Part shown: positions 1-64,000 of the stretch, piece by piece | Layout: every line of letters starts with the position of its first letter | Position numbering within the stretch: the stretch's first letter is position 1 | Sequence record: OQ722176.1 | Strand: one strand, 5' to 3' | Length of the DNA stretch: 64,000 bases | Notes under the pieces: generated by a model | What the model saw: only the letters and a program-made list of their open reading frames with translations | What the model was told of the DNA's origin: nothing | Databases searched by the model: none | Program-made: the position numbers and the translations under genes

Positions 1-1557
1 GATGAACTTCGACCGCTTGGTGCTGTCATTTCAGAACTCGAAAATCAGATCAGTGCTGATAGTACGATTTTGCGCGACTTGAAAGAGAAGCTTGCTGCGG
101 AATTGGCAGAAGCTGAAGAAGAGCAGAATGCCGAACTTGCCAATCTAGACGCTGAACATCGTGCAAATATTGCTAAGTCTGAAGCTGACCAAAAAGCTGA
201 AATTGACGAACTCAAAGCGAAGCAGACAAGCGAACAGAACGTAATTGACGAACTCAATGAACAAGAAGTTCTTGATCTCGACAAAGACCACTCTCAAGCG
301 TTGATTGATTTTGATAAAGAGACCGAAGCAAGCACACCAGAAGCACCGAATGCTGATGAGATTGCCGCTGATACGTCTACGGTCTTGAGTAACAAGAAAG
401 AAATCACCAAACTCAAAGAAAACAAAGAATTCTTTGAGAAGAATGGTGACTGTGAGTGTTCGACGTGTAAGCAAACAATCTCTTCTGACTTCGCTCAGAG
501 TGTGATTGACATGGCTGATCAGCAAATTGCAACGCTGACTAAAGAAACGAAAGAACTTGCCGACAAGATTCGTGCTGCTCAAGCGCAATCTAAAGCGCGT
601 GCTGAGTTTATTAGCACTCGTGCGAGTGAACGTTCAGCTTTAGATGAAAAACAGCGTACAGAGCGTTCTACGCTCATTAAGAAGCAATCTGCGAAGCGTG
701 CTGAAGTTATTGACGCACAGCGTGAAGCAATGTCGAAGCTGACAAGCACTTTCAATGATGCGCTATCGCTAATGCGTGAGGTTCAATCGAAAGCTCGTTC
801 TGAGATTGTTTCGCAACATGCGACAATCAATGCATCGTTGACCAAGAAAGGTGCGAGTGAGCGTGAAGAACTGACTGCAAACATTGGTAAAGACAAAGCT
901 GAACTTGCTACAGTAGTGACAAAAGAAGCCGCGTTGACCAAGACAATTGCTACTATCGTAGCAGACATTGAAGATGTGAAAGCCAAAGCTGCCACAGAAG
1001 ACCGTACTGCATTGATTAAAAAGCTAACGGCTGAAGTGAAAAGCGTGAAATCCGGGTTGCAAAATGATTTGCAAACGAAGCATTGTCGTGTTATAGTAGG
1101 CACGCTGCTAAAAGACGACGGCGTGAAGTCGATGATTGTTCGACAATACATTCCAATGATCAACAAGTACATCAATGATTACTTGAAGACCATGAATGCG
1201 AACTACAACTTTGTTCTTGACGAAGAATTCAACGAGACAATCAAATCTCGTGGTCGTGATGACTTTAGTTACACGTCATTCTCTCAAGGTGAACGTTGTC
1301 GTATTGACTTAGCATTGCTATTCGCATTCCGTGACTTGGTAAGCGCACGTACTGGTTCGATGACTAACTTGTTGGTACTCGATGAAGTATTCGATTCTGC
1401 TGCTGACACTGATGGTGTTGATTCTATCAACCAAATTCTGAGCAGCATCAACGATAACGTGTTTATTATCTCACACAGTGAGAAGCACGAACAAAGCATG
1501 TTCGACAAGCATATTCGCTTTGCGAAGAAGGGTAATTTCACAAGAGAGGTCAAATGA
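1..1557 (+). CDS. 46: Recombination endonuclease subunit gp46 (SbcC/Rad50-like), 5' truncated
   Basis: Frame open from base 1; coiled coil, zinc hook CSTC, signature FSQGE, Walker B LLVLDEVFD, ISH motif. Confidence 0.95.
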   Translation, partial: DELRPLGAVISELENQISADSTILRDLKEKLAAELAEAEEEQNAELANLDAEHRANIAKSEADQKAEIDELKAKQTSEQNVIDELNEQEVLDLDKDHSQALIDFDKETEASTPEAPNADEIAADTSTVLSNKKEITKLKENKEFFEKNGDCECSTCKQTISSDFAQSVIDMADQQIATLTKETKELADKIRAAQAQSKARAEFISTRASERSALDEKQRTERSTLIKKQSAKRAEVIDAQREAMSKLTSTFNDALSLMREVQSKARSEIVSQHATINASLTKKGASEREELTANIGKDKAELATVVTKEAALTKTIATIVADIEDVKAKAATEDRTALIKKLTAEVKSVKSGLQNDLQTKHCRVIVGTLLKDDGVKSMIVRQYIPMINKYINDYLKTMNANYNFVLDEEFNETIKSRGRDDFSYTSFSQGERCRIDLALLFAFRDLVSARTGSMTNLLVLDEVFDSAADTDGVDSINQILSSINDNVFIISHSEKHEQSMFDKHIRFAKKGNFTREVK

Positions 1558-2018
1558 AACTCGTCCCTATGACGGTCGATTACAGTGGGGATATTTACAC
1601 GATGTGTAAGTATCTCTTACTCAACGACTCACACCCAGGATGTCCTGAAACCAAGATCGGGCGCTTTATGCTCGGTCGTGCAACGGGGCACACAACTTCG
1701 ATGATGCAAGCTTCTGAACGTCTACGACGCGAAGGCTTTAACGTACTTGAAGTCTACTTAAATGAGCAACATCGAGTAATGAACCGTCGTGGCGAAGAAC
1801 ACGATACGGCAACAACTTATGACAGACTCGTACGTGATGGGTTCCATCACCGTGCATTTGTTGGTCGTCGAAATCGCGATATGCCAGACATTATCTTGTT
1901 TGACACATATTCGTTTGCGGAACAGCGCGTTCGCGGGGTTTCTACGAAAGTAGATGAATTGATGCATATTTTGTGGCATCAATTAAACAAGAAAACTGCG
2001 TTTTTCTTCATTCAATAG
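1554..2018 (+). CDS. Hypothetical protein, possible degenerate P-loop (GRATGHTT)
   Basis: ATGA overlap with gp46 stop; SD GAGG. Confidence 0.6.
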   Translation: MKLVPMTVDYSGDIYTMCKYLLLNDSHPGCPETKIGRFMLGRATGHTTSMMQASERLRREGFNVLEVYLNEQHRVMNRRGEEHDTATTYDRLVRDGFHHRAFVGRRNRDMPDIILFDTYSFAEQRVRGVSTKVDELMHILWHQLNKKTAFFFIQ

Positions 2019-2030
2019 TGTTTAGACCGG

Positions 2031-2036
2031 TAAATA
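2031..2036 (+). promoter_or_regulatory. T4-type late promoter core TAAATA
   Basis: Intergenic TAAATA upstream of 2075 ORF and gp45. Confidence 0.4.
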
Positions 2037-2074
2037 GCTGTGTTAATATGAGCGCAGCTATTGAGGAAACACAA

Positions 2075-2284
2075 ATGAACTTAGACAATCACTTATCAAT
2101 GCCAGATATAAAGCACTGGGTCATCATTGACAGCTTCACTGGCCAAGAAAAAATTCTACCTGAAGTGCAGTTAGTTGAAGCGTTCGGAAAAGAGCGTTGG
2201 CACAAAATCACTTCTGGGTTAGACAACTATTTTACTGCTTACGAGTATAACTTTGAATATACTGAACGTGGCTTTAAACTTTAA
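2075..2284 (+). CDS. Hypothetical protein (gp45.2 position)
   Basis: SD GAGGA 7 nt before ATG; synteny. Confidence 0.6.
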   Translation: MNLDNHLSMPDIKHWVIIDSFTGQEKILPEVQLVEAFGKERWHKITSGLDNYFTAYEYNFEYTERGFKL

Positions 2285-2318
2285 CTGAATACTATATCAT
2301 AATTTTGAAGGTAAAAGA

Positions 2319-2984
2319 ATGAAACTTAACAAATCTACAATCGAAGTACTAAAGAACTTTGCAGGCATCAACAACGGTATGGTTATTCACCAAGGCTCGC
2401 GAATCCGTACTCAAGACAACTTGAACAAGCAGATTGCTTACGCTGACATCGAAGATTCGTTTCCTGTAGAATTTGCAGTGTACGATCTAGGTGAGTTTCT
2501 AAGCGCGTTGAATCTACTTGATAACGCTGAACTTGATTTCCAAGAAAAATTCGTTGTTGTTACTGGCGATGGTGGCACTAAGCTTACTTTCCAATACGCA
2601 AACGCTGAGTTCGTGACCGAAGCACCTGAAAAAGTGAACTTCCCAACTGAACTAGACGGTGGCGCTGAATTCAACCTTAAAGGTGAAGATCTACAGCGCG
2701 TTAAGAAAGCGTCTGCGACTCTTGGTCTGTCTGACATTTGTGTTCGCACCGAAGCGGGTAGCACTGCAATTACTCTGTCTGCGACTGATGCTCAGGGTTC
2801 TAGCAAACACACATTCGAAATCAACGTTGGCGAAGCTGATGCTGACACAGAATTCAAGTTCTTCTTCAAATCTGAACGTCTGAACATCGTTGATCAAGAC
2901 TACAAAGTTTCGATTCACCCAGCGGGTATCTCTCGATTCCTTGGTCTTTCTCTTGAGTACTTCATTGCAACTGAAGCATTGTAA
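2319..2984 (+). CDS. 45: Sliding clamp gp45
   Basis: MKLNKSTIEVLKNFAGINNG N-terminus, YDLGEFL, C-terminal YFIATEA; synteny. Confidence 0.95.
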   Translation: MKLNKSTIEVLKNFAGINNGMVIHQGSRIRTQDNLNKQIAYADIEDSFPVEFAVYDLGEFLSALNLLDNAELDFQEKFVVVTGDGGTKLTFQYANAEFVTEAPEKVNFPTELDGGAEFNLKGEDLQRVKKASATLGLSDICVRTEAGSTAITLSATDAQGSSKHTFEINVGEADADTEFKFFFKSERLNIVDQDYKVSIHPAGISRFLGLSLEYFIATEAL

Positions 2985-3005
2985 GAGCTAGATTTTGTAA
3001 GTTAC

Positions 3006-3027
3006 GGGGCGTAACAGCCCCTTTTTT
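3006..3027 (+). terminator. Intrinsic terminator
   Basis: GGGGC-GTAACA-GCCCC-T6. Confidence 0.8.
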
Positions 3028-3054
3028 GAAAATTTTATTATGGGAAACGACTAA

Positions 3055-4011
3055 ATGGCAATTCAATCAGTAGCAAATGAACTTCTTTGGGAACAAAAGT
3101 ACCGCCCGCAATCAATCAAAGATTGTGTGCTGCCAGAACGTGTTCGTAAACTGTTTCAGAAAATGGTAGACGACAACGAAATCCCAAACATGTTGCTATG
3201 TAGCTCTTCACCGGGTACTGGTAAAACGACTGTTGCTCGTGCAGTACTTGCAGATATGGGTTACGAAGTTCTATTTGTTAACGCATCATCAAGCCGTGGT
3301 ATTGGTCTTGTTCAAAACGACTTACCGGGTTTCTGCTCAACTGTTTCATTCTCTGGTAACCCTAAAGCGGTTATTCTAGATGAGGCAGACAACTTAACTC
3401 CAGACGCTCAAAAAGCTCTACGTGGTTTGATCGAACAGTACAGCAAAAACGTTCGCTTTATTCTGACTTGTAACTATGCTCAGAAAATCTTAACACCGAT
3501 TCGCTCACGTCTTCAAGAATTTGAATTCGTGTACAACAAAGAAGAACAGCTATCTTGCGTTAAGCAAATGATTGTTCGCTCTATGCAAATCTGTAAACAA
3601 GAAGGTGTATCGGTTACCAACGCTGCTGTTCTCAAAGAGCTTGTGAAGCGTAACTACCCAGACAATCGTAAAACTATCGTTTCGTTGCAGAACTATGCAC
3701 GTAACGGCGCGATTGACGAAGGTATTCTATCTGAAATCACCGCTAACGACGATATTTCTGAAATGCTGACTGCATTGAAATCGAAAGACTTCAAAACTGT
3801 ACGTAGTCTGATTCCGAAATACTCAGGTGATATTGCATCGTTTCTGCATAATCTTTACAAAGCAGCATACACGCATTTAGACGGCAATAGCATCCCTGTG
3901 TTCATTCAAATTGTGGGTGAAGCAAACAACAACGCGACGACTTGTGTCGATACTGAAATTCTACTAGCGTACACATTGGTACAGATCATGCTTGAATGTA
4001 CTTTCGCGTAA
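3055..4011 (+). CDS. 44: Clamp loader ATPase gp44
   Basis: LWEQKYRP, SPGTGKTT, ILDEADNL, SRL motifs. Confidence 0.95.
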   Translation: MAIQSVANELLWEQKYRPQSIKDCVLPERVRKLFQKMVDDNEIPNMLLCSSSPGTGKTTVARAVLADMGYEVLFVNASSSRGIGLVQNDLPGFCSTVSFSGNPKAVILDEADNLTPDAQKALRGLIEQYSKNVRFILTCNYAQKILTPIRSRLQEFEFVYNKEEQLSCVKQMIVRSMQICKQEGVSVTNAAVLKELVKRNYPDNRKTIVSLQNYARNGAIDEGILSEITANDDISEMLTALKSKDFKTVRSLIPKYSGDIASFLHNLYKAAYTHLDGNSIPVFIQIVGEANNNATTCVDTEILLAYTLVQIMLECTFA

Positions 4012-4020
4012 GGGGGTTCA

Positions 4021-4509
4021 ATGGACATTTTTGAACTACTAGCGAAAGGCGAAGAAGCTGAGAAAGCAGCAAAGAACGAACAAGAAGAGTTTGAAGCTGA
4101 AATGAAAGCGGCGAAAGTTAAAAAGCTATCGCCATTTGACTTCCTCAATAGCTTGTACATGAAAGACTATATCATGAACGATGATGTAAAAGGTCAGTAT
4201 CAAGCATTCATGGTGAATCGCGGTATGTCGAATGGCATCGACACTGTTGTTCATGCGTACATAATGGATCAAGTCGGTAGTAAACTGCCACCTGATATGC
4301 AATATGATTACTACTATCATGCAGTGCGTAAAGGTAAGCGATACAACTCATGGGCGAAAGAAACGAAGTATGATTCTGTTGATATGATCATGGAAATCTA
4401 CCAAATCAATAAGCAAAAAGCTATTGACGTTCTTCATCGTCTTAATGAAAGTGAGCTTGAGCAGTTGACTACATGGTTTGAATCCCGAACGGGGGGCTTA
4501 ACACGCTAA
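4021..4509 (+). CDS. 62: Clamp loader subunit gp62
   Basis: SPFDFLNS, FMVNRGMS, KGKRYNSWAK; synteny. Confidence 0.9.
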   Translation: MDIFELLAKGEEAEKAAKNEQEEFEAEMKAAKVKKLSPFDFLNSLYMKDYIMNDDVKGQYQAFMVNRGMSNGIDTVVHAYIMDQVGSKLPPDMQYDYYYHAVRKGKRYNSWAKETKYDSVDMIMEIYQINKQKAIDVLHRLNESELEQLTTWFESRTGGLTR

Positions 4510-4543
4510 TAAATATGTTTTTATTATGCTGTTGAGATTAATC

Positions 4544-4924
4544 ATGGACATTATTAACAAGCTTGAAATTCAATTACCAGATGACGATGCCTTTCTAAAG
4601 ATTCGCGAGACTCTTACACGAATTGGCATCGCCAATAACAAAACCAATACTCTGTACCAGTCATGTCATATTCTGCAAAAACGTGGCGTTTACTTTCTGG
4701 TACACTTCAAAGAGCTTTTAGCACTTGACGGTCGTTGTGTAGAAATCACTGACGAAGACATTGAGCGTCGAAATAACATTGCCAAGCTGCTTGAAGATTG
4801 GAACTTATGCAAAATCGCTCATCCTGAATCACACGAATTCAGTGGCGACAATAAGTTCCGTGTCATTTCGTTCCGCGATTCTAAAAACTGGAATCTAAGG
4901 TACAAATACAAAATCGGAGGCTAA
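4544..4924 (+). CDS. regA: Translational repressor RegA
   Basis: FLKIRETLTRIGI, LYQSCHILQKRG, HFKELL, RRNNIAKLL. Confidence 0.95.
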   Translation: MDIINKLEIQLPDDDAFLKIRETLTRIGIANNKTNTLYQSCHILQKRGVYFLVHFKELLALDGRCVEITDEDIERRNNIAKLLEDWNLCKIAHPESHEFSGDNKFRVISFRDSKNWNLRYKYKIGG

Positions 4925-4954
4925 TATGCGCCGAGAAGAAGACTGGTTTTAATA

Positions 4955-4972
4955 GGGGCTCACGCCCCTTTT
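4955..4972 (+). terminator. Intrinsic terminator
   Basis: GGGGC-TCAC-GCCCC-T4. Confidence 0.75.
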
Positions 4973-4988
4973 ATTTGAGGAATACAAT

Positions 4989-5507
4989 ATGAACGATGAA
5001 CGTTTTCAAGAACTACTACAATTCGGTGGCGAATTCGAAGCTGCCGTTGAGCCTAAGATAGCTCGTGTGTTCTGTCATGCAGACCCACACGCAATGCTAA
5101 TCAATACGGCAACATCAAAAACAGACCAGAAACATAAGCGCGGTCAGCGTTTAATGTTCTGTCAAGACACATCCGCAAGCTTCATGCTACCAGACGTATT
5201 TGTTTTCACGAAAGGAAAGCAATTCTGCGTTGAAATCAAGTGTAAGAAACGCTTTTATCGCCACACAGATGGTAAATTGTATGGTGTAATTGACTCATAC
5301 AAAGTTCAAGAATATCGCGACGCAGTTCGCCACATGGGATTCGATGGTATATTCTATGTGTTCGGTGACGAAGAAACACGCTCGGTTTATTTCGCAAAAG
5401 ATGATCCAATTGATATGAAAATTGATGCTTTTCGCGAATACAAAAACCCGAAAGGCGATTTCAAAGCTTGGCTTATTGAAGAACAACACTTTTTAGGAAG
5501 ATGGTAG
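4989..5507 (+). CDS. Putative PD-(D/E)XK nuclease
   Basis: LPDVFV...VEIKCK motif; SD GAGGA. Confidence 0.55.
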   Translation: MNDERFQELLQFGGEFEAAVEPKIARVFCHADPHAMLINTATSKTDQKHKRGQRLMFCQDTSASFMLPDVFVFTKGKQFCVEIKCKKRFYRHTDGKLYGVIDSYKVQEYRDAVRHMGFDGIFYVFGDEETRSVYFAKDDPIDMKIDAFREYKNPKGDFKAWLIEEQHFLGRW

Positions 5508-5567
5508 TTTAGGACTTCATTTTTCTCTGATAGCATAGCAACACGTAACAACTTGTGAAGGAATATC

Positions 5568-8120
5568 ATGACAATCTATACATCAATTGAACGAATCGGC
5601 TCTAATCTTTGTGAACGCTACATCGACAACGATGGTTTTGAGCACATGCGCAAAGTAAAATACGAACCGACTCTTTTCATTCACTGCAACGAAGATACAG
5701 GTTACAAAGACATTTACGGTCGCAACTGTCGTCCTAAGCTGTTTGACACAATGGGCGAAGCGAGTAAGTACATCAAAGACACGAAGCAGTTCAACGAAGT
5801 GCTAGGCATGGATGACTTCATCGTGACTTATATCTCAGACGTGTACAAGCAGCGTGATTTCAACATCAATCGCATTCGCATTGCAAACATAGATATTGAA
5901 ACTCCGTCTGTGGAGTTCCCTGAAGCAGCGCACGCGCCAGTGCCAATCACTTCAATCGGTCACTATGACAATATCGACGACGTGTTCTATGTTTACGGTA
6001 TCCCGTCAAACACTGAGTGGAAACGCGAAAGCAGCATCGTTAAGCCAGAACTACTAGAAAAAACGGTTTACATTCGCTGTGCTAGTGAGAAAGAGCTACT
6101 TGTTAAGTATCTTCAATTCTGGCGCGAGAAAACACCAGCAATCGTAACTGGCTGGAACATTGAATCGTTCGATATGCCGTACATCGTTAACCGATACAAG
6201 AATCTATTCGGTGAGAAAGTGATGAACAGCTTGTCTCCGTGGGGTAAAGTTCAAGTATCGACTACAGTCAACGACTACGGTCAAGAAATCTGTAAAGTGA
6301 ACATTCTCGGCGTGTCTGAACTCGATTATCTTCAACTTTACAAGAAATTCACGTATGTGACACGACCATCATATCGTCTTGATTACATCGGTGAAGTTGA
6401 ACTTGACGAGAAAAAGGTCGAGTTCAGTCAAGCGAACTACCTTGAGTTCTACGAGCAAGATTATCAGAACTTCATTGACTACCAGATTCAAGACGTTAAC
6501 TTGGTTAAGCGACTAGATGAAAAGCTTCAGCTTATGCTTTTGACTGTTTCTCTAGCGTACTACGCGGGCATCAACTATCAGACGGTACTTGGTACAATCA
6601 AGCCGTGGGATGCAATCATCTTTAACAGCTTAAAAGCTGAGAAGAAAGTAGTACCGATGATGCGTTCACACGAAGGTGGTCGATTCATGGGTGCGTTTGT
6701 TAAAGCGCCTCAAGTGGGTTATCATCGTGGCATTGGTTCTTTCGACTTAACATCACTGTACCCGTCGATCATTCGTGAGTGTAACATTTCACCAGAAACA
6801 ATCGTTGGTCAGCTTGACTACGACGGTGCACTTGAAGATCGCATTGACAAGATTGTTGAAGGTCTGATTAAGTTCCCTGCTGATGAGCTATCAAACAGCG
6901 CGAACGGTATGCAATATCGCAAAGACGTGCGTGGTGTAATCCCGATTGAAATCGAGAAAGTTTTCTTCCAGCGTAAAGACAACAAGAAGAAAGCATTTGC
7001 GTATGAGCAGAAAGCAATCGACATTCGTAAGCAGATGGACGACACTGGCGAGACACCAGAACTGTTGGCTGAATACGAAGAAGCGAAGCATCAAGCGAAA
7101 ATCTACGACGTACAGCAAATGGCGCGTAAGATTCTTATCAACTCACTCTATGGCGCGTTAGGTAACGAATACTTCAGATTCTACGATCTGCGTAACGCTG
7201 AAGCAGTAACAGCATATGGTCAGCTTGCAATTAAATGGGTAGCGCGTGACGTTAACATTTGGTTGAACAAAGTTTGTAAGACAACTGACAAAGACTACGT
7301 GATTTACGGTGATACCGACTCAATCTACGTTAACTTTGATCCATTGCTTGAACTGACTGGCATCAACAAACTTGAAGGTGACGACTACACAGACAAGTTT
7401 TCTAAAGTCTGTGAGACAGTTGAAACGAAAGTTATCAACCCGTCGTATGAAGCACTTCACAAGTACATGAACACGTACGAACGTCAAATGTTCATGGATC
7501 GCGAAGTTCTAGCGCGTACTGGCTTCTTTATCGCGAAAAAGCGTTATGCGCTTGACGTGCAAGATAACGAAGGCATTCGTAAACCGAAGCTGAAAATCAT
7601 GGGTATTGAAACTCAACGTAGTTCAACACCACCACTTTGCCAGAAAGGTCTTAAAGAGTCAATTCGCTTGATTCTGCAAGAAGGCGAAGAGAAGCTTCAA
7701 GAATACGTGAAGAGTTATGAGAAAGAGTTCAAGAAAGCTCCATACCAAGAGATTTCATTCGTGTCTAGCGCGAACAACATGAACAAATACTCTGACGACA
7801 AAGGTAATCCTGGCAAGGGATGCCCAGGTCACGTAAAAGGCGCGTTGTACTACAACAAGCTTGCTGAAGAGCACGGGTTCGACAAGATCAACGAGGGTGA
7901 CAAAATCGCTGTTGTGTTCTTGACTCGAAACAAGCACGGCATTGACCGTATCGCTTACCCGTCTGGTGGCAAACTGCCCGATGCACTTAGCTACTTGATT
8001 GAGCACGTCGATTACAACCGACTGTACGATGACAAGTTCATCAAACCGTTGACTGCAATCTCTGAAGCAATCAAGTTTGAATACAAGAAAACATTCACCT
8101 TGGAGAGTTTCTTTGGCTAA
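5568..8120 (+). CDS. 43: DNA polymerase gp43 (family B)
   Basis: DIET exonuclease, [31 protein letters not shown]. Confidence 0.98.
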
Positions 8121-8151
8121 TATAGACAAAATAGCAATCGGTGGCGCAGAA

Positions 8152-8415
8152 ATGCGCCCACCTGTTGATGTGTGTCGCGATCACTTCCCAAATTCTAGAC
8201 CTTGGCAAGAACCGTGGATGGAAACTCCGAACTACGTAAAGTATGAGGCAGATATTCATTTAGACATATCATCTTGGTACGTTGACCATGAAAATAATGT
8301 CTTGTCTCTAACATTTAAAAACGAAGAGCCGTCTATTCACGGCATCGTTATTCCGCCACGTGTCAATCTTGACCTATCAAAGGTTAAAGACATCATCAAC
8401 GAAATCTTGAAATAA
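8152..8415 (+). CDS. Hypothetical protein
   Basis: ORF after gp43; start uncertain (ATG lies in a hairpin). Confidence 0.45.
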   Translation: MRPPVDVCRDHFPNSRPWQEPWMETPNYVKYEADIHLDISSWYVDHENNVLSLTFKNEEPSIHGIVIPPRVNLDLSKVKDIINEILK

Positions 8416-8419
8416 GTTG

Positions 8420-8448
8420 TTGACAGTGTGCATTTTAGGGTGTACACT
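8420..8448 (+). promoter_or_regulatory. Sigma70-like early promoter
   Basis: TTGACA-17-TACACT within an inverted repeat. Confidence 0.7.
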
Positions 8449-8478
8449 GTTAAAAGATTATTTTGAGAGGAAAATACA

Positions 8479-9624
8479 ATGACTACACAAGAACTTTACA
8501 AACATTTGATGGCTCTGACTGATTCTGCTGAAGGCAAGTTCTTCTTTGCAGATCATATTTCACCTCTTGGTGAGAAATTCCGAGTGTTCAGCTATCACAT
8601 TGCATCATACTCAGACTGGCTATTGCCGGGTGCTCTTGAAGCTCGTGGCATCATGTTCCAGCTAGACGATCAAGACCAGATGGTTCGTATCGTGTCTCGC
8701 CCGATGGAGAAATTCTTCAATCTGAACGAGAATCCCTTTACGATGGATTTGGACTTGACGACTACAGTTCAGCTAATGGACAAAGCTGATGGTTCATTGA
8801 TTAGCACGTACTTGACTGGTGATAACTTCGCTCTGAAGTCAAAAACAAGCATCTTCTCTGAGCAGGCAGTCGCAGCGAATCGCTACATCAAACAACCAGA
8901 TAACCGCGCACTGTGGGAATTCTGTGATGATTTGAGTAAAGCAAACTGCACTGTCAACATGGAATGGTGTGCGCCAAATAACCGTATTGTTCTTGAGTAT
9001 CCAGAAGCAAAACTGGTCATCTTGAACATACGTGACAACGAAACGGGTGATTATGTTGGCTTTGACGACATTCCGTTGGCTGCATTGATGCGTATCAAGC
9101 AATGGCTCGTTGATGAGTACGACCCTGAAACAGCACATGTTAGCGATTTCGTTGAAACGTTGCGTGCTAAGAAAGGCATTGAAGGCATGATCTTGCGTCT
9201 AGCGTCTGGTCAGTCTGTAAAAATCAAAACTCAATGGTATGTTGATCTGCACTCGCAAAAAGACTCTGTGAACGTTCCGAAGAAGTTGGTAACAACTATC
9301 TTGAACAACAACCACGACGACCTTTATGCGTTGTTCTCAGACGACAAACCAACAATCGACCGTATTCGCGAATTTGACTCTCACGTGTCAAAAACTGTAA
9401 CCGCATCGTTCCACGCAGTTAGTCAGTTTTACGTTAAGAATCGTCATCTTTCTCGCAAAGACTTCGCGATTGCAGGTCAGAAAGCACTAAAACCATGGGA
9501 ATTTGGCGTAGCAATGATCGCGTATCAGAAGCAAACCGTCGAAGGCACATACGAGACTTTGATTGGTGCATATCTGAAGCGTCCAGAACTACTCATCCCA
9601 GAGAAGTATCTGAATGAGGCATAA
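8479..9624 (+). CDS. rnlA: RNA ligase 1
   Basis: EARGIMF, MEKFFNLNE, KADGSL, EGMIL, VKIKTQWY. Confidence 0.95.
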   Translation: MTTQELYKHLMALTDSAEGKFFFADHISPLGEKFRVFSYHIASYSDWLLPGALEARGIMFQLDDQDQMVRIVSRPMEKFFNLNENPFTMDLDLTTTVQLMDKADGSLISTYLTGDNFALKSKTSIFSEQAVAANRYIKQPDNRALWEFCDDLSKANCTVNMEWCAPNNRIVLEYPEAKLVILNIRDNETGDYVGFDDIPLAALMRIKQWLVDEYDPETAHVSDFVETLRAKKGIEGMILRLASGQSVKIKTQWYVDLHSQKDSVNVPKKLVTTILNNNHDDLYALFSDDKPTIDRIREFDSHVSKTVTASFHAVSQFYVKNRHLSRKDFAIAGQKALKPWEFGVAMIAYQKQTVEGTYETLIGAYLKRPELLIPEKYLNEA

Positions 9625-9897
9625 ATGCAACACTTTGTTTTCCAAAATGGGGAGCCGATTAACGTCGGCAACCCACAAGCGTTCTTAAATAAATTTAACA
9701 AACAATTCCTGCCAGACCTACAAAAGCGTTTAGACGACGACCCGAAAACTCGCGGTGGTAGAATCGTTTATGTAGGTCCCTCGCAATCAAATACCGTTCA
9801 AGGTATTGACGTTCAAATTGAAGACAAGAATGGCGTAATCTCGACGTTCTATGTCAATCCGTTCACGCAAACATTCTGTCCAGTCTTCTATCAGTGA
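9625..9897 (+). CDS. Hypothetical protein
   Basis: Coupled ORF. Confidence 0.6.
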   Translation: MQHFVFQNGEPINVGNPQAFLNKFNKQFLPDLQKRLDDDPKTRGGRIVYVGPSQSNTVQGIDVQIEDKNGVISTFYVNPFTQTFCPVFYQ

Positions 9898-9928
9898 TAA
9901 ATACTCCCGTATGAATAATATGGGAGTA
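9898..9928 (+). promoter_or_regulatory. Late promoter TAAATA plus SD-sequestering hairpin
   Basis: TACTCCCGTAT (9902-12) pairs with ATATGGGAGTA (9918-28). Confidence 0.7.
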
Positions 9929-9933
9929 ATATC

Positions 9934-10317
9934 ATGTTCGCACAATACAAACTCTACGTGCTTGCTGCTATTGCTGTTATCGTCATCGGGTCTATTGGTT
10001 ATCTAAAGTATGAGAATGTTAGTCTTGAGAGAGATCTAGTAACTCAAACTGCCGAAGTTGAACGACTAACAGGTGAGAATGAACGGCTAGAAGCTACAGT
10101 CAAGCAGAAAAACCAAACAATCGAAGACTGGCGAGTTGTCTACGAAGAGCAATTGACCTTTAGAGATAATCTTCAGTCAAAGCTCGACGAGAAGAACAAC
10201 ACGATTGAGCGATATAAAGCTCGTCAAGACGTTGTATTCCAAAAGCCAGGGTTAGTTCAACGTTTAGAGCAGAAAGCTTTAGACAAGTTCTTTGATGAGG
10301 TGAGAAATGCTAAATAA
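9934..10317 (+). CDS. pseT.3: i-spanin (PseT.3/Rz-like)
   Basis: N-terminal TM then coiled coil; position between rnlA and pseT. Confidence 0.75.
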   Translation: MFAQYKLYVLAAIAVIVIGSIGYLKYENVSLERDLVTQTAEVERLTGENERLEATVKQKNQTIEDWRVVYEEQLTFRDNLQSKLDEKNNTIERYKARQDVVFQKPGLVQRLEQKALDKFFDEVRNAK

Positions 10318-10636
10318 ACTACTAGCGTTCGCGCTTTGCTTCACTCTCGTGGGCTGCGGTCTATTTCCAAAAGAGCCAACACCAGAACCTCAAACGAACA
10401 ATATTGTTCACCCAAGTATGCCAGTTCCGCCAGCTAATCCCGGTGTGAAAATCTTGGTAATCACTACAGATACCATCGAAGATAACAAGGCATATGTCGG
10501 GTTTGAGTACGAAGAGTGGTTGAACTTCGCGAAATGGATGCACACGTATAAAGCTTATAACACTGATTTACTTGAAGTTATTCGCTTGTACAAAGAGCAA
10601 GATCCGAATATTCAGAAAAAAGTTGAAAATAATTAA
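10307..10636 (+). CDS. pseT.2: o-spanin lipoprotein (PseT.2/Rz1-like)
   Basis: Lipobox LVGC, Pro-rich; overlaps i-spanin. Confidence 0.75.
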   Translation: MLNKLLAFALCFTLVGCGLFPKEPTPEPQTNNIVHPSMPVPPANPGVKILVITTDTIEDNKAYVGFEYEEWLNFAKWMHTYKAYNTDLLEVIRLYKEQDPNIQKKVENN

Positions 10637-10640
10637 AGAA

Positions 10641-10674
10641 AAGGGTTGCTTCGGCAGCCCTTTTTGCGTATTAT
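10641..10674 (+). promoter_or_regulatory. Terminator-promoter fusion cassette
   Basis: AAGGGTTG-CTTCGG-CAGCCCTT hairpin containing -35 TTGCTT; -10 TATTAT. Confidence 0.75.
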
Positions 10675-10715
10675 AGCTACATCGAAACGACATCGACTAA
10701 CAAAGAGAGAACATT

Positions 10716-10910
10716 ATGAAAGCACGAATCAATCAAGGTTTTGGCAAATACACTGAAGTTGAAATCATTTCTCACGACGAAAACGCTGTAAATCGTCTTG
10801 GCAACAAAGACAATTTTACAGTTCGAGTTACTGGCGGCGTTGACTGTTTCGGTAAACCTGCTAAAATTGGTGCTGTTAAAACAGTCCAAGCATCTAACAT
10901 CGAATTTTAA
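10716..10910 (+). CDS. Hypothetical early protein
   Basis: GAGAGAACATTATG leader. Confidence 0.7.
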   Translation: MKARINQGFGKYTEVEIISHDENAVNRLGNKDNFTVRVTGGVDCFGKPAKIGAVKTVQASNIEF

Positions 10911-10921
10911 GAGAGAACATT

Positions 10922-11239
10922 ATGATTACATTCAAACGCAGAAACTTAATGGCTGATCACCCTGATTGTACACCAATTTGGGCATATGATTCAATTGATG
11001 CGCTTCAAAGCAAAGAACTTGACATGCGAATCAAAGAGCGTAACTTTTACAACAATGTAACTGGTGAAACTCACTCGACTCTACGCATTACTCGCGGTCG
11101 ATTTGATAAAAAGTGGGTTCTTCGTGCAACTGACCAAGATGAGCGTTTCAAGTTGTTAGTTGTAGCTGATGGGTTCAAGACAAAGAAAGAAGTCATTGAA
11201 TACGTAAATGACGTTTACTTTAACACAAGAGGGTTGTAA
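10922..11239 (+). CDS. Hypothetical protein
   Basis: GAGAGAACATTATG leader. Confidence 0.7.
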   Translation: MITFKRRNLMADHPDCTPIWAYDSIDALQSKELDMRIKERNFYNNVTGETHSTLRITRGRFDKKWVLRATDQDERFKLLVVADGFKTKKEVIEYVNDVYFNTRGL

Positions 11240-11240
11240 T

Positions 11241-11474
11241 ATGAAGCATCTAGAAAACGCATACAATGAAGCAAACACGCAGTTCAAGCAATACGGTGTA
11301 TGTAGTGTATTTCAGATTGAAAGTCTGATTGAAGAGCTTGAAGCTTCTGTACCGAGTAATGTATTTGTTAAAGCAGCGCGTAATGAACTTGATTCGTTCA
11401 GTGCTCTATCTGGTACTCGTACAACTCAACTGCTAGAAATCGCCGAGTCTATCGTGACTCGCTACAAGAAATAA
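11241..11474 (+). CDS. Hypothetical protein
   Basis: SD GAGGG. Confidence 0.6.
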   Translation: MKHLENAYNEANTQFKQYGVCSVFQIESLIEELEASVPSNVFVKAARNELDSFSALSGTRTTQLLEIAESIVTRYKK

Positions 11475-11482
11475 GGACAAAC

Positions 11483-12400
11483 ATGAAACTGATTGTGACA
11501 GTAGGCGTGCCAGCGTCTGGTAAAACAACATGGGCTGAACAATTCTGTGCAAACGGGAAATCAGTAAACGTGAATCGCGACGATACGCGACAAGAACTAT
11601 TCGGTCCCTTTAAGTGGGGCGAATACAAGTTCGAGAAGAAAAACGAAGAACTTGTGACGAAAGTCAACAAAGACAAAGCTATGCTTGCGCTTCGTCAAGG
11701 TAAAAACGTCGTTATCTCGGATACAAACCTTGTCCCAGAGCGTCGTGAAGAATGGCGTAATATCGCAAAAGAGCTTGGTGCTGAATACGAAGAGAAATTG
11801 TTTCATATCTCTTTCGATGAAGCATTTGCACGCGATAAAGCTCGTGAAATGTCAGTTGGCGGTAAAGTTCTAACGACTATGTTCCAGAACTACCACAAAA
11901 ACAATCGCGAACTTATTATCTCGCACTTTAAAGCTCTTCTTGAACCTCTTTGGGAATCAGGTACTGAGTTATGTGTATTGTCTGACATCGACGGTACAGT
12001 TGCAGAAATGCACAAAGGTGTGAAAGGTCGTCGTAGCCCATTCGAATGGCTTCGTGTTGAAGAAGATTCGCCTCGCGAAACTGTAATCGAAATGCTAGAT
12101 CTTTTAAGCGCACATTACCCAATCATCTTCATGAGTGGTCGTGATGGTATCTGTGAAGAGCATACGAGCCGTTGGCTATCGAAGCACATGCCATTCACAC
12201 ACTCAAGTGGCTTTGATTTGGTAATGCGTAAGAAAGGCGATTCTCGCCCAGATTGGGTAATCAAACTCGAATTGCTGCTAGAATTAGCAAAACGCGGTTT
12301 CCGTCGTCCTGTTGTGATGTTCGATGACCGTGATCAAGTAGTCAATACTCTACGTGAAGTAGGTGTTGAAGTGTTCCAAGTACAACCCGGTAACTTTTAA
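11483..12400 (+). CDS. pseT: Polynucleotide 5'-kinase/3'-phosphatase
   Basis: GVPASGKTT, NRDD, DIDGT, GRDG, FDDRDQVV. Confidence 0.95.
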   Translation: MKLIVTVGVPASGKTTWAEQFCANGKSVNVNRDDTRQELFGPFKWGEYKFEKKNEELVTKVNKDKAMLALRQGKNVVISDTNLVPERREEWRNIAKELGAEYEEKLFHISFDEAFARDKAREMSVGGKVLTTMFQNYHKNNRELIISHFKALLEPLWESGTELCVLSDIDGTVAEMHKGVKGRRSPFEWLRVEEDSPRETVIEMLDLLSAHYPIIFMSGRDGICEEHTSRWLSKHMPFTHSSGFDLVMRKKGDSRPDWVIKLELLLELAKRGFRRPVVMFDDRDQVVNTLREVGVEVFQVQPGNF

Positions 12401-12409
12401 GGTAAAATT

Positions 12410-12949
12410 ATGACTGAAGTATTAATCGCAATCGCTGCAATCGCTGTAGTGGCAATGTTAGTAACAATCGTTCTGCGTGCTCGTAAAGAGCAGAAAGAAG
12501 AAGAAAAGAAAGTTGTTCCTCGTAAAATCGTGACACAAGTCGAGACTCTACGTGAACGTGATGCACAAGCTCTACGTTCTCTAAACGGCTCTGCGTCTGG
12601 TGCTTCGAGCATGAAACCGAAAGTAACTCATACGTCGCGACATTCTGCACCGTCACGACCTAGCGTATCACGTTCTCGTCGTGATGACAGTGACATCATT
12701 ACTAACCCGCTTCACCCGTTGAATCCGATTACAGATCCGTTTGATGTGTACGGTAGCAGCGATTCAGTTCGCGAATCACGCCCTGAGCCAACGCCAGAGC
12801 CGACTCGTTACACTGAACCATCGGGTAGTTACTCGTTCTCTGGGTCTTCAGACAGTGGTTCAAGCTACTCAGGTTCGAGTGATAGTGGCTCTAGTTACTC
12901 AAGCAGTGACAGTAGTTCTTCATCATCTTCAGGCGGGAGCTTTGACTAA
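12410..12949 (+). CDS. Membrane-anchored protein with Ser/Gly-rich tail
   Basis: N-terminal TM; SDSGSSYS repeats. Confidence 0.7.
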   Translation: MTEVLIAIAAIAVVAMLVTIVLRARKEQKEEEKKVVPRKIVTQVETLRERDAQALRSLNGSASGASSMKPKVTHTSRHSAPSRPSVSRSRRDDSDIITNPLHPLNPITDPFDVYGSSDSVRESRPEPTPEPTRYTEPSGSYSFSGSSDSGSSYSGSSDSGSSYSSSDSSSSSSSGGSFD

Positions 12950-13458
12950 TGATTGTATCCGAGATTCGTGGCGACTTGGTCGCCACTCTCGCTCACGCGA
13001 TTGAAAACCCGACACACCAACGTACATTCATCATGGGTCAAGGTTGTAACTGCTTTATCACTCAAGGTTCTGGTATTGCAGGTCAGCTACGACGTTTCCC
13101 TGAAGTGTATAAAGCTGATGAAGATTACGGTCGTTATGGTGATCCTCTAAAGCTTGGTGAATTCTCGACTGCCATTTTCGATGATCACGGCACTGTTCCG
13201 CAAGCTGTAGTATTCAACATGTATACTCAGTTCAGCATGGGAACAACTGAGCGTCACGCTGAATACTCGGCAATCAAAGAAGCAGTAAAAGCTATCTGTG
13301 ATTACGAGTGTAACGGTGACAAAATTTACTTGCCTCTTATTGGTGCAGGGCTTGCAGGCGGTGATTGGGAAATCATTCGATACATCATCGACAAAGCAAG
13401 TGGCGATAAAGAAGTTGTGATTGTACACTTCGAACAAGGCACACTAATTGAGTGGTGA
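12949..13458 (+). CDS. Macro domain protein (Tk.4-like ADP-ribose hydrolase)
   Basis: GCNCF..QGSGIA, NMYTQF, PLIGAGLAGGDW. Confidence 0.85.
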   Translation: MIVSEIRGDLVATLAHAIENPTHQRTFIMGQGCNCFITQGSGIAGQLRRFPEVYKADEDYGRYGDPLKLGEFSTAIFDDHGTVPQAVVFNMYTQFSMGTTERHAEYSAIKEAVKAICDYECNGDKIYLPLIGAGLAGGDWEIIRYIIDKASGDKEVVIVHFEQGTLIEW

Positions 13459-13461
13459 TTT

Positions 13462-13632
13462 ATGTTTACTTCCGCATTTGTGTATAATTCTCTGATTTTT
13501 CTAGGGATTCTGACAGTAGGTGCAGTTTTTGCTTATACCATTGCAAAAATGGTTGACAAGAATGAGGAAAAACGTGTTAAACTACGTCACAAGCTCATAA
13601 GAAAACGAGCAAAGATGAGACTACCAAAATGA
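13462..13632 (+). CDS. Small membrane protein (56 aa)
   Basis: Manually read ORF below track cutoff; TM then basic tail. Confidence 0.5.
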   Translation: MFTSAFVYNSLIFLGILTVGAVFAYTIAKMVDKNEEKRVKLRHKLIRKRAKMRLPK

Positions 13633-13859
13633 GTTATGAAACAAACAGAAAACTTGCTGATGCGTTCGACTCATGGCGTGTAGTGCCTAGAATTTTAGTT
13701 GCGTTGTATTGCTACTTACTGTATACTACAGCAATATGGTTTATGGCACTACCTGATCCATCGGGAACGCAAGCTGCATTTGTATCGACAATCGTCGGTG
13801 CAGGTGCTGCGATATTCGGTCTTTATACAAATTCTGGAAGAGGAACAACAAATGGCTAA
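13629..13859 (+). CDS. Two-TM membrane protein (holin-like)
   Basis: Two hydrophobic helices, WRVVPR...GAAIFGLY. Confidence 0.55.
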   Translation: MSYETNRKLADAFDSWRVVPRILVALYCYLLYTTAIWFMALPDPSGTQAAFVSTIVGAGAAIFGLYTNSGRGTTNG

Positions 13860-14043
13860 ACTTCTATACAAGCACGAAGTTGACCACGAAATGCAACGAC
13901 GCGACGTGTGGTTAAAGGCATGGTGTCATACTGCAAATGCAAATGACTGTAAAGAAACATCCACCGCGACGAGCTATGCTGATGCATGTCTTGCTGCGTT
14001 TGACCGTCGCTTTGAGCGAGTTGAGGTAGTAAACAATGACTGA
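13852..14043 (+). CDS. Hypothetical protein
   Basis: SD GAGGA; coupled. Confidence 0.55.
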   Translation: MAKLLYKHEVDHEMQRRDVWLKAWCHTANANDCKETSTATSYADACLAAFDRRFERVEVVNND

Positions 14044-14434
14044 TAACGATATTGTACTAATGAATCCGACGATCATTAAATCGACTAAAGTCGCAGGTCA
14101 TAACTTCGGTACGAAAGTCATCGAAATTCTAAGTGACAAAATCGACGGTGATGACATGGACAATTTCATTGATTTCATCGTTGAAGCTGAATCGCGTGAA
14201 CGTGAGCACCCATACGTCGGTCATTTCTTTGGTGATTTGTTGATTCTCAACACTGCTGAAGATCGACACAACTTCGAAGCTCGTATGTCAGATGAAGATA
14301 TTGCCAATTTGTCAATTGAAATTGATGATGCGCATATTCAGTACACACAAGAGCTAATCATGTGGTACAAGCAAAAAGCAAGAGAGTTCTTCGATGATGA
14401 AAATCTCGAATTTGCTGAAGACAACACACTATAA
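14036..14434 (+). CDS. Hypothetical acidic protein
   Basis: SD GAGG. Confidence 0.65.
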   Translation: MTDNDIVLMNPTIIKSTKVAGHNFGTKVIEILSDKIDGDDMDNFIDFIVEAESREREHPYVGHFFGDLLILNTAEDRHNFEARMSDEDIANLSIEIDDAHIQYTQELIMWYKQKAREFFDDENLEFAEDNTL

Positions 14435-14443
14435 GGGGTCTTT

Positions 14444-14668
14444 ATGACATATCTAGAACAACTGCACGAGACAATCATTCAAGCGAATGAAAACTCTCTG
14501 CGACACAAAGACGGCAAAGCGTGGGATAATACCAAACGCAAGAACGCCAAGCGATATAAACCACGCGGTAAGTTCTTCAAGAAATTCGAGCGTGCCGAAC
14601 ACAGTCGTATTGGTAATTCTATTATCAACGATATTAAAAAACTGAAAGAAGCAATCCCGTCTGAATGA
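14444..14668 (+). CDS. Hypothetical basic protein
   Basis: SD AGGGG. Confidence 0.6.
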   Translation: MTYLEQLHETIIQANENSLRHKDGKAWDNTKRKNAKRYKPRGKFFKKFERAEHSRIGNSIINDIKKLKEAIPSE

Positions 14669-14678
14669 CGGGATTTTT
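14653..14678 (+). terminator. Intrinsic terminator
   Basis: AATCCCGTC/GACGGGATT plus T tract. Confidence 0.75.
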
Positions 14679-14688
14679 AGTTTTCGTC

Positions 14689-14694
14689 TAAATA
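14689..14694 (+). promoter_or_regulatory. Late promoter core TAAATA
   Basis: Directly after terminator, before 14722 gene. Confidence 0.6.
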
Positions 14695-14721
14695 GAAGAA
14701 ACAACACTAAAAGGTATCACA

Positions 14722-16164
14722 ATGAAACTGTTTGAACAATTTTATCAAGAAGTTCGTCTTGACGAAATCTCAGACCGTGCCAATATCGACATTGATTGGG
14801 ATTGGGGTCATGAGAACGGAACTGGCGAAACTTCAGCACGCTTCAATGCTGCTGGCGAAGAATTTAAAGTTGATGTAGACGAAAGCAACCCTGGTTATTT
14901 CACTATTTCTTTCCAAAACCGTGGCGGTTATTCACAAACTGGTCGTGCGGGTCACTCTGCGGCAGCGGTATTCTCTGGCGTCTTGACTACACTACGTGAA
15001 TTCACTGAGACGTACGAAGAAGAAATGGGCATGAAGCCGTATGAATATGACTTCAGCGCGGCTTACGAATTACCAAAGAATCACGAGTACTACGCACTGC
15101 AAAACAACCGTCGTGAAGCGCAACGCTTAGACGAAGAAAGCAAGAAAAAGCTACTGAAAGACTTGATCTCTCGTCCTATGCTTTACTACGCTCTATCGTT
15201 GACGTTCGGTAAAGAATACGGTTACTCAACTGACATTAGCGACCGTTGGCTTTCTCGCCTTGCCGCAGGTGCAAACGATTTCCGTTCTGTTCGTAAGAAC
15301 GTGACTCGCTCGATTCTGTCTATGAATGACAACGACGTTAACCAAGCATTGATGCAAATGAGCGGCTCAGTTGGATTCACGCTTACCAATGAGCATGAAC
15401 GCCCATCAAGCTATGATGCACCGTTCGGTCAAGCGAGTCTAGAAGACACGATCAACGATGCTGAACAGTGGCAGATTGAAGCATGGATCAATGACGGTCG
15501 CGAAGATGAGATCATCGAACACGCAGATTGGCAAACTCTAGTTCGTATCGCTGAATGGGGTCTGATGCACGATGAACTGATTTTCCATGATGATGAAGAC
15601 GTTCGAAACGCTGTACTTCGCACAGACTATGAAATGGGTGATAAACTAGCTACGTCTAGTGAATGGGAACATCGTAAGCAAGCTGCTGAAAATGGCTATG
15701 CTATCTGGGATCTTGTTCTTGACTCAGACGAAGACGTGCGCGAAGCTGCATGGGATTGGGCTATCGAGAACGACGACGCAGATACACGTATCACATATGC
15801 GAAACGCTACGAAGGCGAATTCGGTCGTTCGATGGCAGAAGACATTTGGGATCGCATGATTGATGATTCTGACGACTATGAAGAGCGTGTTTACGTTGCT
15901 GAACAAGGCTACCGTCTTGAAGAGCTAGTAGACGACCATGACGAAGATGTTCGCCAAGCTGCAATGAACTACTACTTCAATTCGGAAGGTTCTGAAGAAG
16001 CGGTTGAAGCAATTCTGCAACACGGTGATGCTTACCGAGAAGAGAACTTCGAATACATCATGAACGGTCACTTCGGTCCCGCTGCTGAAGCAAAAGCAAT
16101 CGAAATCGCTGAAGAAAACGGCGTTGATGTCTCTGAGTACAAAGACGAAGAAGACGAAGAATAA
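14722..16164 (+). CDS. Putative internal head protein with HEAT-like repeats
   Basis: MKLFEQFYQE N-terminus; repeated DEDVRxAA; very acidic. Confidence 0.6.
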   Translation: MKLFEQFYQEVRLDEISDRANIDIDWDWGHENGTGETSARFNAAGEEFKVDVDESNPGYFTISFQNRGGYSQTGRAGHSAAAVFSGVLTTLREFTETYEEEMGMKPYEYDFSAAYELPKNHEYYALQNNRREAQRLDEESKKKLLKDLISRPMLYYALSLTFGKEYGYSTDISDRWLSRLAAGANDFRSVRKNVTRSILSMNDNDVNQALMQMSGSVGFTLTNEHERPSSYDAPFGQASLEDTINDAEQWQIEAWINDGREDEIIEHADWQTLVRIAEWGLMHDELIFHDDEDVRNAVLRTDYEMGDKLATSSEWEHRKQAAENGYAIWDLVLDSDEDVREAAWDWAIENDDADTRITYAKRYEGEFGRSMAEDIWDRMIDDSDDYEERVYVAEQGYRLEELVDDHDEDVRQAAMNYYFNSEGSEEAVEAILQHGDAYREENFEYIMNGHFGPAAEAKAIEIAEENGVDVSEYKDEEDEE

Positions 16165-16169
16165 TGAAA

Positions 16170-16205
16170 AAAGGGTTGACAGTAGTCAGCCCTTTCGTGT
16201 ATTCT
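16170..16205 (+). promoter_or_regulatory. Terminator-promoter fusion cassette
   Basis: AAAGGGTTGAC-AGTA-GTCAGCCCTTT; TTGACA-18-TATTCT. Confidence 0.75.
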
Positions 16206-16235
16206 ACGTATAACAAATCAATTGAGGAAATAATT

Positions 16236-16490
16236 ATGGAATTGACAGAGATTTTCATCAACATCCCAACCGAGAATTATGACTCTGACGAGTTCATGAA
16301 TCGAATTGAAGCTGCGATTGACCGAGAAGACGTACATGGCGTATTTCTCCCGTTTACCCAAGGCATGAGTATTTTCATTGAAGAAGTTACTAACCCTGAG
16401 TTAGAACTATCTGAATATGAAGAATTCGTCGTTAGCAAGCTCGAAGCAGAGTTTGGCGACGAAATTGGCGACATTGAATTCATGATTTAA
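16236..16490 (+). CDS. Hypothetical acidic protein
   Basis: SD GAGGA. Confidence 0.65.
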   Translation: MELTEIFINIPTENYDSDEFMNRIEAAIDREDVHGVFLPFTQGMSIFIEEVTNPELELSEYEEFVVSKLEAEFGDEIGDIEFMI

Positions 16491-16501
16491 GAGAGGATCA
16501 C

Positions 16502-17131
16502 ATGCTTTTAGCTGACTACATCAAGCACGCAATGCAAGAATACCACACAATCTTCCCGACTCGTTTTTCGGTTCTAGATCATTTGTTCGCTACGAACGGT
16601 AACGGCATTGATTTGAAAAACGGTTACATCTATGATTACAACAATCGTAGCACTGAACCGAAGAAATTATTGTCTCGCGAAGACATCATTGCCGAAGTTA
16701 AAGACTCTTCTGAGCACAGTCTTGGTATGTATGCGCGTTTCATCAAAGAGCTTGGTGACGAACACCCAGAACTAGTTGAAAAGTTCAAGCAGAAAATTGA
16801 AGATCAGATGATCGAAGACGAGCGAACGGTTGAACGTCTATGCAACATCGACGAAGCGTACAAGATTCAACCTGATTTAACTAACTTGCACGTATACGGT
16901 TGGGGCGGGAGCAAACGCTATATCCCGATGTATAAGTTCGAGAAAGCGAAATACGAAGACATGGTTGAGCAGCTTGAGTACTTCAGAGACTGTATTGCCA
17001 ACGCAACGGTTCATGAATTGTCAGACGATGCGAGTCAAACTGATGATTATTACGCTCGTGCTTTAATTAGCTGGAAAGATAATCTAGATCAAGTAGATAA
17101 AGTCATCGAAAAGGTGCGCAATGCTTCATAG
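16502..17131 (+). CDS. Hypothetical protein
   Basis: SD GAGGA. Confidence 0.65.
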   Translation: MLLADYIKHAMQEYHTIFPTRFSVLDHLFATNGNGIDLKNGYIYDYNNRSTEPKKLLSREDIIAEVKDSSEHSLGMYARFIKELGDEHPELVEKFKQKIEDQMIEDERTVERLCNIDEAYKIQPDLTNLHVYGWGGSKRYIPMYKFEKAKYEDMVEQLEYFRDCIANATVHELSDDASQTDDYYARALISWKDNLDQVDKVIEKVRNAS

Positions 17132-17498
17132 ATACTCAACAAACAAGTTCATGAACATGGTTAATTACATGAGTTCTCAGTTTGTACCGGGAACAACGTT
17201 CTTAGGGTTCATGCCGATTACAGCGCAGCACGATACTTGGGGAATGACCGCCCCTGAGTGTGACCATCGTTGGTGCGCTGTTCACTTATTCGACACTGAG
17301 CAACAAGCAACACGCTCAGATGAAGAAGAACGCGAACAAAAACGTATTGACAAAGGTTACGAATGGTTGCTAGTCTTATATGGCATTGATAACACGTCGT
17401 ACATGAAGCGATTCAAGCGACGTGAAGATGCTATCGCTTGGTTTTTCAATCAAGAGTCCGTCAAGACCCTAGACGGTTTATTTTACTACAATAGCTGA
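17121..17498 (+). CDS. Hypothetical protein
   Basis: Overlapping ORF. Confidence 0.6.
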   Translation: MLHRYSTNKFMNMVNYMSSQFVPGTTFLGFMPITAQHDTWGMTAPECDHRWCAVHLFDTEQQATRSDEEEREQKRIDKGYEWLLVLYGIDNTSYMKRFKRREDAIAWFFNQESVKTLDGLFYYNS

Positions 17499-17506
17499 GA
17501 AAATAT

Positions 17507-18127
17507 ATGAACGTTGAACTAGCACTACGCGAACTTAATCAAGTTAACAACAAAGTTTACACTCAAATTGTAAACGAAGCAATGAAGCCAAGTATTCTTG
17601 CGATTTACGACCACATGCGTGAGAAAATCGGATACAACAAAGAAATCTGGTACGGTGACGCTGATGTTTACGTGTCGATTGAGTACGCTTTCGAGAAATA
17701 CCGCGAAGACCACGACGTACTCATCATCAACAACGTTGTATCGTGCTTTGACCGAGCTATCGTAGTTGCAGTCATCAATCGCGAAACACGTCATATTTCG
17801 CTTTGTAAGTGCGTTGAAGGGCAAGGTGTTAAACACGAAAGCTGGAACTTTGGTGATCATCGTGATTGGACAGTTGAGGGGCTTGATACACTACGTGACC
17901 ATAACTGGAAGTTTGGTTATGAAGATCTACGCGACGAATCTCTTGTGTTTCAGTTAGACTCGATTTGGGCTGATATTCGACCAGACAAACCTTATAACGG
18001 TTGGCATCGTTCATCTTACGGCTGTGGTTTTCATGTTGAGAATCTATTGTACGCAGAACGCGAAATCAGATGGGCATATAACTCGATTGTAGACGATGAA
18101 GCGTATACAATTTGTGGTGAAGAATAA
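17507..18127 (+). CDS. Hypothetical protein
   Basis: Long ORF. Confidence 0.65.
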   Translation: MNVELALRELNQVNNKVYTQIVNEAMKPSILAIYDHMREKIGYNKEIWYGDADVYVSIEYAFEKYREDHDVLIINNVVSCFDRAIVVAVINRETRHISLCKCVEGQGVKHESWNFGDHRDWTVEGLDTLRDHNWKFGYEDLRDESLVFQLDSIWADIRPDKPYNGWHRSSYGCGFHVENLLYAEREIRWAYNSIVDDEAYTICGEE

Positions 18128-18128
18128 G

Positions 18129-18153
18129 AAAAGGGGCATTTAGCCCCTTTTTT
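18129..18153. terminator. Bidirectional terminator
   Basis: A4-GGGGC-ATTTA-GCCCC-T6 between convergent genes. Confidence 0.85.
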
Positions 18154-19207
18154 ATGGTCTGTAGATCATGTGATTAGCACCCATTCGTTCCCATTCACCA
18201 CTGCTCATGCGTCTTTTCATTTCATCAAAGAGAGCAGGGTTAGCGCGAATGTCATCAAGTGGCAATGCAACAACACCTTCAGTTTTGTGAGCTAAAAGCT
18301 CAAGTCGATCAAGTAAGTCGGCAGACGTTCGACCATTGTATTCAAATTTACTGAACCAATAACCAATCTTGCTGAACTTAGTATCTCTGGTGTACTTCAC
18401 ATCGAATCCTTTCAAAGCATATAGCAAGCTACTTTCTTTGCCATGAAACGGCTTTTTGTATTCGCTGTGTTCAGCACCAGCACGTGCAAGCAATCGTTTC
18501 TTAGCATCGTCTGGTATATTGAACCAACCGTCAAAATTCTTCTTGAATCTGTTAATCCATGCTTCGGCAGTTGCGGGAGCGCCTTTAAACTGAGCCTTGG
18601 TGTCAGCTATTGCTTGTGCATATCGTGCGTTAATCTCATGAGAATAGTTCTGATATTCGTCGTGAGACGCTGTGTGACCGGTTTTAGCGTGTCGGATGAA
18701 CTCTTTATCAATGTAAGCTCTATTACGCCCTGAGTGTTGATACACGCCCTCTTCGTCGCGAGTCTCGAAGTCTGCTATATCGCCAGAACGCCAGTTGTCG
18801 TATGCATGTTGCAGTTCGTGTAATGCAGTGCTGTACATTTGGTCTTTCTTGACTCTGAACTTAGCCATAATCTGACTAACCGCAGTAACGCCAGTGATGT
18901 CTACGGTGATTTGCAAGTTACCTGCTTCGCCTGCTTGTGGGTCATGCAAAGCACCACGCCAAACGCCTAGTTCAGTTGGGTTTTGGTTGTCTAGTTTAAG
19001 ATACGCGACAATACCACGCGCAAGAAGTGCATCGAATTCAGATTCACCAGTTTTGATGTTCAGATTCTTGGTATTAAGTGCGAGTTTGTTCGGGTCGAAT
19101 GGTGGGCTACTTAGAGCAGCTTCTAATTGTGTCTCAAGTCTATCGACGATAAACTTAGATGCGTACTCTAATGCACGCTGCGATTGAACGCTTTCAAAAA
19201 TAATCAT
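18152..19207 (-). CDS. Putative zincin metallopeptidase-domain late protein
   Basis: ALHELQHAYD (HExxH) and HEINAR; CTAAATA upstream on minus. Confidence 0.6.
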   Translation of the reverse strand: MIIFESVQSQRALEYASKFIVDRLETQLEAALSSPPFDPNKLALNTKNLNIKTGESEFDALLARGIVAYLKLDNQNPTELGVWRGALHDPQAGEAGNLQITVDITGVTAVSQIMAKFRVKKDQMYSTALHELQHAYDNWRSGDIADFETRDEEGVYQHSGRNRAYIDKEFIRHAKTGHTASHDEYQNYSHEINARYAQAIADTKAQFKGAPATAEAWINRFKKNFDGWFNIPDDAKKRLLARAGAEHSEYKKPFHGKESSLLYALKGFDVKYTRDTKFSKIGYWFSKFEYNGRTSADLLDRLELLAHKTEGVVALPLDDIRANPALFDEMKRRMSSGEWERMGANHMIYRP

Positions 19208-19225
19208 CTTTTTTCTCGAATTCGG

Positions 19226-19254
19226 TTGACTGTATTACTTATTTAGGTTAATAT
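19226..19254 (+). promoter_or_regulatory. Early promoter overlapping a minus-strand late promoter (TATTTA 19240-45)
   Basis: TTGACT-17-TAATAT. Confidence 0.65.
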
Positions 19255-19284
19255 CTCTCTCATCGACACGAAAGAGAGAATATT

Positions 19285-19980
19285 ATGACTCACGCAGCAC
19301 GTAAATTTGTATACGACATCTTCCATGACGAGCTTAAAAAGCCGATTGTGAATTTAGACGTATTTAAAATCACAGGTTCAGATGGTAAGCCAGTTCTTAA
19401 CTATCTAACTAATCTGCACATACGCAAACAACGCTTTGTTATGTTTGTGAATAAACGACACGCCAAACAGTATGGTCGTTCTCATTGGTCGCATGACATT
19501 CGTGACGAGTGTGACAAAATCGAAGGTACTTGGTCAAGCGTAGCTAAAGAAATTATCAAACGCAAAGCTGAATACGCAAACTACGTGACTAAGACTTATC
19601 TTGATTACGACTACGGTGTTGAAGAGCCGACCCTTTCGATCATCGAAAAGATGTTGACCAAGCCGAAGCGTTTTCACGTTGCAAAGTACATTAATCACGA
19701 ATTCGTTATTAGTAATACTAACGATTCTATTGTACTGATTGACCGTGACACTAACGTGAAATTCGTTGCGAAATCTCAAGATTTTCGATATACTGGTGAT
19801 ATGATACGGCTTGCAACACCTGCAAACGTGTTTACCACTAACGAAGAGAAGGCACTTTGCCGTGCAATTGAAAATGTCGTGAATTCTCGCATCAACGATA
19901 TTCGCGCTAAGAAACGTGCGAAAGAAGAGAAACGTCGTCAATCAAAACGTCAACAACTATCTGAAGCATACGGAGCTTAA
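19285..19980 (+). CDS. Hypothetical protein
   Basis: GAGAGAATATTATG leader. Confidence 0.7.
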   Translation: MTHAARKFVYDIFHDELKKPIVNLDVFKITGSDGKPVLNYLTNLHIRKQRFVMFVNKRHAKQYGRSHWSHDIRDECDKIEGTWSSVAKEIIKRKAEYANYVTKTYLDYDYGVEEPTLSIIEKMLTKPKRFHVAKYINHEFVISNTNDSIVLIDRDTNVKFVAKSQDFRYTGDMIRLATPANVFTTNEEKALCRAIENVVNSRINDIRAKKRAKEEKRRQSKRQQLSEAYGA

Positions 19981-19982
19981 TC

Positions 19983-20375
19983 ATGGCATATCAAGTAATC
20001 AACGGTAAATTACGCAAAGTCAAGAAAGAAAAGCCACGCGACTACGACAAAGAATGGTCGAAAATGCACGAAACTGCCAAGAAGCAAGTCGAAATCATGG
20101 ATCGTTTTCGTGAACGTGAAGAAATCGACCGTCTAGGTACACGTGAACGTCATGAAGCAATGATTGAACTTGCACAGCGCAACGAGCGCAAAGGCAAGAA
20201 AGGTGGCGATTGCAACGTAACTCAGTGTCAAAAGCCAGGTGCAAGCTCTTACAATACAGCAATGCGTGCGTATTACTGTCAGTGTTGTGCTCAAGAAATT
20301 TGGCTAGCAGGTCAACGCGACGGTCGCGACTTCATTCGACCAACACCTGATTACACGTACAAGTACGAGGGTTAA
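19983..20375 (+). CDS. Hypothetical protein with Cys cluster
   Basis: CNVTQC...YCQCC. Confidence 0.6.
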   Translation: MAYQVINGKLRKVKKEKPRDYDKEWSKMHETAKKQVEIMDRFREREEIDRLGTRERHEAMIELAQRNERKGKKGGDCNVTQCQKPGASSYNTAMRAYYCQCCAQEIWLAGQRDGRDFIRPTPDYTYKYEG

Positions 20376-20378
20376 AAC

Positions 20379-20621
20379 ATGGAAGCTTCATTTGGTCTAG
20401 CGTTGTTCATTTTTACGTTCGTAATTGCAAACTTCGCGTCGATTTTCATTTGCCTATATGTTGCATACAACCGCAAATACAATATACCGATGATATTAAT
20501 CGTGTCTTATGGTTGCATAGGCACATTGATGATGTTACTCGTGGGATTTCTTCTGTACATCACTAGCAACATCGAAGAGTCAAATTTATGGAAGAAATTC
20601 GCTAAAATGAGAGAATTTTAA
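20379..20621 (+). CDS. Two-TM membrane protein
   Basis: Hydrophobic helices. Confidence 0.6.
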   Translation: MEASFGLALFIFTFVIANFASIFICLYVAYNRKYNIPMILIVSYGCIGTLMMLLVGFLLYITSNIEESNLWKKFAKMREF

Positions 20622-20962
20622 TGAAAAACATTATTCTGGTAGATCATAAAGAACCGACAACTGCAATTGCTGTTAAATGTGATGTCGATGATTCTGAAAT
20701 CAATATCATGCACTTCAAAGATGTTGGTTTGCAGCGCATATACTCGGCTAATATGATTGCAGTCGAAGATGCAAATGGTAAGCTAATTCTTGTCAAGAAT
20801 CGCTATGCAATGAGCGCACACGAAGACAAGATTCGTTTTAACACAATAGACGGTATGATTGCATACATGAATGCGTTCTTGATTGACGCTGCATTGCCGA
20901 CCATCAACAAAGTTGTAGTTGAGCAGAAACAATATTTCGACCTAGAGGTACGTGGACTATGA
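20621..20962 (+). CDS. Hypothetical protein
   Basis: TAATG coupling. Confidence 0.6.
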   Translation: MKNIILVDHKEPTTAIAVKCDVDDSEINIMHFKDVGLQRIYSANMIAVEDANGKLILVKNRYAMSAHEDKIRFNTIDGMIAYMNAFLIDAALPTINKVVVEQKQYFDLEVRGL

Positions 20963-21240
20963 GTTTTGAAACAAAGATTATCTGTTATGCAGCACACGTG
21001 ACAGAGTTTGAACCGGGATGGGGCACACGCCCTGATGGTTACATTATCGCGAAGAGCGAAGCAGACGTCCGAGCGAAGGGCTTGCATATGCAAGAAATCG
21101 CCAAAACGTCGAAGCACGGCTATGAGTATATCGGTGAGATCTTCAAGTTCGAACCAACTCAGAAAGCAATTGATGAACTAACTGACCGTGACTATATCTG
21201 GACTGGTCGTAACTTTACTGAATGGGGCACAGCACTATGA
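20959..21240 (+). CDS. Hypothetical protein
   Basis: ATGA coupling; EPGWGTRPDG. Confidence 0.6.
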   Translation: MSFETKIICYAAHVTEFEPGWGTRPDGYIIAKSEADVRAKGLHMQEIAKTSKHGYEYIGEIFKFEPTQKAIDELTDRDYIWTGRNFTEWGTAL

Positions 21241-21470
21241 TTATTTTCTTACTTGTATCGTTCTTTCTAGGCGCGTATTTCATGAGCGAACTACCGCCGA
21301 ATCTTCGATACAAATGCACAAATCCAAAGCAGTTCTGGTCTGCTGCAACACGCTTGCAACAACTTGCACTAGTTTTCGGGTTCGTTGGTGTAATCTTCTT
21401 CTACCTGCTTGTAATTGTGTTGTCTGGGTGGAGTAAGCTGAAGAACTCTAGCTGGAACAAGAAGGCATGA
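21237..21470 (+). CDS. Two-TM membrane protein
   Basis: ATGA coupling. Confidence 0.55.
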   Translation: MIIFLLVSFFLGAYFMSELPPNLRYKCTNPKQFWSAATRLQQLALVFGFVGVIFFYLLVIVLSGWSKLKNSSWNKKA

Positions 21471-21637
21471 TCGTAATTCAGCACGCAAGTGATGGTTATA
21501 TCGTGCAGATTGGGTGTGATATTTGTTGCACCCCTGACTTAGACAAAGCAGACTCATTCGAGACCGTTGACGTTGCCACTGCATTCAAAGATCAATGGGA
21601 CTTATGGGATTGGGAGGTGAAACGTGTATCGCCATGA
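21467..21637 (+). CDS. Small hypothetical protein (56 aa)
   Basis: Manually read; ATGA coupling. Confidence 0.45.
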   Translation: MIVIQHASDGYIVQIGCDICCTPDLDKADSFETVDVATAFKDQWDLWDWEVKRVSP

Positions 21638-21809
21638 AATTGAAGAAATGATTGAAAAGCGTGGGTTTACCGCGGGTGAAGCTATTAACAAGTATAACGA
21701 GTCACGCTGGCAAGTTATTGATAATGGTACAGTGATTTACGAGTCATACAACGAATACTGTATTGAAGCGTTCTTGCTAGGTATTGATTACGTGCAAGAC
21801 GCACTATAA
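21624..21809 (+). CDS. Hypothetical protein
   Basis: GTG start, SD GGAGG. Confidence 0.6.
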   Translation: MYRHEIEEMIEKRGFTAGEAINKYNESRWQVIDNGTVIYESYNEYCIEAFLLGIDYVQDAL

Positions 21810-21829
21810 GCCGCTGATGCGGCTTTTTT
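21808..21829 (+). terminator. Intrinsic terminator
   Basis: AAGCCGC-TGAT-GCGGCTT plus T tract. Confidence 0.8.
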
Positions 21830-21851
21830 CGGTTTGAGGGAATGCTAAATA

Positions 21852-22136
21852 ATGTTAGTCAATATTGCTCATCATTCTTTTGATGTGTACATTGGTCGCG
21901 GCACCCCGTACGGAAATCCATTTAAAATTGGAATAGACGGCACTCGGAGCGAAGTTATAGAGCTTTATCGAGAGTGGTTGCGCATTCAGTTACAAGACGA
22001 CGAATTTAAAAAGCAATTTATGCAACTAAAAGGAAAGATTCTCGGATGTCATTGTAAGCCAAAAGCATGCCATGGCGATGTAATTCTCAAAGAACTTGAT
22101 AGATTGAGCAGTCCACTAAACAATTTTATAGGTTAA
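21852..22136 (+). CDS. DUF4326-like protein
   Basis: VYIGRGTPYGNPF, LKGKILGCHCKPKACHGDV. Confidence 0.8.
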   Translation: MLVNIAHHSFDVYIGRGTPYGNPFKIGIDGTRSEVIELYREWLRIQLQDDEFKKQFMQLKGKILGCHCKPKACHGDVILKELDRLSSPLNNFIG

Positions 22137-22140
22137 ATCT

Positions 22141-22434
22141 ATGAGAGAAGCAATTGCATTACTAAGCAACACGAGAATGGGATATACTGACATTAGCGCA
22201 TTTGGCGATCCAGTATTATATGTTCATGCGGGGCATGAAACAGTTTTGAAGGTGCAATACACAGAAGATTGCTACTCATTTTTCGACTACAAAAGCAATT
22301 ATCTTTATGAAGAACAGACGATAGATGATCTTGAGCTTCATATTAAATCAATCGAAGTTGGTCTTGACGATGATCTGCCATTAAATGGTAACGTCGATCT
22401 AGATACTTTACCAGACGGAGAATTTCTAGAATGA
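22141..22434 (+). CDS. Hypothetical protein
   Basis: AT-rich ORF. Confidence 0.55.
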   Translation: MREAIALLSNTRMGYTDISAFGDPVLYVHAGHETVLKVQYTEDCYSFFDYKSNYLYEEQTIDDLELHIKSIEVGLDDDLPLNGNVDLDTLPDGEFLE

Positions 22435-23270
22435 AATTTAGCGAATACCAGAACGAACTTACAGAAGCGTTTGATCGCCCAGCGCCAATCACCAATCGCC
22501 GCGGGAATCAGAGTTACTTCATGATTGGTCAAACTGAATACATGATCGGGTTGTATTTTGATGATAGCAACAACTCATTATCAGTAGACTTCATGATAAA
22601 ACCGCCAGGCGCGTCATCTTACTTCTACAATCTAGCAAAAGGCGACCCGAAAGACGCAATGACTGTTTTTGCAACGGTTATTTCTGAAATCAAGCGTGAA
22701 ATGCAGATTCGAACTATTGACCGTATCAAATTCAGCGCATTCCAAGACTCAAATTCATCCGATGCGCGTAAGAGAACTCGACTATACAAGCGCATGGCAG
22801 AGCGTTTCAGTAAAGAAATTGGGTTCAAGATGAAGATGTATGGTGATTCATTCGTATTAGACCGAGATCAGACAGTCGAAAGCCCTACTGGTTACGATAC
22901 TGCATGGGGCACTGAAATGCTTGATCTGTATGAGGTCAACGACGCTGCTATTGTCAAAGCCACAGAGGGGAATGGTGATTGGCTTCTTAATAACTTCCAC
23001 AGACTGAAAATCGTCAATGGTAAAGTCAATCTAACATCGGGTCCGATTCGCATGTCAGACGCTTGGTATGATGCTTTCTACGATTTAGAATGGCATTATG
23101 AAGAAGAAGACGAGACTTGGTATGATGATATGCAGAAAATTGCGGTTATCGCAGGCAAGATTTGGATCGTTCATGATACCGAAATCACCATTTGGAAGAG
23201 TGTTCGCGATCTTGAAATGCAAAGTGATTCAACTCTGAGTCAAGGCACGCTAGATCGTCTTGGTCTTTAA
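22431..23270 (+). CDS. Putative internal head protein, paralog of 14722 N-domain
   Basis: MKFSEYQNELTE; VFATV..KFSA..RLYKR. Confidence 0.6.
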   Translation: MKFSEYQNELTEAFDRPAPITNRRGNQSYFMIGQTEYMIGLYFDDSNNSLSVDFMIKPPGASSYFYNLAKGDPKDAMTVFATVISEIKREMQIRTIDRIKFSAFQDSNSSDARKRTRLYKRMAERFSKEIGFKMKMYGDSFVLDRDQTVESPTGYDTAWGTEMLDLYEVNDAAIVKATEGNGDWLLNNFHRLKIVNGKVNLTSGPIRMSDAWYDAFYDLEWHYEEEDETWYDDMQKIAVIAGKIWIVHDTEITIWKSVRDLEMQSDSTLSQGTLDRLGL

Positions 23271-23272
23271 TG

Positions 23273-23298
23273 AAAAGGTAGCTTCGGCTACCTTTTTT
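23273..23298 (+). terminator. Intrinsic terminator
   Basis: AAAAGGTAG-CTTCGG-CTACCTTTT. Confidence 0.85.
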
Positions 23299-23308
23299 CG
23301 TTTTTATA

Positions 23309-23364
23309 GCAAAAAGTGGTTGCATCAAATACTCAAAACGCCTATTATAGCTACATCGAAACGA
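23309..23364 (+). promoter_or_regulatory. Early promoter with conserved leader
   Basis: TTGCAT-17-TATTAT then AGCTACATCGAAACGA. Confidence 0.75.
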
Positions 23365-23378
23365 AAGAGGAAAACGAA

Positions 23379-23678
23379 ATGGACGTAACATCTAAGCTTG
23401 AGTTAAGCATGAAAGAGTTCGTTAACGTACCGTACAACGTTTACAAGACGCATTCTCTAGTTGGTCAAGCAAGTGAGCACATCAACAATCACTTCAACCA
23501 ACCGGGTGACATCGTGACTTCAAACGTAATGTACGTTGAAATCAACGGCGGTATCGTGTATGCTGTGACGCACTCTAAGAGTCGCTATCAGCTAACCAAC
23601 GTGTCTTTTGACGAGATTACGCACATGGTTCACGTTGCAGCCGAACGCGGTATCAATATTCCGCTTTACAATAACTAG
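23379..23678 (+). CDS. Hypothetical early protein
   Basis: SD GAGGA. Confidence 0.65.
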   Translation: MDVTSKLELSMKEFVNVPYNVYKTHSLVGQASEHINNHFNQPGDIVTSNVMYVEINGGIVYAVTHSKSRYQLTNVSFDEITHMVHVAAERGINIPLYNN

Positions 23679-23738
23679 AAAACTGCTTTAATACAATCTG
23701 ATTTACTATTTTTGATTACTTTTTGAGAGAAATATATT

Positions 23739-24053
23739 ATGACTACTATCGTTAACTTCACTGCTGCAATCGAACTAACTACTAAATCTCTAGTTGAAAC
23801 AAATCGCATCGAAGGTCGTTTCTACAACTCGACTATCGGTCACGAGCAAGGTGAGCAGTCAAAGACTGCTGCAATCGAAGCTTTCAAAGTAATTGACGGT
23901 AAAGTGTATGCTGAAACTCGCAACTGCGTGTTCCACCTACGCAACCTTTCTTCTCTAGCACTTGCGGACTTCAACACAATCAATGCACCAGTGTACTTGA
24001 AGCAAGCTGATGCGAAGTTCGACGAAATGGTTAAAGCAGCGTTATTCGCGTAA
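23739..24053 (+). CDS. Hypothetical protein
   Basis: GAGAG leader. Confidence 0.65.
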   Translation: MTTIVNFTAAIELTTKSLVETNRIEGRFYNSTIGHEQGEQSKTAAIEAFKVIDGKVYAETRNCVFHLRNLSSLALADFNTINAPVYLKQADAKFDEMVKAALFA

Positions 24054-24505
24054 TGTACCCGAAGAACAAAAGCTATTATGACTTGGTGTATCTTGACATC
24101 GCCAAGTCATTTGCTAAGAAAAGCACCTGCAAGCAGAAGCAAGTAGGTTCTGTCATCGTCAAGAATGATCGCATTATCTCTCATGGTTACAATGGCACGC
24201 CGTCTGGTATGATTCATTGTCGCGATACTGCTGATTACGGTGAATTAACGCACCGTCAATGGTCAGAAATTCACGAGATACATGCCGAGCAAAACGCGAT
24301 TTGCTACGCTGCACGCGCTGGCATATCAACTGAAGGCGCAACGATGTATGTAACAGCGTCGCCATGTCACAACTGTGCCAAGCTGATTGTAGCGGCTGGT
24401 ATCAAAATTCTCATTGTTGGTTCGATTTACAGTGGCTCACAACCCGACTGGTGGCATTGGCTACGTGATCGCGGCGTCACAGTTATTTCGTTCGAAGACG
24501 AATAA
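24053..24505 (+). CDS. cd: dCMP deaminase
   Basis: GYNGTPSG, HAEQNAI, SPCHNC. Confidence 0.92.
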   Translation: MYPKNKSYYDLVYLDIAKSFAKKSTCKQKQVGSVIVKNDRIISHGYNGTPSGMIHCRDTADYGELTHRQWSEIHEIHAEQNAICYAARAGISTEGATMYVTASPCHNCAKLIVAAGIKILIVGSIYSGSQPDWWHWLRDRGVTVISFEDE

Positions 24506-24559
24506 TGTTTAATATAAGTAATTCGGACTTATAATAGAGCTTTAACAAGAGAGAAACAT

Positions 24560-25486
24560 ATGAAAAGTACAATGTTTTTAAACAATATCACGTGTATCGA
24601 CCATGCATGGGTTGACGATATGGGTGAAATTAATGGTAACAGCTACAATCTTTGTGCTGAGATTACCGGTGAAGTTGACGAAACTGAACAAGTCGTGATT
24701 GATTTCAGTGGCTGCAAGAAAGCAATCAAGCATCTTGTAGACGAATCTGAATTCGCTATCGACCATCGTCTAGTTATCGTTGATGGTTTTAGTGATGCTG
24801 TGTTGTCTCAAGTTGAAGATCGTCTTCGAATGCAAGTAGACACACCAGTTTTCCACGCAGTATCAACGGTAAACGACTGGTATCAAGTCATCAAACCTAG
24901 CGAACTGATTGAAACAGACTTCAGAATCCCTAGCGATTCGCTGTACATGTCATATGTTGCTGAGTATCTTGAAGATATGCTACTTGAGCAGCTACGCAAG
25001 CAAGGTTATCCTGTTACACACGTCGCTGTAGAGCTTTCAGAGTCGTTTGACTTACCATCATGGGCAAACAGTCACGTTGAATTCAATTACGCTCACGGGC
25101 TTCGTTCAAGCACTTCATACGGCTGTCAGAATATCGCACACGGTCACCGTTCGTTCATTGCAGTAGATCAGCACTTGAACAGCAAAGGTCGCAAGGTACT
25201 GAAGCGCATTGCCAAAGAAATGAGCGGCTATATTGCTTGGTCAGACAACATTCGCAAAGAAGATGAAGTGTCATACAAGTCGCAGCGCGGTAACTTCTAC
25301 ATGCGTCACGAAAACATGATCGTGATACCAACTGAAACTACAGTTGAAAATCTCGCAAACTACATTGCAACGACATACGAAGAAGAATTCCAGCGAATGG
25401 GTGTTCAGCGTGTGTGGGTTTCAGAGGGTCTTTCTAAAGGCTCAGTAGTTGACATCAAAATCAACAAAGAATTGCTCTATAAGTAA
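24560..25486 (+). CDS. queD: QueD-like 6-carboxytetrahydropterin synthase, two T-fold domains
   Basis: VIDFSGCKK..DHRL; CQNIAHGHRS; TTVENLANYI; context. Confidence 0.7.
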   Translation: MKSTMFLNNITCIDHAWVDDMGEINGNSYNLCAEITGEVDETEQVVIDFSGCKKAIKHLVDESEFAIDHRLVIVDGFSDAVLSQVEDRLRMQVDTPVFHAVSTVNDWYQVIKPSELIETDFRIPSDSLYMSYVAEYLEDMLLEQLRKQGYPVTHVAVELSESFDLPSWANSHVEFNYAHGLRSSTSYGCQNIAHGHRSFIAVDQHLNSKGRKVLKRIAKEMSGYIAWSDNIRKEDEVSYKSQRGNFYMRHENMIVIPTETTVENLANYIATTYEEEFQRMGVQRVWVSEGLSKGSVVDIKINKELLYK

Positions 25487-25501
25487 TCAACAATAATTGT
25501 T

Positions 25502-25534
25502 TAGTAGCACGTCTCGGCGTGCTATTATTGTTTT
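25502..25534 (+). terminator. Hairpin/terminator between queD and folE
   Basis: TAGTAGCACG/CGTGCTATTA plus TTGTTTT. Confidence 0.55.
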
Positions 25535-25553
25535 CTATCAATGAGGAAATAGA

Positions 25554-26228
25554 ATGTTAGACAAAAATAAAGTAGATCCTATCCTAGGACAAAAAGTTGA
25601 AGCGCATCTTCGCAAAATCGGAATGCACACGCCGACTGTTGAAAACGGTCTAACTGATGATGAAAAGAAAGCGATTCTTGAAGATCGATTTACTGACATC
25701 ATGCAAGCTCTTGGTCTTGACCTGTCAGACGATTCGTTAGTCGATACGCCAAAGCGTTGGGCTAAGATGATGGTAAACGAGCTTATGAGCGGTCTATCGC
25801 CAGATATGTTCCCGAAATGTACGGCAGTAGACAACAAAATGAACTACGATCAGATGGTTTGTGAAAAAGGCATTACTGTTCTTTCACAATGTGAACATCA
25901 CATCGTGACAATCGACGGGTTTGCCACTGTTGCATACATCCCGAAGAACAAAGTTCTTGGTCTTTCTAAAATGAATCGAATCGTTGAGTACTTCGCTCGA
26001 CGCCCGCAGATTCAAGAGCGTCTGACTGTTCAAATCGCTGAAGCACTGAAGTTCATTCTTGAAACTGAAGACGTAGCGGTGATGTTAGACTGCAAACACT
26101 ATTGTGTCAAAGCGCGTGGTGTTGAAGACAACAACTCAAGTACTGTTACAAGTCATCTTTCAGGTGCTTTTAGAAATGAACCGGAAGCACGAGCAGAATT
26201 TATGTCTCTTGCTCGTTCACAGGCGTAA
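25554..26228 (+). CDS. folE: GTP cyclohydrolase I
   Basis: DTPKRWAK, SQCEHH, GLSKMNR, RPQIQERL, HYCVKARG. Confidence 0.95.
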   Translation: MLDKNKVDPILGQKVEAHLRKIGMHTPTVENGLTDDEKKAILEDRFTDIMQALGLDLSDDSLVDTPKRWAKMMVNELMSGLSPDMFPKCTAVDNKMNYDQMVCEKGITVLSQCEHHIVTIDGFATVAYIPKNKVLGLSKMNRIVEYFARRPQIQERLTVQIAEALKFILETEDVAVMLDCKHYCVKARGVEDNNSSTVTSHLSGAFRNEPEARAEFMSLARSQA

Positions 26229-26901
26229 CGTACCAATCTTTGAACTTAGCCGATGTGTATTTTACGCATCGGTTATACACAGTCACATTAGTGGTATCAT
26301 TAGCTTCGGCTGCTAATCGAGACGACTCAAACACCCCGTTTGGTGTGTGAAATAGATACTTTGATTGCGGGTTTTGACTCCCGACTTTAGACTTAGCGAG
26401 CTTTCGCTTATGTTCTTCAGTTTTTGTCGTGCCCTTCAGAACACCTTTACTCTTCGCAACATATTCACCGCGAAGGTAGCGTTCGTCGTCAACTCGAATG
26501 TATTCAGTTTCACCAGTAGCAATGCATATCGCAGCAAACTTACCTATATGATGCTTTGCAGCATCTTTTCTGGCATCTTTTGTCATCGACTCAAACAATC
26601 TAGAGTTCATATTGAACTCGCGTTGCTGTGAGCTGTTCGACATATTGAATGCTGTCAGTGCAAACTTCAGGCGATGTTTCAATTTGCCATTGAACATTTT
26701 AGCCAATAGCAAATGAGCTATATAATGCTCACGAGCCGTCAAGCGCACTAGGTTATGTGATTCATCACTACCACCCGCACATTTAGGTAAAATGTGATGT
26801 TTTTCGCTATAGCCGTCGGGTGTGTTTTTAATCCGATTCTCGATTAGAGAAATGTACCATTTTGTGTATTTGTTTAGTATAAGATTGTCGTGTGTTAACA
26901 T
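26200..26901 (-). mobile_element. Free-standing HNH homing endonuclease with NUMOD3-like tail
   Basis: EKHHILPK..GG.D..NLVRLTAREHYIAH; KTEEHKRKL; TATAAATA at 26935-42 minus. Confidence 0.85.
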
Positions 26902-26963
26902 TGTACTCTCTTTAAATAAGCATTACTGTGTTAATATTTATAATTTTTAAGACGAGGTTCACA

Positions 26964-28340
26964 TTGATCATTGAATACGTTATGTCTGCGACGGGTCACG
27001 CTCGTCTTGGTGCAGCACATAAACTAATGGGCGTGGTTGACACGTCCTATCTGCGTAAAATTCTAGACGCAGCACAAGACCTAGATGGTGTTCACAAAAT
27101 CAGTATGCTGTACAACGCATATACTGAGAAGAAAGTCGGTCATCAAATTAATGATTTGTTCGGTGATTCTGTGTACAAAGTACACGTCGATTCTGGCGGT
27201 CTTCAGATTGTCAACTTGGGTTTAGACAACACACCAGAGCTTCGTAAGGCAGTTTACGAGAATCAAGCAGAGTCTGGTGATATTGGTATGTGCTTCGATG
27301 AAATCCCGCTGCACAATGAAGCAAAAGGCGGCGGCGCGGCTCGTATCAACACGAAAGATAAAGTTTTCATGTATGATCTAGCGTACAAGTACGGGGTCAA
27401 GACTGGCAAGAACATTCGCGCACAGATTGAGACGTATATCGCAACTGAAAGCAAGTGCAAGCCGTATATCATCTTACAAGGCAACTCAGACGATGACTTC
27501 AAAGCATTCAGTGACGGCATTATGTCGCAACTCGATGGTGTTGAAGAGTACATTGCTGGTTGTGCTGCTGCCGATACATGTATTGGTAATGGCGTACGTG
27601 AATCAATCGACATGATGAGCGTTATCCCAAAGCTCAACATACCAGAACAAGCGAAGAAATCAGTTCACATGCTTGGTGTTGGGTCAGTTAAACGTCTATT
27701 ACCTGCTGTAGCTCTTATCAGAAGCGGTTATTTCGGTGATGAATTTCATATTAGCTATGACTCATCAACGCACACGGGTTGTTTAACCAACCGTGAATAC
27801 ACAGATAAGCTCGGTCGTCGTAAGAAAATCTCAGGTCACGGTATCTTCAAAGATGGTAAGAAATTGCCTTCTCGTGAGCTTGATGAAATGCTCGACGAAG
27901 TATGGGGTCGATTCGGTGCTGTGTTACCTCGTGGCAAAGAAGAGTTCAAAGATTTCGCAACACGCTTGTGGCTGAAAGAACTCGACAAAGAAACGATGAC
28001 AGACGAAGATATTGTGTTTGAAGTTGCTTGTAATTTGTGTATAATCTTATCTCAAGTTAACAACTTTCAAGCGATTATCTCTGAGACGTTCGACTTGAAC
28101 ACACCAAAAGCTGCTGACTTATCAGCGTTCTTCGGTGGTGCAGTCGAGAAGAAAGAGCCGCAAGAGGGTTTCAAGAAGTGGTCAGCGATTCGTCGTCTTG
28201 ACGTTCTTGATAAGCTGTTAGACGTGAACACTGTCGAAGCGTATGATCGTTGGCACAGTAGCTACGTTGACAGACTGCCGTCTATGCGCATTCGTCGCGG
28301 TACAACTGCTGAATTCCCAGCTTTCAAAGAACAAGAATAG
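26964..28340 (+). CDS. dpdA: TGT-fold 7-deazaguanine transglycosylase (DpdA2-like)
   Basis: HVDSGGLQ, LQG, HMLGVG, SYDSST; within que cluster; TTG start after GAGG. Confidence 0.7.
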   Translation: MIIEYVMSATGHARLGAAHKLMGVVDTSYLRKILDAAQDLDGVHKISMLYNAYTEKKVGHQINDLFGDSVYKVHVDSGGLQIVNLGLDNTPELRKAVYENQAESGDIGMCFDEIPLHNEAKGGGAARINTKDKVFMYDLAYKYGVKTGKNIRAQIETYIATESKCKPYIILQGNSDDDFKAFSDGIMSQLDGVEEYIAGCAAADTCIGNGVRESIDMMSVIPKLNIPEQAKKSVHMLGVGSVKRLLPAVALIRSGYFGDEFHISYDSSTHTGCLTNREYTDKLGRRKKISGHGIFKDGKKLPSRELDEMLDEVWGRFGAVLPRGKEEFKDFATRLWLKELDKETMTDEDIVFEVACNLCIILSQVNNFQAIISETFDLNTPKAADLSAFFGGAVEKKEPQEGFKKWSAIRRLDVLDKLLDVNTVEAYDRWHSSYVDRLPSMRIRRGTTAEFPAFKEQE

Positions 28341-28358
28341 CGCCTTCGGGCGCTCTTT
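28339..28358 (+). terminator. UUCG hairpin, weak terminator
   Basis: AGCGCC-TTCG-GGCGCT-CTTT. Confidence 0.55.
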
Positions 28359-28369
28359 ATGAGGTATAC

Positions 28370-29278
28370 ATGAGCAATTATGATCAAGTTTCAGCTATTG
28401 CTGCTGAACACTTAGGTAAAAAAGCAGGCGATTACAGTGATTTCGTCAACATTGTAAGCATTCGACCTGACTTACTCGTACCAATCCCGCGTGAGTTGAA
28501 CCGAACTGATTACGGCATCACTAACAGCGACTTTGCTGGCTTTGATACGTGGCACGGCTTTGAAGTTTCATCATTGACTGAACAAGGTCTACCAGTATCT
28601 GGTATGGCGAAAGTTGTGTATCCAAGTGATTCACCGAACATCGTTGAAAGTAAGTCGATGAAACTGTACTGGAACAGCTTCAACATGGCTAAAATCGGTG
28701 ACAATCGCGCTGAAGTAGCACGAGCAATCGAAGTTATTGCAGCACGCGATCTATCAAACATCATCGGTGCACCAGTTCAAGTGAGCTTCTTCACTGAAAA
28801 GCTAACTCAACCGCATGGCATGACTGGCTTTGCAGAGCTTGACAAATACGTGTCTGAAGAGACTGTTTTCGACTCTGAAAGCGGTGCTGATACTGATTTG
28901 CTGCAAGAATCACACATCAAGCGTTTGAAAGTGTTCACACCCAATCTACGTTCGAACTGTCGCGTTACTCATCAACCAGACTTCGGTGATTTGTACGTGT
29001 ACATGAACGGCGAGAAGACCCCGACTGTTGATAGCTTAATGCAATACATCGTGTCTTTCCGCAAAGAGAATCATTTCCATGAAGAATGTGTAGAAATGAT
29101 TTACAAAGCGTTGCTTGATAAGTTCAACCCGACTGAACTGATGGTAACTGCACTATACACACGTCGCGGTGGTTGGAATATCTGCCCTGCACGTGCAACG
29201 CACGAAGAGCTATTACCTGAAGCACTAGGTAGTAAATCTGTCTCGCACACTAACGGAAGCTGTTTATTCCGTCAGTAA
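28370..29278 (+). CDS. queF: preQ0 reductase, bimodular
   Basis: ESKSMKLYWNSFN, RSNCRVTHQPD, HFHEECVE, YTRRGG. Confidence 0.92.
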   Translation: MSNYDQVSAIAAEHLGKKAGDYSDFVNIVSIRPDLLVPIPRELNRTDYGITNSDFAGFDTWHGFEVSSLTEQGLPVSGMAKVVYPSDSPNIVESKSMKLYWNSFNMAKIGDNRAEVARAIEVIAARDLSNIIGAPVQVSFFTEKLTQPHGMTGFAELDKYVSEETVFDSESGADTDLLQESHIKRLKVFTPNLRSNCRVTHQPDFGDLYVYMNGEKTPTVDSLMQYIVSFRKENHFHEECVEMIYKALLDKFNPTELMVTALYTRRGGWNICPARATHEELLPEALGSKSVSHTNGSCLFRQ

Positions 29279-29332
29279 TAAGAGCTATAATGAGTGTTCA
29301 ATAGTGAGCACTCATATACTTGAGAGGTTAAA

Positions 29333-30049
29333 ATGAAAGTAGTATCTGTTCTAAGTGGTGGTCTTGACTCTACCATTCTTACATATTCACTAGTAGACCA
29401 ATTTGGCAAAGACAATGTGTTTGCTTTATCGTTCTACTACGGTCAAAAGCAGTCGATTGAGCTAGAAAAAGCGAAGTTGACTTGTCAAAAGCTCGGTATC
29501 GAGCATCGTCTAATCGACATTTCATTCTTAGGTGAAGTTGTTGCTCCTGTTTGTGCGAATATCAAAGGCACTGATGTTGCAATGCCGACAATTCAAGACG
29601 TTCTAGGTGACCCTCAGCCGCCAACTGAAGTTCCATATCGTAACATGCTATTGAATACAATCGCGTTCTCGTTTGCGCAAGCGAATGGCTGTGCTGCGGT
29701 GTTTACTGGCATTCAAGTGCATGACGCATATGGCTATTGGGATTGTACACAAGACTTTCTTGATGGTATGAATCAAATCTCATCACTGAATCGTCAACAT
29801 GAAATTTCACTATGTGCACCGTTTGCTCAGATGTCAAAAGCTGAAGAAATCGCTATCGGCATAGAGCTTGGCGTACCGTTCGAAGATAGCTTAACTTGCT
29901 ATGACCCGAACGAAGTAGGTGAAAGTTGCGGTGTATGTCCGTCATGTGCTGAACGCATCATGAACTTCGGTAAAGCGGGTATCAAAGACCCTGCACCGTA
30001 CTCGAAAGACATCCCATGGGATCAAGTGTTTGCTAAGGCAGGTCATTAA
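29333..30049 (+). CDS. queC: preQ0 synthase
   Basis: SGGLDST, YGQKQ, VPYRN, TCY..CGVCPSC. Confidence 0.95.
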   Translation: MKVVSVLSGGLDSTILTYSLVDQFGKDNVFALSFYYGQKQSIELEKAKLTCQKLGIEHRLIDISFLGEVVAPVCANIKGTDVAMPTIQDVLGDPQPPTEVPYRNMLLNTIAFSFAQANGCAAVFTGIQVHDAYGYWDCTQDFLDGMNQISSLNRQHEISLCAPFAQMSKAEEIAIGIELGVPFEDSLTCYDPNEVGESCGVCPSCAERIMNFGKAGIKDPAPYSKDIPWDQVFAKAGH

Positions 30050-30657
30050 TGTGTGGATTATTTGCTGCTAGAAGCAAGCAAGAGCTTATTGAATTGTCAA
30101 AAAGCAATATCCATCGTGGTTCTCGTACTCACTCTGTGAGTACGTTTAAGAACGGTCGTGTGACTATTCATAAGTTCACGGGTGCATTCGACCCAACTAA
30201 TGTGCCAGATAGTGCAGATTTCTATATCTGTCACGTTCAAGCACCAACTGGTACTAGTGCGCAAGCACACCCAGCGATTGTAACAATCGAAGAGAACGGT
30301 CAGTTACACGATTCACACGTGTGGCATAATGGCATCCTCAAAGATCATTACATGAAAAAGCAGACTCAAACGTGGGATACTGCACACATTGCTGAAGCTA
30401 TTTGCTACAACAAACTGAGTGAACTTGATGGTACGTTTGCGTGTTTTCACTTCATTAACGGCAGTTTGCGCGTGTTTCGCAATGAAATCAGCCCGTTATT
30501 CATGAACGAAGACGGTACAGCATTCAGTAGCACAAGAACTATTCTAACGCCTGATCATGTTGAGCCAAATAAATTGTTTAACATCGACTTGAAGACGTTT
30601 AGAATGTCTCTAGTAAGCGAGTTCAAGACTCGCGAAAATCCATATTTCTTTATGTAA
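30049..30657 (+). CDS. Class II glutamine amidotransferase
   Basis: MCGLF N-terminal Cys, HRG, WHNGI, DGTFA; coupled to queC. Confidence 0.75.
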   Translation: MCGLFAARSKQELIELSKSNIHRGSRTHSVSTFKNGRVTIHKFTGAFDPTNVPDSADFYICHVQAPTGTSAQAHPAIVTIEENGQLHDSHVWHNGILKDHYMKKQTQTWDTAHIAEAICYNKLSELDGTFACFHFINGSLRVFRNEISPLFMNEDGTAFSSTRTILTPDHVEPNKLFNIDLKTFRMSLVSEFKTRENPYFFM

Positions 30658-30666
30658 GGTAACATC

Positions 30667-30942
30667 ATGATTGAAGTGAATATTGACGACTTGCTGAAAA
30701 ACGGCAAAGTCACATTTGAATTTGAAAAAGCAGACGGGTCGGTAAAGACCGTAACTGGTACTCGTAATCTCGACTTCATCCCTGCTGAGTTTCACCCGAA
30801 AGACAAGCCTTTAGCTGAAGGCGAAGCGCCAAAAGAAAAGACTGAAAAGCAGAAAGCTACTTGTGGTTATTTCGACTTAGAAGCTAACGGCTGGCGTTCA
30901 TTCAAACGAGCGAATCTACGCGAAGTGAAATCGTTTGTATAA
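30667..30942 (+). CDS. WYL_2/SH3-like beta-barrel protein
   Basis: FEFEKADGSVK..GT..YFDLEANGWRSF. Confidence 0.65.
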   Translation: MIEVNIDDLLKNGKVTFEFEKADGSVKTVTGTRNLDFIPAEFHPKDKPLAEGEAPKEKTEKQKATCGYFDLEANGWRSFKRANLREVKSFV

Positions 30943-31144
30943 CGATCCTTTTGCTGAACTATTGCGCGTCGGACAGTGGATTGTTCACAAGAAGACGGGC
31001 AATGTGTATACAGTAATGGGTAAAGGCAAACTCAAGTTCGACGGTAAATGGTACAACGCTGTCACTTACACGAACGAACAAGGCGAAGTATACACAAGAA
31101 AATACGACGACTTTCTCGGGTTTGAACTAAATTGTCCGCACTGA
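30935..31144 (+). CDS. DUF1653-like protein
   Basis: HKKTGNVY..VTY..YTRKYDDF. Confidence 0.55.
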   Translation: MYNDPFAELLRVGQWIVHKKTGNVYTVMGKGKLKFDGKWYNAVTYTNEQGEVYTRKYDDFLGFELNCPH

Positions 31145-31238
31145 GAGACATGTCGCAGTGCGCTGATAAAACAGCGATCAACAAATAGGAGTGATGGGCC
31201 CTAACTCATCATCTATCAACTTTCGTGAGATCTATATA

Positions 31239-31445
31239 ATGGCTACAGACAAAGAACTACTAGACGACGTAAACAACTTCTGGATTGGTTGGGATCAACG
31301 CGGTCCCGAAAGTCGTGAATACGACGTTGAACACGGTAATATGCGTAAGAAATGTCGTGAATTTGAAGAGCGTAAGAAAGCTACAGATGAGCGAGTTTCA
31401 GCATTTGAAGAAACACGAAACAAATATAAAAGGCGAGAAAAATGA
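31239..31445 (+). CDS. Hypothetical protein
   Basis: ORF coupled to gp31. Confidence 0.55.
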   Translation: MATDKELLDDVNNFWIGWDQRGPESREYDVEHGNMRKKCREFEERKKATDERVSAFEETRNKYKRREK

Positions 31446-31789
31446 CACTGAAAGCATTTGCTTTAGGCGAACAAATCATCATTGACACAAAAGCAATCAA
31501 AGAAGGTGAAGAAATCACTTCAGCGGGCGGCATCGTTATCGGTCGTGCGACTCAAGGTGAAGTTCCTCTTCACGGTGTTGTGATTTCAGTCGGCGAAGAC
31601 GTTGACCAAGACGTAATCAGAGTCGGTGATACAGTTCTATTGCCTCAAGGCAGTATGAAGAACGTACCTGATCCGCGCATTATCGCAGGTTTAATGAAGC
31701 AAGACGCACAAGATCGTGCTCTTTGGGTTCACACGCACTACAAAAACGTAGCTGCTGTCTATCGTGAGGTAGAGGATGCAGACGTTTAA
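31442..31789 (+). CDS. 31: Co-chaperonin gp31 (GroES-like)
   Basis: ALGEQII, TSAGGIVIG, GVVISVG, VGDTVLLP. Confidence 0.85.
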   Translation: MTLKAFALGEQIIIDTKAIKEGEEITSAGGIVIGRATQGEVPLHGVVISVGEDVDQDVIRVGDTVLLPQGSMKNVPDPRIIAGLMKQDAQDRALWVHTHYKNVAAVYREVEDADV

Positions 31790-31994
31790 GCAATTCAATG
31801 AAATGACTAACGCATCACCCGCGAAGGGTGATCGCGTAAGCGTTGAAAGTGATCGTATCATCGACAACGGACCCTGGTCTGCGACAATTGATGATGTTCT
31901 TGAGAACAACACGTTCTCAATTTACGAAGGCGAATATGAATTTTTGCCTGAGAATCTAACCAAAATTAGAGAAGGGGTTTGGTCTCATGAATGA
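31776..31994 (+). CDS. Small protein with CTS-like N-terminus
   Basis: MQTFKQFNE; SD GAGG. Confidence 0.55.
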   Translation: MQTFKQFNEMTNASPAKGDRVSVESDRIIDNGPWSATIDDVLENNTFSIYEGEYEFLPENLTKIREGVWSHE

Positions 31995-32376
31995 TGATTT
32001 ACGAATGATTGTATTATCCGCGACTGGATATTACAGCAATGCGACTGCTGCACATACGTGCTGGGTTACCAAAGAGTTTGCAGAGAAGTACGAAGACGTG
32101 ATTTACGCATTTGACTTTTCATTCTCTGACTTAGACGGTAAGCACTCTGAAACAGAAGCTGAAGTCGGCATTTACTCTGATCAGCGTGACATGGCTCTTG
32201 CGTGGAGTGATTCACAAGGTGAGTGTTGGGGAATTACCGAAGCAATGTTCGATAATGATGAATTCGAAAACGAAGACATTGAAGAAATGATCGCGTTGAA
32301 CGAAGACATGAACAACACGATTGAAGTCAAGACACAAACAATCATCACAATTGGTACTGAAACTATCGTTGTATAA
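31987..32376 (+). CDS. Hypothetical acidic protein
   Basis: ORF. Confidence 0.6.
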   Translation: MNDDLRMIVLSATGYYSNATAAHTCWVTKEFAEKYEDVIYAFDFSFSDLDGKHSETEAEVGIYSDQRDMALAWSDSQGECWGITEAMFDNDEFENEDIEEMIALNEDMNNTIEVKTQTIITIGTETIVV

Positions 32377-32405
32377 TTCAGCGAAAAGTGAAAGTATAGT
32401 TACAC

Positions 32406-32430
32406 AAAAGGGAGCTAATGCTCCCTTTTT
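32406..32430. terminator. Bidirectional terminator
   Basis: A4-GGGAGC-TAAT-GCTCCC-T5. Confidence 0.85.
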
Positions 32431-32431
32431 G

Positions 32432-32941
32432 CTATTCATCATCTTCCGCATAACCATATTTGTTGTTATCAAAGTCACAACGTGGGTTATGTAAGAAACT
32501 CTTCCTATAAAGCTTTTCCAAATCACTCTTCTTAGCGTTATCTGAGTACTTAATACCTAGACTGTCCAAATGTTCCTTTTGCTCTTGCAGCTTCAATCGA
32601 CTGAAGATCTTAGTTTGGTCTTTTGGATGCTGTGGGTGATAGTCGTTGTCTGAGTAATCAGCTTCTAGGTAATCTACTAGATTGCGTAGCCATTGAATGT
32701 AATCAATGCCACGACCTTTCAGACCAGAACGTGTGAACTTGTGAATCACAACGCCCTCATATGTATTGCAAGCCCGACAAAGAACACCGCGAATGTGACC
32801 AGTATTGTGGTCATGGTCAGTGTGTGGAGTGCTCTTCTCGTCGCTCAACTTCGTTCCGCATAGCACGCAACGGTCAAGTTGGCTCATGATTAATTCGTTA
32901 CGACATTCGGTAAGGTCAGATTGTTTTAATTGCTTGCTCAT
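32432..32941 (-). CDS. 49: Endonuclease VII (Holliday junction resolvase)
   Basis: CVLC..DHDH.TGHIRGVLCRACNTYEG; TATAAACA at 32973-80 minus. Confidence 0.85.
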   Translation of the reverse strand: MSKQLKQSDLTECRNELIMSQLDRCVLCGTKLSDEKSTPHTDHDHNTGHIRGVLCRACNTYEGVVIHKFTRSGLKGRGIDYIQWLRNLVDYLEADYSDNDYHPQHPKDQTKIFSRLKLQEQKEHLDSLGIKYSDNAKKSDLEKLYRKSFLHNPRCDFDNNKYGYAEDDE

Positions 32942-32959
32942 CTTTTTCTCAAAAAGTTA

Positions 32960-32988
32960 TTGACTGTGCTATTGTTTATATGTACAAT
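32960..32988 (+). promoter_or_regulatory. Early promoter overlapping the gp49 leader
   Basis: TTGACT-17-TACAAT. Confidence 0.7.
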
Positions 32989-33018
32989 GAGAAGGCAATT
33001 TCTAATAAGGAAATAATC

Positions 33019-33273
33019 ATGAACGCAAGACTAATAAGACAAAGACTTGAAACACTCGCGTTATGCGATTTTAGTTCAGTCGAAGTTCGTTACTTTGAAA
33101 GCGGAAGTGAACGATACAAAACATCCGAATGGAAATTCGATGTGAACCCCGAATCAACCATCGTTATCATGTCAGATAATGACGGTCGTGTTGCATACAC
33201 TGATTCGGACATTGAAAAACAAATCGAGATTCTTGAAGAACTCGCACACCAAGAACGTTACATGGGAATTTAA
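33019..33273 (+). CDS. Hypothetical protein
   Basis: SD AAGGA. Confidence 0.6.
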   Translation: MNARLIRQRLETLALCDFSSVEVRYFESGSERYKTSEWKFDVNPESTIVIMSDNDGRVAYTDSDIEKQIEILEELAHQERYMGI

Positions 33274-33275
33274 AC

Positions 33276-34262
33276 ATGAGCTTTGTGAAATACACATCAT
33301 TAGAAAATAGCTACCGTCAAGCATTCGTAGACAAATGTGACATGCTAGGCGTACGTGATTGGGTAGCACTTGAAAAACTACACGGCGCAAACTTTAGCTT
33401 TATCGTTGAATTCAACGGAGAGTACACTGTAACGCCCGCTAAACGTACTTCTGCTATCGGCGCTAATGCTACGGGCGATTACGACTTCTACGGCTGTACG
33501 AGCGTTGTAGAAGCTCACAAACCGAAAGTAGAAGCAGTCGCGAACTACTTGTGGGCACGTGGTATCGTCGGTGACGGTGAAACTGTTATCGTTTATGGTG
33601 AACTAGCAGGTAAAGGCGTTCAGAAAGAAGTTAACTACGGTGACAAAGACTTCTGGGCATACGACATCTACGTACCAGAGCGTGAAGTATTTCTTGATTG
33701 GGATGACGTGCTAGACGCATGTCGCTTCGCTGAGATCAAGACGACTCATGAAATGGCACGTGGCACTCTTGTAGAGTTGCTAAAAATCGACCCACTGTTT
33801 AAGAGCTTTCACACGCCCGTAGAGCACGAAGGCGATAACGTAGCAGAAGGGTTCGTTGTTAAGCAATTGACCGCTGAGAAACGCTTACACAACGGTTCTC
33901 GTGCGATTCTGAAGGTCAAGAACGAAAAGTTCAAAGAGAAGAAGAACAAAGCTGGTAAAACTCCGCGTTCTGCCGTCGTGTTGACTGAAGAGCAAGAGAA
34001 GCTACACGCTGAATTTAGCTGCTACTTGACAGAAAACCGTTTACGCAACGTACTAAGTAAGCTTGAAACTGTGACACAAAAACAGTTCGGGATGGTCAGC
34101 GGTTTGTTCATCAAAGATGCCAAAGATGAGTTTGAGCGTGACGAACTTAACGAAACGGCAATTTCTCGTGATGATTGGGACGTGATCAGGCGTTCACTAA
34201 CGAATATCGCCAATGAAATTTTACGCAAGAACTGGATTGATATTCTCGACGGGAATTTCTAA
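33276..34262 (+). CDS. rnl2: RNA ligase 2
   Basis: YTSLENSY, EKLHGANFS, GELAG, AEGFVVK, ILKVKNEKF. Confidence 0.93.
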   Translation: MSFVKYTSLENSYRQAFVDKCDMLGVRDWVALEKLHGANFSFIVEFNGEYTVTPAKRTSAIGANATGDYDFYGCTSVVEAHKPKVEAVANYLWARGIVGDGETVIVYGELAGKGVQKEVNYGDKDFWAYDIYVPEREVFLDWDDVLDACRFAEIKTTHEMARGTLVELLKIDPLFKSFHTPVEHEGDNVAEGFVVKQLTAEKRLHNGSRAILKVKNEKFKEKKNKAGKTPRSAVVLTEEQEKLHAEFSCYLTENRLRNVLSKLETVTQKQFGMVSGLFIKDAKDEFERDELNETAISRDDWDVIRRSLTNIANEILRKNWIDILDGNF

Positions 34263-34264
34263 TA

Positions 34265-34459
34265 TTGAAAAAGCGTGCGTGGTTCTTTGTTTTCTGTGGG
34301 ATCGGTGCAATAAGCTACTTCGGTGGCTTATTCTTAGCGTCGCTATTGATCTCTGGGTCTATCGAAGTGTCATTAATGTTCATCGGACTCGTTTTTCTAG
34401 CTCTATTAAATACAATCAGAGCGGGCATCGAAGACGATGAAAACAACAAAGCCCCTTAA
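34265..34459 (+). CDS. Two-TM membrane protein
   Basis: TTG start; hydrophobic. Confidence 0.5.
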   Translation: MKKRAWFFVFCGIGAISYFGGLFLASLLISGSIEVSLMFIGLVFLALLNTIRAGIEDDENNKAP

Positions 34460-34472
34460 TTGGGGATTTTTT
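34448..34472 (+). terminator. Intrinsic terminator
   Basis: CCCC-TTAATT-GGGG plus T tract. Confidence 0.7.
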
Positions 34473-34486
34473 ATGGGTGAAATAAA

Positions 34487-35026
34487 ATGGCACTGATTAA
34501 AAAAGAAAAAGACACCAAAGACATCACAGAAGCAGATATGCAGTACGCAATAGCAGTACAAAGCGTATGGATTAACAAGCGATACACAGCGATTGTACCA
34601 AACTGCTACACCAAATGGGATAACGAAGCAGATTTACTTGCTATTCGACCAAGTGGGCTTTATGATGAGATCGAAATCAAGGTGTCCAAAGCAGACTTTC
34701 GAATCGACGAACAGAAGTCGGTCAAAGTGATTGATGAAAGCACACCAAATCTTCGTTGGCATCGTTATGAAGACGTTCCAAAACGCACAGCACTGCAAGA
34801 TGGTAAAATGTCGAACTACTTCTGGTATGCATTCCCTAAAGGGCTTGTAGACCATGCTGAAGTCCCAGAATGGGCAGGTATCATCGAAGTTGATGGTTAT
34901 CTAAATGCCAGAGAAGTTAGAATGCCAAAGAGACTTCATGGTCGAAAGATGACAATCGAAGAGCAGTTAAAACAAATCAAGAAGCTAGGTTACAGATTTT
35001 GGAATCTAGTTAAAAAGAACCGATAA
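34487..35026 (+). CDS. MmcB-like PD-(D/E)XK nuclease
   Basis: EADLL..EIEIKVSKADFRID, FWYAFP. Confidence 0.7.
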   Translation: MALIKKEKDTKDITEADMQYAIAVQSVWINKRYTAIVPNCYTKWDNEADLLAIRPSGLYDEIEIKVSKADFRIDEQKSVKVIDESTPNLRWHRYEDVPKRTALQDGKMSNYFWYAFPKGLVDHAEVPEWAGIIEVDGYLNAREVRMPKRLHGRKMTIEEQLKQIKKLGYRFWNLVKKNR

Positions 35027-35041
35027 GACAAGGAATTAACA

Positions 35042-35350
35042 ATGCAATCATTCAAATATTTTTTAGCAGAAGCGCAAAACGTGTATGAACTACCTGCTGG
35101 GTATGAAGTATTCGGTCTGGTAAATGTAGATGGTAAAGAGGTTGAGCTTCATTCAGACGATGTGATGCGTGACGAATTGACAAGAATTGCCAACGCACGT
35201 AACGTAGCTATCGCAACTGGTGGTGTTTCTTCAGAAGAAGCAGGTGTATTAATCACCAAAGGCGGGAAAGAAGTTGATTACTTCCCGCATGAAGATAAAG
35301 CCAGTGGACCACGCTTGAAAAACTTCGTGAAACGTCACTTCAAGGTCTAA
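35042..35350 (+). CDS. Small protein with CTS-like N-terminus
   Basis: MQSFKYFLAEA. Confidence 0.6.
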   Translation: MQSFKYFLAEAQNVYELPAGYEVFGLVNVDGKEVELHSDDVMRDELTRIANARNVAIATGGVSSEEAGVLITKGGKEVDYFPHEDKASGPRLKNFVKRHFKV

Positions 35351-35385
35351 CAGAAACGGATAAGGCGGAAAAATTCCGCATCATC

Positions 35386-35439
35386 TTAGTAGAATTAGTA
35401 GTTTTAGTGAAGTTAGAGGTATTAGTAGTATTAGGGGAC
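35386..35439. repeat. Six tandem 9-mers beginning TTAG
   Basis: TTAG at 35386, 35395, 35404, 35413, 35422, 35431. Confidence 0.8.
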
Positions 35440-35490
35440 TGAAAATAACTTGAAAAAGTTGTTGACAGTCCCCTTTTTTGATCATAATAT
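35433..35490 (+). promoter_or_regulatory. Long terminator hairpin containing -35 of an early promoter
   Basis: GGGGACTG...CAGTCCCC-T6 with inner GAAA loop; TTGACA 35462-67, TAATAT 35485-90. Confidence 0.65.
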
Positions 35491-35515
35491 ACAGTCCTTG
35501 AAGCAATTTATGTGA

Positions 35516-36052
35516 GTGAAGACTATGAACTTGAGTGAACGTGAAGAAGAGCTAAAAGCATTAGCTATCGACCATGTATCTGACGATGAAGTTGCTGTCA
35601 CCGTTTCATGTGCTGGTATGAGTAATTACTACACTGTTTGCCCATCTGAGTTCAAAGACTTTTTGGACAACCATGAGGGTACAGCTTATGTAGCATTTGA
35701 ATGGCACAACATCCCAAATGATTTACAAGACGAAGAACTAGACTTCGATGGTATACTTGCTTGGTTTGACCTTGATGAATCAGAGCGTGAGCTTTGCGAA
35801 TTCATCTATGATCAGAACATTTGCATGTCGTACGAAGATGCAGCCGAGAAGATTCAAGATTGTTGGGTATTCGAAGGTACGTCTGAAGACTATGCACAGC
35901 ATGTAGTCACTGAGCTAATGGGTATCAGCGTTGATGATATGCCAACTATCTTGAGCAGCAACATTAACTGGGGTGATGTATTCATCGACCTTGAAGTAGA
36001 TGGTAACATCTATGAAATGTCGCGAGACAAATACTTAACAGTAAATGGTTAA
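35516..36052 (+). CDS. ArdA-like antirestriction protein
   Basis: Highly acidic; VFEGTSEDYAQ..NINWGDVFIDL resembles ArdA C-terminus. Confidence 0.6.
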   Translation: MKTMNLSEREEELKALAIDHVSDDEVAVTVSCAGMSNYYTVCPSEFKDFLDNHEGTAYVAFEWHNIPNDLQDEELDFDGILAWFDLDESERELCEFIYDQNICMSYEDAAEKIQDCWVFEGTSEDYAQHVVTELMGISVDDMPTILSSNINWGDVFIDLEVDGNIYEMSRDKYLTVNG

Positions 36053-36625
36053 ATGAGTAGCACAAAAGGTAATGTCAATAAAGACGATTACTACGCTACG
36101 CCAGACTGGATAGTTGAAGAGTTTCTTCAAGCGTTTGAAGCGCGTATTCAACCTGATAAGAGCATGGCAGAAATGTACGTGCTCGATCCATCATGCGGTG
36201 GATGTTCAGAGCATAAAGCAGCTTATCCAGTAGCATACAAGAACTTGTATCATGTCGATATAGACACAATGGACATTCGTGAAGATAGTCATGCTAACAT
36301 CATTGCAAACTATCTTGAAACGACTGTTCAGAAAGACTACTACGACATGATCATGACTAATCCGCCATTTAGCTTGTCAGTTGGTTTTGCTGAGAAAGCA
36401 ATTTCAGAAGTACAAGACAATGGTTATGTAGTCATGCTGCAACGTCTAAACTGGCTAGGTAGTATCAAACGAAAGCCTTTCTGGGACATCATGCCCCTGA
36501 GAGCAGTGATGGTTCACCATCGTAGACCATCATTTCACGGTACAAAAGGCACAGACTCTATTGAGTACGCACACTTTGTATTTCAAAAAGGTTACACAGG
36601 TAAAGCGGAGTTAATGGTAATATGA
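36053..36625 (+). CDS. DNA N6-adenine methyltransferase
   Basis: DDYYATP, LDPSCG, TNPPFS. Confidence 0.85.
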   Translation: MSSTKGNVNKDDYYATPDWIVEEFLQAFEARIQPDKSMAEMYVLDPSCGGCSEHKAAYPVAYKNLYHVDIDTMDIREDSHANIIANYLETTVQKDYYDMIMTNPPFSLSVGFAEKAISEVQDNGYVVMLQRLNWLGSIKRKPFWDIMPLRAVMVHHRRPSFHGTKGTDSIEYAHFVFQKGYTGKAELMVI

Positions 36626-36831
36626 TTACTACAGTTGAAACTTACGACGGTCTATTAGACACATTCGAGCACCCACAACGCATGAAAATCGTCACTGGTG
36701 AAGTTCACTATTCGATTTTTGGCATTCAAGTGCTACGTCGCCCATGCGAACTATTGCTAGAGACTTACTTGGTTTCAACTGACTCCACTCTAGGCGATGT
36801 GTACATGTGGCACGTGGCGAAACGTTTATGA
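36622..36831 (+). CDS. Hypothetical protein
   Basis: Coupled ORF. Confidence 0.5.
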   Translation: MITTVETYDGLLDTFEHPQRMKIVTGEVHYSIFGIQVLRRPCELLLETYLVSTDSTLGDVYMWHVAKRL

Positions 36832-37214
36832 GAAAATTATTAAGGAAACTTATGCGAGATTTCACGGTTAATATGAGTTCAAATTCAGGTACTGTTAAAG
36901 TAAATGGTCAAGTGTATCACGGCAAGAGCGTGACAATCAACAATGGTCAAGTCGTTGTCGATGGTCGCCCTCAAGGCGAAGTGAACGAACATATCATCAA
37001 TGTATACGTTGAAGGTGATTGTACGCTTGTTCAGAACACAAACGGCGATATTAAAGTCAACGGATCAGTTGCAGGTGATGCTGAAACGACTAACGGCGAC
37101 ATCGAAATTGATGGTTACGTGGGTGGTAATGTTAAGTCGCACAACGGCGATATTCGCTGTGGCGTCGTGCATGGCAATGTTAGCAATCACAATGGGGATG
37201 TTAATCACCGATGA
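36828..37214 (+). CDS. Beta-solenoid repeat protein
   Basis: Repeated NGD(I/V) units. Confidence 0.65.
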   Translation: MRKLLRKLMRDFTVNMSSNSGTVKVNGQVYHGKSVTINNGQVVVDGRPQGEVNEHIINVYVEGDCTLVQNTNGDIKVNGSVAGDAETTNGDIEIDGYVGGNVKSHNGDIRCGVVHGNVSNHNGDVNHR

Positions 37215-37480
37215 GCGAGACACGAATCCAAACAGTGATCAATGATGCTGTTGATAAAATCGAAGCTGGGTCAACGAGTTCGTACAGCGTGCAAGAGTTT
37301 ACGCCATGTGATGTCGTGAACTACATGCAAGAACTTGGGTATGAAGCTCAAGACCTTGAAACAAACGGTTGGCAAGTTGACTTCTGGCAAGATTTCACCA
37401 AAGAAAACTGTAAGACTATCTGCTTTGCAGGTAGTTGGTACTTCGGTAATGCGACGTTAAGTGAGGCATACAATGATTAA
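37211..37480 (+). CDS. Hypothetical protein
   Basis: ATGA coupling. Confidence 0.6.
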   Translation: MSETRIQTVINDAVDKIEAGSTSSYSVQEFTPCDVVNYMQELGYEAQDLETNGWQVDFWQDFTKENCKTICFAGSWYFGNATLSEAYND

Positions 37481-37772
37481 ACAATTTGATTTCTTCGGTC
37501 GTCCAATTAAAGACGGTGACTTTGTTCTTCGAGCTAAGAACGCAGGTCGTTCGTATACAATGAATGTATTGCTTGTCGTTGATTTAGACGATGGTAAGCG
37601 CAAGTACATTGAATTGAGTTCACGTAGCAACTACGTAAGCAAAAACGCTAAGTTACCAAGCGGTGGTTCTTCGACTATCATCGAGGCGAGCGTGGTAGAG
37701 AAGTCATTCCCTGATGCATATCGCGCTGCATTGCAAGAAGCTGAACTTCTTCGCACGCCAATCCCTCGATAG
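37473..37772 (+). CDS. Hypothetical protein
   Basis: DFFGRPIKDGDFV; SD GAGG. Confidence 0.6.
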   Translation: MIKQFDFFGRPIKDGDFVLRAKNAGRSYTMNVLLVVDLDDGKRKYIELSSRSNYVSKNAKLPSGGSSTIIEASVVEKSFPDAYRAALQEAELLRTPIPR

Positions 37773-37775
37773 TGC

Positions 37776-37803
37776 TTGACACATGTTGTCAGTCGTGTAT
37801 AAT
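37776..37803 (+). promoter_or_regulatory. Consensus sigma70 promoter upstream of rII
   Basis: TTGACA-16-TATAAT. Confidence 0.75.
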
Positions 37804-37827
37804 TCTCTTAAAACCAAGGAGAGCAAT

Positions 37828-37965
37828 ATGATTGACAACATGATAAAAGACATGATTGAGTCTGAACTTGAGTTCAATGACATTCTTGATTGTCTGATTA
37901 ACCAGTACAATGTACCTCACGATGAAGCAGTAGACGCGATTCACGAGGTAATTAACGAAATGTGA
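37828..37965 (+). CDS. Small acidic protein
   Basis: SD AGGAG. Confidence 0.55.
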   Translation: MIDNMIKDMIESELEFNDILDCLINQYNVPHDEAVDAIHEVINEM

Positions 37966-37972
37966 GAAATAC

Positions 37973-40048
37973 ATGATTATCCATACCCCTGATAGTACCG
38001 TACAAACGTCTGGTAAGATGCGTACGGCTGGCTTTAATATGAAAGCAAGTGCTAAAGGCTTTCGTATTATCTCGACTACTCTTTACAAAGATCCAATTCT
38101 AGCTATCGTGCGTGAGCTTACGTGTAATGGCTGGGATGCACATCAAATGAACAAAAATCTCGATAAAGCGATTGAAGTTCACTTGCCGAATCAGTTTGAA
38201 CCATGGTTCTCAGTGAAAGACTTCGGTTGTGGCATGAGCGACGACGAGATCTTTGGCGTGTACACGACTGTGTTTGATTCAACTAAAGACGACTCAAACG
38301 ACGTGATTGGTGCAATGGGTCTAGGTTCAAAGACGCCATTCAGCTACAACAACGGTCAATCGTTTACTGTTAAGTCAACGAAGAACGGTTTGAAAGCTGT
38401 TTACTCTGCTTATCTTGATAAAGGTGAGCCAGCGATCACTTGTATGTCAGAACCTGCACCGACTGATGAACCAGACGGCGTTGAAGTAATCGTGCCAGTG
38501 CGTAAAGAAGACTTCAGTCGCTTCAAAGACGCTGCAAACCGAGTAATGCCTTACTTCAAATCACCTGCTGTTGAGACGAATATGACTCTACCAGAGCGCA
38601 AATTCACTCAAATGGCTGGTTATTTCACTGAAACGAACAAAAACTCGTGGCGTTCTGGTGATGTGTATGCAGTGATGGGCAATGTTTGCTACCCGTTGAG
38701 TGAAAGCTACATCAAAGACATTCAGCTTGTTCGTAGCTACTTCAAGAACTCTGATCTGTTCATTGAGTTCCCGATTGGTGAGCTAGATGTCAGTGCATCA
38801 CGTGAAGAGCTTCACTATGATGACTACACGATTGAGAACATCAACAAGCGCGTGAACGTTATCAATGGTAAGTTTCTTGATGAAGCACAGAAGTGGGTTG
38901 ATGATCAGAAGTTCAAGCACATCGGTGATGCATTTCGTGCGTGTGACAATCGCTTCAACGATGCTATCTTGAAGAAGATGACATTCGACGGTCAACCAGT
39001 TCTGTCGTATTCAAACAATATGCTGAAAGACTTCACTATTCTTGGTAAAGTTGTCCAGCTACGCCCTGAATACAGCAACAAAGAAGGTGTTCAGCGTCGT
39101 ACTAACTTCTCACGCCCGTACGACTTGGTTGATCCACGCAAAGAGTACGAGAAAAAGCCGATTTACATCATCGTTGATGACATGAAATCTGGTGGCGTTG
39201 GTATCGCGAAAGAATACGTACGTGAAGAGTCGAAAGTGGTGTTCTATCATCACGACGAAAAGCCGTCAACGACTGCTGCACTACCGTTCTTCAAAGAACG
39301 TCTTCGTGATTGTGAATACAAAGTGCTGAAGACATCTGAACTGAAAGCGAACTACACGCCTAAGAAGAAGACTGTCGCTAAAAAGCCAGTATCACCAACG
39401 ATTCGCCTGTACGAAATGCGCATTGACGAAAACAATCGCCGTACAGTGGTTGCGTCTGATGTGAAACGTGAAGTTCTAAAGAACGACGAGCTATATTTCG
39501 TGAGTCTGTTCCGCGATTACGTTGAGAAAGTGCCAGAATGTGGTCATGGTGAAGATTACCATCGTTCACTTGGTACAATCGAACTGATCATGCGCATCAA
39601 AGGCATTGATGTTGTGTATATTGCGCGTCGTCCTGAGTATGTACACATTAAAGAAAACAAAAACGCGATTAATATCTTCGATATTAAGTTTAACAAGCGT
39701 GAATTGCGTAGTAAAATCAACTGGAAATCGTATGCAGTTGACAACAATCTTTACGGTTGGCGCAGTAAGCTTGAAAACACGTGGGCTAACTCAACTGTTC
39801 GTGAACACTTTGGTTACCCGAACACTGGTGGCGCTGAAGCATGTGTACAAACGATTGATCGTCTGTGTAACAACTTCTCGATTGTTCGCGACGTTCGTAC
39901 GGCTGAAGTCGATAAACACTTGAATAAACTAACGTCGATTCAAGAAACACCGAAATACAATTTGCTGTTCAAACTCGTCGATAATTGCACCGACGACGAC
40001 GCAGCTAAACAACTAATTAATCTCTTGAGAGGAAAACGCAATGGTTAA
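37973..40048 (+). CDS. rIIA: RIIA lysis-exclusion protein
   Basis: YKDPILAIVRELTCN, DFGCGM, STK, GLGSK; precedes rIIB. Confidence 0.92.
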   Translation: MIIHTPDSTVQTSGKMRTAGFNMKASAKGFRIISTTLYKDPILAIVRELTCNGWDAHQMNKNLDKAIEVHLPNQFEPWFSVKDFGCGMSDDEIFGVYTTVFDSTKDDSNDVIGAMGLGSKTPFSYNNGQSFTVKSTKNGLKAVYSAYLDKGEPAITCMSEPAPTDEPDGVEVIVPVRKEDFSRFKDAANRVMPYFKSPAVETNMTLPERKFTQMAGYFTETNKNSWRSGDVYAVMGNVCYPLSESYIKDIQLVRSYFKNSDLFIEFPIGELDVSASREELHYDDYTIENINKRVNVINGKFLDEAQKWVDDQKFKHIGDAFRACDNRFNDAILKKMTFDGQPVLSYSNNMLKDFTILGKVVQLRPEYSNKEGVQRRTNFSRPYDLVDPRKEYEKKPIYIIVDDMKSGGVGIAKEYVREESKVVFYHHDEKPSTTAALPFFKERLRDCEYKVLKTSELKANYTPKKKTVAKKPVSPTIRLYEMRIDENNRRTVVASDVKREVLKNDELYFVSLFRDYVEKVPECGHGEDYHRSLGTIELIMRIKGIDVVYIARRPEYVHIKENKNAINIFDIKFNKRELRSKINWKSYAVDNNLYGWRSKLENTWANSTVREHFGYPNTGGAEACVQTIDRLCNNFSIVRDVRTAEVDKHLNKLTSIQETPKYNLLFKLVDNCTDDDAAKQLINLLRGKRNG

Positions 40049-41084
40049 TTTGCCAATCGAAACAAAACAGTCTATCGTTAAAGCATCTGCAAACGGTATG
40101 ACACAGAAAGACAACGCGGCGAAGCATGGTACTTCGCCAACTACTCTGCGCCGTGTGCTTGCTGAACACCGTGAAGGCAAATTTAGTCTGAACACTGCGA
40201 AACAAGTCGTTAAGCGACCTGCAAAAGTTAAGTCACTTTCGACTGACTTCAAAGCGAATCTAGACGAGTTGCTAGACGCTACTGGCACTAAAACTGAGCC
40301 AACTCAGAAGATGAAAGCGCCTGAGCCTGAAAAGACTCTTGATCAAAAGCTAGAAGAAGCAATTGAAGACTTCGCTTACGTCATTACACCAGTCAACGTG
40401 TCGTTTACCTTTAAAGGTCAAGCGTTCTCTGCTGACATTACAGCACCGAACTACAGCAAAATCGTTGCTGCATTGCTTGAGTCTGACGGTGAACTTGCAG
40501 TGTCATTGCTTGATGTTGCTAAAGGCATCGAAGAGTTCATGCTAGGCAACGTAGTTGTCAAGGGTGGCGTTGTTAAGTATCGTGATCTTGACATCGACGG
40601 TGGCATGACTGATCGCATTCTTGAAGCAATGGAAGAAGGCGACAAGTCTCAAGTGACCAAGCTAGTGAAGTTCTTCGAGAACCTAATCACTAACCCGTCA
40701 CGTCGCGCTGTAGAAGAGCTTTACGGCTTCTTAGAAGCTGCTGACATCGAACTAACAGACGATGGTCACTTCTTAGCGTACAAGAAGATTCGCGAGAACT
40801 ACAACGACATTCACAGCAATAGCATGAGCAACAAGCCGGGTGAGCGCGTGTGGATGCTACGTCACCAAGTGAACGACAACAAAGACCAGACGTGTTCTGC
40901 GGGTCTGCATGTATGTTCGAAAGGTTACTTGCCACACTTCGGTGGTGCTGCTGGTAATCGCGTTGTACTGTGTAAAGTCAACCCACGTGATGTTGTGTCA
41001 GTACCAAGCGACTACAACAACACTAAGTTGCGCTGTAGCGAATACCTAGTTCTGAAAGAGCTAGACAAAAATACTTTGAAATAA
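40041..41084 (+). CDS. rIIB: RIIB protein
   Basis: N-terminal HTH; DGHFLAYKK, CSAGLHV, KVNPRDVVSVP, KLRCSEY. Confidence 0.93.
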   Translation: MVNLPIETKQSIVKASANGMTQKDNAAKHGTSPTTLRRVLAEHREGKFSLNTAKQVVKRPAKVKSLSTDFKANLDELLDATGTKTEPTQKMKAPEPEKTLDQKLEEAIEDFAYVITPVNVSFTFKGQAFSADITAPNYSKIVAALLESDGELAVSLLDVAKGIEEFMLGNVVVKGGVVKYRDLDIDGGMTDRILEAMEEGDKSQVTKLVKFFENLITNPSRRAVEELYGFLEAADIELTDDGHFLAYKKIRENYNDIHSNSMSNKPGERVWMLRHQVNDNKDQTCSAGLHVCSKGYLPHFGGAAGNRVVLCKVNPRDVVSVPSDYNNTKLRCSEYLVLKELDKNTLK

Positions 41085-41092
41085 GTTTGATA

Positions 41093-41128
41093 AAAGGGTT
41101 GACTTCGGTCAGCCCTTTCGCGTATTAT
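41093..41128 (+). promoter_or_regulatory. Terminator-promoter fusion cassette
   Basis: AAAGGGTTGAC-TTCG-GTCAGCCCTTT; TTGACT-18-TATTAT. Confidence 0.8.
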
Positions 41129-41163
41129 AGCTTCATCGAAACGAAACACACAAAGAGAACATT

Positions 41164-41520
41164 ATGAACACTATGAACGCAACTGACCTACGCACTGTAG
41201 AAATTCTAGTAGAACAGAAAGACGCAGCTATTGTTAATCAACAAGAGTATCGCAATGCATTTGCATTCGCTTACGGCTGCATGACTGGCGTTCAACGTCA
41301 AGTATTTCGTGACTATCACATGAACGTGCTAGTAGAACGCTTTGACATCGAGTACTGTCAATCGAATCAAGTTATTCTGCCGTATGGTGAATTGAAATCA
41401 TCAATCAAATTCATCAAAGATTCCCTGAGCGAGATTGACTACGCAGAACTAAAATCTGACTTTCAATTCAATATCTACTTGCCAGAGGAACAAAATGAAA
41501 CGACTAAAGAAACACATTAA
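41164..41520 (+). CDS. Hypothetical early protein
   Basis: GAGAACATTATG leader. Confidence 0.65.
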   Translation: MNTMNATDLRTVEILVEQKDAAIVNQQEYRNAFAFAYGCMTGVQRQVFRDYHMNVLVERFDIEYCQSNQVILPYGELKSSIKFIKDSLSEIDYAELKSDFQFNIYLPEEQNETTKETH

Positions 41521-42161
41521 GTCATACGACGAACACGGTGTTGTGCAGTATAATATGCTGCTAATATTCTCTTTGATTATAGCAGTGTCTATGTCAATAG
41601 CATTAGTAGCATCAAATATTCTATTCGCATTCGAAGTGAATGACGTAACTGCCAACATCAAAACGCCCAGGTGATGCATTCTGGACTGTATGGATGGCTA
41701 TGAGCACAATCGGTTTTGGTGATCATTATCCTGTTACTACAGGTGGTCGAATCGTGATTGGCTCGATGTTTGTTGTCGGTGCGTCTCTGATTGGTATGAA
41801 TATCGGTATTGCCAATGCTTGGATGTCGTCTAAGTTCGATAAAAGCATTCAGAATCGCGTGTTGAAGACACAAGGTGACGCTTCATTTCAGAAGCTTGAC
41901 CGTATCGAGAAGTTTCTTGGTATTGACCAGACAGTTGTTTTCAGTGAAGAAGCTCACGGTATTGATCAGCAAATCGAACAGAAGATGGACACGAATGGTG
42001 ACATGGAATGCATCATCACGCTTGGCAAAGACGATAGCGGTCGCTATGTAGTTGCAATCAATGAGCGCAACGTCGAAACGGATGTAGCTGCACTTCGTTG
42101 GCATACGTTCTTACGTCCTACTGAAGCAAAAGCATTTTACGATAACTTTAAAGGTGTATAA
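41495..42161 (+). pseudogene. KcsA-like K+ channel split by a +1 frameshift at 41666-41674
   Basis: TM1 ORF ends CCC AGG TGA; +1 frame continues GDAFWTVWMAMSTIGFGDHYPVT then TM2. Confidence 0.8.
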
Positions 42162-42162
42162 A

Positions 42163-42723
42163 ATGAAAATTCGCACAATCGCAATCGTTAGTATGATTGC
42201 AGTACTCGCGGGCTGTGATAATGGCTCTGCTACTCTAGACACAAACGCATACTATGCCGAGCAAGGTCAGCCATTGATGCAAGCGCCAACGGTCGATGAC
42301 TTTCCGCCAGTGAATAATGTACAAGAAGTTGTACAACAACCTGTACAACAAGCGCCAGTTGTGATTCATCAATCTGAAGATGAGGGATTCGATTGGGGGG
42401 CGGCAGCAATTGGTTTTGTAGCGGCAGAGATTGTAGATGATGTCTTTGATTCTGGTAAAAAGAACTACATTGCACCGACTCAAGCACCAATCATCAACAA
42501 AGTTACACCGTATCAGACAAAAACTGCGCCTGTAATCAAGAAAGTAGCTCCCGTGAAGCCTGTTGAAGTGAAGAAAGTAGAGCAGAAAAAGTCTACTGAG
42601 TTGAAGAACAAGAAGCCTACTACAGTCAAGAAAGTAGAAAAGCCAAAGAAAGTTCTGTCTAAGCCGAAGCCTAAGAAGAAATCAGGTGGGTTTAAGATGA
42701 AGTTTGGTAAGAAGAGACGATAA
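42163..42723 (+). CDS. Lipoprotein with Pro/Lys-rich tail
   Basis: Lipobox LAGC. Confidence 0.7.
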   Translation: MKIRTIAIVSMIAVLAGCDNGSATLDTNAYYAEQGQPLMQAPTVDDFPPVNNVQEVVQQPVQQAPVVIHQSEDEGFDWGAAAIGFVAAEIVDDVFDSGKKNYIAPTQAPIINKVTPYQTKTAPVIKKVAPVKPVEVKKVEQKKSTELKNKKPTTVKKVEKPKKVLSKPKPKKKSGGFKMKFGKKRR

Positions 42724-42724
42724 G

Positions 42725-42747
42725 AAAAGGGGCAGAAATGCCCCTTT
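42725..42747. terminator. Terminator hairpin
   Basis: A4-GGGGCA-GAAA-TGCCCC-T3. Confidence 0.7.
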
Positions 42748-42754
42748 GAAATTA

Positions 42755-42846
42755 AAAAGCGAGGGAGGCGACTATAGTAGAACCAATACTCGCAGTGACC
42801 AATGCGATAACATAGTCACATCCCTCGAAACTGTAAAAAAAGTCTC
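42755..42846 (-). ncRNA. Candidate structured small RNA (or 13-aa sORF cassette)
   Basis: CTAAATA at 42852-58 minus; long closing stem, two inner hairpins, U tract. Confidence 0.45.
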
Positions 42847-42911
42847 TATCTTATTTAGTGTTTTGTTACGTGTTGCATAGCAATTATCTCAATAAAAATC
42901 TGAAATAATTG

Positions 42912-42940
42912 TTGACTAAAGTGTAAAATATGCGTATCAT
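42912..42940 (+). promoter_or_regulatory. Early promoter
   Basis: TTGACT-17-TATCAT. Confidence 0.7.
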
Positions 42941-42989
42941 ACAGCATATAAAGACGAAACGTTCAAAAATCCAACAAAAGGTGTATAAA

Positions 42990-43457
42990 ATGACTCCAAA
43001 ATCGTTAATTCGCGCCGCGAATACAGTAGTTTCTGAATTGCAAATCTTCAATGGCTCAGACAGCACAGTTGTTGTTGGCAGACCTGGGAGTGGCAAGAAC
43101 GCTATGCTGATGGGAATGCTAGTTCAGCGTGGCGTACGAGAAAGCACTATGATTGTGACTGAGCAACGTCACACTGAAATGGCAGCAAAACTTGGTGAGG
43201 GTTCACTCGTTATTCAAAGCGGGTTAGATCTTGAGTCTCTTATCTCTTCAGTTGCATTTGCATGTAGTCAAGAGCGTAAACACATCTTTATTGAACATGT
43301 TTCGCCAATTCTAGGTCACAATATTGTTGAGATTCTAGAGTCAATCGCTAAGCCATTCAACAAGCGTATCTATGTTGGTATGCAAGCTGTACGCAGTCAT
43401 AGTGGTCTAGGTGATAACTATCAAACACAAATGATGAATACATTGAAACTGGGGTGA
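42990..43457 (+). CDS. P-loop fold protein, possibly degenerate
   Basis: VVVGRPGSGKN. Confidence 0.6.
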   Translation: MTPKSLIRAANTVVSELQIFNGSDSTVVVGRPGSGKNAMLMGMLVQRGVRESTMIVTEQRHTEMAAKLGEGSLVIQSGLDLESLISSVAFACSQERKHIFIEHVSPILGHNIVEILESIAKPFNKRIYVGMQAVRSHSGLGDNYQTQMMNTLKLG

Positions 43458-43735
43458 TTATGAACTTCTTTCAAATAAGCATGAATCTAGCGACTGATTC
43501 ATCAATTAACCCAGACGAAGCTTGGGCTGATAAGCAATTGATTATTGCTTCTAGTCACGAAATGGCTCGAAAACTTGCCGACGCACGCGAGAAAGGTCGT
43601 CATGGTTGGCATGACCCTAATGTGTGCTCTATCGACTATCTCTATGAGTTGCGCGATAAAGCACTTGAAGACAATGATCATGTCAGTGTGATGAACTACA
43701 CTGCAATGATCGCTATGCGGGAGAGTGTACAATGA
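43454..43735 (+). CDS. Hypothetical protein
   Basis: Coupled ORF. Confidence 0.6.
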   Translation: MIMNFFQISMNLATDSSINPDEAWADKQLIIASSHEMARKLADAREKGRHGWHDPNVCSIDYLYELRDKALEDNDHVSVMNYTAMIAMRESVQ

Positions 43736-44772
43736 ACGTACTATACACGAGCCTATTCGGTTCAAAACTATATGGCACAGACACGCCAGAGTCAGATACT
43801 GATTACAAAGCTGTCTTCTTACCAGAATTGCGTACGCTATTGCGTGGCGTTGCAATCAAGAACTCAGTTCATTCAACTGGTAAAGCGTTCTCAAAGAACG
43901 GCGCAGAAGATGAAGACTTTGAATACATCCCTGTTCAAGTGTTCATGCGTGACTTTCTAGGCGGTCAGTCGTATGCTATCGAGTTAGCATTCAACGCATT
44001 ACAGAACCCTGATGACTGTCATCCTGCGTTTCATGCTATGTGTCAAGAGCTAACACGCAAATACTTGACATCAAACGTCAAAGCAATGACGGGTTATGCA
44101 TTGAACCAAGCGCAGAAATACGGCATCAAAGGCACAAGACTAAACAGCCTTATGGAATTTGCACGTGCTGTAGAGACGCACAACGTCGATTCTAAAGCGA
44201 AGTTGGGTTCAAGCCCTGAGTTGTGTCAACGTCTATGGGAACTAAGCGCAGAAGACGCTCACGTGCGTTTTCAGTGGTATCACGGGCCCAAGACTACAGA
44301 CGCAAGCGATTTGCAAGACCCTGCGTTCAGCGTACTTGAGAAAGTATTCGGTCTTGAAATCTCATTCGAAGAAGCGGCTGGTCGTCTTGAGAAGATGATG
44401 AGCAAATATGGTGCGCGTTCGTATCAAGCTCGTGCTGCTAGTGGTTCAGACTGGAAAGCGATCTCTCATGCTATGCGAGTAATCGATCAAGCAATCGACA
44501 TCCTTGAAGTTGGTAAGCTTGAGTTCCCATTGAAGCACGCTGCATTCTATCGTGACGTTAAAATCGGTAAGTACAAATGGGAATATGTCTCTGAAGTGCT
44601 GCAAGAACGCCTTGAGAAGCTTGAAAATGCAAAAGCTACAACGTCACTTCCGAATCATACGCCAGATTTAGTAGCTCAATTCTACATGTGGTACGACGAT
44701 TATCTTGACGAGTTCTACTTTCCGTGTATAATGACTGACGAAGAAGTGAAAGAAATGCTAGGTGCTTACTAG
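43732..44772 (+). CDS. Pol-beta superfamily nucleotidyltransferase (NrdC.11-like)
   Basis: FGSKLYGTDTPESDTDYKAVFLP. Confidence 0.8.
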   Translation: MNVLYTSLFGSKLYGTDTPESDTDYKAVFLPELRTLLRGVAIKNSVHSTGKAFSKNGAEDEDFEYIPVQVFMRDFLGGQSYAIELAFNALQNPDDCHPAFHAMCQELTRKYLTSNVKAMTGYALNQAQKYGIKGTRLNSLMEFARAVETHNVDSKAKLGSSPELCQRLWELSAEDAHVRFQWYHGPKTTDASDLQDPAFSVLEKVFGLEISFEEAAGRLEKMMSKYGARSYQARAASGSDWKAISHAMRVIDQAIDILEVGKLEFPLKHAAFYRDVKIGKYKWEYVSEVLQERLEKLENAKATTSLPNHTPDLVAQFYMWYDDYLDEFYFPCIMTDEEVKEMLGAY

Positions 44773-44773
44773 T

Positions 44774-44781
44774 TATAAATA
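44774..44781 (+). promoter_or_regulatory. T4 late promoter
   Basis: Perfect TATAAATA. Confidence 0.8.
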
Positions 44782-44805
44782 CGTTAAACAAACTAGGGAT
44801 ATAAC

Positions 44806-45159
44806 ATGAAATCATTTAATCAATTCATGATTGAGTCGTCGTACACATTCACACCGAAGAGCCAAGTTGATGAAATTCTTCTGAAGTCTGGTCAAGAAGT
44901 GTTTGGTCGCATGATTCAACCGATGATGAGCAAGGTGTATGGGGATATTCAATTCACATTCCCTGTACCTAGCAACAAGAAAGCACCACGTGGCTGGTTT
45001 ACTAAGCTTGTTAACAGCATTTCGAAGAATTCTGGCGTTACTGCTGATTACATCGACGAAAAACGCAAAGAAGCTGAGTTCACAATTGGTGATCAACGTA
45101 TCGTTATCACTAAGACGATGACTGGTTCACCTGGCGGTTACATTCGCGAGAAGTTTTAA
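44806..45159 (+). CDS. Putative internal head protein
   Basis: MKSFNQFMIE; late promoter. Confidence 0.65.
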   Translation: MKSFNQFMIESSYTFTPKSQVDEILLKSGQEVFGRMIQPMMSKVYGDIQFTFPVPSNKKAPRGWFTKLVNSISKNSGVTADYIDEKRKEAEFTIGDQRIVITKTMTGSPGGYIREKF

Positions 45160-45171
45160 TAAGGAAAAACA

Positions 45172-45423
45172 ATGAAAGGTTTTAACGAATATCACAGCAA
45201 AGGTGAAGTGAAGCTTCAAGAAACTGAACAAGAGTTTCATGAACGTGTTGTCAAGCACCGCAAAGTCGATAGCAAACAGTATCCAGATTTGTCACGTTCT
45301 GGTCTTGAGGGACCGTACACTGATCTGAATGGTAAAGTTTACTACTACGACAAGCGCGAGGGTATGTATTACGACCCAGATACTGACATCTACATCACTG
45401 GTAAAGAACTACGTTTACCATAA
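45172..45423 (+). CDS. Small late protein, CTS-like N-terminus
   Basis: MKGFNEY..KLQE; GLEGPY..YYDP. Confidence 0.6.
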   Translation: MKGFNEYHSKGEVKLQETEQEFHERVVKHRKVDSKQYPDLSRSGLEGPYTDLNGKVYYYDKREGMYYDPDTDIYITGKELRLP

Positions 45424-45426
45424 TAG

Positions 45427-45450
45427 AAAGCGCCGATTGGCGCTTTTTTT
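45427..45450 (+). terminator. Intrinsic terminator
   Basis: AAAGCGCC-GATT-GGCGCTTT plus T tract. Confidence 0.85.
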
Positions 45451-45464
45451 ATTTGTGAGGACAT

Positions 45465-45839
45465 ATGTTTAATCCGAGAGTACTAGTGTGCGGTGGTCGC
45501 AAATATAATAATCGAAAACTTGTTTATGCTGCCCTCGATAAGCTATACAATAGCAATTATATAGGTCGCATGACTATTATCGAAGGCGGAGCATTGGGTG
45601 CTGATCGTCTTGCGCAAGATTGGGCGAATCAAGCGCATATCGACGTTGAGCTAATCACATGCGAAGCTGATTGGGAGAAGTATGGCGACTCTGCGGGCTA
45701 TCGACGCAACACAGACATGGCTAATCTCAAGCCAGACATTTGTTTGGCATTCAAAGGTGGGCGCGGCACTCAGAACATGGTTGATATATGTCGCGAACGT
45801 AATATCAAAGTACATTTATTAGAATGGAAGTATCAATGA
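45465..45839 (+). CDS. YspA/DUF2493 SLOG family protein
   Basis: [31 protein letters not shown]. Confidence 0.85.
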
Positions 45840-46189
45840 AAGGTTATATTCTTTCACTGTCAGGTGAAAACTTTGCAATCATCACACGCGACGACACGAC
45901 TGGTCAAGTAATCGAATCAGGTAACAGTGGTCTTGCAGTTGGCGACATTATCAAACTCGATGAATCTCGCGTTGTCAAAGAGTTCGACATCGAAGTTCAG
46001 AAGATTGAGGGTGGTCAGCATCTTAACGTTAACGTGCTGAATCGTGACACGCTGTTAGAAGCGCAAGCACACCCAGAGAAGTATCCGCAGCTTACTATTC
46101 GAGTCAGCGGTTACGCTGTTCGCTTCAATGCACTGACTACAGAACAGCAAAACGATGTGATTGCTCGTACATTCACAGATTCAATTTAA
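45836..46189 (+). CDS. grcA: Autonomous glycyl radical cofactor (Vs.6)
   Basis: [25 protein letters not shown]. Confidence 0.95.
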
Positions 46190-46211
46190 TAAGCAACGAG
46201 AGTAATACATA

Positions 46212-47477
46212 ATGGGTCTAACTAACTGCCAACAAGGCGCAATGGACGCCTTTCTCAAATCTGATGGTCACATGACTATCTCTGGTCCCGCAGGCTCTGG
46301 TAAAACATTCTTGATGAAGTCGATTCTTGAAGCTCTTGAGTCGAAAGGTCAGAATGTAGTCATGGTCACGCCAACGCACCAAGCAAAGAACGTACTACAC
46401 AAAGCAACTGGTAAAGAAGTAACTACCATTCACAGTCTGTTGAAGATTCACCCAGACACATACGAAGACCAAAAGCATTTCACTCAGTCTGGTGAAGTTG
46501 AAGGTCTAGACGAAATCGACGTGCTTGTTGTCGAAGAAGCAAGTATGGTTGATGATGAGCTATTCGGAATTACTGGTCGCACGATGCCACGCAAGTGTCG
46601 CATTCTAGCTGTTGGCGATAAGTATCAGCTTCAGCCAGTTAAGCATGACCCTGGTGTTATCTCCCCGTTCTTCACAAAGTTCAGCACATTTGAAATGAAT
46701 GAAGTCGTTCGTCAAGCGAAAGACAACCCATTGATTCAAGTAGCAACTGAAGTACGAAACGGTCAGTGGCTGCGTTCAAATTGGTCTAAAGAGCGTCGTC
46801 AAGGCGTATTACACGTGCCAAACGTAAGCAAAATGCTTGATACGTACTTGAGCAAAGTGAATTCACCTGAAGATCTGCTTGACTATCGCATTCTCGCGTA
46901 CACAAACGACTGTGTTGATACATTCAATGGCATTATTCGTGAGCACGTGTACAACACAACTGAGCCGTTCATTCCCGGTGAATATCTCGTGACACAAATG
47001 CCAGTGATGGTATCAAACGGCAAATATCCTGTTTGTGTCATTGAAAATGGCGAAGTTGTGAAGATCTTAGACGTTCGCCAGAAGACAATCGACGGTATGT
47101 TGCCTAAAGTAGACAATGAATCGTTTGATGTTGCTGTGCTGACAGTCGAGAAAGAAGATGGTAACGTGTATGAGTTTCATGTGCTGTGGGATGACTTACA
47201 GAAAGAACGTTTCGCACGCTATTTGTCTGTTGCTGCTGGTACTTACAAGTCAATTCGTGGTAATACGAAGCGTTACTGGCGTGCATTCTGGGGTTTGAAA
47301 GAGCAAATGATTGAAACTAAGTCTCTTGGTGCGTCAACTGTTCACAAATCGCAAGGTACGACTGTTAAAGGCGTGTGTTTGTACACTCAAGACATGGGAT
47401 ACGCAGAGCCAGAGATACTTCAGCAACTTGTGTACGTTGGTCTTACTCGACCAACTGATTGGGCATTGTACAATTAA
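46212..47477 (+). CDS. dda: SF1B DNA helicase Dda
   Basis: GPAGSGKT, PTHQA, EEASM, GDKYQL, TVHKSQG, YVGLTR. Confidence 0.92.
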   Translation: MGLTNCQQGAMDAFLKSDGHMTISGPAGSGKTFLMKSILEALESKGQNVVMVTPTHQAKNVLHKATGKEVTTIHSLLKIHPDTYEDQKHFTQSGEVEGLDEIDVLVVEEASMVDDELFGITGRTMPRKCRILAVGDKYQLQPVKHDPGVISPFFTKFSTFEMNEVVRQAKDNPLIQVATEVRNGQWLRSNWSKERRQGVLHVPNVSKMLDTYLSKVNSPEDLLDYRILAYTNDCVDTFNGIIREHVYNTTEPFIPGEYLVTQMPVMVSNGKYPVCVIENGEVVKILDVRQKTIDGMLPKVDNESFDVAVLTVEKEDGNVYEFHVLWDDLQKERFARYLSVAAGTYKSIRGNTKRYWRAFWGLKEQMIETKSLGASTVHKSQGTTVKGVCLYTQDMGYAEPEILQQLVYVGLTRPTDWALYN

Positions 47478-47490
47478 TTTCAGAAAGTAG

Positions 47491-47519
47491 TTGACAATGA
47501 GTGTGAGTGGCAGTAATAT
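47491..47519 (+). promoter_or_regulatory. Early promoter
   Basis: TTGACA-17-TAATAT. Confidence 0.65.
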
Positions 47520-47555
47520 GTCACTCAACGCCTAACAAAACAAGAGAACAAAATC

Positions 47556-47879
47556 ATGAAACTACCTAAATTCACAATGCCAAACTGGCTCGAAAACACT
47601 GTGATTCTTGCACAAGAAGCTAAGTCACACCCTAAAATCACTGCTGCTGTGCTTGTTGCAACTCTGATGCTTGGTTACACTGCATACACTCGCGTTCCTG
47701 CAATTGCATCGTGTACATGGACTGCGGTAGTTGACCAATCGGTTCCATGGGACTTGTGGCGTCATAACATGTGGAACAACAACTGTCAGTATTACAATGG
47801 CACACGTTGGATCGACTTGAAGAAAGTTATGGACGTTGGTGCGGGCGGCTCGAATGAGCTAGAAGAAATCGTACAATGA
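47556..47879 (+). CDS. Membrane-anchored protein
   Basis: Single TM. Confidence 0.6.
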   Translation: MKLPKFTMPNWLENTVILAQEAKSHPKITAAVLVATLMLGYTAYTRVPAIASCTWTAVVDQSVPWDLWRHNMWNNNCQYYNGTRWIDLKKVMDVGAGGSNELEEIVQ

Positions 47880-48058
47880 TCTTAGCAACTGCTGAAGAAG
47901 TACAACAATATCTAGACAAAGCGCGTGCATGGTTATGCACGCCGTCTGGTCGCATGTTCAACGATTGTAAATCAGTTGCACGCTGTGCATATGCTGAAGC
48001 ACTTGCTAATATAGACGGCAAGACTATCTACGATTTGAGACATGACAAAAATTCATAA
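47876..48058 (+). CDS. Hypothetical protein
   Basis: ATGA coupling. Confidence 0.55.
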   Translation: MILATAEEVQQYLDKARAWLCTPSGRMFNDCKSVARCAYAEALANIDGKTIYDLRHDKNS

Positions 48059-48124
48059 CAAATTCATATGAATATATGTGAACAATCTGTGAACAACTAA
48101 TAAATACAAGTGAGAGAATATATT

Positions 48125-48886
48125 ATGAGTATTGTAACTACATCTGGTCACCGCTTTGGTATGCTCGTAGAATCAATTGCATCGGGCTTACGTGGTACTG
48201 TAATCGGTATCACACATTGCATTGCAGGGTGCGAACTGCTGGAAGTTCAGTCAAAAGACAACAAAGGCATCGCTCGAACACATGTTTTTAGCTCAAAACT
48301 GGTGGAGATTATCAACTCTGACCGCGTAGAAGAGTACGAAGCTATTTTCGCTGAAACGAATACGACTATGCCGATTCGTCTAGGCGATGAAGTAGAAGAT
48401 ACAGTTTCAGAAGCGAAAGGCATCGTAACTGAAATTCAATACTCAGTAAATGCAGCACCGAATGTGCTAATGATTAAGCCTTACTCAGAGCATGAAACGA
48501 ATATTTATGCATCTGCTCGTGTCATTAGCTGTAAGAAAACGGGTCACTCAATTCACGATAAGATCATCAACAATCGCTTGAAACGTGAGCGTGATGAACT
48601 TAAAGTTGAACTGCTGCAAAAAGCTCGATGCATGGCAACTGGCTGTACAGGCTTAGTCACTGCTATTTTCAATCAAGCAAGCGGAACAATCTCGGTTGGC
48701 ATTCAGCCCGTGAGCAAAGAGGGTAGACTACTCGACACTCATTACACCGACATTGAATTAGTCGAAATCATCACTGAAGAAGCAAAGAAGATCGTTCAGC
48801 CTAAAGAAGCTCCAATGAAGAAATCAGGTTGTATGCGTTCGCATGAACTTTCTTCAATGCAACGACGTGGTATGCATACAGTGTAA
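48125..48886 (+). CDS. Protein with three internal SH3-like repeats
   Basis: Three G..V....S/T...G.V units; TAAATA at 48101. Confidence 0.6.
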   Translation: MSIVTTSGHRFGMLVESIASGLRGTVIGITHCIAGCELLEVQSKDNKGIARTHVFSSKLVEIINSDRVEEYEAIFAETNTTMPIRLGDEVEDTVSEAKGIVTEIQYSVNAAPNVLMIKPYSEHETNIYASARVISCKKTGHSIHDKIINNRLKRERDELKVELLQKARCMATGCTGLVTAIFNQASGTISVGIQPVSKEGRLLDTHYTDIELVEIITEEAKKIVQPKEAPMKKSGCMRSHELSSMQRRGMHTV

Positions 48887-48942
48887 AATAAAATAGCGTC
48901 ATATGTTGCACGTGTGCAGTTACAAGCACAAGGAAACGCACT

Positions 48943-49410
48943 ATGAAGATCGCATTGTTATTAACTACTGTGGCACTGATGCCACTATTTGCGAACGCTC
49001 ATATACATGATGACTGGGTGACAGTTCATCGTGTTGACGTTCGCACACACGAGCTAATACACACAGCAAGTACATCATCAACCAATCACCTTGCAGTTCT
49101 TACGATTGATTGTAATAAGAGTGTCACGTTGTATGAAACGAGAGATTATTTGACCGCAGCATCACCGGATGACGTTTGGTATTCTATCGACGGCAAACCG
49201 TATACGCGAATCAGTAATGAACAGCTTCAACATCAAGCATCTGTCACTACCTTTGTTGGTAATGTCAAAGCAATTGACACTCTTAAATCAGGCAACAAAC
49301 TTGAATATGTTGTTGAGAATCGAGTACAGGGAGTGAAGTATTCATATCATTTCAGTTTGAAAGGCATGAGTCAAGCGTACGAAGCACTTGGTGAACTATG
49401 TAAGTGGTAA
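48943..49410 (+). CDS. Secreted/periplasmic protein
   Basis: Signal peptide ending ANA. Confidence 0.6.
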   Translation: MKIALLLTTVALMPLFANAHIHDDWVTVHRVDVRTHELIHTASTSSTNHLAVLTIDCNKSVTLYETRDYLTAASPDDVWYSIDGKPYTRISNEQLQHQASVTTFVGNVKAIDTLKSGNKLEYVVENRVQGVKYSYHFSLKGMSQAYEALGELCKW

Positions 49411-49412
49411 CC

Positions 49413-49934
49413 ATGAAGATTATATTCTTGGATATTGACGGCGTTCTTAACAATTCGTTAGAAGTCGATGAACACAAGGACGTGTTACTTAAAGGTGAGT
49501 ATCAAGGCATTTACTCACCGCGTTGTGTAGAAAGACTTAATGCACTCATAGAAAAGACTAACGCCAGCATTGTACTGACAAGCGTATGGCGTAATGGTCT
49601 TGACCTTGATGAGATTAATCTCTTACTCGACACAATGGGAATCAATGCGAAGTGCATTGGTAAAACTGATAATCTAGATCACAAATACTCATGGGCGTTT
49701 CGTGGCAATGAGATTCTTAAATGGCTCAAAGACAACGAAACACTGCTTGGTATGCATCATTATGATTATCGCAGCTATGTTATCTTAGACGATGACACTG
49801 ATATGCTTTTGTGGCAACGACATAACTATGTCAATTGCGACCATGAGATTGGTATGACTGATCGAACTGTAGCAAGAGCAGCATCAATCTTGAATCACGC
49901 ACCTTGCGTTGATACAGGACAAGAATTTTGTTGA
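49413..49934 (+). CDS. HAD phosphatase (RNA-repair-associated HAD_SAK type)
   Basis: IFLDIDGVLN, LTSVWR, VILDDD. Confidence 0.8.
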   Translation: MKIIFLDIDGVLNNSLEVDEHKDVLLKGEYQGIYSPRCVERLNALIEKTNASIVLTSVWRNGLDLDEINLLLDTMGINAKCIGKTDNLDHKYSWAFRGNEILKWLKDNETLLGMHHYDYRSYVILDDDTDMLLWQRHNYVNCDHEIGMTDRTVARAASILNHAPCVDTGQEFC

Positions 49935-49996
49935 CATGACAACTTAAACATGTAATAATCAAATCTCAAACAACAATGACAAATAGGGAGCCTATA

Positions 49997-51022
49997 ATGT
50001 CACATGCAATCTACATCGGACGTTTCCGTCCATTCCACGTTGGTCATCTATCGACTATCACTCAAGCGTTCAATGATCTTAACTTAGATCAAATGACTGT
50101 ACTCGTTGGTTCTTGTAATCGACATCGTTCAGTGAAGAATCCATTCACGTTCGACGAAGTTCGCTACATGATTAAATGCAACTTGCCACGAGAACTACGA
50201 GAGAAAGTTCACATCAAGTCACTGTATGATCACTCAAACGATAACGTTTGGGCAACTGAAGTTCGTACAAAAGCTAAGGGCGTAACGCACATCGTTGGCT
50301 ATGACAAAGATGAAAGCAGCTACTATCTAAAGCTTTTCCCTGAGTTGAAGCACTATCAACCAAAGCCAATTGACTTAGCAGGCAAAGTCGTATCAGCAAC
50401 TGATATTCGAGCGTGTTACTTCAGTGAAGTGCTAATGAATAGCCCATTGAGCGTTGTTCTACCACAAGGCACGAAAGAGTTTCTTGCTGAATGGTCACAA
50501 ACTGAGACGTTCACTGATATGAAAGCTGAATATGATAGCTCAGTGCGTGAGATCAATAAGTTCTTAGACTATCCATATGCTGGTCACTTGAATATCGCGT
50601 GCGCTGATAACGTTGTGACATGTGCAGGTCACGTATTGCTTGGTACTCGTAAGAACAACCCGGGCAAGAACTGTCTAGCATTACCTGGCGGTCATAAAGC
50701 AGACAACGAAACGTTCTTGACTGCTGCATTGCGTGAGCTTAAAGAAGAAACATGCTTGAAAGTACCAGAGAAAGTACTGCGTGGCTCTATCAAAGCTGAA
50801 AAGATGTTCGACGATCCGAAACGCTCTTACCCTCACACTCGTATCACTATGGCATATCATATTGACATCGAGCCTGATAACGATGGTAAGTTCCCTCGCA
50901 TCAAACCTGCTGATGACTTAATCAAAGTCGAGTGGGTACCACTGAGCGAAGTTCGTGAGCTACAACATCTGATGTATGATGATCACTATCAGATCATTCA
51001 GCACTTCACTGGCATCTACTAA
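49997..51022 (+). CDS. natV: Bifunctional NMN adenylyltransferase/Nudix ADP-ribose pyrophosphatase
   Basis: GRFRPFHVGH, SATDIR, ALPGG..AALRELKEET. Confidence 0.9.
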   Translation: MSHAIYIGRFRPFHVGHLSTITQAFNDLNLDQMTVLVGSCNRHRSVKNPFTFDEVRYMIKCNLPRELREKVHIKSLYDHSNDNVWATEVRTKAKGVTHIVGYDKDESSYYLKLFPELKHYQPKPIDLAGKVVSATDIRACYFSEVLMNSPLSVVLPQGTKEFLAEWSQTETFTDMKAEYDSSVREINKFLDYPYAGHLNIACADNVVTCAGHVLLGTRKNNPGKNCLALPGGHKADNETFLTAALRELKEETCLKVPEKVLRGSIKAEKMFDDPKRSYPHTRITMAYHIDIEPDNDGKFPRIKPADDLIKVEWVPLSEVRELQHLMYDDHYQIIQHFTGIY

Positions 51023-51058
51023 CAAATGGGGCAGCAATGCCCCTTGAGGAAAATAACT

Positions 51059-51334
51059 ATGAATATCAATCTGCTAATTCGCAATGAAGTAAAGAACAAC
51101 ACGAGTCGTTACGCTACTGTCTATGACATCATGGACGATATGCTTGCTAAGTTCCCTCAAGCGCGTGCCAGTGCATCAAGCAATGATGGTACAATGAAGA
51201 ACAGCACATTAAGACGTGAAATCTCACGTGCTCTTGATAGTTCTACTAACTGGAAAGCAATCGGCAAGACTGATTCAGGTCGTAAGCTGTATGAACGCTT
51301 ACCAAACGGCAATTCACTAGAGCAATTCGTATGA
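51059..51334 (+). CDS. Hypothetical protein
   Basis: SD GAGGA. Confidence 0.6.
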   Translation: MNINLLIRNEVKNNTSRYATVYDIMDDMLAKFPQARASASSNDGTMKNSTLRREISRALDSSTNWKAIGKTDSGRKLYERLPNGNSLEQFV

Positions 51335-51678
51335 AAGCATATCGCATTAAAAAAGCAATAGATGATCTTGGCATTGAACAATACGATCTGTTTGTGCAGA
51401 GTCCATTTCATAATGAAGACTTCTTTATGTCACGCAGACCAGAACGACCACCAATGTGTCATGCACTGATTCTTCAGTTCTTAGACTTGTACGATGAGCT
51501 AGACGTATCTAAAGATGAAATACCAGAACTCATGACGCACTGGCGCACTCAGGCAAACGAACGTGTAGATGACTTGAAGCTACACATCGACAATCTTCTT
51601 GTGAACAAACGTGCTATTGATATGCAAATTGACGAAGCATATCAAACCATAAACAACATTCGAGATAACATATTATGA
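51331..51678 (+). CDS. Hypothetical protein
   Basis: Coupled ORF. Confidence 0.6.
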   Translation: MKAYRIKKAIDDLGIEQYDLFVQSPFHNEDFFMSRRPERPPMCHALILQFLDLYDELDVSKDEIPELMTHWRTQANERVDDLKLHIDNLLVNKRAIDMQIDEAYQTINNIRDNIL

Positions 51679-52298
51679 CAGGCTACCCATTAGTACATAA
51701 AATGCAAGCAGTTGTACGCTCATGCCAAACCGTTGACCAACTGCTTAACGCAAGAAAGTATCTGTTACAGTGTGACAAATTCGCTGCAACTGCTGAAGAT
51801 GGTCGCGGTTGGTTAGTTGTGACTGAAGCAGTTGACGAACTCGATGCTATTATCACTGATAAACTATGTGAACTGAGTAACGTGCGTGGTATGCGTGCTG
51901 TTGACACTGCCGTTATCAAACTCGGCATTGATATTCATGGCGTAATAGACAAAGCACCAGAATTGTTCACGCTCATTAGTAAGCTACCAGTTGAAGTGCA
52001 TATCATCACTGGCATCAAAGAAGAACTTGACACTGACGTGCCTAGTGATTTAGAATACGACTACTGGTTCTCGATTCATGAGCAATGTGAAATAGATGGT
52101 GTTGAGATCACTTATGATGAACTTAATCGCCCTCACGTTGATCCAGACATCTGGGACAATATGAAAGCACGCTATTGCAAAGAGCAAGGCATTACTATGC
52201 TGATTGATGACTCACCGCATTACGCTAGTACTTTCGAAGGTCTTGATACATTGTATCTTCAACTAACTAACACTAAACGAAATGAGTGGCGCAAATGA
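51675..52298 (+). CDS. Protein with C-terminal HAD-like domain
   Basis: GIDIHGVID, ITG, LIDDS. Confidence 0.55.
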   Translation: MTGYPLVHKMQAVVRSCQTVDQLLNARKYLLQCDKFAATAEDGRGWLVVTEAVDELDAIITDKLCELSNVRGMRAVDTAVIKLGIDIHGVIDKAPELFTLISKLPVEVHIITGIKEELDTDVPSDLEYDYWFSIHEQCEIDGVEITYDELNRPHVDPDIWDNMKARYCKEQGITMLIDDSPHYASTFEGLDTLYLQLTNTKRNEWRK

Positions 52299-52504
52299 AC
52301 GTAGCAAATGTAATGAAAGAACACGCAGCTATCCAAAACGCATTGATTGATTATCTCGATGCTGAATTCGACGGCGAAGGTCATATCGAATATGCAGAGT
52401 ACTTCGAACAAGACGAAGCATGGGACGTGACATACTACGATGGTGAGTTCACGAATGAACTAACTGTAACAGCAACTGCACTTGAGCAATGGATGAACAA
52501 ATGA
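52295..52504 (+). CDS. Small acidic protein, paralog 1
   Basis: M..H..I.NA pattern. Confidence 0.6.
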   Translation: MNVANVMKEHAAIQNALIDYLDAEFDGEGHIEYAEYFEQDEAWDVTYYDGEFTNELTVTATALEQWMNK

Positions 52505-52707
52505 TTGAAAGCACAATGGCTAATCATGAGCTAATCATGAACGCAATTGAGAAGTTCTTGTGCTTGAACTCTGTCCAATACACTGATGTCATTCAATATG
52601 ATAAAGACAATCTCGGCTTCGATGTCGCGATTGTCGAAGAATCCGAGAATGGCACTGAATACACAGACGTGTTCATCCATAACTATCAACTAGAAAAGTA
52701 CCTATGA
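52501..52707 (+). CDS. Small acidic protein, paralog 2
   Basis: M..H..I.NA..YDKD. Confidence 0.6.
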   Translation: MIESTMANHELIMNAIEKFLCLNSVQYTDVIQYDKDNLGFDVAIVEESENGTEYTDVFIHNYQLEKYL

Positions 52708-52955
52708 ATATTAACGATGTAATGCTTCACCACGAGAAGATTACTGACGCATTACATAGCGTTATTAAGCAAAGGACTGCTAATCGAATCGTGTCTATCA
52801 CATATGATAAAGATCGCTATCTGTTTAAGATTGTACTCAGTGCATCTAATAGCTTAGACGATAGCGCCTTTGAATGGAGTATGTGTGTAAGCAATGAAGC
52901 GATAGAAAACCAAATCTATGCGGAGACATTCACATGCAATTACCAGAATACTTGA
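52704..52955 (+). CDS. Small protein, paralog 3
   Basis: M..H..I.DA..YDKD. Confidence 0.6.
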   Translation: MNINDVMLHHEKITDALHSVIKQRTANRIVSITYDKDRYLFKIVLSASNSLDDSAFEWSMCVSNEAIENQIYAETFTCNYQNT

Positions 52956-53107
52956 GCCACATTACTGTAAAAGAAAACGTAATCACTATCGACTCAGCAC
53001 GAGATAAAGTTCTCGTTGTTGACTATCTCACTAATGCAAAAGCTAAGTTCCATATTGTCCAAAAGACAGTTAGCCGTTGCGAAATCCATGTTAAACGTCT
53101 AGGGTAA
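52952..53107 (+). CDS. Small hypothetical protein (51 aa)
   Basis: Manually read TTG-start ORF filling the gap. Confidence 0.4.
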   Translation: MSHITVKENVITIDSARDKVLVVDYLTNAKAKFHIVQKTVSRCEIHVKRLG

Positions 53108-53111
53108 TACA

Positions 53112-53474
53112 ATGAAAGAGCTATTCAACAATCTGTACGATGCACAAACTGAAATCTCAAATCAATTCGGCGAGTGCCATATCTCTAGCCCAATCTACTT
53201 CGAAGAAGATGGTGAGTTCTGTCTGTACAATGACTATCTCGATGTAGCTACAATCAAACCAGAATTCATCGAAGGTCAAACAGATTTCTTAGATAACTTC
53301 CAATTCGTTATCGAACTGATTGATCCATTCGATAATGAATACACATATCGTATGAATAGCTGTACAGTAACAGTATCAAACGACTTAAAGTACTTGCTAA
53401 TCGCTGGCAAAGAATCAAATGATTTCGATGAATCATACGTCGTCCCTCTAGCAAACCTGAGAGCAAAACAATGA
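53112..53474 (+). CDS. Hypothetical acidic protein
   Basis: ORF. Confidence 0.6.
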   Translation: MKELFNNLYDAQTEISNQFGECHISSPIYFEEDGEFCLYNDYLDVATIKPEFIEGQTDFLDNFQFVIELIDPFDNEYTYRMNSCTVTVSNDLKYLLIAGKESNDFDESYVVPLANLRAKQ

Positions 53475-54001
53475 CAGAACCAACACTGACTGACTGGAAC
53501 GAGCTTAAAGACCAAAGCTTAGTGTATCGTATCAATAACGAAATACTACACCCACTCGGCTATGCTGCTGTACTCAATACCGAAACAGGCACAAGTGATC
53601 GCGTACTAATTGCTAATGACGTGTTCGAATTCGCACCAGAAGCTCACAACAAACATAAAAACAATGTCACCATGACTGGCTTACTCGCGACTCATAAAGT
53701 AGTAGAACAACAAATCGCTAGTAAGTTCGGACTGCAAGACATATGGCATAATCTAGTAGACTGTACCGATAAAGTGTTCGTCGCTGATAACTCAGATCTA
53801 GAAAAAGCATATGAGTTCCAATACGCAGATACAGAAAACGAAATCACTGAAGGCGATTGCTATGCAATAGAAGTATACGGCACATCGGTATGGATATCTG
53901 ATGACGAACAGTTCTTACTAACTGCTTGTAACGACGGCTGTGGCAATAGAGATATGTATCTCTTCGCGCTAAAGAATCTATCTAATGTAGAAATGTATTA
54001 G
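53471..54001 (+). CDS. Hypothetical two-part protein
   Basis: ATGA coupling. Confidence 0.6.
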   Translation: MTEPTLTDWNELKDQSLVYRINNEILHPLGYAAVLNTETGTSDRVLIANDVFEFAPEAHNKHKNNVTMTGLLATHKVVEQQIASKFGLQDIWHNLVDCTDKVFVADNSDLEKAYEFQYADTENEITEGDCYAIEVYGTSVWISDDEQFLLTACNDGCGNRDMYLFALKNLSNVEMY

Positions 54002-54012
54002 AAACTTAAAGA

Positions 54013-54048
54013 AAAGGGTTGACAGTAGTCAGCCCTTTCGCGTATCAT
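54013..54048 (+). promoter_or_regulatory. Terminator-promoter fusion cassette
   Basis: AAAGGGTTGAC-AGTA-GTCAGCCCTTT; TTGACA-18-TATCAT. Confidence 0.8.
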
Positions 54049-54078
54049 ACACATATCAAATCAAGAAAGGAAAACATT

Positions 54079-54252
54079 ATGATTGGTCTATCTATTATAA
54101 TACTCGTGTTCGTCGTGATTCTAGCGTTTGACTCAGTTGAAAGCCTAATGAGCAACGAACACCGCATTGGCATGTGTATCTTCCTTGTAGTGTGCGCTGT
54201 CGTTAACGTAGCTAACATGTTTGTTATGCACAAATACGGAGTAATGCTATGA
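54079..54252 (+). CDS. Small two-TM protein
   Basis: SD AAGGA. Confidence 0.6.
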   Translation: MIGLSIIILVFVVILAFDSVESLMSNEHRIGMCIFLVVCAVVNVANMFVMHKYGVML

Positions 54253-54413
54253 GCTTAACAATACTTCTACTCATACTCGTATGCTGTGTAGTACTAACAG
54301 CTATCTGTTTGTTCAGCTTCATCAACAAACCTGGATTTGTTAAACTAATACTCACTGCTGTACTCGGCTTTATCTCATATGTGCTACTACACATCACGGC
54401 TGGTGCATTATGA
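54249..54413 (+). CDS. Small two-TM protein (54 aa)
   Basis: Manually read; ATGA coupling on both sides. Confidence 0.55.
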   Translation: MSLTILLLILVCCVVLTAICLFSFINKPGFVKLILTAVLGFISYVLLHITAGAL

Positions 54414-54592
54414 GCGTGCTATTAATGTTCTTAATCGTTATCGCATGTGCCAGTGTCGTAGTAGCTCTATTCTGTTTTATCATATGCCTATTCGATGATA
54501 ACGAATCAGACAAAGACTCAGACAAAGACAGTAGCTCATTCGCTACTAGAGAATCAATGAACACGTGTATTCGTGTAATGCAATCAATGTGA
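54410..54592 (+). CDS. Small one-TM protein
   Basis: Coupled ORF. Confidence 0.55.
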   Translation: MSVLLMFLIVIACASVVVALFCFIICLFDDNESDKDSDKDSSSFATRESMNTCIRVMQSM

Positions 54593-54599
54593 GAATACT

Positions 54600-54811
54600 A
54601 TGAAACAAACAATCCGTGCTATCTGTATCGACAATCAATCTCATCGTATAGACTTGCCTCAACCACCTAGCGGCTTGACAGAAGGCAAAGAGTACATTGT
54701 CCACATGTATAACGTAAACGAACATACAAACCACCTATGATTCGTATTACTAACGATGACAATCAACGCGCTAGTTACGTCGCTGTACGCTTTAATCTAA
54801 TCATTCAATAG
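54600..54811 (+). pseudogene. Small beta-barrel protein apparently split by a 1-nt deletion near 54728
   Basis: AICIDN..LTEGKEY stops at 54740; MIRITNDD..YVAVRF continues in -1 frame. Confidence 0.4.
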
Positions 54812-54820
54812 GAAATCATT

Positions 54821-55360
54821 ATGAAATTAGTTACTACTACTCGTACAAAACACTATGTCAAGAACTTCGACTACATTCGTATGACAAACGGCGAGAAATG
54901 CCGCATCGGTCATGTCGTACGTACGTTCAGCCCTAAAACAAAAGAACCTATGTTTATCATAGAAGACCAATATTCAGGTCACACAACTCAAATCAAAAAC
55001 ACTATGTGGAACTATGCTATTAGCTTAAATGATGAATGGCATAAAGTACATTTCCATTGGCACGACCGTGATGTGAATGATTCAAATGTCCTAGTATACT
55101 ACAAAACAAAAGAAACAGTAGATGAACTCAGTGTAGGAGATGTGCTTCGATTACGTACACGTCGATTCAAAGATAAAGAGTACCATTACAGTGATGAACT
55201 ATATGACGCGACAATCGTACTAATGAATCGCACTCAATTAGTCGTAAGCGTGTCAGGCAAGTTCGTGACGTTCGATACCACAAAATTCCAATATGATAGC
55301 TATACTGCGGATATAGACGGCAAATTTGTTTTCGATAGTGGCTGTTCACTGCGTGCGTAA
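54821..55360 (+). CDS. Hypothetical protein, paralog of 55877 gene
   Basis: ELSVGDV..DATIVL..QLVV. Confidence 0.65.
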   Translation: MKLVTTTRTKHYVKNFDYIRMTNGEKCRIGHVVRTFSPKTKEPMFIIEDQYSGHTTQIKNTMWNYAISLNDEWHKVHFHWHDRDVNDSNVLVYYKTKETVDELSVGDVLRLRTRRFKDKEYHYSDELYDATIVLMNRTQLVVSVSGKFVTFDTTKFQYDSYTADIDGKFVFDSGCSLRA

Positions 55361-55451
55361 AACCGCTTAGAATCGCGCTCAGAGCGTGTCAGAGCATGGT
55401 ACGTTATTGATTAAAACTGATATATCGCACCATGCCTCGTTTAAAAGCACA

Positions 55452-55559
55452 TGTGCATAAATCTGTGGATAAGATGTGTGTAAAACTGTGCATAAGTTAT
55501 TAAAATTGTGGATAAAATACAGATTTTCGTGTGGATAAGTCTGTGGATTACGTGGATAA
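55452..55559 (-). repeat. Array of 8 co-oriented DnaA boxes
   Basis: TGTGGATAA at 55464, 55507, 55530; TGTGCATAA at 55452, 55487; TGTGTAAAA at 55477; 1-mismatch boxes at 55542, 55551. Confidence 0.88.
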
Positions 55560-55730
55560 GTTTTTGGTGTCAAAAATCGGTGATGTCTCATCGGCTCCTG
55601 TGTAGTAAAATGCAGTTGCGGATGGTACTTGCCTCGTGAAAATCTAATCCGCTTCGCATCTTTCTGCTTGACATGCAATGCCATCCTGTGAGAGAATGAG
55701 AAGCCAACTGAACCACCTTGGGAGGGTGAT

Positions 55731-55877
55731 ATGATTACATTAGCGTTGTTCTATATGAGCCGCGACATGAGTTACAGTGAGCGACCAAGTGATTTATATC
55801 TTGGTACGTGTATTTTAGACTTAGCCATGATTATAGTGGCGTTCTGTGGTATGATGATGTTTACGGGAAATTGGTAA
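55731..55877 (+). CDS. Small membrane protein (48 aa)
   Basis: SD GGAGG; TAATG coupling to next gene. Confidence 0.55.
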   Translation: MITLALFYMSRDMSYSERPSDLYLGTCILDLAMIIVAFCGMMMFTGNW

Positions 55878-56491
55878 TGATTAGTATTGAGTTACACAAG
55901 AAAGTAGTAGAGAAGAAAGCAGTATTGCCAGATCAAGCAATGGTGCGAATCGAGACGTATTACCGTTCGTTGAGTGGTTATATGAACTTCATTGATTCGA
56001 GTCATCAAATTCGTGGTGTTACTGATGGTACATATATGCTTGTTACTGAAGATGGTGCATTCTTTAACATAGAGAAAGACCGTGTGAATGGTGATAAGCA
56101 GACACGTGAAAAGCACGATGGTCAGCTTGTAGCGGTACATGCGCGATTAGCCTTGCCTGCGAAAGATTGGGATTGGTATCCATGTAAGTGGAAAAGCGGT
56201 CGTCTTGTCTATGAGTATAAAGAGCAAGATTTCGTAGAAGAGAAACACGAGCTAGTGGTTGGTGAGATAGTAGACATTTTTGCCGCTGACGATGAGTATG
56301 CCGAAGCGCCAGTTGATGCAACTGTAGTGTTGAGTCGTCCGGGACAGATTGTAGTAGAGCGTGATGGTGTATTGGTTGCTTTCAACATTGACAATATGCG
56401 TTCGTCTGGTAATATTGTATCTGACTGTGGTGATCATCTACTAGTGGGTAAGTTTGCCGTAAGCGAATACGACGAAGAACTTCATTCGTAA
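55877..56491 (+). CDS. Hypothetical protein, paralog of 54821 gene
   Basis: ELVVGEI..DATVVL..QIVV. Confidence 0.65.
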   Translation: MISIELHKKVVEKKAVLPDQAMVRIETYYRSLSGYMNFIDSSHQIRGVTDGTYMLVTEDGAFFNIEKDRVNGDKQTREKHDGQLVAVHARLALPAKDWDWYPCKWKSGRLVYEYKEQDFVEEKHELVVGEIVDIFAADDEYAEAPVDATVVLSRPGQIVVERDGVLVAFNIDNMRSSGNIVSDCGDHLLVGKFAVSEYDEELHS

Positions 56492-56502
56492 AAAGTTGAA
56501 GA

Positions 56503-56538
56503 AAAGGGTTGACGAGTGTCAGCCCTTTCTTGTATTAT
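56503..56538 (+). promoter_or_regulatory. Terminator-promoter fusion cassette
   Basis: AAAGGGTTGAC-GAGT-GTCAGCCCTTT; TTGACG-18-TATTAT. Confidence 0.8.
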
Positions 56539-56579
56539 CTCTATATCGAAACGACATCGACTAACAGAGAGAGAATATT

Positions 56580-56939
56580 ATGTTTTTTAACGCAGCTAAA
56601 GCACTAAACGATCTTACGCAATCGAAACACGGTCATTCACGTCTTGTTGCCATGACTGGTGCTAAGAACTTGCTTCAATCGCCTGAAGGTCGATTTGTTT
56701 CATTTCGTTTGCCGAAAGCAGTACGTGGTATTAACTACGTGAAAATCACGTTGAACAGCCAAGACTTGTATGATGTTGAGTTTGGTAAAGTCTCGAACAA
56801 AGCTTGTCCAGAAATGAAAAAGCTTGGTATTAAAGTGATGCTGCCGAATTACGAAGTGAAAACAGTAGTCGAAGGCGTGTACAATGACTCATTGAAAGCA
56901 TGTTTTGAGCGTGAAACTACACTTTTATTGTCACTTTAA
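56580..56939 (+). CDS. Hypothetical early protein
   Basis: GAGAGAATATTATG leader. Confidence 0.7.
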   Translation: MFFNAAKALNDLTQSKHGHSRLVAMTGAKNLLQSPEGRFVSFRLPKAVRGINYVKITLNSQDLYDVEFGKVSNKACPEMKKLGIKVMLPNYEVKTVVEGVYNDSLKACFERETTLLLSL

Positions 56940-56979
56940 GCAAAAAGTGCTTGACTGTTCCACCAGCATAGCCGATAAT
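56940..56979 (+). promoter_or_regulatory. Early promoter
   Basis: GCAAAAAGTGC-TTGACT-17-GATAAT. Confidence 0.65.
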
Positions 56980-57008
56980 AGCTACATCAAGACAAGAGAG
57001 AGAACATT

Positions 57009-57275
57009 ATGACTGTATTCAATTCTGAGCTAGAAGCATTCGCAAAAGACCATAATCTAGACCAATCTGCACTTGAAGAACTAGCAGATGGTGTAATGCG
57101 CCGTGTTCAATATGCAGTATCTAACGGTCATATTATGACTGAAGAGCTAATCATTCAAGCGACGCAGCACTGGTTTTTGTCTCGTGAAAAGCTGTTTAAC
57201 GACTATCTTGGTAATGTTAACGGTACTCGCGACAAGCTGAACAGCGAAGTTTACGACTTACTAAAGGGGAAATAA
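57009..57275 (+). CDS. Hypothetical early protein
   Basis: GAGAGAACATTATG leader. Confidence 0.7.
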   Translation: MTVFNSELEAFAKDHNLDQSALEELADGVMRRVQYAVSNGHIMTEELIIQATQHWFLSREKLFNDYLGNVNGTRDKLNSEVYDLLKGK

Positions 57276-57276
57276 G

Positions 57277-57663
57277 ATGAATTTATTCGCGCAAGTCGCT
57301 AGTGACCTGCTAGAAGACGAAGATCTAATGTCTAGCGTTGAGCGTTATACTTGTCATATGATGGAAGATCGCATGGCAGTTATTGCTCCTCATATCCCTT
57401 TTTTCGACGTTGAATCGTACATTGTCAATAAAGGTCGCGAGTTCTTACACGCCATTAACGACAATCCAGACTTGCTTGGCTATGAGTTAAGCACACCGTC
57501 GAAAGAGTCACTTGCTGATTCTATTCGCGACAATTGGGCCGGTGCGTTTGTACATGTGCTTTCTTACGATGAAAATTGTCGTCGTGATATGAACGCTTTT
57601 ACGCTATGTCGTAAAGCATGGTTGAAATTTATCGTGGATGCGAATGATGAAATATCTCTATGA
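57277..57663 (+). CDS. Tandem paralog A
   Basis: LLED..RYTC..RKAWLKFI. Confidence 0.65.
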   Translation: MNLFAQVASDLLEDEDLMSSVERYTCHMMEDRMAVIAPHIPFFDVESYIVNKGREFLHAINDNPDLLGYELSTPSKESLADSIRDNWAGAFVHVLSYDENCRRDMNAFTLCRKAWLKFIVDANDEISL

Positions 57664-58078
57664 GATTCAACAAGCGGTTCGTGAACTGCTAGAAGACCAG
57701 TCTATATTGAGTGATAAGACTCGTTATACTTGCAACGAAATCGCCACTGCCGTAGTTGCTAGAGCGTGTGAATTTGATGCATCATATCGTATTGGCATTC
57801 GAATAGCGGTTAAAAACACGTTATCAGAAATCGGTGGTCAATTTGTAAACTCGGTTTATGCCAAAGCTAAATCTGGTGAAATTCAGTTATCAGAAATTGC
57901 CATGACTAAAATTGCCAATGATATGAAAATCGACTATTATCGTGGTACGTTTATTCATGACATTTCACGTATTGGTGAGAAAGAATACGACTTAGAGTTG
58001 TTTGCCGAGTATCGTCGCCAATGGTTAGAGTTCATTTTGACTCAATCTAGTGAGCATGAGAACCGCAGAAATGCTTAG
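57644..58078 (+). CDS. Tandem paralog B
   Basis: LLED..RYTC..RRQWLEFI. Confidence 0.65.
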   Translation: MMKYLYEIQQAVRELLEDQSILSDKTRYTCNEIATAVVARACEFDASYRIGIRIAVKNTLSEIGGQFVNSVYAKAKSGEIQLSEIAMTKIANDMKIDYYRGTFIHDISRIGEKEYDLELFAEYRRQWLEFILTQSSEHENRRNA

Positions 58079-58541
58079 TCTAGACGAACGTCTTGCCATG
58101 CTTGACGATATACTAAGCGAGAAAACACCAGACGAGATACTAGCTGAATTGCAATCGTATCCCGCCATTGGCCCAACTGTAGAGGAATTCACGAAGGATT
58201 TTCCTATGACATTACAAGAACAAATCAAAGCTGCTGCTGAACAATTACTGGCTGAATCGAAAACTGACATTACAGCGTTAGACGATTTCACTTGTTGCCA
58301 GATTGCAAACATCGTAGACAATGACGAACTTGATTTCGAAGTGCTTAATTCAGTGTACAAGTCACTAGAAGATCTCAAAGTACCATTCTTGGATACGCTT
58401 GACATCCCGACTAAAGACAAAGAAGCTGCTCGCCATTTATCTGCGTTCTTGAGCTTTCTTACTTTCGGTCGTGATGAGTTACGTGAATATCGCATAAAAT
58501 GGCTAGAGTTTATCATCGCCAATATCGAGGGTATCAAATGA
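58071..58541 (+). CDS. Tandem paralog C
   Basis: LLAE..DFTC..RIKWLEFI. Confidence 0.65.
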   Translation: MLSLDERLAMLDDILSEKTPDEILAELQSYPAIGPTVEEFTKDFPMTLQEQIKAAAEQLLAESKTDITALDDFTCCQIANIVDNDELDFEVLNSVYKSLEDLKVPFLDTLDIPTKDKEAARHLSAFLSFLTFGRDELREYRIKWLEFIIANIEGIK

Positions 58542-58891
58542 CATTAGCTGAATTAGCCGTAGACCATCCGTATTACTGTAGCGATTCGAACTATTACAGC
58601 AATGATGCTGGGATGGTCTATGACACTATGAAAGAGTTTTTAGACGAGTTCGAAGACGCTGACGTTGACATGAACTTGGTTTTTCGTTGGGATGTCAAGC
58701 CAGATTTATCAGACGAAGATTACGAAACACCGCTTGGTACGTACTACGCTGAGATCTTTATGATGCATCAACGCAAAGGTATTTTCTCGCCGTTTCATAT
58801 TCGGTCTATCACTGAAGAAGACGTACCGCGTTTTGTCGAGTACTTGAAAGTCCATCAACAAACGTTACAAGAACTTTGGAAACCACTATGA
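58538..58891 (+). CDS. Hypothetical protein
   Basis: HPYYCS, DMNLVFRWD. Confidence 0.65.
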   Translation: MTLAELAVDHPYYCSDSNYYSNDAGMVYDTMKEFLDEFEDADVDMNLVFRWDVKPDLSDEDYETPLGTYYAEIFMMHQRKGIFSPFHIRSITEEDVPRFVEYLKVHQQTLQELWKPL

Positions 58892-59118
58892 TTATTCTTA
58901 ATATACTAGCGTTTTATATGCTGGTGGCAGTTGGTGCTTATTTGTATGTTGCACTAGGCGACTACGTATGGTACAAAATGAAAGGCAAGCTTGACAACAA
59001 GTTCCCAATCACGTCGATTGAAACGCACAAATTCATTGCAGTAATGAGTTTATTCTGGTTTCCTCTTGTGTTAATCTACTTGAAAAACTCAGTGAAGGGG
59101 CTTTATGAAAGACTATAG
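58888..59118 (+). CDS. Two-TM membrane protein
   Basis: Hydrophobic helices. Confidence 0.6.
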   Translation: MIILNILAFYMLVAVGAYLYVALGDYVWYKMKGKLDNKFPITSIETHKFIAVMSLFWFPLVLIYLKNSVKGLYERL

Positions 59119-59392
59119 TCGTGCTGTTATCGTAGTCAACTACAAGAGCGGCAATTCAGTTGCGTTTTGGACGTATCGTTTTTCGTATTCGCCACAGTCA
59201 GTTTCTTGGCATGCAGCGGCGAATCCGTACGACGAAAAAGAGAGTAATGCACTACGTGAGCGATTAGCACTGATGCGCATTGCATTGTTAGAAGACCCGG
59301 TTAAACTCGCAACCGACATCGTAGACATTGAAAGCGTATGGGTTGCAGAGCGTTATCTAGGTGAAGAAGGGGAAATACCAGAAGATGAGTGA
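59105..59392 (+). CDS. Hypothetical protein
   Basis: ORF. Confidence 0.6.
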   Translation: MKDYSRAVIVVNYKSGNSVAFWTYRFSYSPQSVSWHAAANPYDEKESNALRERLALMRIALLEDPVKLATDIVDIESVWVAERYLGEEGEIPEDE

Positions 59393-59621
59393 TTTACTAG
59401 CGGGTATTGTTGGCGGCATCGTGATTATTTTCATGGCAATTGTTGGTCTGATTTGGTCAATTATTGAGTTCGTCATCGGTATTCTTGTATTAATCGGGGC
59501 AGTTATTGTCGGTGTATGTGCGACTGTACTAGGCGCAGCTATTGTAACGATAGCATGGCCGTTTGTAGAAGCTAAGAAAGCATACGACGCACATCAAAAA
59601 CGCAAGAATGAAAAGCTTTAA
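59385..59621 (+). CDS. Membrane protein
   Basis: Long hydrophobic stretch. Confidence 0.6.
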   Translation: MSDLLAGIVGGIVIIFMAIVGLIWSIIEFVIGILVLIGAVIVGVCATVLGAAIVTIAWPFVEAKKAYDAHQKRKNEKL

Positions 59622-59922
59622 TTTTTCATTACCAGTCAAGGTCGAGCACAAATCTCTTGTGCTTGATCTTTGTCGCTGCTCAGTTTGCCACGTTGACTTC
59701 GCTGTTTCTGACTGCATAAAAGACTACGGTCATCATGACGGTTGGGAAATGCCTGCCTATACTGAACTACTTTGTCCCGATTGTGAGTGTGGCGGTTGTA
59801 TTGAAGATTTCTGGTCGAGCGATAAAGCAGTTTTAGAACATGGTGAATATCTGCAAGAACACAAGCCGATTGAATTCGACCATTTTCGAAAGTGCTTTCA
59901 TGACGTATACAAGGTGAAATAA
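59608..59922 (+). CDS. Zn-ribbon protein
   Basis: CSVC..CPDC. Confidence 0.6.
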   Translation: MKSFNFSLPVKVEHKSLVLDLCRCSVCHVDFAVSDCIKDYGHHDGWEMPAYTELLCPDCECGGCIEDFWSSDKAVLEHGEYLQEHKPIEFDHFRKCFHDVYKVK

Positions 59923-60359
59923 TGATTTACAGATTCTGGGAAACACCAACTGGCGACTGCCTTATTGAAATGGTCGACGAACACTATAATATGGGCAAGC
60001 GTGCTTACATGACAGATATGATGGATTTCTATCGTACTGAAGCTGGCAAACATGCTTTACTGAAACACGTTCATGGATGGGGAACTGTTGAACTTGCTGA
60101 TTTTGATATTCGCGAGTTAAAAGGTCTTGGTACTGTCGAACTCGAAGAGCTTACTTTAACAGCCACTGACAAGTCGGTATTGAGTCGTTGCATTGACAAA
60201 GAAGAATTCGACTACGCTATGCTTTACTACAGCGATTACCAAAGCGTGTGTCACAATGTCGTCGAGTCGCGTGAATTTCATGCACTACGTAATAATCTAG
60301 TCAATGCTCATCGTGACTTACAGACTTGGTTGAAATTACAAGGTGTAGAAGTTGAATAA
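59922..60359 (+). CDS. Hypothetical protein
   Basis: TAATG coupling. Confidence 0.6.
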   Translation: MIYRFWETPTGDCLIEMVDEHYNMGKRAYMTDMMDFYRTEAGKHALLKHVHGWGTVELADFDIRELKGLGTVELEELTLTATDKSVLSRCIDKEEFDYAMLYYSDYQSVCHNVVESREFHALRNNLVNAHRDLQTWLKLQGVEVE

Positions 60360-60360
60360 G

Positions 60361-60507
60361 ATGTATGCCATACGTCCGTGTTTCAATGGCTTTCTCTGGA
60401 AAGTCGTTATATTCGCGAACAACTATGACCGCGGTACAATCTCGTATCACTTCACCAGAGCAGGCGCATATAACTTGTGCAAGCAACTTAACGAGGACAG
60501 ACAATGA
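60361..60507 (+). CDS. Small hypothetical protein (48 aa)
   Basis: Manually read; coupled. Confidence 0.45.
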   Translation: MYAIRPCFNGFLWKVVIFANNYDRGTISYHFTRAGAYNLCKQLNEDRQ

Positions 60508-60821
60508 GCCAAATGGAATACAATAAAGGCATTCTACATCTTGTGGATAAGTCTGTGGATAAACTTGCTGAAGAGTTAGTAAGTGATTCTGACTTGCCGT
60601 ATTGGTGTGAGACCAAGCTTGAATATCTACGGGAAAACTCAGAAGAGTTCGGGTTGGTTTTTATCAAAGATCTTTGTTACCGTGTAACGTTTGAAAACGA
60701 GCGTGAAGATCTGTATCAGATTGCCAGAGCCGAAGTTCAGCCGAATGGTGATATTCACTTTGAGACGTATCATTATAATGGTGGTGCTCACTGGACAGAA
60801 GTTGTAGAGGGTGCGTTATGA
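60504..60821 (+). CDS. Hypothetical protein containing a tandem DnaA-box pair
   Basis: SD GAGGA; YNGGAHW. Confidence 0.65.
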   Translation: MSQMEYNKGILHLVDKSVDKLAEELVSDSDLPYWCETKLEYLRENSEEFGLVFIKDLCYRVTFENEREDLYQIARAEVQPNGDIHFETYHYNGGAHWTEVVEGAL

Positions 60822-61015
60822 GAACGGTCGAACATGTGCAAGTTGTGTCTGGTGATGAAGCGGGTTATGCTACGGTCACGGAAGATGGTGGTTTTGCTCG
60901 TGAGTACAAGTCGCTGACTGAAGTTCTAGTTTCTACGGATTCGTATTACACTGATGCGTATTACTTCGTGAACAAAGACAATGCCGAGCGTTTCATGGAG
61001 AATCTCAATGAATGA
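60818..61015 (+). CDS. Hypothetical protein
   Basis: Coupled ORF. Confidence 0.55.
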   Translation: MRTVEHVQVVSGDEAGYATVTEDGGFAREYKSLTEVLVSTDSYYTDAYYFVNKDNAERFMENLNE

Positions 61016-61379
61016 CTTAGTAGGTAATGAAATCACCGCGGGTATGAACGTCGTTGTTATGACACGTGCATTTGGTTTAACTCGTAGTCATATGCGTCTT
61101 TACACAGCTACGGTGATTTCAGTTAAGCGTGGTAGAGCATTGGTGCGTTGTCATGACACCAAGCATGAAACGACCGTTCGTAAAACTAACATCATTGTTC
61201 CGAAAGACAGTTCTGAAAACGCTATGCTTAAAGAAGCTCTTGGTAATACGCTTGAGTACATCGAGCAGCTAGAGAACAGTGCCGGTCGTATGGACGTGCT
61301 TGATGTGATTCACGATGACCTGCCAGGTGACATTGGTGATTGGGACTTTCAAGAGTACGTGAGGTTAAGCAATGGCTAA
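61008..61379 (+). CDS. Hypothetical protein
   Basis: DLVGNEITAG. Confidence 0.6.
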   Translation: MNDLVGNEITAGMNVVVMTRAFGLTRSHMRLYTATVISVKRGRALVRCHDTKHETTVRKTNIIVPKDSSENAMLKEALGNTLEYIEQLENSAGRMDVLDVIHDDLPGDIGDWDFQEYVRLSNG

Positions 61380-61605
61380 ACGATTCTGGGCTGTGCAGTT
61401 TGAAGACGGTTCTTTTATTCATGAGAATCCCGACTATGAACTAGGTCGAACACGCCAATTACAGCGTACAAACGACTTAGACAAGGCTAAACTCTGGCAA
61501 AAACCGGGTATGTTACAGACATACATGAAGAAAAACGGTCGTTTTGCGCCAGCTATTTGGGATTCAGTGCTGGTGGAAGTACAAAGAGAGGTGGTAATTG
61601 GCTAA
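61372..61605 (+). CDS. Hypothetical protein
   Basis: SD GAGG. Confidence 0.6.
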   Translation: MAKRFWAVQFEDGSFIHENPDYELGRTRQLQRTNDLDKAKLWQKPGMLQTYMKKNGRFAPAIWDSVLVEVQREVVIG

Positions 61606-62179
61606 ATTGTACTACAATTATTCCGCTATGAATGCGGGAAAAAGCGCACAGCTATTACAAGCTGCTCATAACTATGAACAGACTGGTTCTACTGTGTGGT
61701 ATTTTAACTACTATCAAGACAACCGTTTTGGTGTTGGGAAAATCTCTAGTCGTATTGGCTTAGAGCATGACGCTGTATTGTACTCCGAAGAGTTCGATTT
61801 CATTCATTACGCTATGCATGAAAATCACGTGCCGGCGGCTATTTTCGTTGATGAATGTCAGTTCTTGACTAAAAAACAAGTGCTAGACCTAGCTTATATC
61901 GTCGATAAATTCAATATTCCCGTGCTTTGTTACGGTATACGTAATGATTACATGGGTAATTTATTCCAAGGTTCTGCTGCGTTGATGTGTCATGCCGATG
62001 AGATTCGCGAAATCAAAGCTATGTGCTCAGTTGAGGGTTGTCATAAGAAAGCAACCCATATCGGATTGTTCATTGGCGGAGCTCGTGTGCTTGACGGTGA
62101 ACAGACATATATCGGTGATACTGATTACCGTAGTATGTGTCGTAAACATTTTATAGAGGGAAGTGATGGTACTAGCTAA
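61598..62179 (+). CDS. tk: Thymidine kinase
   Basis: MAKLYYNYSAMNAGKS, VDECQF, CYGIRND, YRSMCRKH. Confidence 0.95.
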   Translation: MAKLYYNYSAMNAGKSAQLLQAAHNYEQTGSTVWYFNYYQDNRFGVGKISSRIGLEHDAVLYSEEFDFIHYAMHENHVPAAIFVDECQFLTKKQVLDLAYIVDKFNIPVLCYGIRNDYMGNLFQGSAALMCHADEIREIKAMCSVEGCHKKATHIGLFIGGARVLDGEQTYIGDTDYRSMCRKHFIEGSDGTS

Positions 62180-62348
62180 TTTACTATGTACGTTGATTGC
62201 AGCATACATTGGCAATTACATCGGTCGTTATATCACAGTGAACAACGGTACATACAGAGGTCGTGATCCGTTTGCGTTTCGCAATATGAATCACTTTGTG
62301 AATATCTTTATTGCGTTTTTAGTATGCGCGTTAACGGGTGGGTTATGA
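62163..62348 (+). CDS. Small membrane protein
   Basis: Two hydrophobic segments. Confidence 0.5.
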   Translation: MMVLANLLCTLIAAYIGNYIGRYITVNNGTYRGRDPFAFRNMNHFVNIFIAFLVCALTGGL

Positions 62349-62671
62349 GTCATATACAAGATTTGGAAAATCAGATTCGCGAACTTGAGCGTGAGCTACA
62401 TGAAGAGCGAAACCGTTGTCACCATACTCGTGTGACTTACAAAGAAGGCGCTGCTGATGGTGATCCGTGGTCTAGAGATCAATATTGGAAAGATATTGTA
62501 TGTCTTGACTGTGGGTTTAAGTCTCATATTGACAGCGACATCAACCCAACTGACTATAACTTTCGCGGTGCATTAGGTTCTGTCTTACACGTGCCTAATG
62601 AGAAATACGCGGTTTACAACGAAGTGAAAAAACTCATAGAGGAATCAGATGAAATACGCACGCTATATTGA
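62345..62671 (+). CDS. Hypothetical protein
   Basis: Coiled coil then CLDCG. Confidence 0.6.
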   Translation: MSHIQDLENQIRELERELHEERNRCHHTRVTYKEGAADGDPWSRDQYWKDIVCLDCGFKSHIDSDINPTDYNFRGALGSVLHVPNEKYAVYNEVKKLIEESDEIRTLY

Positions 62672-62984
62672 GTTCAATGACAACGAAGGCGAAACATGGC
62701 ATCGTTTTATCCCGATGACAGATCCGTGTCTAGACAAGTTTCTAGATGTAATGAAGCTCGTTGAAGATTCAGACGACACGTATTCAATCGAGATCGACCG
62801 TGAAGGCAAGGTTGTTCAGTACGATGAATCATACGTTAAAGTGTTAGTTGATGAATCAGCTATGTACATGAACGGTTACATGGATGCATATGCCGTGTGC
62901 AACATCAACGAAGACATTTTCAAATACGTAGGTGACTATGAAGAAGCTTACGAAACACTATACAAAATGGGGTGGGCGAAATGA
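62649..62984 (+). CDS. Hypothetical acidic protein
   Basis: SD GAGGA. Confidence 0.6.
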   Translation: MKYARYIEFNDNEGETWHRFIPMTDPCLDKFLDVMKLVEDSDDTYSIEIDREGKVVQYDESYVKVLVDESAMYMNGYMDAYAVCNINEDIFKYVGDYEEAYETLYKMGWAK

Positions 62985-63571
62985 CAGACTTTGAAGCGGT
63001 GAAGTTTATTTCAACCAAAATTCTTTCTGATATGAACACCACCGTGTCGAGTCGAAGCGTCGAATACACATTCGATGAATTGAACGAGTTTCTAGATTCA
63101 ATACGATTTAGCACGTGTTTCATTCGACCGCTACAAGACATATTGAGAGAAATAGATGAGACTATTGTGGTCGATTATGTACCTCAGTTTGATCGTAATA
63201 CCGCTAGTGGTCTAAATGACAAAACAACCAAATTAAGAGTGAGTAGTAATCTAATGACATTATACGACGTAGTAAAAGCATACAACGACGAGCACGGTTA
63301 TTCAAACGAGCCTGATTCGATGTATGAGACGTTCATTGAATGTATAAGCAAGCGAATTGTCCAAGAAGAAAACGAGTCTGAGCATCGTTGGTATGACATT
63401 CGTTCTGTTGTACATGCTGTTGACATCGACGGAACAGAGCGTTACTTCCAAACGTTTGACTATCACATTACTGGTGATAACTGTGCAAGTGACATGGATT
63501 TAGACATGCCAACGCTTGATGATGTGACAGAAGTACACCCACATCAAGTTACCATGACTGTTTACAAGTAA
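62981..63571 (+). CDS. Hypothetical acidic protein
   Basis: ATGA coupling. Confidence 0.6.
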   Translation: MTDFEAVKFISTKILSDMNTTVSSRSVEYTFDELNEFLDSIRFSTCFIRPLQDILREIDETIVVDYVPQFDRNTASGLNDKTTKLRVSSNLMTLYDVVKAYNDEHGYSNEPDSMYETFIECISKRIVQEENESEHRWYDIRSVVHAVDIDGTERYFQTFDYHITGDNCASDMDLDMPTLDDVTEVHPHQVTMTVYK

Positions 63572-63573
63572 AC

Positions 63574-63599
63574 AAAGCCCCTTAATTGGGGCTTTTTTT
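63574..63599 (+). terminator. Intrinsic terminator
   Basis: AAAGCCCC-TTAATT-GGGGCTTT plus T tract. Confidence 0.85.
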
Positions 63600-63629
63600 A
63601 GGTCTGAAGAAAATTATTTTAATTTTTTT

Positions 63630-63685
63630 GCAAAAAGTGGTTGCGTGGTGAATGGTAATTTCCTATTATAGCTACATCGAAACGA
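63630..63685 (+). promoter_or_regulatory. Early promoter with conserved leader
   Basis: TTGCGT-17-TATTAT then AGCTACATCGAAACGA. Confidence 0.75.
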
Positions 63686-63722
63686 GATACACATTCTTAA
63701 ACGACTATAGAGAGACGACATT

Positions 63723-64000
63723 ATGCCTAGCAACCTAAACAACATCAAAATCAAAGACATTCGCGAATTCGGTATCAGCACTGTTGAGTACAAAGATTTC
63801 ACAATCTTCGCTACTGAAGAGCTTGGTGAGATTATCCTACGCGCTGCTGTATGTTACGACGCAGACTCTGACGCTCACGTATCAGTAGTTGACGTATGTG
63901 GTGACACTCTGAAAGAAGCGAAAGCTTACTTGCAAGCTGAACTGAACGACATCAAGCACACTGCTGGTCAAATCGCTGAAATGGCAATTGCACTAGATGA
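63723..64000 (+). CDS. Hypothetical early protein, 3' truncated
   Basis: GAGAG leader; open to window end. Confidence 0.6.
   Translation, partial: MPSNLNNIKIKDIREFGISTVEYKDFTIFATEELGEIILRAAVCYDADSDAHVSVVDVCGDTLKEAKAYLQAELNDIKHTAGQIAEMAIALD

Follow-up and report, generated by a model that had tools for sequence, protein, structure and literature searches.

Attenuators and riboswitch platforms that work through terminators are well described, for example the trp/TRAP, PyrR and T-box leaders, and in Listeria the small RNAs SreA and SreB arise by premature termination of leaders. Among phages, HK022 put is a cis-acting antiterminator RNA that is promoter-proximal and consists of two adjacent hairpins. 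In T4, the genes e, soc, 49 and I-TevI have a late promoter inside or after the 5′ arm of a hairpin, so that the late RNAs free the ribosome-binding site, while the stable T4 RNAs C and D are non-coding RNAs of the tRNA cluster that are processed with the tRNAs and have no assigned function. T4-type late transcription is usually viewed as plain promoter control, and to our knowledge almost no regulatory RNAs have been described in T4-type phages other than T4. A further terminated-leader RNA, sRNA RZ, is described in PMC9373788 as a small RNA produced by premature leader termination at the metZ SAM-II riboswitch.

Here we describe an RNA element of Vibrio phage vB_VspM_VS2 (OQ722176.1), a KVP40-like T4-type phage (Straboviridae, genus Schizotequatrovirus) of 250 kb, located in a stretch of 64,000 nucleotides that was analysed as a whole and is referred to below as the window. 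The element resembles terminator-based attenuators: it is a promoter-proximal leader with helices that exclude one another, its GC-rich stem leads into a U run and, in relatives, a gene lies directly downstream. It differs from them in that its main folds both keep the terminal stem, in having no Rfam match, and in belonging to the T4-type late transcription of a Gram-negative phage with no regulated gene in the window. The element shares with sRNA RZ and SreA/SreB a leader that stops at a terminator of its own and might work as a free RNA, and the VS2 clade provides a natural leader-only version; unlike in those cases, activity in trans is deduced here just from conservation after loss of an ORF. 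With T4 genes e, soc, 49 and I-TevI the element shares a T4-type phage and a late promoter beside a stable leader hairpin, but its promoter precedes the entire structure and the ribosome-binding site downstream in the relatives lies outside it. An earlier note on this DNA had compared the element to T4 RNAs C and D, which it resembles as a phage-encoded non-coding RNA, but it stands apart from the VS2 tRNA cluster by ~150 kb and is served by a late promoter and a terminator of its own. Like HK022 put, it sits just past its promoter and can form two adjacent hairpins (in fold B, below); its enclosing stem and U tract, however, are terminator-like rather than terminator-suppressing, and the likeness is one of description. 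The kind of element is known, namely a structured leader or terminated-leader small RNA; the RNA family, its T4-type late setting, its balanced two-state core and its natural orphan version are new. We take as shown the conservation and covariation of the element, its strand and context, the deletion of the ORF and the bistability as computed, and consider it somewhat more probable than the reverse that it is a conserved RNA module of KVP40-like vibriophages, a minus-strand late leader/small-RNA switch that has a function of its own in the VS2 clade.

Positions 42600–43000 of the window are 100% identical to VS2. Nearly all genes of the window are carried on the plus strand, and the element occupies an intergenic gap flanked by two plus-strand ORFs. 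It overlaps no CDS, which makes "antisense", the term first applied to it, a misnomer. The CTAAATA motif, the closing stem, its extension (about 8 pairs), the inner hairpin, the U tract and the 13-codon ORF all lie on the minus strand where the earlier note had placed them (Table 1).

Table 1. Features of the RNA element and its surroundings in VS2 (positions in the window).
Feature	Position	Strand	Sequence or remark
Upstream plus-strand ORF	42154-42723	+	PHROG 13991, homologue of KVP40.0149
U-rich run following the terminator hairpin	42722-42728	-	UUUUCUU
Bidirectional terminator hairpin	42729-42744	both	GGGGCAGAAATGCCCC; predicted second stop at ~123 nt
U tract	42758-42754	-	UUUUU; one C (42759) after P1; seen in the sequence itself; terminator-like end at ~93 nt
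Structured core, 68 nt	42760-42827	-	P1 + P1b + P2
Closing stem P1, 7 bp	42827-42821 with 42766-42760	-	CGAGGGA with UCCCUCG
Extension P1b	42819-42812 with 42775-42768	-	GUGACUAU with AUAGUCGC; includes U-G wobble
Inner hairpin P2	42807-42790	-	UCGCA-UUGGUCAC-UGCGA
Invariant core, 19 nt	42782-42800	-	GGUCAC-N-GCGAGUAUUGGU; shared strand of alternative helices
13-codon ORF	42813-42772	-	MLSHWSLRVLVLL, then stop; GAGGGA upstream; not regarded as a gene
Conserved 5′ flank	42828-42833	-	CAGUUU; candidate anti-P1 helix with CGAG-UAUUG, using the first two P1 bases too
Late-promoter motif (T4 gp55-type)	42852-42858	-	CTAAATA
Strong sigma-70-type early promoter	42912-42940		TTGACT-17-TATCAT; adjoins element
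Downstream plus-strand ORF	42930-43457 as listed; real start ~42990	+	QD01 comparison

The flanking genes show several features of their own. The start of the downstream plus-strand gene in relatives (QD01_148, KVP40.0151) is the equivalent of ~42990, and the listed start falls within the early promoter; the KVP40.0151 annotation records a PF00406 (adenylate kinase family) match. From ~43388, VS2 and VS1/QD01 diverge sharply at the 3′ end of this gene, a pattern suggestive of a mosaic join. The upstream gene has, in VS1 and QD01, 9 nt more than in VS2, inserted in frame at 42542 in the Lys-rich C-terminal part.

By blastn, we found the element in 47 Vibrio phage records, at one place per record, falling into six lineages: VS2/VS1/QD01, KVP40, VH7D/ValKK3, nt-1/CZ01, F86 and D482/6E35. 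A covariance model made from four lineages scores F86 at 62.5 bits and D482 at 49.6 bits, thus recovering both, and detects exactly one locus per genome in the five whole genomes searched. T4-type genomes contain repeated regulatory cassettes, made of a promoter plus stem-loop repeats and present in many copies per genome; since the element is single-copy, membership of such a cassette or of a repeat family was ruled out. In the model-based alignment, pairing holds in 96.6% of cells and compensatory double changes are seen at 6 of the 20 pairs, against 27–46% of cells and 0–1 pairs, respectively, in slid controls; these are figures that derive from six lineages only and from an alignment fitted to the model. 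Examples are a change from C-G to U-A at the base of P1, from U-A to C-G in P1b and from A-U to U-A in P2. The element is thus no mere product of chance, being conserved and having stems that covariation supports. The 19-nt core is the same in all six lineages save position N, and the RNA core as a whole is 79–94% identical among lineages, compared to 45–61% for the protein encoded downstream.

Searches of viral, metagenome and bacterial-genome collections gave no relatives beyond these vibriophages. An Rfam 15 cmscan of positions 41000–45000 (both strands, E up to 10) left the element unmatched and returned only three weak snoRNA-like hits near 43427; ARAGORN predicted 0 tRNA or tmRNA genes in the window, and all 29 hits of RF00005 over the VS2 genome lie at 7.9–16.6 kb, with zero at the element. 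A pattern search of viral contigs with the exact core recovered only KVP40 and VH7D themselves, and a protein-based locus search of viral contigs confirmed no further homologue. Seventy-five metagenome hits and 80 bacterial-genome hits were rejected with the covariance model (the metagenome loci also by eye) as chance matches in unrelated, mostly coding DNA. We found no earlier description of the element in the literature searched. A search for sequencing runs that contain the locus gave three DNA metagenome runs and no RNA run. The public F86 and D482 records annotate short hypothetical CDSs over the RNA element, VPHF86_0175 and VPHD482_0191 (extracted-locus positions 1564-1656 on the minus strand and 1487-1609 on the plus strand, respectively), which are probably spurious gene calls.

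The structured minus-strand RNA had been proposed to stand behind a late promoter, and the comparison agrees: CTAAATA is invariant in the six lineages, with variable flanking bases. The motif is TATAAATA-like, conserved and placed ahead of co-oriented late genes, as T4-type late promoters are. Most copies of (A/C)TAAATA in the window likewise lie 19–33 nt 5′ of co-oriented start codons, including those of Rz-like spanin and homing-endonuclease genes, and elsewhere in VS2 ATAAATA precedes the gp23 and gp19 (tail-tube) genes and CTAAATA precedes genes of the structural region, with motif-to-ATG distances of 20–41 nt elsewhere in the genome. The window holds 5 copies of CTAAATA versus 7.5 expected and 10 of WTAAATA versus 21 expected, a scarcity of NTAAATA that is consistent with selection against stray late promoters. 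CTAAATA is also reported as the late consensus of phage Aeh1, and in KVP40 the first position of the late motif is poorly conserved (PMC1524935). Transcription of the element would start at ~42846, because the T4 late motif sits at -13 to -6 (Nolan et al., PMC1524935). In nt-1 the motif lies just 6 nt ahead of the stem, and the RNA would therefore begin at the first base of P1.

Some of the other motif copies belong to genes of interest in themselves. Within 9897-10636 (+), ATAAATA at 9897 precedes the Rz-like spanin gene (9934-10317); the next ORF, which overlaps it, starts with a lipoprotein-type signal peptide, MLNKLLAFALCFTLVGC, and probably encodes the outer-membrane spanin. The CTAAATA at 10310, inside the start region of this overlapping ORF, may be part of the coding sequence and not a promoter. 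A late motif also stands 32–33 nt upstream of two further minus-strand genes in the plus-strand region: a homing-endonuclease-like gene (motif and gene within 26200-26941; ATAAATA at 26941) and a gene for a 351-aa protein (motif and gene within 18152-19246; CTAAATA at 19246).

At its other end, the element has the appearance of an intrinsic terminator, with a GC-rich stem (P1 and P1b) followed directly, or one base later, by U4–6 in five lineages; nt-1 has a weaker U run next to the stem. P1 was overlooked by a simple terminator scanner because its interior is longer than the loop limit of the program.

We then compared the surroundings of the element among the phages. In 44 of the 47 records the element has the late-promoter motif on one side and, on the other, a minus-strand gene for a membrane protein of the KVP40.0150 family; in KVP40, VH7D, ValKK3, nt-1, CZ01, F86, D482 and 6E35.1a this gene, of 158–188 codons, is directly downstream. 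The gene starts ~15–35 nt past the stem and U tract, leaving no space for a separate promoter, so that the element, positioned between motif and gene, is the 5′ leader of KVP40.0150; at 97–121 nt, this leader compares with 19–41 nt for other late genes. The KVP40.0150 protein (PHROG 14713) has a Gly/Ala-rich hydrophobic stretch and a charged C-terminal half, with sub-threshold hits alone in Pfam (Phage_holin_3_6, E = 5e-4; DUF6861), and an Atlas search with this protein returned nothing informative on function. In the KVP40 fold, the leader pairs with the gene 0150 start codon, but this candidate was dropped since by our reading the pairing is not conserved in nt-1 or F86.

The three remaining records, VS2, VS1 and QD01, have the leader without the gene. 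With tblastn, the KVP40.0150 protein was detected in the other 44 and had no match across the whole VS2 record, and the downstream gene through which an attenuator or riboswitch would act is missing in these three phages. In all relatives, the convergent genes 0149 and 0150 are separated by a bidirectional terminator hairpin; in VS2, this hairpin lies only 12 nt beyond the U tract of the leader, showing that the ORF was excised cleanly and that promoter, leader, U tract and terminator were left. The predicted VS2 products are RNAs of ~93 nt, ending at the module's own U tract, or ~123 nt, ending at the adjacent terminator, and the same ends would apply in VS1 and QD01; the element would effectively be a stand-alone late small RNA.

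This arrangement raises an alternative that we consider unlikely, namely that the element is a purely cis-acting leader of KVP40.0150, of which VS2 retains a recent, functionless relic, too little time having passed since the deletion. The tie between element and gene in 44 of 47 genomes speaks for it, as does the small divergence of the ORF-less isolates, ~1–2.5% in a 401-nt region, from which it follows that the deletion may be young. Against it stands the distribution of variable sites among VS2, VS1 and QD01: there are 0 in 42723-42834 and 32 in the flanking 664 nt (28 in 569 nt of the upstream gene and 4 in a 95-nt spacer), a rate of 4.8%. At that rate, the probability of zero variation is 0.015 for the 85-nt element and 0.004 with the terminator included, in a test that compares three close isolates and in which the terminator is also needed by the plus-strand gene. 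The deletion, moreover, spared the promoter, the stem and the U tract and joined them to a terminator. These data, from three close isolates, suggest that the orphan RNA of the VS2 clade is still under selection, and because the constraint persists after loss of the ORF, we believe the RNA to have a function of its own as well.

Inside P1, computed folding of the structured core gives two mutually exclusive arrangements, as is characteristic of attenuators and riboswitches. Fold A is a long rod of P1b with hairpin P2, and fold B consists of two hairpins, Ha and Hb, lying next to each other. To form fold B, GUGACY from the 5′ strand of P1b pairs with GGUCAC, the 'loop' of P2, and GCGA (plus UAU) from the 3′ strand of P2 pairs with UCGC (plus AUA) from the 3′ strand of P1b; in every lineage, 100% of cells in the fold-B helices can pair. 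The energy gap between the folds is 0.1–0.5 kcal/mol in five lineages and 2.0 kcal/mol in F86. In control shuffles, which kept fold A and randomised pair order and loop bases, the best alternative lay on average ~10 kcal/mol higher (sd 3.4–4.1), and 0.3–1% of shuffles reached the native gap; for F86 the mean gap was 4.8 kcal/mol and 18% reached the native value.

A third helix can be formed between the 5′ flank CAGUUU, together with CG, and the invariant CGAG-UAUUG, and is pairable in five of the six lineages. The exception is nt-1, where the promoter abuts the stem and the U run is weakest. The third helix is present in the minimum-energy fold of nascent transcripts of 58–76 nt, and when the growing transcript is folded, the first structures to form are the hairpin of fold B and this 5′ helix, while fold A arises at full length only. 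We hypothesise that the third helix, which shows no covariation, is an anti-P1 helix. The alternative helices are invariant, so that covariation neither supports nor refutes them, and they are computed only. Two substitutions in shared strands keep pairing with both alternative partners. For the U to C change in P1b, the fold-A partner changes from A to G, and the pair with the invariant fold-B partner improves from U-G to C-G. For the C to U change at the P1 base, a G to A change within P1 restores the pair, and pairing with an invariant G of the third helix is still possible. Both behave as a multi-state design predicts, and in these models overlapping alternative pairings would explain most of the sequence invariance.

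That explanation weighs on a further alternative, in which all these phages would use the element as an independent small RNA or decoy acting in trans and gene 0150 is merely expressed by read-through, the partner being a protein, tRNA 3′ ends (through UGGU) or an anticodon-loop enzyme. Several observations fit such a decoy: loop and linker bases are invariant beyond structural need, the element is kept without the ORF, a stem with a U tail is a typical small-RNA 3′ end, and the P2 loop of D482, CGGUCAC, is one base off the anticodon loop of VS2 tRNA-Asp, CUGUCAC. We nevertheless judge it distinctly unlikely. The invariance is largely accounted for by the overlapping alternative helices; no target emerged, 8-mer complements within the window being at chance level; and P2, a 5-bp stem with a 7-nt loop in D482 and F86, has an 8-nt loop in four lineages and is unmatched by tRNA models.

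The loops had also figured in the earlier note, which described two hairpins with matching loops. The first hairpin, P2, is present; the second, with the loop UUGGUUC, has a 3-bp stem in VS2 that is not conserved, and the loops do not match in the D482 lineage, whose first loop is CGGUCAC. A reading of GGUUC-N-A as a T-loop or tRNA T-arm was ruled out, there being no supporting stem.

A bolder proposal combines two-state folding with action in trans: the element would be a self-contained late RNA serving as a late-infection sensor or timer, or as a decoy for a host or phage factor, and would also gate the membrane-protein gene in most relatives. We regard this as quite improbable. One version of it, which we mention solely as a lead, is a mimic of the tRNA-Asp anticodon arm that would sequester an enzyme or a defence nuclease directed at GUN anticodon loops. 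If the two-state RNA did act in trans, both roles would have become naturally separated in the ORF-less VS2 clade.

The constraint on the element could in principle operate on DNA or on the other strand, as a palindromic site for protein binding, replication or recombination, or as the 3′ structure of an upstream plus-strand mRNA. The plus strand does fold well too (-25.7 kcal/mol, z = -3.34, compared to -31.4 kcal/mol, z = -3.75, for the minus strand), and the strong early promoter adjoins the site. The wobble pairs, however, favour the minus strand, as the earlier note had argued. The U-G pair in P1b (U42818 with G42769), which is an A-C mismatch on the plus strand, is invariant, three more pairs are G-U in single lineages, and all four are mismatches on the plus strand. 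Covariation together with the invariant U-G wobble points to a minus-strand RNA; similarly, the score of the covariance model (R1) is 104.7 bits for the minus strand versus 27.2 bits for the plus strand, and the U tract and the promoter motif are found on the minus strand only. Since the element is single-copy, it is not a repeated DNA cassette, and because its upstream neighbour in relatives is a minus-strand gene, no plus-strand mRNA ends at the element. A role at the DNA level or on the plus strand is therefore very unlikely.

Finally, the 13-codon ORF had been put forward as a possible hydrophobic micropeptide, with its Shine-Dalgarno sequence locked in the stem. The sequestration is borne out by computed folding, the Shine-Dalgarno sequence and the AUG both being buried in stems in folds A and B; the ORF itself is not conserved across lineages. 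The 19-nt core is read in frame 1 in VS2, frame 0 in KVP40, VH7D and nt-1 and frame 2 in F86, so that the conserved frame and start codon of a small-protein gene are not found. A translated leader ORF is hardly credible: although five of the six lineages have a GAGGG-type Shine-Dalgarno sequence and an AUG in equivalent positions, the peptides bear no relation to each other, three frames are used to read the core, D482 has no AUG, all three codon positions are invariant in the core, and the start signals are buried in both folds.

We therefore return to the conserved late leader/small-RNA switch, for which we propose the following course of events. Started at the CTAAATA late promoter, the nascent chain would transiently form the promoter-proximal third helix, and the completed RNA would fold with P1 around a core that has two equally stable, exclusive folds. 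P1 and the U tract would act as an intrinsic terminator that stops part of the transcripts. In the 44 of 47 relatives with gene 0150, the fold of the core would most likely set the read-through into this gene, making the leader a conformational attenuator, although both main folds retain P1 beside the U tract, which makes the link between the switch and termination a weak point of this model. The terminated product would be a stable small RNA protected by its 5′ stem. In VS2, VS1 and QD01, where transcripts would not extend beyond the adjacent terminator, this RNA would probably exert its own function via its invariant single-stranded bases.

Overall, the element is a tractable candidate RNA family, with a clear promoter and terminator, covariation in its stems and a statistically unusual two-state design. 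The natural leader-only variant of the VS2 clade makes function in cis versus function in trans directly testable. The vibriophages concerned are used against aquaculture pathogens, and if read-through into the late membrane protein is controlled by the leader, the element may bear on the timing of lysis or on the exclusion of other phages.

Follow-up and report, generated by a model that had tools for sequence, protein, structure and literature searches.

Does the reversal of G/C skew between genes of the same strand in Vibrio phage vB_VspM_VS2, a KVP40-like, T4-type phage, mark a replication origin? The locus lies in a 64-kb stretch (the window) of a genome of about 250 kb, and feature coordinates are given as positions in the window, to which 124000 must be added to obtain positions in record OQ722176.1. 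The original prediction placed an origin near 55.4-55.6 kb, on the basis of the G and C counts of three 60-nt rows on each side of a group of DnaA boxes. Every one of these six counts was exact on recount, and the rows chosen on the right are typical of their side; however, those on the left (G-C of -7, -6, and -7) are among the five most negative and were not a fair sample. The mean G-C is -1.7 for all left rows (53461-54961, n = 26) and +6.9 for all right rows (55441-56281, n = 15), in relation to a mean of +1.5 (SD 4.4) for the 60-nt rows of the whole window. The G/C change at the locus is far above chance level.

The silent-site bias switches sign in an intergenic region of 370 nt (55361..55730), which is single copy within the genome and can be aligned end to end in eight phages. 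On its left, about nine small genes of the + strand without assigned function (52704..55360) show an inverted silent-site composition, and predicted + strand promoters of the left-side genes are located at 52027 and 54019. The last left gene (54821..55360, + strand) encodes a protein of 179 aa (phrog_32648) and has a GC3 skew of -0.35. On the right, the + strand contains a gene of 48 aa (55731..55877, phrog_16778) with a GC3 skew of +0.30, followed by a gene of 204 aa (55877..56491, phrog_13976) with an overall GC skew of +0.30. The latter is the most extreme G/T-ending gene among the 120 genes with 200 codons or more (top PC2 score, +2.69). The last left gene is a distant paralog of this first large right-hand gene (BLASTP identity of 36% over 69 aa, E-value of 2e-5, and a weak phrog_13976 hit), and the two paralogs, on opposite sides of the gap, have GC3 skews of opposite sign. 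A terminator-like hairpin with an overlapping early-type promoter (56503..56538, + strand) closes the strongly skewed right-hand unit. The gap also contains a predicted early-type, sigma-70-like promoter (55668..55697, + strand), identified by consensus match only (TTGACA, an 18-nt spacer, GAGAAT, and an upstream TG), which is kept in seven of the eight aligned phages and reads into the G/T-rich right block. The non-template strand downstream of this promoter is the most G-rich in the genome, an indirect hint of R-loops. Furthermore, an imperfect inverted repeat (55394..55435), with 14-nt arms that are 86% complementary and a 14-nt AT-rich loop (55408-55421), lies within strongly conserved blocks. 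Its sequence is conserved and its pairing is lost in nt-1 and phi-pp2, in an alignment judged by eye, therefore a structural role is unsupported. An Rfam search of the 370-nt gap found no known RNA family.

Among the roughly 4,900 positions of a whole-genome scan for upward GC-skew steps, calculated as skew(right W) - skew(left W), the locus had the highest value at W = 1000, 1500, and 2500. The steps were 0.35, 0.29, and 0.23, respectively, and the next independent peaks 0.20, 0.18, and 0.15. At W = 5000 the locus was second, behind one true gene-strand switch. The raw cumulative G-C peaks locally at 49878 and then falls to a local minimum at 55002, and the minima of the 64-kb window were found at 55342 for the third-position cumulative G-C and at 55324 for the raw cumulative keto excess (G+T-A-C). 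The AT skew also changes sign at the locus, and the signs of both skews are those of an origin, with the + strand C/A-rich on the left and G/T-rich on the right. Thus, the skew minimum expected near the locus is found within the window, but across the genome it is only a local one. Genome-scale skew tracks the coding strand, both global cumulative extremes, the minimum and the maximum, coinciding with gene-strand switches (24.8 and 243.5 kb), and over the whole genome neither a global cumulative-skew extreme nor a replichore-long bias was found at the locus. The switch is local, not chromosome-scale, and decays within about 3-5 kb leftward and about 2 kb rightward.

The bases involved are mainly silent. 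Over the 3 kb that lead up to the gap on its left (52361-55360), four-fold degenerate sites contain G.11, C.18, A.42, and T.29, which approximates the complement of the background (G.17, C.12, A.30, and T.41), and those on the right side show C of.05-.07 and T of.43-.55. Of 394 blocks of the genome, the left block is the most outlying (z of about +3.3 to +3.6), and it has the largest RSCU deviation among all 10-gene blocks; a weaker negative GC3 skew reaches back to about 49.9 kb. Since the flip is carried by four-fold degenerate sites, where it is strongest, the amino-acid composition of the local genes, considered in the original prediction as a competing explanation, is not its cause. The G-rich box sequences alone are not the source either, because a third-position analysis, which omits the gap, still shows the flip.

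The assignment of all genes to the + strand on both sides proved locally true. In comparison with six relatives, substitution rates follow pos3 > pos1 > pos2 in 13 of 14 + strand ORFs from 52.3 to 56.9 kb, the 14th (54410-54592) being left out since only 14 of its sites align, and antisense ORFs do not show this pattern. A true location of the left-block genes on the - strand is thus ruled out, with + frames periodic and - ORFs not; the - strand ORF 55379-55684 (annotated as QD01_174) lacks the periodicity and was read as non-coding. Both sides being coded on the + strand, the direction of transcription does not explain the flip, as had been claimed. Genome-wide, + and - strand genes have an identical four-fold composition in their own orientation, so an inversion between genes of the same strand requires a second, opposing process.

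This composition is maintained. Recent substitutions in the left block comprise 87 amino-to-keto and 98 keto-to-amino changes, where the background rates predict a share of 0.647 (binomial p = 1e-6), and the A+C-richness of the block is upheld in all three clades, which rules out a fading horizontal import. The substitution process of the right block shows no significant difference from the background (p = 0.33), therefore the anomaly is mainly one-sided.

The DnaA-box array (55452..55559, - strand) consists of seven boxes in 108 nt, all in the same orientation: five match TTATNCACA and two are one mismatch away. Their start-to-start spacing is 12, 23, 20, 23, 12, and 9 nt, and the array, which sits at the flip point, is the sole such cluster in the 250-kb genome. 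Two more perfect boxes, 12 nt apart (60542..60562, - strand), lie inside the CDS 60504-60821, in a sequence with 19 nt identical to 55530-55548 and missing at that offset in the six relatives scanned. The positions of the boxes in the array are conserved in VS2, QD01, phi-ST2, VH7D, phi-Grn1, and nt-1. Variable columns amount to 3 of 56 in the box cores vs. 24 of 53 in the spacers (Fisher p = 1e-6), and to 3 of 7 at the N position, which indicates purifying selection on the box cores in these six phages, with a footprint that fits TTATNCACA. No GATC site is present in 55300-55800. In a search for an unwinding element, the least stable 80-120 nt coincided with the array; this stretch ranks within the top 1% of the window, and no DNA unwinding element clearly stood out. 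Arrays of this type are not unusual among viral contigs: in IMG/VR, of 118 loci with a box doublet, many on unrelated contigs, 14 have at least five boxes in 150 nt. Our literature search on DnaA boxes in KVP40-like phages found nothing relevant.

The flip is also present in six relatives, including KVP40 and phi-pp2. In these two phages all seven boxes are destroyed, and the flip is equally present and still maintained without any DnaA box; the boxes are therefore not its generator. Composition is alike in seven phages belonging to two genera, with third-position differences of 34-45% in most left genes and 18% in the last one. Gene content is variable, only 30-55% of a 4-kb query aligning in KVP40 and phi-pp2, and ORF037, a non-homologous gene that nt-1 has as an insertion to the right of the array, shows a right-type composition. 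KVP40, covered by its first 50 kb and by 24.5 kb surrounding the locus, contains the full set of T4-type replisome genes (gp43, 44/62, 45, 41, 61, 59, 32, and Dda).

From these comparisons, we propose that 55361-55730 may be a short-range bidirectional replication initiation zone, with a probability of about 0.45. The evidence is consistent with a local replication start site, without being proof. The sign, the silent sites, and the DnaA array fit the origin initially predicted at 55.4-55.6 kb, whereas the short range, the box-less relatives, and T4 oriC do not. Forks or strand-displacement synthesis would depart from the gap in both directions and dominate replication only over a few kb on either side. 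On the right, the + strand would be exposed as lagging-strand template, losing C and A and gaining T and G; to the left, exposure of the - strand would make the + strand lose G and T and gain A and C. The shifts of all four bases are those expected if deamination of single-stranded DNA (C>T, A>G) affects opposite strands on the two sides. The fork-linked bias would outweigh the genome-wide coding-strand bias, inverting the silent sites of head-on genes. Its fading with distance could be explained by the fact that T4-type replication is mostly primed by recombination, with forks running in random directions. An R-loop primer, like those of T4 origins, would probably come from the conserved early promoter at 55668, which is directed into the most G-rich gene of the genome, and the upstream array of host DnaA boxes would be an accessory, perhaps for opening or timing, selected in most lineages and dispensable in that of KVP40. 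The signature is short-range and unlike any characterized origin. A broader proposal, by which KVP40-like T4-type phages would have a highly active short-range bidirectional origin readable from silent sites, and most lineages would recruit host DnaA via the seven-box array, is doubtful.

Divergent transcription with R-loops, in the absence of replication, predicts the same polarity: antisense transcription from a leftward promoter in the gap would expose the - strand over the left block, and the promoter at 55668 would expose the + strand on the right. Transcription-type asymmetry is clearly at work in the phage, where the bias of the genome as a whole follows the coding strand; in addition, the right block begins just after a conserved promoter and is closed by a terminator-like hairpin, and a short range is natural for one transcription unit. 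We consider this explanation unlikely, as no sigma-70-like promoter was found on the - strand of the gap, a TATAAATA late promoter was likewise not found within 10 kb, the - strand ORF 55379-55684 is non-coding by periodicity, and antisense transcription would have to exceed the sense transcription that the left-side genes receive from their own promoters (52027 and 54019). If selection acts on the local genes or on their mRNAs, for example for G/U-poor, unstructured, or R-loop-averse messages or for a special expression class, it would give the active upkeep of the bias and allow the boxes to vanish while the bias stays. The array would then be unrelated, involved for instance in DnaA titration or in regulation of the 55668 promoter; bacteria have DnaA-box clusters that are not origins, such as datA. 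The T-to-C shift differs among codon families, being strong in Gly, Phe, Ile, Leu, Cys, and Ser-AGY and absent in Asp, Tyr, Asn, and His, as selection might produce, but the shift from G-ending to A-ending codons is present in every A/G family. Furthermore, the left-block deviation is orthogonal (projection of -0.17) to PC1, the main codon-usage axis, read as expression or translational selection from its codon loadings, and the Gly codon preferred in the block is GGC (.55), while the rest of the genome uses GGT, enriched at the low PC1 end; translational selection was thus rejected as main cause. Unrelated genes take on the composition of their side, and selection on messages predicts neither a sign change exactly at one gap nor the four-base mirror symmetry, so selection also has a rather low probability in our judgment.

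The gap could instead be a packaging start (pac) or another DNA-end site, with the flip derived from end-associated processing. At least four isolate assemblies start or end in it, those of PVA8 and PVA23 at about 55627 and those of R10Z and R11Z at about 55656. PVA8 and PVA23 are plain SOAPdenovo assemblies with no rotation reported, the public contigs of two runs begin at 55624 and 55642, and the gap, unique in the genome, contains no repeat able to break assemblies. A search of public runs for reads of these phages turned up assembled contigs of relatives at a low share and no RNA run. One KVP40-like phage was typed as "headful (pac)" by PhageTerm, without a stated site. However, a boundary between variable and conserved sequence can explain contig breaks in mixed samples, the T4-type terminase genes are far off, and 5'-to-3' resection should, by reasoning, expose the strands opposite to those required, which gives the wrong polarity; we regard this possibility as very improbable. 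Even less credible is a historical accident, in which the left block was imported with foreign codon usage and is merely next to a G-rich gene. The locus is indeed variable in gene content among relatives, but the same composition persists in the seven phages of two genera despite the third-position divergence described above, and the substitution flux shows no drift toward the background.

The proposed initiation zone shares several features with T4 origins. The locus lies in the nrdC.11-tk interval, syntenic with the one that holds T4 oriC (near rI.-1), and T4 has the same replisome type as KVP40. At T4 origins a promoter reads into the adjacent region, as does the one predicted here, and the transcript primes the leading strand (PMC3016281). 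In contrast, T4 origins have no DnaA boxes and no sequence homology to the VS2 locus, and oriC has been placed outside skew shifts (PMC3016281). Used as a positive control, T4 oriC shows no inversion in its third-position profile. T4 DNA is chemically modified, which makes T4 an imperfect control. At T4 oriE, short direct repeats of 12 nt recur at even intervals next to an early promoter, and the cluster is conserved among relatives of T4 (PMC3016281). The VS2 locus likewise has same-orientation 9-mers, mostly 12 or about 23 nt apart, upstream of an early-type promoter; however, these repeats are host DnaA boxes with a matching selection footprint.

The dense one-orientation TTATNCACA array and the C-to-G skew change resemble the bacterial oriC of E. 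coli and Vibrio cholerae chromosome 1. Unlike these, the VS2 locus has neither GATC sites nor a clear AT-rich 13-mer unwinding element, its skew change is local instead of replichore-wide, it belongs to a lytic phage with its own helicase loader, and the flip survives in box-less relatives. Mobile elements such as P1 oriR, pSC101, F, and R6K use host DnaA boxes, and datA is a DnaA-binding cluster that is not an origin. VS2 is similar to them in having host DnaA boxes on a mobile element or as a non-origin cluster; no Rep gene or Rep iterons were identified beside its array, and we know of no local codon-bias inversion in any of these five systems.

T4-type origins are known only from T4, share no common motif, and are not predictable in relatives (PMC3016281). 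If the broader proposal is true, this would be the first origin of the T4 superfamily definable from sequence alone, and the first demonstrated use of DnaA by a lytic phage of the T4 type. As an origin, the locus would also provide a signature that could be searched for in other large lytic phages, namely same-strand genes between which the strand bias of silent sites is locally inverted, and fork direction, instead of transcription or translation, would set codon usage over a few kb. Furthermore, the comparison of VS2, nt-1, and phi-ST2 with KVP40 and phi-pp2 would be a natural experiment, with and without boxes, on the use of DnaA to a phage with its own replisome. If it is not an origin, the strongest codon-bias anomaly of the genome still calls for an explanation, for instance by antisense transcription, R-loops, or DNA ends. 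The hairpin and promoter element of 56503..56538 is found again elsewhere in relatives.

Vibrio phage vB_VspM_VS2 (250,514 bp) is a Schizotequatrovirus, a KVP40-like T4-type myovirus whose record, OQ722176.1, carries no annotation, and gene context was taken from the annotated close relatives QD01 and KVP40. A 4-kb query from the window is 100% identical to this record, and adding 124000 to a window coordinate gives the record coordinate. At the 370-nt intergenic region 55361-55730 (the gap), which separates the + strand genes of 52704-55360 (left block) from those starting at 55731 (right block), almost all annotated genes in these relatives are small, hypothetical and on the + strand, the exception being a single - strand CDS in QD01. 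The KVP40 counterpart lies between genes.0172 and.0173, with nrdC.11, a Dda-like helicase and natV upstream and tk and denV downstream, and KVP40 has a complete set of T4-type replisome genes, the helicase loader gp59 among them. No tRNA genes were found within the 64-kb window. Beyond it, at about 5-15 kb of OQ722176.1, ORF coverage is very low and codon-usage deviation, from a crude gene set, is large; this stretch may represent a tRNA or non-coding cluster.

A reversal of G/C skew across the DnaA-box locus had been proposed from six 60-nt rows (53521, 54301 and 54721 on the left; 55801, 55921 and 56221 on the right), and all six counts were exact on recount. The left rows are extreme cases within a stretch that is mildly negative (mean G-C of -1.7 over 26 rows), the right rows are representative of one that is strongly positive (+6.9 over 15 rows), and the window-wide mean is +1.5 (SD 4.4). 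In a scan that set the skew of the W bases following each genome position against that of the W bases preceding it, the locus showed the largest upward GC-skew step of the genome at W = 1000, 1500 and 2500 (0.35, 0.29 and 0.23), the next independent peaks being 0.20, 0.18 and 0.15; at W = 5000 it ranks second, behind a real gene-strand switch at 25 kb. AT skew falls at the same point. The reversal is real, and stronger than six sampled rows could reveal.

Per-gene and pooled analysis showed that the step is a silent-site effect. Fourfold sites in the 3 kb left of the gap have G.11, C.18, A.42 and T.29, and those in the 2 kb right of it have G.19, C.07, A.31 and T.43 in VS2 (G.16-.20, C.04-.11, A.23-.31 and T.43-.55 across seven phages), against a background of G.17, C.12, A.30 and T.41. 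The left values nearly equal the complement of the background, and those on the right exaggerate the background. An exposed single strand undergoes C>T and A>G changes, and all four bases shift as predicted for an exposed - strand on the left and an exposed + strand on the right. Among 394 genome blocks the left block ranks first as an outlier (z about 3.3-3.6), and no other 10-gene block deviates as far in codon usage; of 120 genes with at least 200 codons, the 204-aa gene at 55877-56491 has the strongest preference for G/T-ending codons. The T-to-C third-position shift of the left block is strong with G or T at codon position 2 (GGC, TTC, ATC, CTC, GTC, TGC, AGC) and absent after A or C (GAY, TAY, AAY, CAY, GCN, ACN, CCN, TCN); NCC codons stay rare throughout (no more than.08), except GCC in the right block (.12).

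The third-position flip, anchored on the gap, is also found in KVP40, phi-pp2, phi-ST2, VH7D, phi-Grn1 and nt-1, the last belonging to a different genus. GC3 skew in these relatives is -0.3 to -0.46 over about 3 kb on the left, weaker to about 5 kb, and +0.26 to +0.54 over 1-3 kb on the right, and AT3 skew mirrors it. Genome-wide, + and - genes read in their own orientation both show approximately the background fourfold composition, so the large-scale skew is tied to the coding strand and not to fork direction. The cumulative G-C curve of the whole genome bottoms out at 24.8 kb and peaks at 243.5 kb, with gene strand switches at both; near the locus the raw curve peaks locally at 49878 and falls to a local minimum at 55002. 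The skew minimum expected near 55.5 kb appears within the 64-kb window (55342 for third-position cumulative G-C, 55324 for raw keto excess), but genome-wide these minima are local features only, and the full-genome curve shows a local dip at the locus and no genome-scale origin signature.

Several simple causes were rejected. In comparison with six relatives, substitution rates in the + ORFs at 52.3-56.9 kb follow the order position 3 > position 1 > position 2 (13/14 ORFs; ORF 54410-54592, with just 14 aligned sites, was left out), a pattern that the antisense ORFs lack. The left genes are therefore not truly on the - strand, and genes run on + on both sides, as originally supposed. Substitutions in the - strand ORF 55379-55684 (101 aa; QD01_174, PV785814.1), which overlaps the DnaA array, lack codon periodicity (0.18, 0.22, 0.16), and the ORF is unlikely to be a gene. 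Amino-acid composition, named by the original prediction as a possible refutation, does not explain the skew because the signal sits at fourfold sites. Translational selection was rejected as the main cause: on PC1, the main codon-usage axis, whose loadings resemble optimal versus rare codons, the left block scores -0.17, essentially zero, with 0.2% of its deviation on this axis, and GGC (.55) replaces GGT for glycine. Furthermore, G-ending codons yield to A-ending ones in every A/G family of the left block.

Polarised substitutions were analyzed in three trios (VS2/VS1/QD01, phi-ST2/VH7D/phi-Grn1 and KVP40/phi-pp2/PG216). The left block has 87 amino-to-keto and 98 keto-to-amino changes, against an expected amino-to-keto share of 0.647 derived from background per-site rates (binomial p = 1e-6), and the balance is similar across all three clades. 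This flux rejects an old import as the source of the left block and indicates that its inverted bias is maintained at present. The last left gene (54821-55360, phrog_32648) and the first large right gene (55877-56491, phrog_13976) are distantly paralogous (36% identity across 69 aa), with opposite GC3 skews of -0.35 and +0.30. In nt-1, the DnaA array and the 48-aa gene are separated by an extra gene (ORF037, L010:12292-12822, 176 aa), which CZ01 also has; ORF037 is unrelated to the VS2 flanking genes and shows right-type composition (keto index +0.31).

The gap aligns end to end across eight phages. It contains an imperfect inverted repeat within conserved blocks (55394-55435), whose pairing is not kept in nt-1 or phi-pp2, seven DnaA boxes in one orientation (55452-55559), a conserved block (55565-55660) and a conserved early-type promoter match (55668-55697). 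No GATC sites were found in the region, and neither an Rfam match nor an outstanding low-stability element in the gap. Five of the 21 TTATNCACA sites of the whole genome fall within the array, and there is no second cluster genome-wide. Across six box-bearing phages, 3/56 columns of the box cores are variable versus 24/53 in the spacers (Fisher p = 1e-6), and the degenerate N position, variable in 3/7 boxes, is spacer-like. Since this conservation footprint matches the DnaA-box consensus, DnaA binding at the array is very likely under selection. KVP40 and phi-pp2 retain the gap length and flanks, with all seven boxes destroyed (L009:12090-12220 and L011, respectively, versus window 55447-55562), which looks like a loss in the KVP40 species lineage by divergence or replacement. 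Both phages keep and maintain the flip, so the bias is not caused by the boxes.

A literature search turned up nothing on DnaA boxes or origins in KVP40-like phages. In T4, five early origins are named, of which oriC is placed near rI.-1, oriE has evenly spaced 12-nt iterons next to an early promoter, oriF and oriG are primed by R-loops, and oriA and oriC fall outside skew shifts (PMC3016281). In T4, rI.-1 sits between nrdC.11 and tk, the same interval that holds the locus in KVP40-like phages, whereas the T4 third-position profile at 40-70 kb shows no inversion near rI.-1; a mapped T4 origin therefore leaves no such mark. T4 DNA contains modified cytosine, which makes it a weaker control.

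The polarity seen here between same-strand genes can arise from just two ordinary processes: bidirectional forks or divergent transcription from the gap. Antisense transcription or R-loops without replication could produce the bias in the second way, but no leftward promoter from the gap was found, and we consider this explanation unlikely. Selection acting on the local messages, with titration or regulation as the role of the boxes, appears similarly doubtful, as almost none of the left-block deviation lies along PC1. A packaging or end site would agree with the several independent assemblies that start or end within the gap; however, by our reasoning, resection at a break or DNA end would yield the opposite polarity, which leaves this reading very improbable. 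A historical accident is the least credible, as the inverted bias is still maintained in all three clades.

With no leftward promoter found and the polarity wrong for end resection, we favor the gap as a bidirectional replication initiation zone, with a probability of about 0.45. Forks would leave the gap in both directions and prevail only nearby, since recombination primes most T4-type replication. An R-loop primer may come from the conserved promoter together with the very G-rich strand downstream, with DnaA as a dispensable helper. The original prediction of an origin near 55.4-55.6 kb is thus partly supported: it holds for the sign of the skew, its silent-site nature and its co-location with the DnaA array, but the scale is local and the bias does not depend on the boxes.

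Independent GenBank records start or end in the gap at about 55627 (PVA8, PC-Liy1, PVA23) and about 55656 (R10Z, R11Z), the range being 55618-55656 with matching sites in relatives, and those of V09, TCU_VP02_YC and TCU-VP04-AIR2 end within about 1.2 kb of it. Logan contigs from two public runs start at 55624 and 55642. PVA8 and PVA23 are plain SOAPdenovo assemblies with rotation not reported, and one KVP40-like phage was classed 'headful (pac)' by PhageTerm, with the site not stated. Possible causes are a physical end or a pac site, reduced coverage at this point, or a junction of variable and conserved sequence.

Two perfect DnaA boxes 12 nt apart (60542-60562; TTATNCACA sites at 60542 and 60554) lie within CDS 60504-60821, share 19 identical nt with 55530-55548, and were not seen at the matching offset in six relatives scanned. 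GC skew climbs just downstream of this pair, reaching 0.28 at 60.6-61.0 kb. Finally, at 56487-56585 an early-type promoter overlaps a terminator-like hairpin; this element has multiple blastn matches elsewhere in the genomes of relatives and resembles a promoter/terminator cassette repeated between early genes.

What the first reader, a model, noticed from the sequence alone, without database searches (positions are those of the whole stretch)
55452..55559. Dense array of eight co-oriented DnaA boxes in a T4-like phage: host-like origin or DnaA sponge
Seen: eight 9-mers in 108 bp of non-coding DNA, all on one strand. Six match the DnaA consensus TT(A/T)TNCACA exactly (55452, 55464, 55477, 55487, 55507, 55530) and two have one mismatch (55542, 55551). 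Start spacings are 12, 13, 10, 20, 23, 12 and 9 nt. I saw no GATC in 55380-55600. Known: that consensus occurs by chance about once per 33 kb per strand; T4-family phages start replication from R-loops and recombination without DnaA; bacterial datA and DARS loci are box clusters that titrate, inactivate or reactivate DnaA. Inference: the phage either titrates or inactivates host DnaA to block host re-initiation, or recruits DnaA to open its own origin. The lack of GATC would make it SeqA-insensitive. I know of no description of this in the T4 superfamily, but could not search.
Basis: partly seen in the sequence, partly recalled or inferred. Interest (0 to 1): 0.9.

Follow-up and report, generated by a model that had tools for sequence, protein, structure and literature searches.

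The report
Conserved DnaA-box array in vibriophages
A large T4-like phage of Vibrio carries, in a non-coding gap between early genes, a conserved row of binding sites for the host's replication initiator DnaA, part of which closely matches a site on Vibrio chromosomes; this suggests the phage recruits or soaks up DnaA, but nothing has been tested.

Summary
Window 55452-55559 (Vibrio phage vB_VspM_VS2, Schizotequatrovirus) holds six exact and two one-mismatch DnaA boxes, all on the minus strand, in a 370-bp non-coding spacer. It is the only such cluster in the 250-kb genome apart from one intragenic pair.

Seven of the eight boxes are kept in position in three phage clades, including nt-1 (genus Mylasvirus). 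Box core positions almost never vary (3/56), while spacers vary freely (19/37). The free N position of the consensus also varies.

The KVP40 species keeps both flanks but has no boxes, so the array is dispensable.

Boxes 6-8 are 25-27/30 identical to a DnaA-box triple conserved between rpoH and glpE in seven Vibrionaceae species. They share its two non-consensus bases.

Scans for the features that define oriC, datA or DARS found none:
- no conserved unwinding element
- no DnaA-trios
- no IHF site
- no GATC cluster
- no head-to-head boxes

My best reading is a cooperative host-DnaA binding platform that acts as a sink growing with phage copy number (0.35). Rivals are an accessory origin (0.18) and a local transcription barrier (0.2).

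Precedent exists in T5-like phages: eight boxes in pairs 3 bp apart. I also saw similar arrays in T7-like Berlinvirus terminal regions.

The parts
55361..55399 (+). Conserved left flank, block A. CGCTTAGAAT (55364-55373) and TCAGAGCATGG (55389-55399) are invariant in 13 phages, separated by a variable 15-nt spacer. The pattern looks like a promoter, but the function is unknown.
   Evidence: Alignments. The consensus scan lists TTCACT-17-TAGAAT at 55345-55373, but the first hexamer lies in a gene that is not conserved. The block is unique in the window.
55394..55435 (.). Inverted repeat GCATGGTACGTTAT / ATATCGCACCATGC. It encloses a 14-nt AT-rich loop whose sequence varies between phages.
   Evidence: I2, 86% complementary. 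The arms are conserved and the loop variable. There is no covariation support.
55426..55446 (+). Conserved block ATCGCACCATGCCTCGTTTAAA immediately left of box 1. It is kept in the KVP40 species as well.
   Evidence: Its core TGCCTCGTTTAAA recurs 197 nt downstream as TGCCTCGTGAAAA (D5).
55452..55460 (-). DnaA box 1, TTATGCACA. It pairs with box 2 across a 3-bp gap.
   Evidence: It reads TGTGCATAA, TGTGTATAA or TGTGGGTAA in the three clades.
55464..55472 (-). DnaA box 2, TTATCCACA, a perfect box.
   Evidence: Invariant in all 9 box-bearing phages aligned.
55475..55485 (-). Weak box 3. It reads TTTTACACA at 55477 (relaxed consensus, VS2/QD01 only) or TTACACACA at 55475 (one mismatch, 12 nt before box 4).
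   Evidence: Only the TGTG core is kept in the other clades.
55487..55495 (-). DnaA box 4, TTATGCACA.
   Evidence: Invariant in all 9 phages.
55507..55515 (-). DnaA box 5, TTATCCACA.
   Evidence: Only the N position varies (G or T).
55530..55538 (-). DnaA box 6, TTATCCACA, the first box of the triple that resembles the host.
55542..55550 (-). DnaA box 7, TAATCCACA (one mismatch), 3 bp after box 6. The host triple shares this non-consensus base.
55551..55559 (-). DnaA box 8, TTATCCACG (one mismatch), directly abutting box 7. The host triple shares this non-consensus base.
55587..55645 (+). Conserved right flank, block B. CTCATCGG is invariant in 13 phages. The rest is about 90% identical between the VS2 and KVP40 groups. 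Function unknown.
55668..55697 (+). Sigma-70-type early promoter TTGACA-18-GAGAAT with TG before the second hexamer, 109 bp downstream of the array. It faces the next gene cluster.
   Evidence: TTGACA and TGTGAGAGAAT are conserved in all 13 phages.
55731..55877 (+). First gene downstream, a 48-aa hydrophobic protein (phrog_16778, unknown function).
60542..60562 (-). Second, isolated pair of perfect boxes (TTATCCACA twice, 3-bp gap) inside a 105-aa + strand ORF. It is specific to the VS2/VS1/QD01 lineage.

Best explanation
[quoted passage not shown] It is built from about four tandem units of two head-to-tail boxes 3 bp apart, plus one abutting box. It lies in the non-coding spacer between two co-directional early transcription units.

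How I think it works:
1. Host DnaA, in either the ATP or the ADP form, binds the perfect boxes. Neighbouring molecules contact each other head to tail and fill the weaker boxes, so the 108 bp carry a short DnaA filament. This step is inferred from the sequence and from how DnaA behaves at such boxes in E. coli.
2. Every replicated phage genome adds seven or eight strong sites. The pool of sites therefore grows with phage copy number.
3. That pool draws DnaA away from oriC and from DnaA-controlled promoters. It acts as a decoy modelled on a DnaA-box triple that Vibrionaceae keep on their own chromosome.

What is shown and what is inferred:
- Shown here: the sites are real, unique in the genome, under purifying selection, dispensable, and similar to a host site.
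- Inferred: DnaA binding and the sink effect.
- Speculative: the benefit to the phage, namely stopping new rounds of host replication or changing DnaA-dependent host transcription.
For: Real and unique:
- Six exact and two near boxes sit on one strand in 108 bp.
- The other boxes in the 250-kb genome, apart from one intragenic pair, are at the chance level.

Selection acts on the motif itself:
- Across three clades, including a second genus (nt-1, CZ01), 7 of 8 boxes keep their position.
- 3 of 56 core columns vary against 19 of 37 spacer columns (Fisher p = 4e-7). The free N position varies in 3 of 8 boxes.
- 17 records carry the array.

Not coding and not a structured RNA:
- The minus-strand frame is not conserved and matches no family.
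- There is no Rfam match and no conserved fold.

Host look-alike:
- Boxes 6-8 are 25-27/30 identical to TGTGGATAA-N3-TGTG(G/A)ATTG-CGTTGATAA in the rpoH-glpE spacer.
- That triple is present in six Vibrio species and a Photobacterium. Five of these were fetched through GlpE, independently of the motif.
- The phage shares both non-consensus bases of the triple.
- Local alignment scores 49-52 against a shuffled maximum of about 32, and 19 for KVP40.

Only consensus-type, head-to-tail boxes are conserved, and no origin, datA or DARS accessory features were found. That fits a plain binding or titration site.

From the literature:
- Consensus boxes bind both nucleotide forms of DnaA, and chromosomal boxes titrate it (PMC12371093).
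- DnaA-box clusters outside oriC restrain initiation in B. subtilis (PMC3245932).
Against: - No binding data exist.
- One infecting genome adds only about eight sites to the few hundred on the host chromosome. A sink can therefore matter only after phage DNA has amplified, when blocking host initiation may bring little gain.
- The strict conservation of orientation and of the 12- and 9-nt spacings suggests a defined nucleoprotein structure rather than mere titration.
- The position between promoters fits a local role equally well.
- The whole KVP40 species lacks the boxes and thrives.
- The function of the host look-alike is itself unknown.
Confidence: 0.35

Rival explanations
1. Accessory DnaA-dependent replication origin. 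DnaA assembled on the co-oriented boxes opens or destabilises adjacent DNA, or stalls a transcript so that an R-loop forms. That gives the phage replisome an entry point early in infection. It would be one of several redundant origins, as in T4.
For: - Head-to-tail arrays of closely spaced boxes are how oriC half-sites build DnaA oligomers (PMC6868365).
- On the + strand the boxes read TGTGGATAA, like R1 next to the E. coli unwinding element (my knowledge of the oriC sequence). An AT-rich, sequence-variable 14-25 nt stretch inside an inverted repeat lies on that side.
- The site lies between promoter-like elements. Transcription activates many origins.
- T4 origins are individually dispensable, so the loss in KVP40 is tolerable (my knowledge).
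Against: - There is no conserved unwinding element. The least stable DNA is inside the array in VS2 only, and the left AT-rich stretch is short.
- There are no DnaA-trio runs and no IHF consensus, and no GATC cluster.
- There is no second, opposed array.
- GC skew passes through the site unchanged.
- T4-type replisomes load their own helicase and have no known use for DnaA (my knowledge).
Confidence: 0.18
2. Local transcription device. DnaA bound to the array acts as a roadblock or insulator that stops read-through from the upstream early unit. No intrinsic terminator is present there. Alternatively it tunes the early promoter 109 bp downstream, coupling early phage expression to the host's DnaA level and hence to its growth state.
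For: - No terminator-like site lies between the upstream gene end (55360) and the next promoter.
- The array sits between a series of sigma-70-type early promoters on the same strand.
- The flanks that look like promoter parts are conserved even where the boxes are lost.
- DnaA is an established repressor, activator and elongation block in E. coli (my knowledge). Some DnaA-box clusters in B. subtilis regulate neighbouring genes (abstract of PMC3245932).
Against: - The array ends 109 bp upstream of the -35 hexamer, which is far for direct control.
- Eight sites are more than a roadblock needs.
- The KVP40 species keeps the same transcription layout without the boxes.
- A local device does not explain the resemblance to a host chromosomal triple.
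Confidence: 0.2
3. DnaA-mediated anchoring or handling of phage DNA. This could be tethering to membrane-associated DnaA, or protection or positioning of the DNA. It would be analogous to the proposed role of the DnaA boxes in the T5 injection-stop region and perhaps to the arrays in Berlinvirus terminal regions.
For: - T5-like phages carry eight boxes in pairs 3 bp apart in the terminal repeat. The proposal there is that membrane-bound DnaA holds the DNA (10.1101/866236; still cited as unresolved in PMC13250531).
- Berlinvirus A7 and P483 carry co-oriented arrays at or near the genome end.
- Several relatives' records are linearised 30-60 bp downstream of the array.
Against: - T4-like genomes are circularly permuted with no fixed end (my knowledge).
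- The record ends differ by 29 nt between laboratories and may simply be editorial choices.
- The T5 model itself is untested.
Confidence: 0.1
4. The 9-mers are sites for a phage-encoded DNA-binding protein, or a recently duplicated repeat without function. On this reading the match to the DnaA consensus is coincidental.
For: - The array has an internal repeat structure: period 12 and 23, about four double-box units. This shows it grew by duplication.
- All neighbouring genes are of unknown function.
Against: - Variation falls exactly where the DnaA consensus allows it, at position N and in the spacers. The invariant positions are those that DnaA reads.
- Three to five copies per phage are the perfect TTATCCACA.
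- The same triple is conserved on host chromosomes.
- A neutral repeat would not survive the divergence seen in the spacers and in the KVP40 species.
Confidence: 0.07

Closest known systems
DnaA boxes of the injection-stop (iss) region of T5-like phages (Davison, bioRxiv 10.1101/866236)
   Same: Both are in strictly lytic phages and in non-coding DNA. Both have about eight consensus or near-consensus boxes organised as pairs separated by 3 bp, conserved across relatives. In both, a replication role is judged unlikely and the function is unproven.
   Different: The T5 boxes lie in the left terminal repeat, inside two sets of inverted repeats, so both orientations occur. They are tied to two-step DNA injection. 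Here all boxes point one way, the site is internal to a T4-like genome, and no inverted-repeat frame surrounds the pairs.
Chromosomal DnaA-box clusters outside oriC that titrate or control DnaA (E. coli datA; B. subtilis DBCs, PMC3245932)
   Same: Both are clusters of consensus boxes away from an origin that can hold many DnaA molecules. The expected effect is to lower free DnaA.
   Different: datA needs an IHF site and promotes DnaA-ATP hydrolysis (my knowledge). No IHF consensus is conserved here. datA and the DBCs spread their boxes over several hundred bp, whereas here eight lie in 108 bp. The phage copy number rises during infection.
Vibrionaceae rpoH-glpE intergenic DnaA-box triple (seen here; function not known to me)
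   Same: It has the same three-box layout: box, 3 bp, box, then an abutting box. It is 25-27/30 identical to phage boxes 6-8, including both non-consensus bases.
   Different: The host element has three boxes followed by paired GATC sites (GGATC-N4-GATCCAC) and further scattered boxes. The phage has eight boxes and no GATC.
oriC left-half DnaA-oligomerisation region
   Same: Both have co-oriented, closely spaced boxes that favour head-to-tail DnaA oligomers.
   Different: oriC mixes a few strong boxes with low-affinity ATP-DnaA sites at 2-bp gaps. It also has an adjacent unwinding element, an IHF site, many GATC sites and an opposed right half (my knowledge). A scan for the low-affinity sites was not made; none of the other features was found here.
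DARS1/DARS2
   Same: Both are a small cluster of DnaA boxes that acts on DnaA rather than on replication directly.
   Different: The DARS core requires boxes I and II in opposite orientation, 5 bp apart (PMC6868365). The phage array is entirely head to tail.

Membership tests
DnaA-box cluster (generic) | Several 9-mers matching TTWTNCACA within a short stretch, far above chance | tested here: met
   Six exact and two one-mismatch boxes lie in 108 bp. The other boxes in the genome, apart from one intragenic pair, are at the chance level.
DnaA-box cluster (generic) | The boxes, not the spacers, are what is conserved in relatives | tested here: met
   Core columns variable 3/56, spacers 19/37, p = 4e-7; the N position varies.
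DnaA-box cluster (generic) | DnaA binds the site | not testable with these tools
   This needs a gel shift, footprint or ChIP.
oriC-type origin | AT-rich unwinding element next to the boxes, conserved in relatives | tested here: not met
   The least stable DNA is inside the array in VS2 only. The left AT-rich stretch is 14-25 nt and its sequence varies.
oriC-type origin | DnaA-trio repeats between box and AT-rich DNA | tested here: not met
   No run of three or more TA[GA] trinucleotides occurs on either strand in any of the 13 phages.
oriC-type origin | GATC cluster (gammaproteobacterial oriC) | tested here: not met
   No GATC occurs between 53795 and 55931.
oriC-type origin | Replication starts there | not testable with these tools
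   GC skew is uninformative. No read-depth or nascent-strand data are available.
datA | IHF-binding site among the boxes | tested here: not met
   No exact WATCAANNNNTTR match exists. One-mismatch hits are not conserved in position.
datA | Stimulates DnaA-ATP hydrolysis | not testable with these tools
   This needs a biochemical assay.
DARS | Boxes I and II head to head, 5 bp apart, plus box III | tested here: not met
   All eight boxes are on one strand. The only opposed 9-mer next to box 1 has three mismatches. The definition comes from PMC6868365.
T5-type iss DnaA boxes | Boxes in pairs separated by 3 bp | tested here: met
   Start spacing is 12 nt for boxes 1-2, 3'-4 and 6-7.
T5-type iss DnaA boxes | Located in the terminal repeat, inside the inverted repeats IRC/IRD | tested here: not met
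   The site is internal to the record (genome position 179.4 kb of 250.5 kb), and no inverted-repeat frame surrounds the pairs. The physical ends of the phage DNA were not determined.
T4-type R-loop origin (oriF/oriG) | Promoter followed by an unwinding element in which the transcript stays hybridised | tested here: inconclusive
   A conserved block upstream looks like a promoter, but its -35 hexamer is not conserved. No transcript data are available.

The most novel reading that the evidence does not exclude
Lytic phages of at least three unrelated lineages have independently taken up arrays of host DnaA boxes: T5-like phages, T7-like Berlinvirus and these T4-like vibriophages. The vibriophage array is a multiplied copy of a DnaA-control site that Vibrionaceae keep between rpoH and glpE. 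The phage uses it to capture or reprogram the host initiator during infection. That would be a DNA-based takeover of host replication control, as opposed to a protein-based one.
Probability: 0.25. Interest if true: 0.8.

Novelty: new variant of a known kind. Interest (0 to 1): 0.6.

Why it matters
T4-type phages are the textbook case of replication that does not need DnaA. A DnaA-box array kept by selection across two genera of T4-like vibriophages is therefore unexpected.

If DnaA binds, the array gives a simple handle on an open question: how do large lytic phages whose DNA is not known to be modified deal with the host's own replication programme?

The match to a conserved but apparently undescribed DnaA-box triple on Vibrio chromosomes points to a possible new host control locus.

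Similar arrays in T5-like phages and Berlinvirus suggest a general use of DnaA by lytic phages, still without a proven function.

Everything can be tested in a harmless laboratory host, V. natriegens, with phages nt-1, CZ01 or QD01.

Tried and rejected
- Coding explanation. The 101-aa minus-strand ORF (annotated in QD01) is open only in VS2/QD01. It has no PHROG or Pfam match, and a run of TTATCCACA is naturally stop-free. Rejected.
- Structured RNA. There is no Rfam match at E <= 10 in the intergenic spacer. The consensus fold of 13 sequences is -5.5 kcal/mol with no meaningful covariation. Rejected.
- Repeated regulatory cassette. Blocks A and B occur once in the window. Rejected.
- Origin by GC skew. 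No extreme lies at the array. The published skew 'origins' for phiGrn1 and phiST2 lie elsewhere and follow transcription direction (PMC5107563).
- The IMG/VR scan with the flank motif returned only KVP40 and VH7D among 112 mostly chance hits.
- The E. coli chromosome has no counterpart of boxes 6-8. Only plasmids match.
- Fixed genome ends near the array. The record ends of R10Z and PVA23 differ by 29 nt and could not be traced to a method. Left open.
- The chromosomal position of the host triple relative to oriC1 could not be obtained.
- The datA paper could not be read.

Full report
**Identity of the window.** Positions 55000-56100 are 100% identical to Vibrio phage vB_VspM_VS2 (OQ722176.1; window position 55000 = genome position 179000). 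This is a 250.5-kb member of Straboviridae, genus Schizotequatrovirus, the KVP40 group.

**The observation.**
- The window holds 15 exact matches to TTWTNCACA against 9.5 expected.
- In the 250-kb genome there are 31 matches. The 23 that lie outside two clusters are what base composition predicts.
- The two clusters are this array and a pair of perfect boxes at window 60542/60554.
- The array lies in a 370-bp gap between a + strand ORF ending at 55360 and one starting at 55731.
- A 101-aa open frame on the minus strand covers the array and is annotated as a CDS in phage QD01. It is interrupted in the other clades and matches no PHROG or Pfam family. TTATCCACA has no stop codon in any frame, so a run of boxes is open by construction. 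I treat the DNA as non-coding.
- No Rfam family matches the intergenic spacer. Thirteen aligned relatives give no conserved fold.

**Conservation.**
- I cut out the homologous spacer from 12 relatives and aligned them.
- The array is present, box for box, in three clades:
  - VS2, QD01 and VS1;
  - phiST2, VH7D, phiGrn1, Va3, XZ1, ValKK3, R10Z, R11Z and PVA23;
  - nt-1 and CZ01 (nt-1 is classified in another genus, Mylasvirus).
- A search with the array alone finds it in 17 records.
- Seven of the eight boxes keep their position.
- Leaving out the weak box 3, only 3 of 56 core columns vary, against 19 of 37 spacer columns (Fisher p = 4e-7). The position the consensus leaves free (N) varies in 3 of 8 boxes. 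This is the signature expected if the DnaA motif itself is under selection.
- Box 3 (55477) fits the relaxed consensus only in VS2 and QD01. It reads better as a degenerate box at 55475, 12 nt before box 4.
- Repeat analysis shows periods of 12 and 23 and a family of about four double-box units. The array is therefore a multiplied 'two boxes 3 bp apart' unit plus one abutting box.

**Loss in the KVP40 species.**
- KVP40, phi-pp2, V07 and VH1_2019 keep both flanks at about 90% identity and the same length to within two bases (334 nt against 335-336).
- Their middle 125 nt has no box and only scattered identity to the array.
- Because the other genus has the boxes, the simplest reading is loss in that species. 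The array is therefore dispensable for a successful phage.

**Surroundings.**
- 109 bp downstream lies a sigma-70-type promoter, TTGACA-18-GAGAAT with TG. It is conserved in all 13 phages and is one of a series of such early promoters on the + strand.
- No terminator-like site follows the upstream gene.
- The left flank has two invariant pieces, CGCTTAGAAT and TCAGAGCATGG, around a variable spacer. This is a promoter-like pattern, but the -35 hexamer is not conserved.
- The left flank also has an inverted repeat enclosing a short AT-rich loop.
- All neighbouring genes are of unknown function.
- The gene upstream (54821-55360) is present in only some relatives, so the left edge of the spacer is a breakpoint of gene content.

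**Tests for known kinds of DnaA site.**
- Origin:
  - The least stable DNA is inside the array, in VS2 only. The left AT-rich stretch is short and not conserved in sequence.
  - There are no DnaA-trio runs and no IHF consensus, and no GATC for 2.1 kb around the site.
  - GATC is generally under-represented in the window (167 sites against 265 expected), so its absence here is not significant.
  - GC skew is unchanged across the site.
- datA: no IHF site.
- DARS: this needs two boxes head to head, 5 bp apart (PMC6868365). Here all boxes are head to tail.
- What remains is a plain, dense, co-oriented cluster of mostly consensus boxes.

**A host look-alike.**
- A scan of bacterial genomes for the box 6-7 pair hit many phyla.
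- Two Splendidus-clade Vibrio carry TGTGCATAAGTCTGTGGATTGCGTTGATAA between the 3' end of rpoH and the start of glpE.
- I then fetched the same spacer from V. parahaemolyticus, V. harveyi, V. alginolyticus, V. vulnificus and Photobacterium toruni through their GlpE proteins, that is, without using the motif.
- All carry TGTGGATAA-N3-TGTG(G/A)ATTG-CGTTGATAA followed by GATC sites.
- Phage boxes 6-8 (TGTGGATAAGTCTGTGGATTACGTGGATAA in the VS2 and nt-1 clades) are 25-27/30 identical to it. They share its two departures from the consensus: T at position 8 of box 7 and C at position 1 of box 8.
- Local alignment scores 49-52 against a shuffled maximum near 32, and 19 for KVP40.
- E. coli chromosomes have nothing similar.
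- Either the phage took this piece from a host, or both obey the same constraint for cooperative DnaA binding. I do not know what the host element does.

**Precedent.**
- I found no paper linking DnaA boxes to KVP40-like or other T4-like phages in the held library.
- T5-like phages are reported to carry eight boxes in pairs 3 bp apart in the injection-stop region of the terminal repeat. The proposal is that membrane-bound DnaA holds the DNA (10.1101/866236). This is still cited as unresolved in 2026 (PMC13250531).
- In passing I saw co-oriented arrays in many unrelated IMG/VR contigs: 30 of the 119 contigs that carry a 3-bp-gap pair have four or more boxes within 200 bp. One is a podovirus-like contig with a T7-type primase-helicase.
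- I also saw arrays in the T7-like Berlinvirus phages A7 and P483, at or near the end of the genome.

**Mechanism.**
- Shown: a real, unique, selected, dispensable cluster of DnaA boxes, part of which matches a host site.
- Inferred: host DnaA binds it cooperatively.
- My preferred consequence is a sink for DnaA that grows as the phage genome multiplies (0.35). Only consensus-type boxes are conserved, no origin or datA/DARS accessories are present, and the site imitates a host DnaA site.
- I recall that KVP40-type DNA is unmodified. If so, the phage cannot simply destroy cytosine-containing host DNA as T4 does, and quieting host initiation might pay. This is from memory and was not checked.
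- Against the sink: one genome adds few sites, so the effect comes late. The strict spacing also hints at a defined structure.
- Rivals:
  - an accessory origin (0.18);
  - a roadblock or regulator between early transcription units (0.2);
  - DnaA-mediated anchoring as proposed for T5 (0.1);
  - a non-DnaA site or neutral repeat (0.07).

**Verdict.** It is a new variant of a known kind, a DnaA-box cluster in a lytic phage. It is unreported for T4-like phages as far as I could search, and it is directly testable.

Noticed in passing
window 60542-60562 (minus strand), inside + strand ORF 60504-60821: Two perfect TTATCCACA boxes lie 3 bp apart inside a 105-aa gene (phrog_6035), reading VDKSVDK. 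The 21-mer differs by one base from boxes 6-7 of the array. VS1 and QD01 keep both boxes although the spacer changes (GTC/GTT). phiGrn1, KVP40 and nt-1 lack them.
   Followed up: yes
L272 1910-2323; L279; L378-L382 (rpoH-glpE intergenic region of Vibrionaceae): A conserved host element: TGTGGATAA-N3-TGTG(G/A)ATTG-CGTTGATAA, followed by GGATC-N4-GATCCAC and further scattered boxes. It is present in six Vibrio species and Photobacterium toruni. It looks like a DnaA and SeqA control site, and I know of no description of it. Its distance from oriC1 was not determined.
   Followed up: partly
L256 22-150 (Shigella phage A7, NC_048180.1) and L257 about 1500-1620 (Escherichia phage P483): T7-like Berlinvirus phages carry co-oriented arrays of four to six perfect TTATCCACA plus several one-mismatch copies, at or near the genome end. 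In A7 the match occurs at two places in the record.
   Followed up: partly
IMG/VR loci L079 5976-6124, L099 434-588, L031 3860-3998, L089, L112, L121 and others: Dense arrays of perfect DnaA boxes (up to eight in 150 bp, 11-12 nt spacing) occur in unrelated viral contigs. Some are followed by boxes in the opposite orientation. L079 encodes a portal, a terminase and a T7-type primase-helicase.
   Followed up: partly
records MT612988.1 (R10Z), MT612989.1 (R11Z), ON190025.1 (PVA23), ON190024.1 (PVA8), OM782678.1 (PC-Liy1); equivalent to window about 55625-55655: Five database records of relatives are linearised inside the conserved right flank, 30-60 bp downstream of the array. R10Z and PVA23 are cut at positions 29 nt apart. 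This could be an editorial convention or a real preferred end; I could not tell.
   Followed up: partly
window 55379-55684 (minus strand); QD01_174 in PV785814.1: The CDS annotated over the array in phage QD01 is very probably spurious. The frame is open only in VS2 and QD01 and has no family match.
   Followed up: yes
window 54821-55360 and 55877-56491: The genes on either side of the spacer are weakly related (phrog_32648 also hits phrog_13976, E = 2e-4). The upstream one is present in phi-pp2 and phiGrn1 but absent in KVP40, QD01 and phiST2. The left edge of the spacer is therefore a breakpoint of gene content.
   Followed up: partly
window 55433-55445 and 55630-55642: The direct repeat TGCCTCGTTTAAA / TGCCTCGTGAAAA brackets the array, 197 nt apart. 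Versions of both copies exist in the KVP40 species too. Meaning unknown.
   Followed up: no
whole window: GATC is under-represented: 167 sites against 265 expected from shuffles. No shuffle was as low.
   Followed up: no
window 57277-57663 and 57638-58078: Two adjacent, overlapping genes both belong to phrog_4354, so they are tandem paralogues of unknown function.
   Followed up: no
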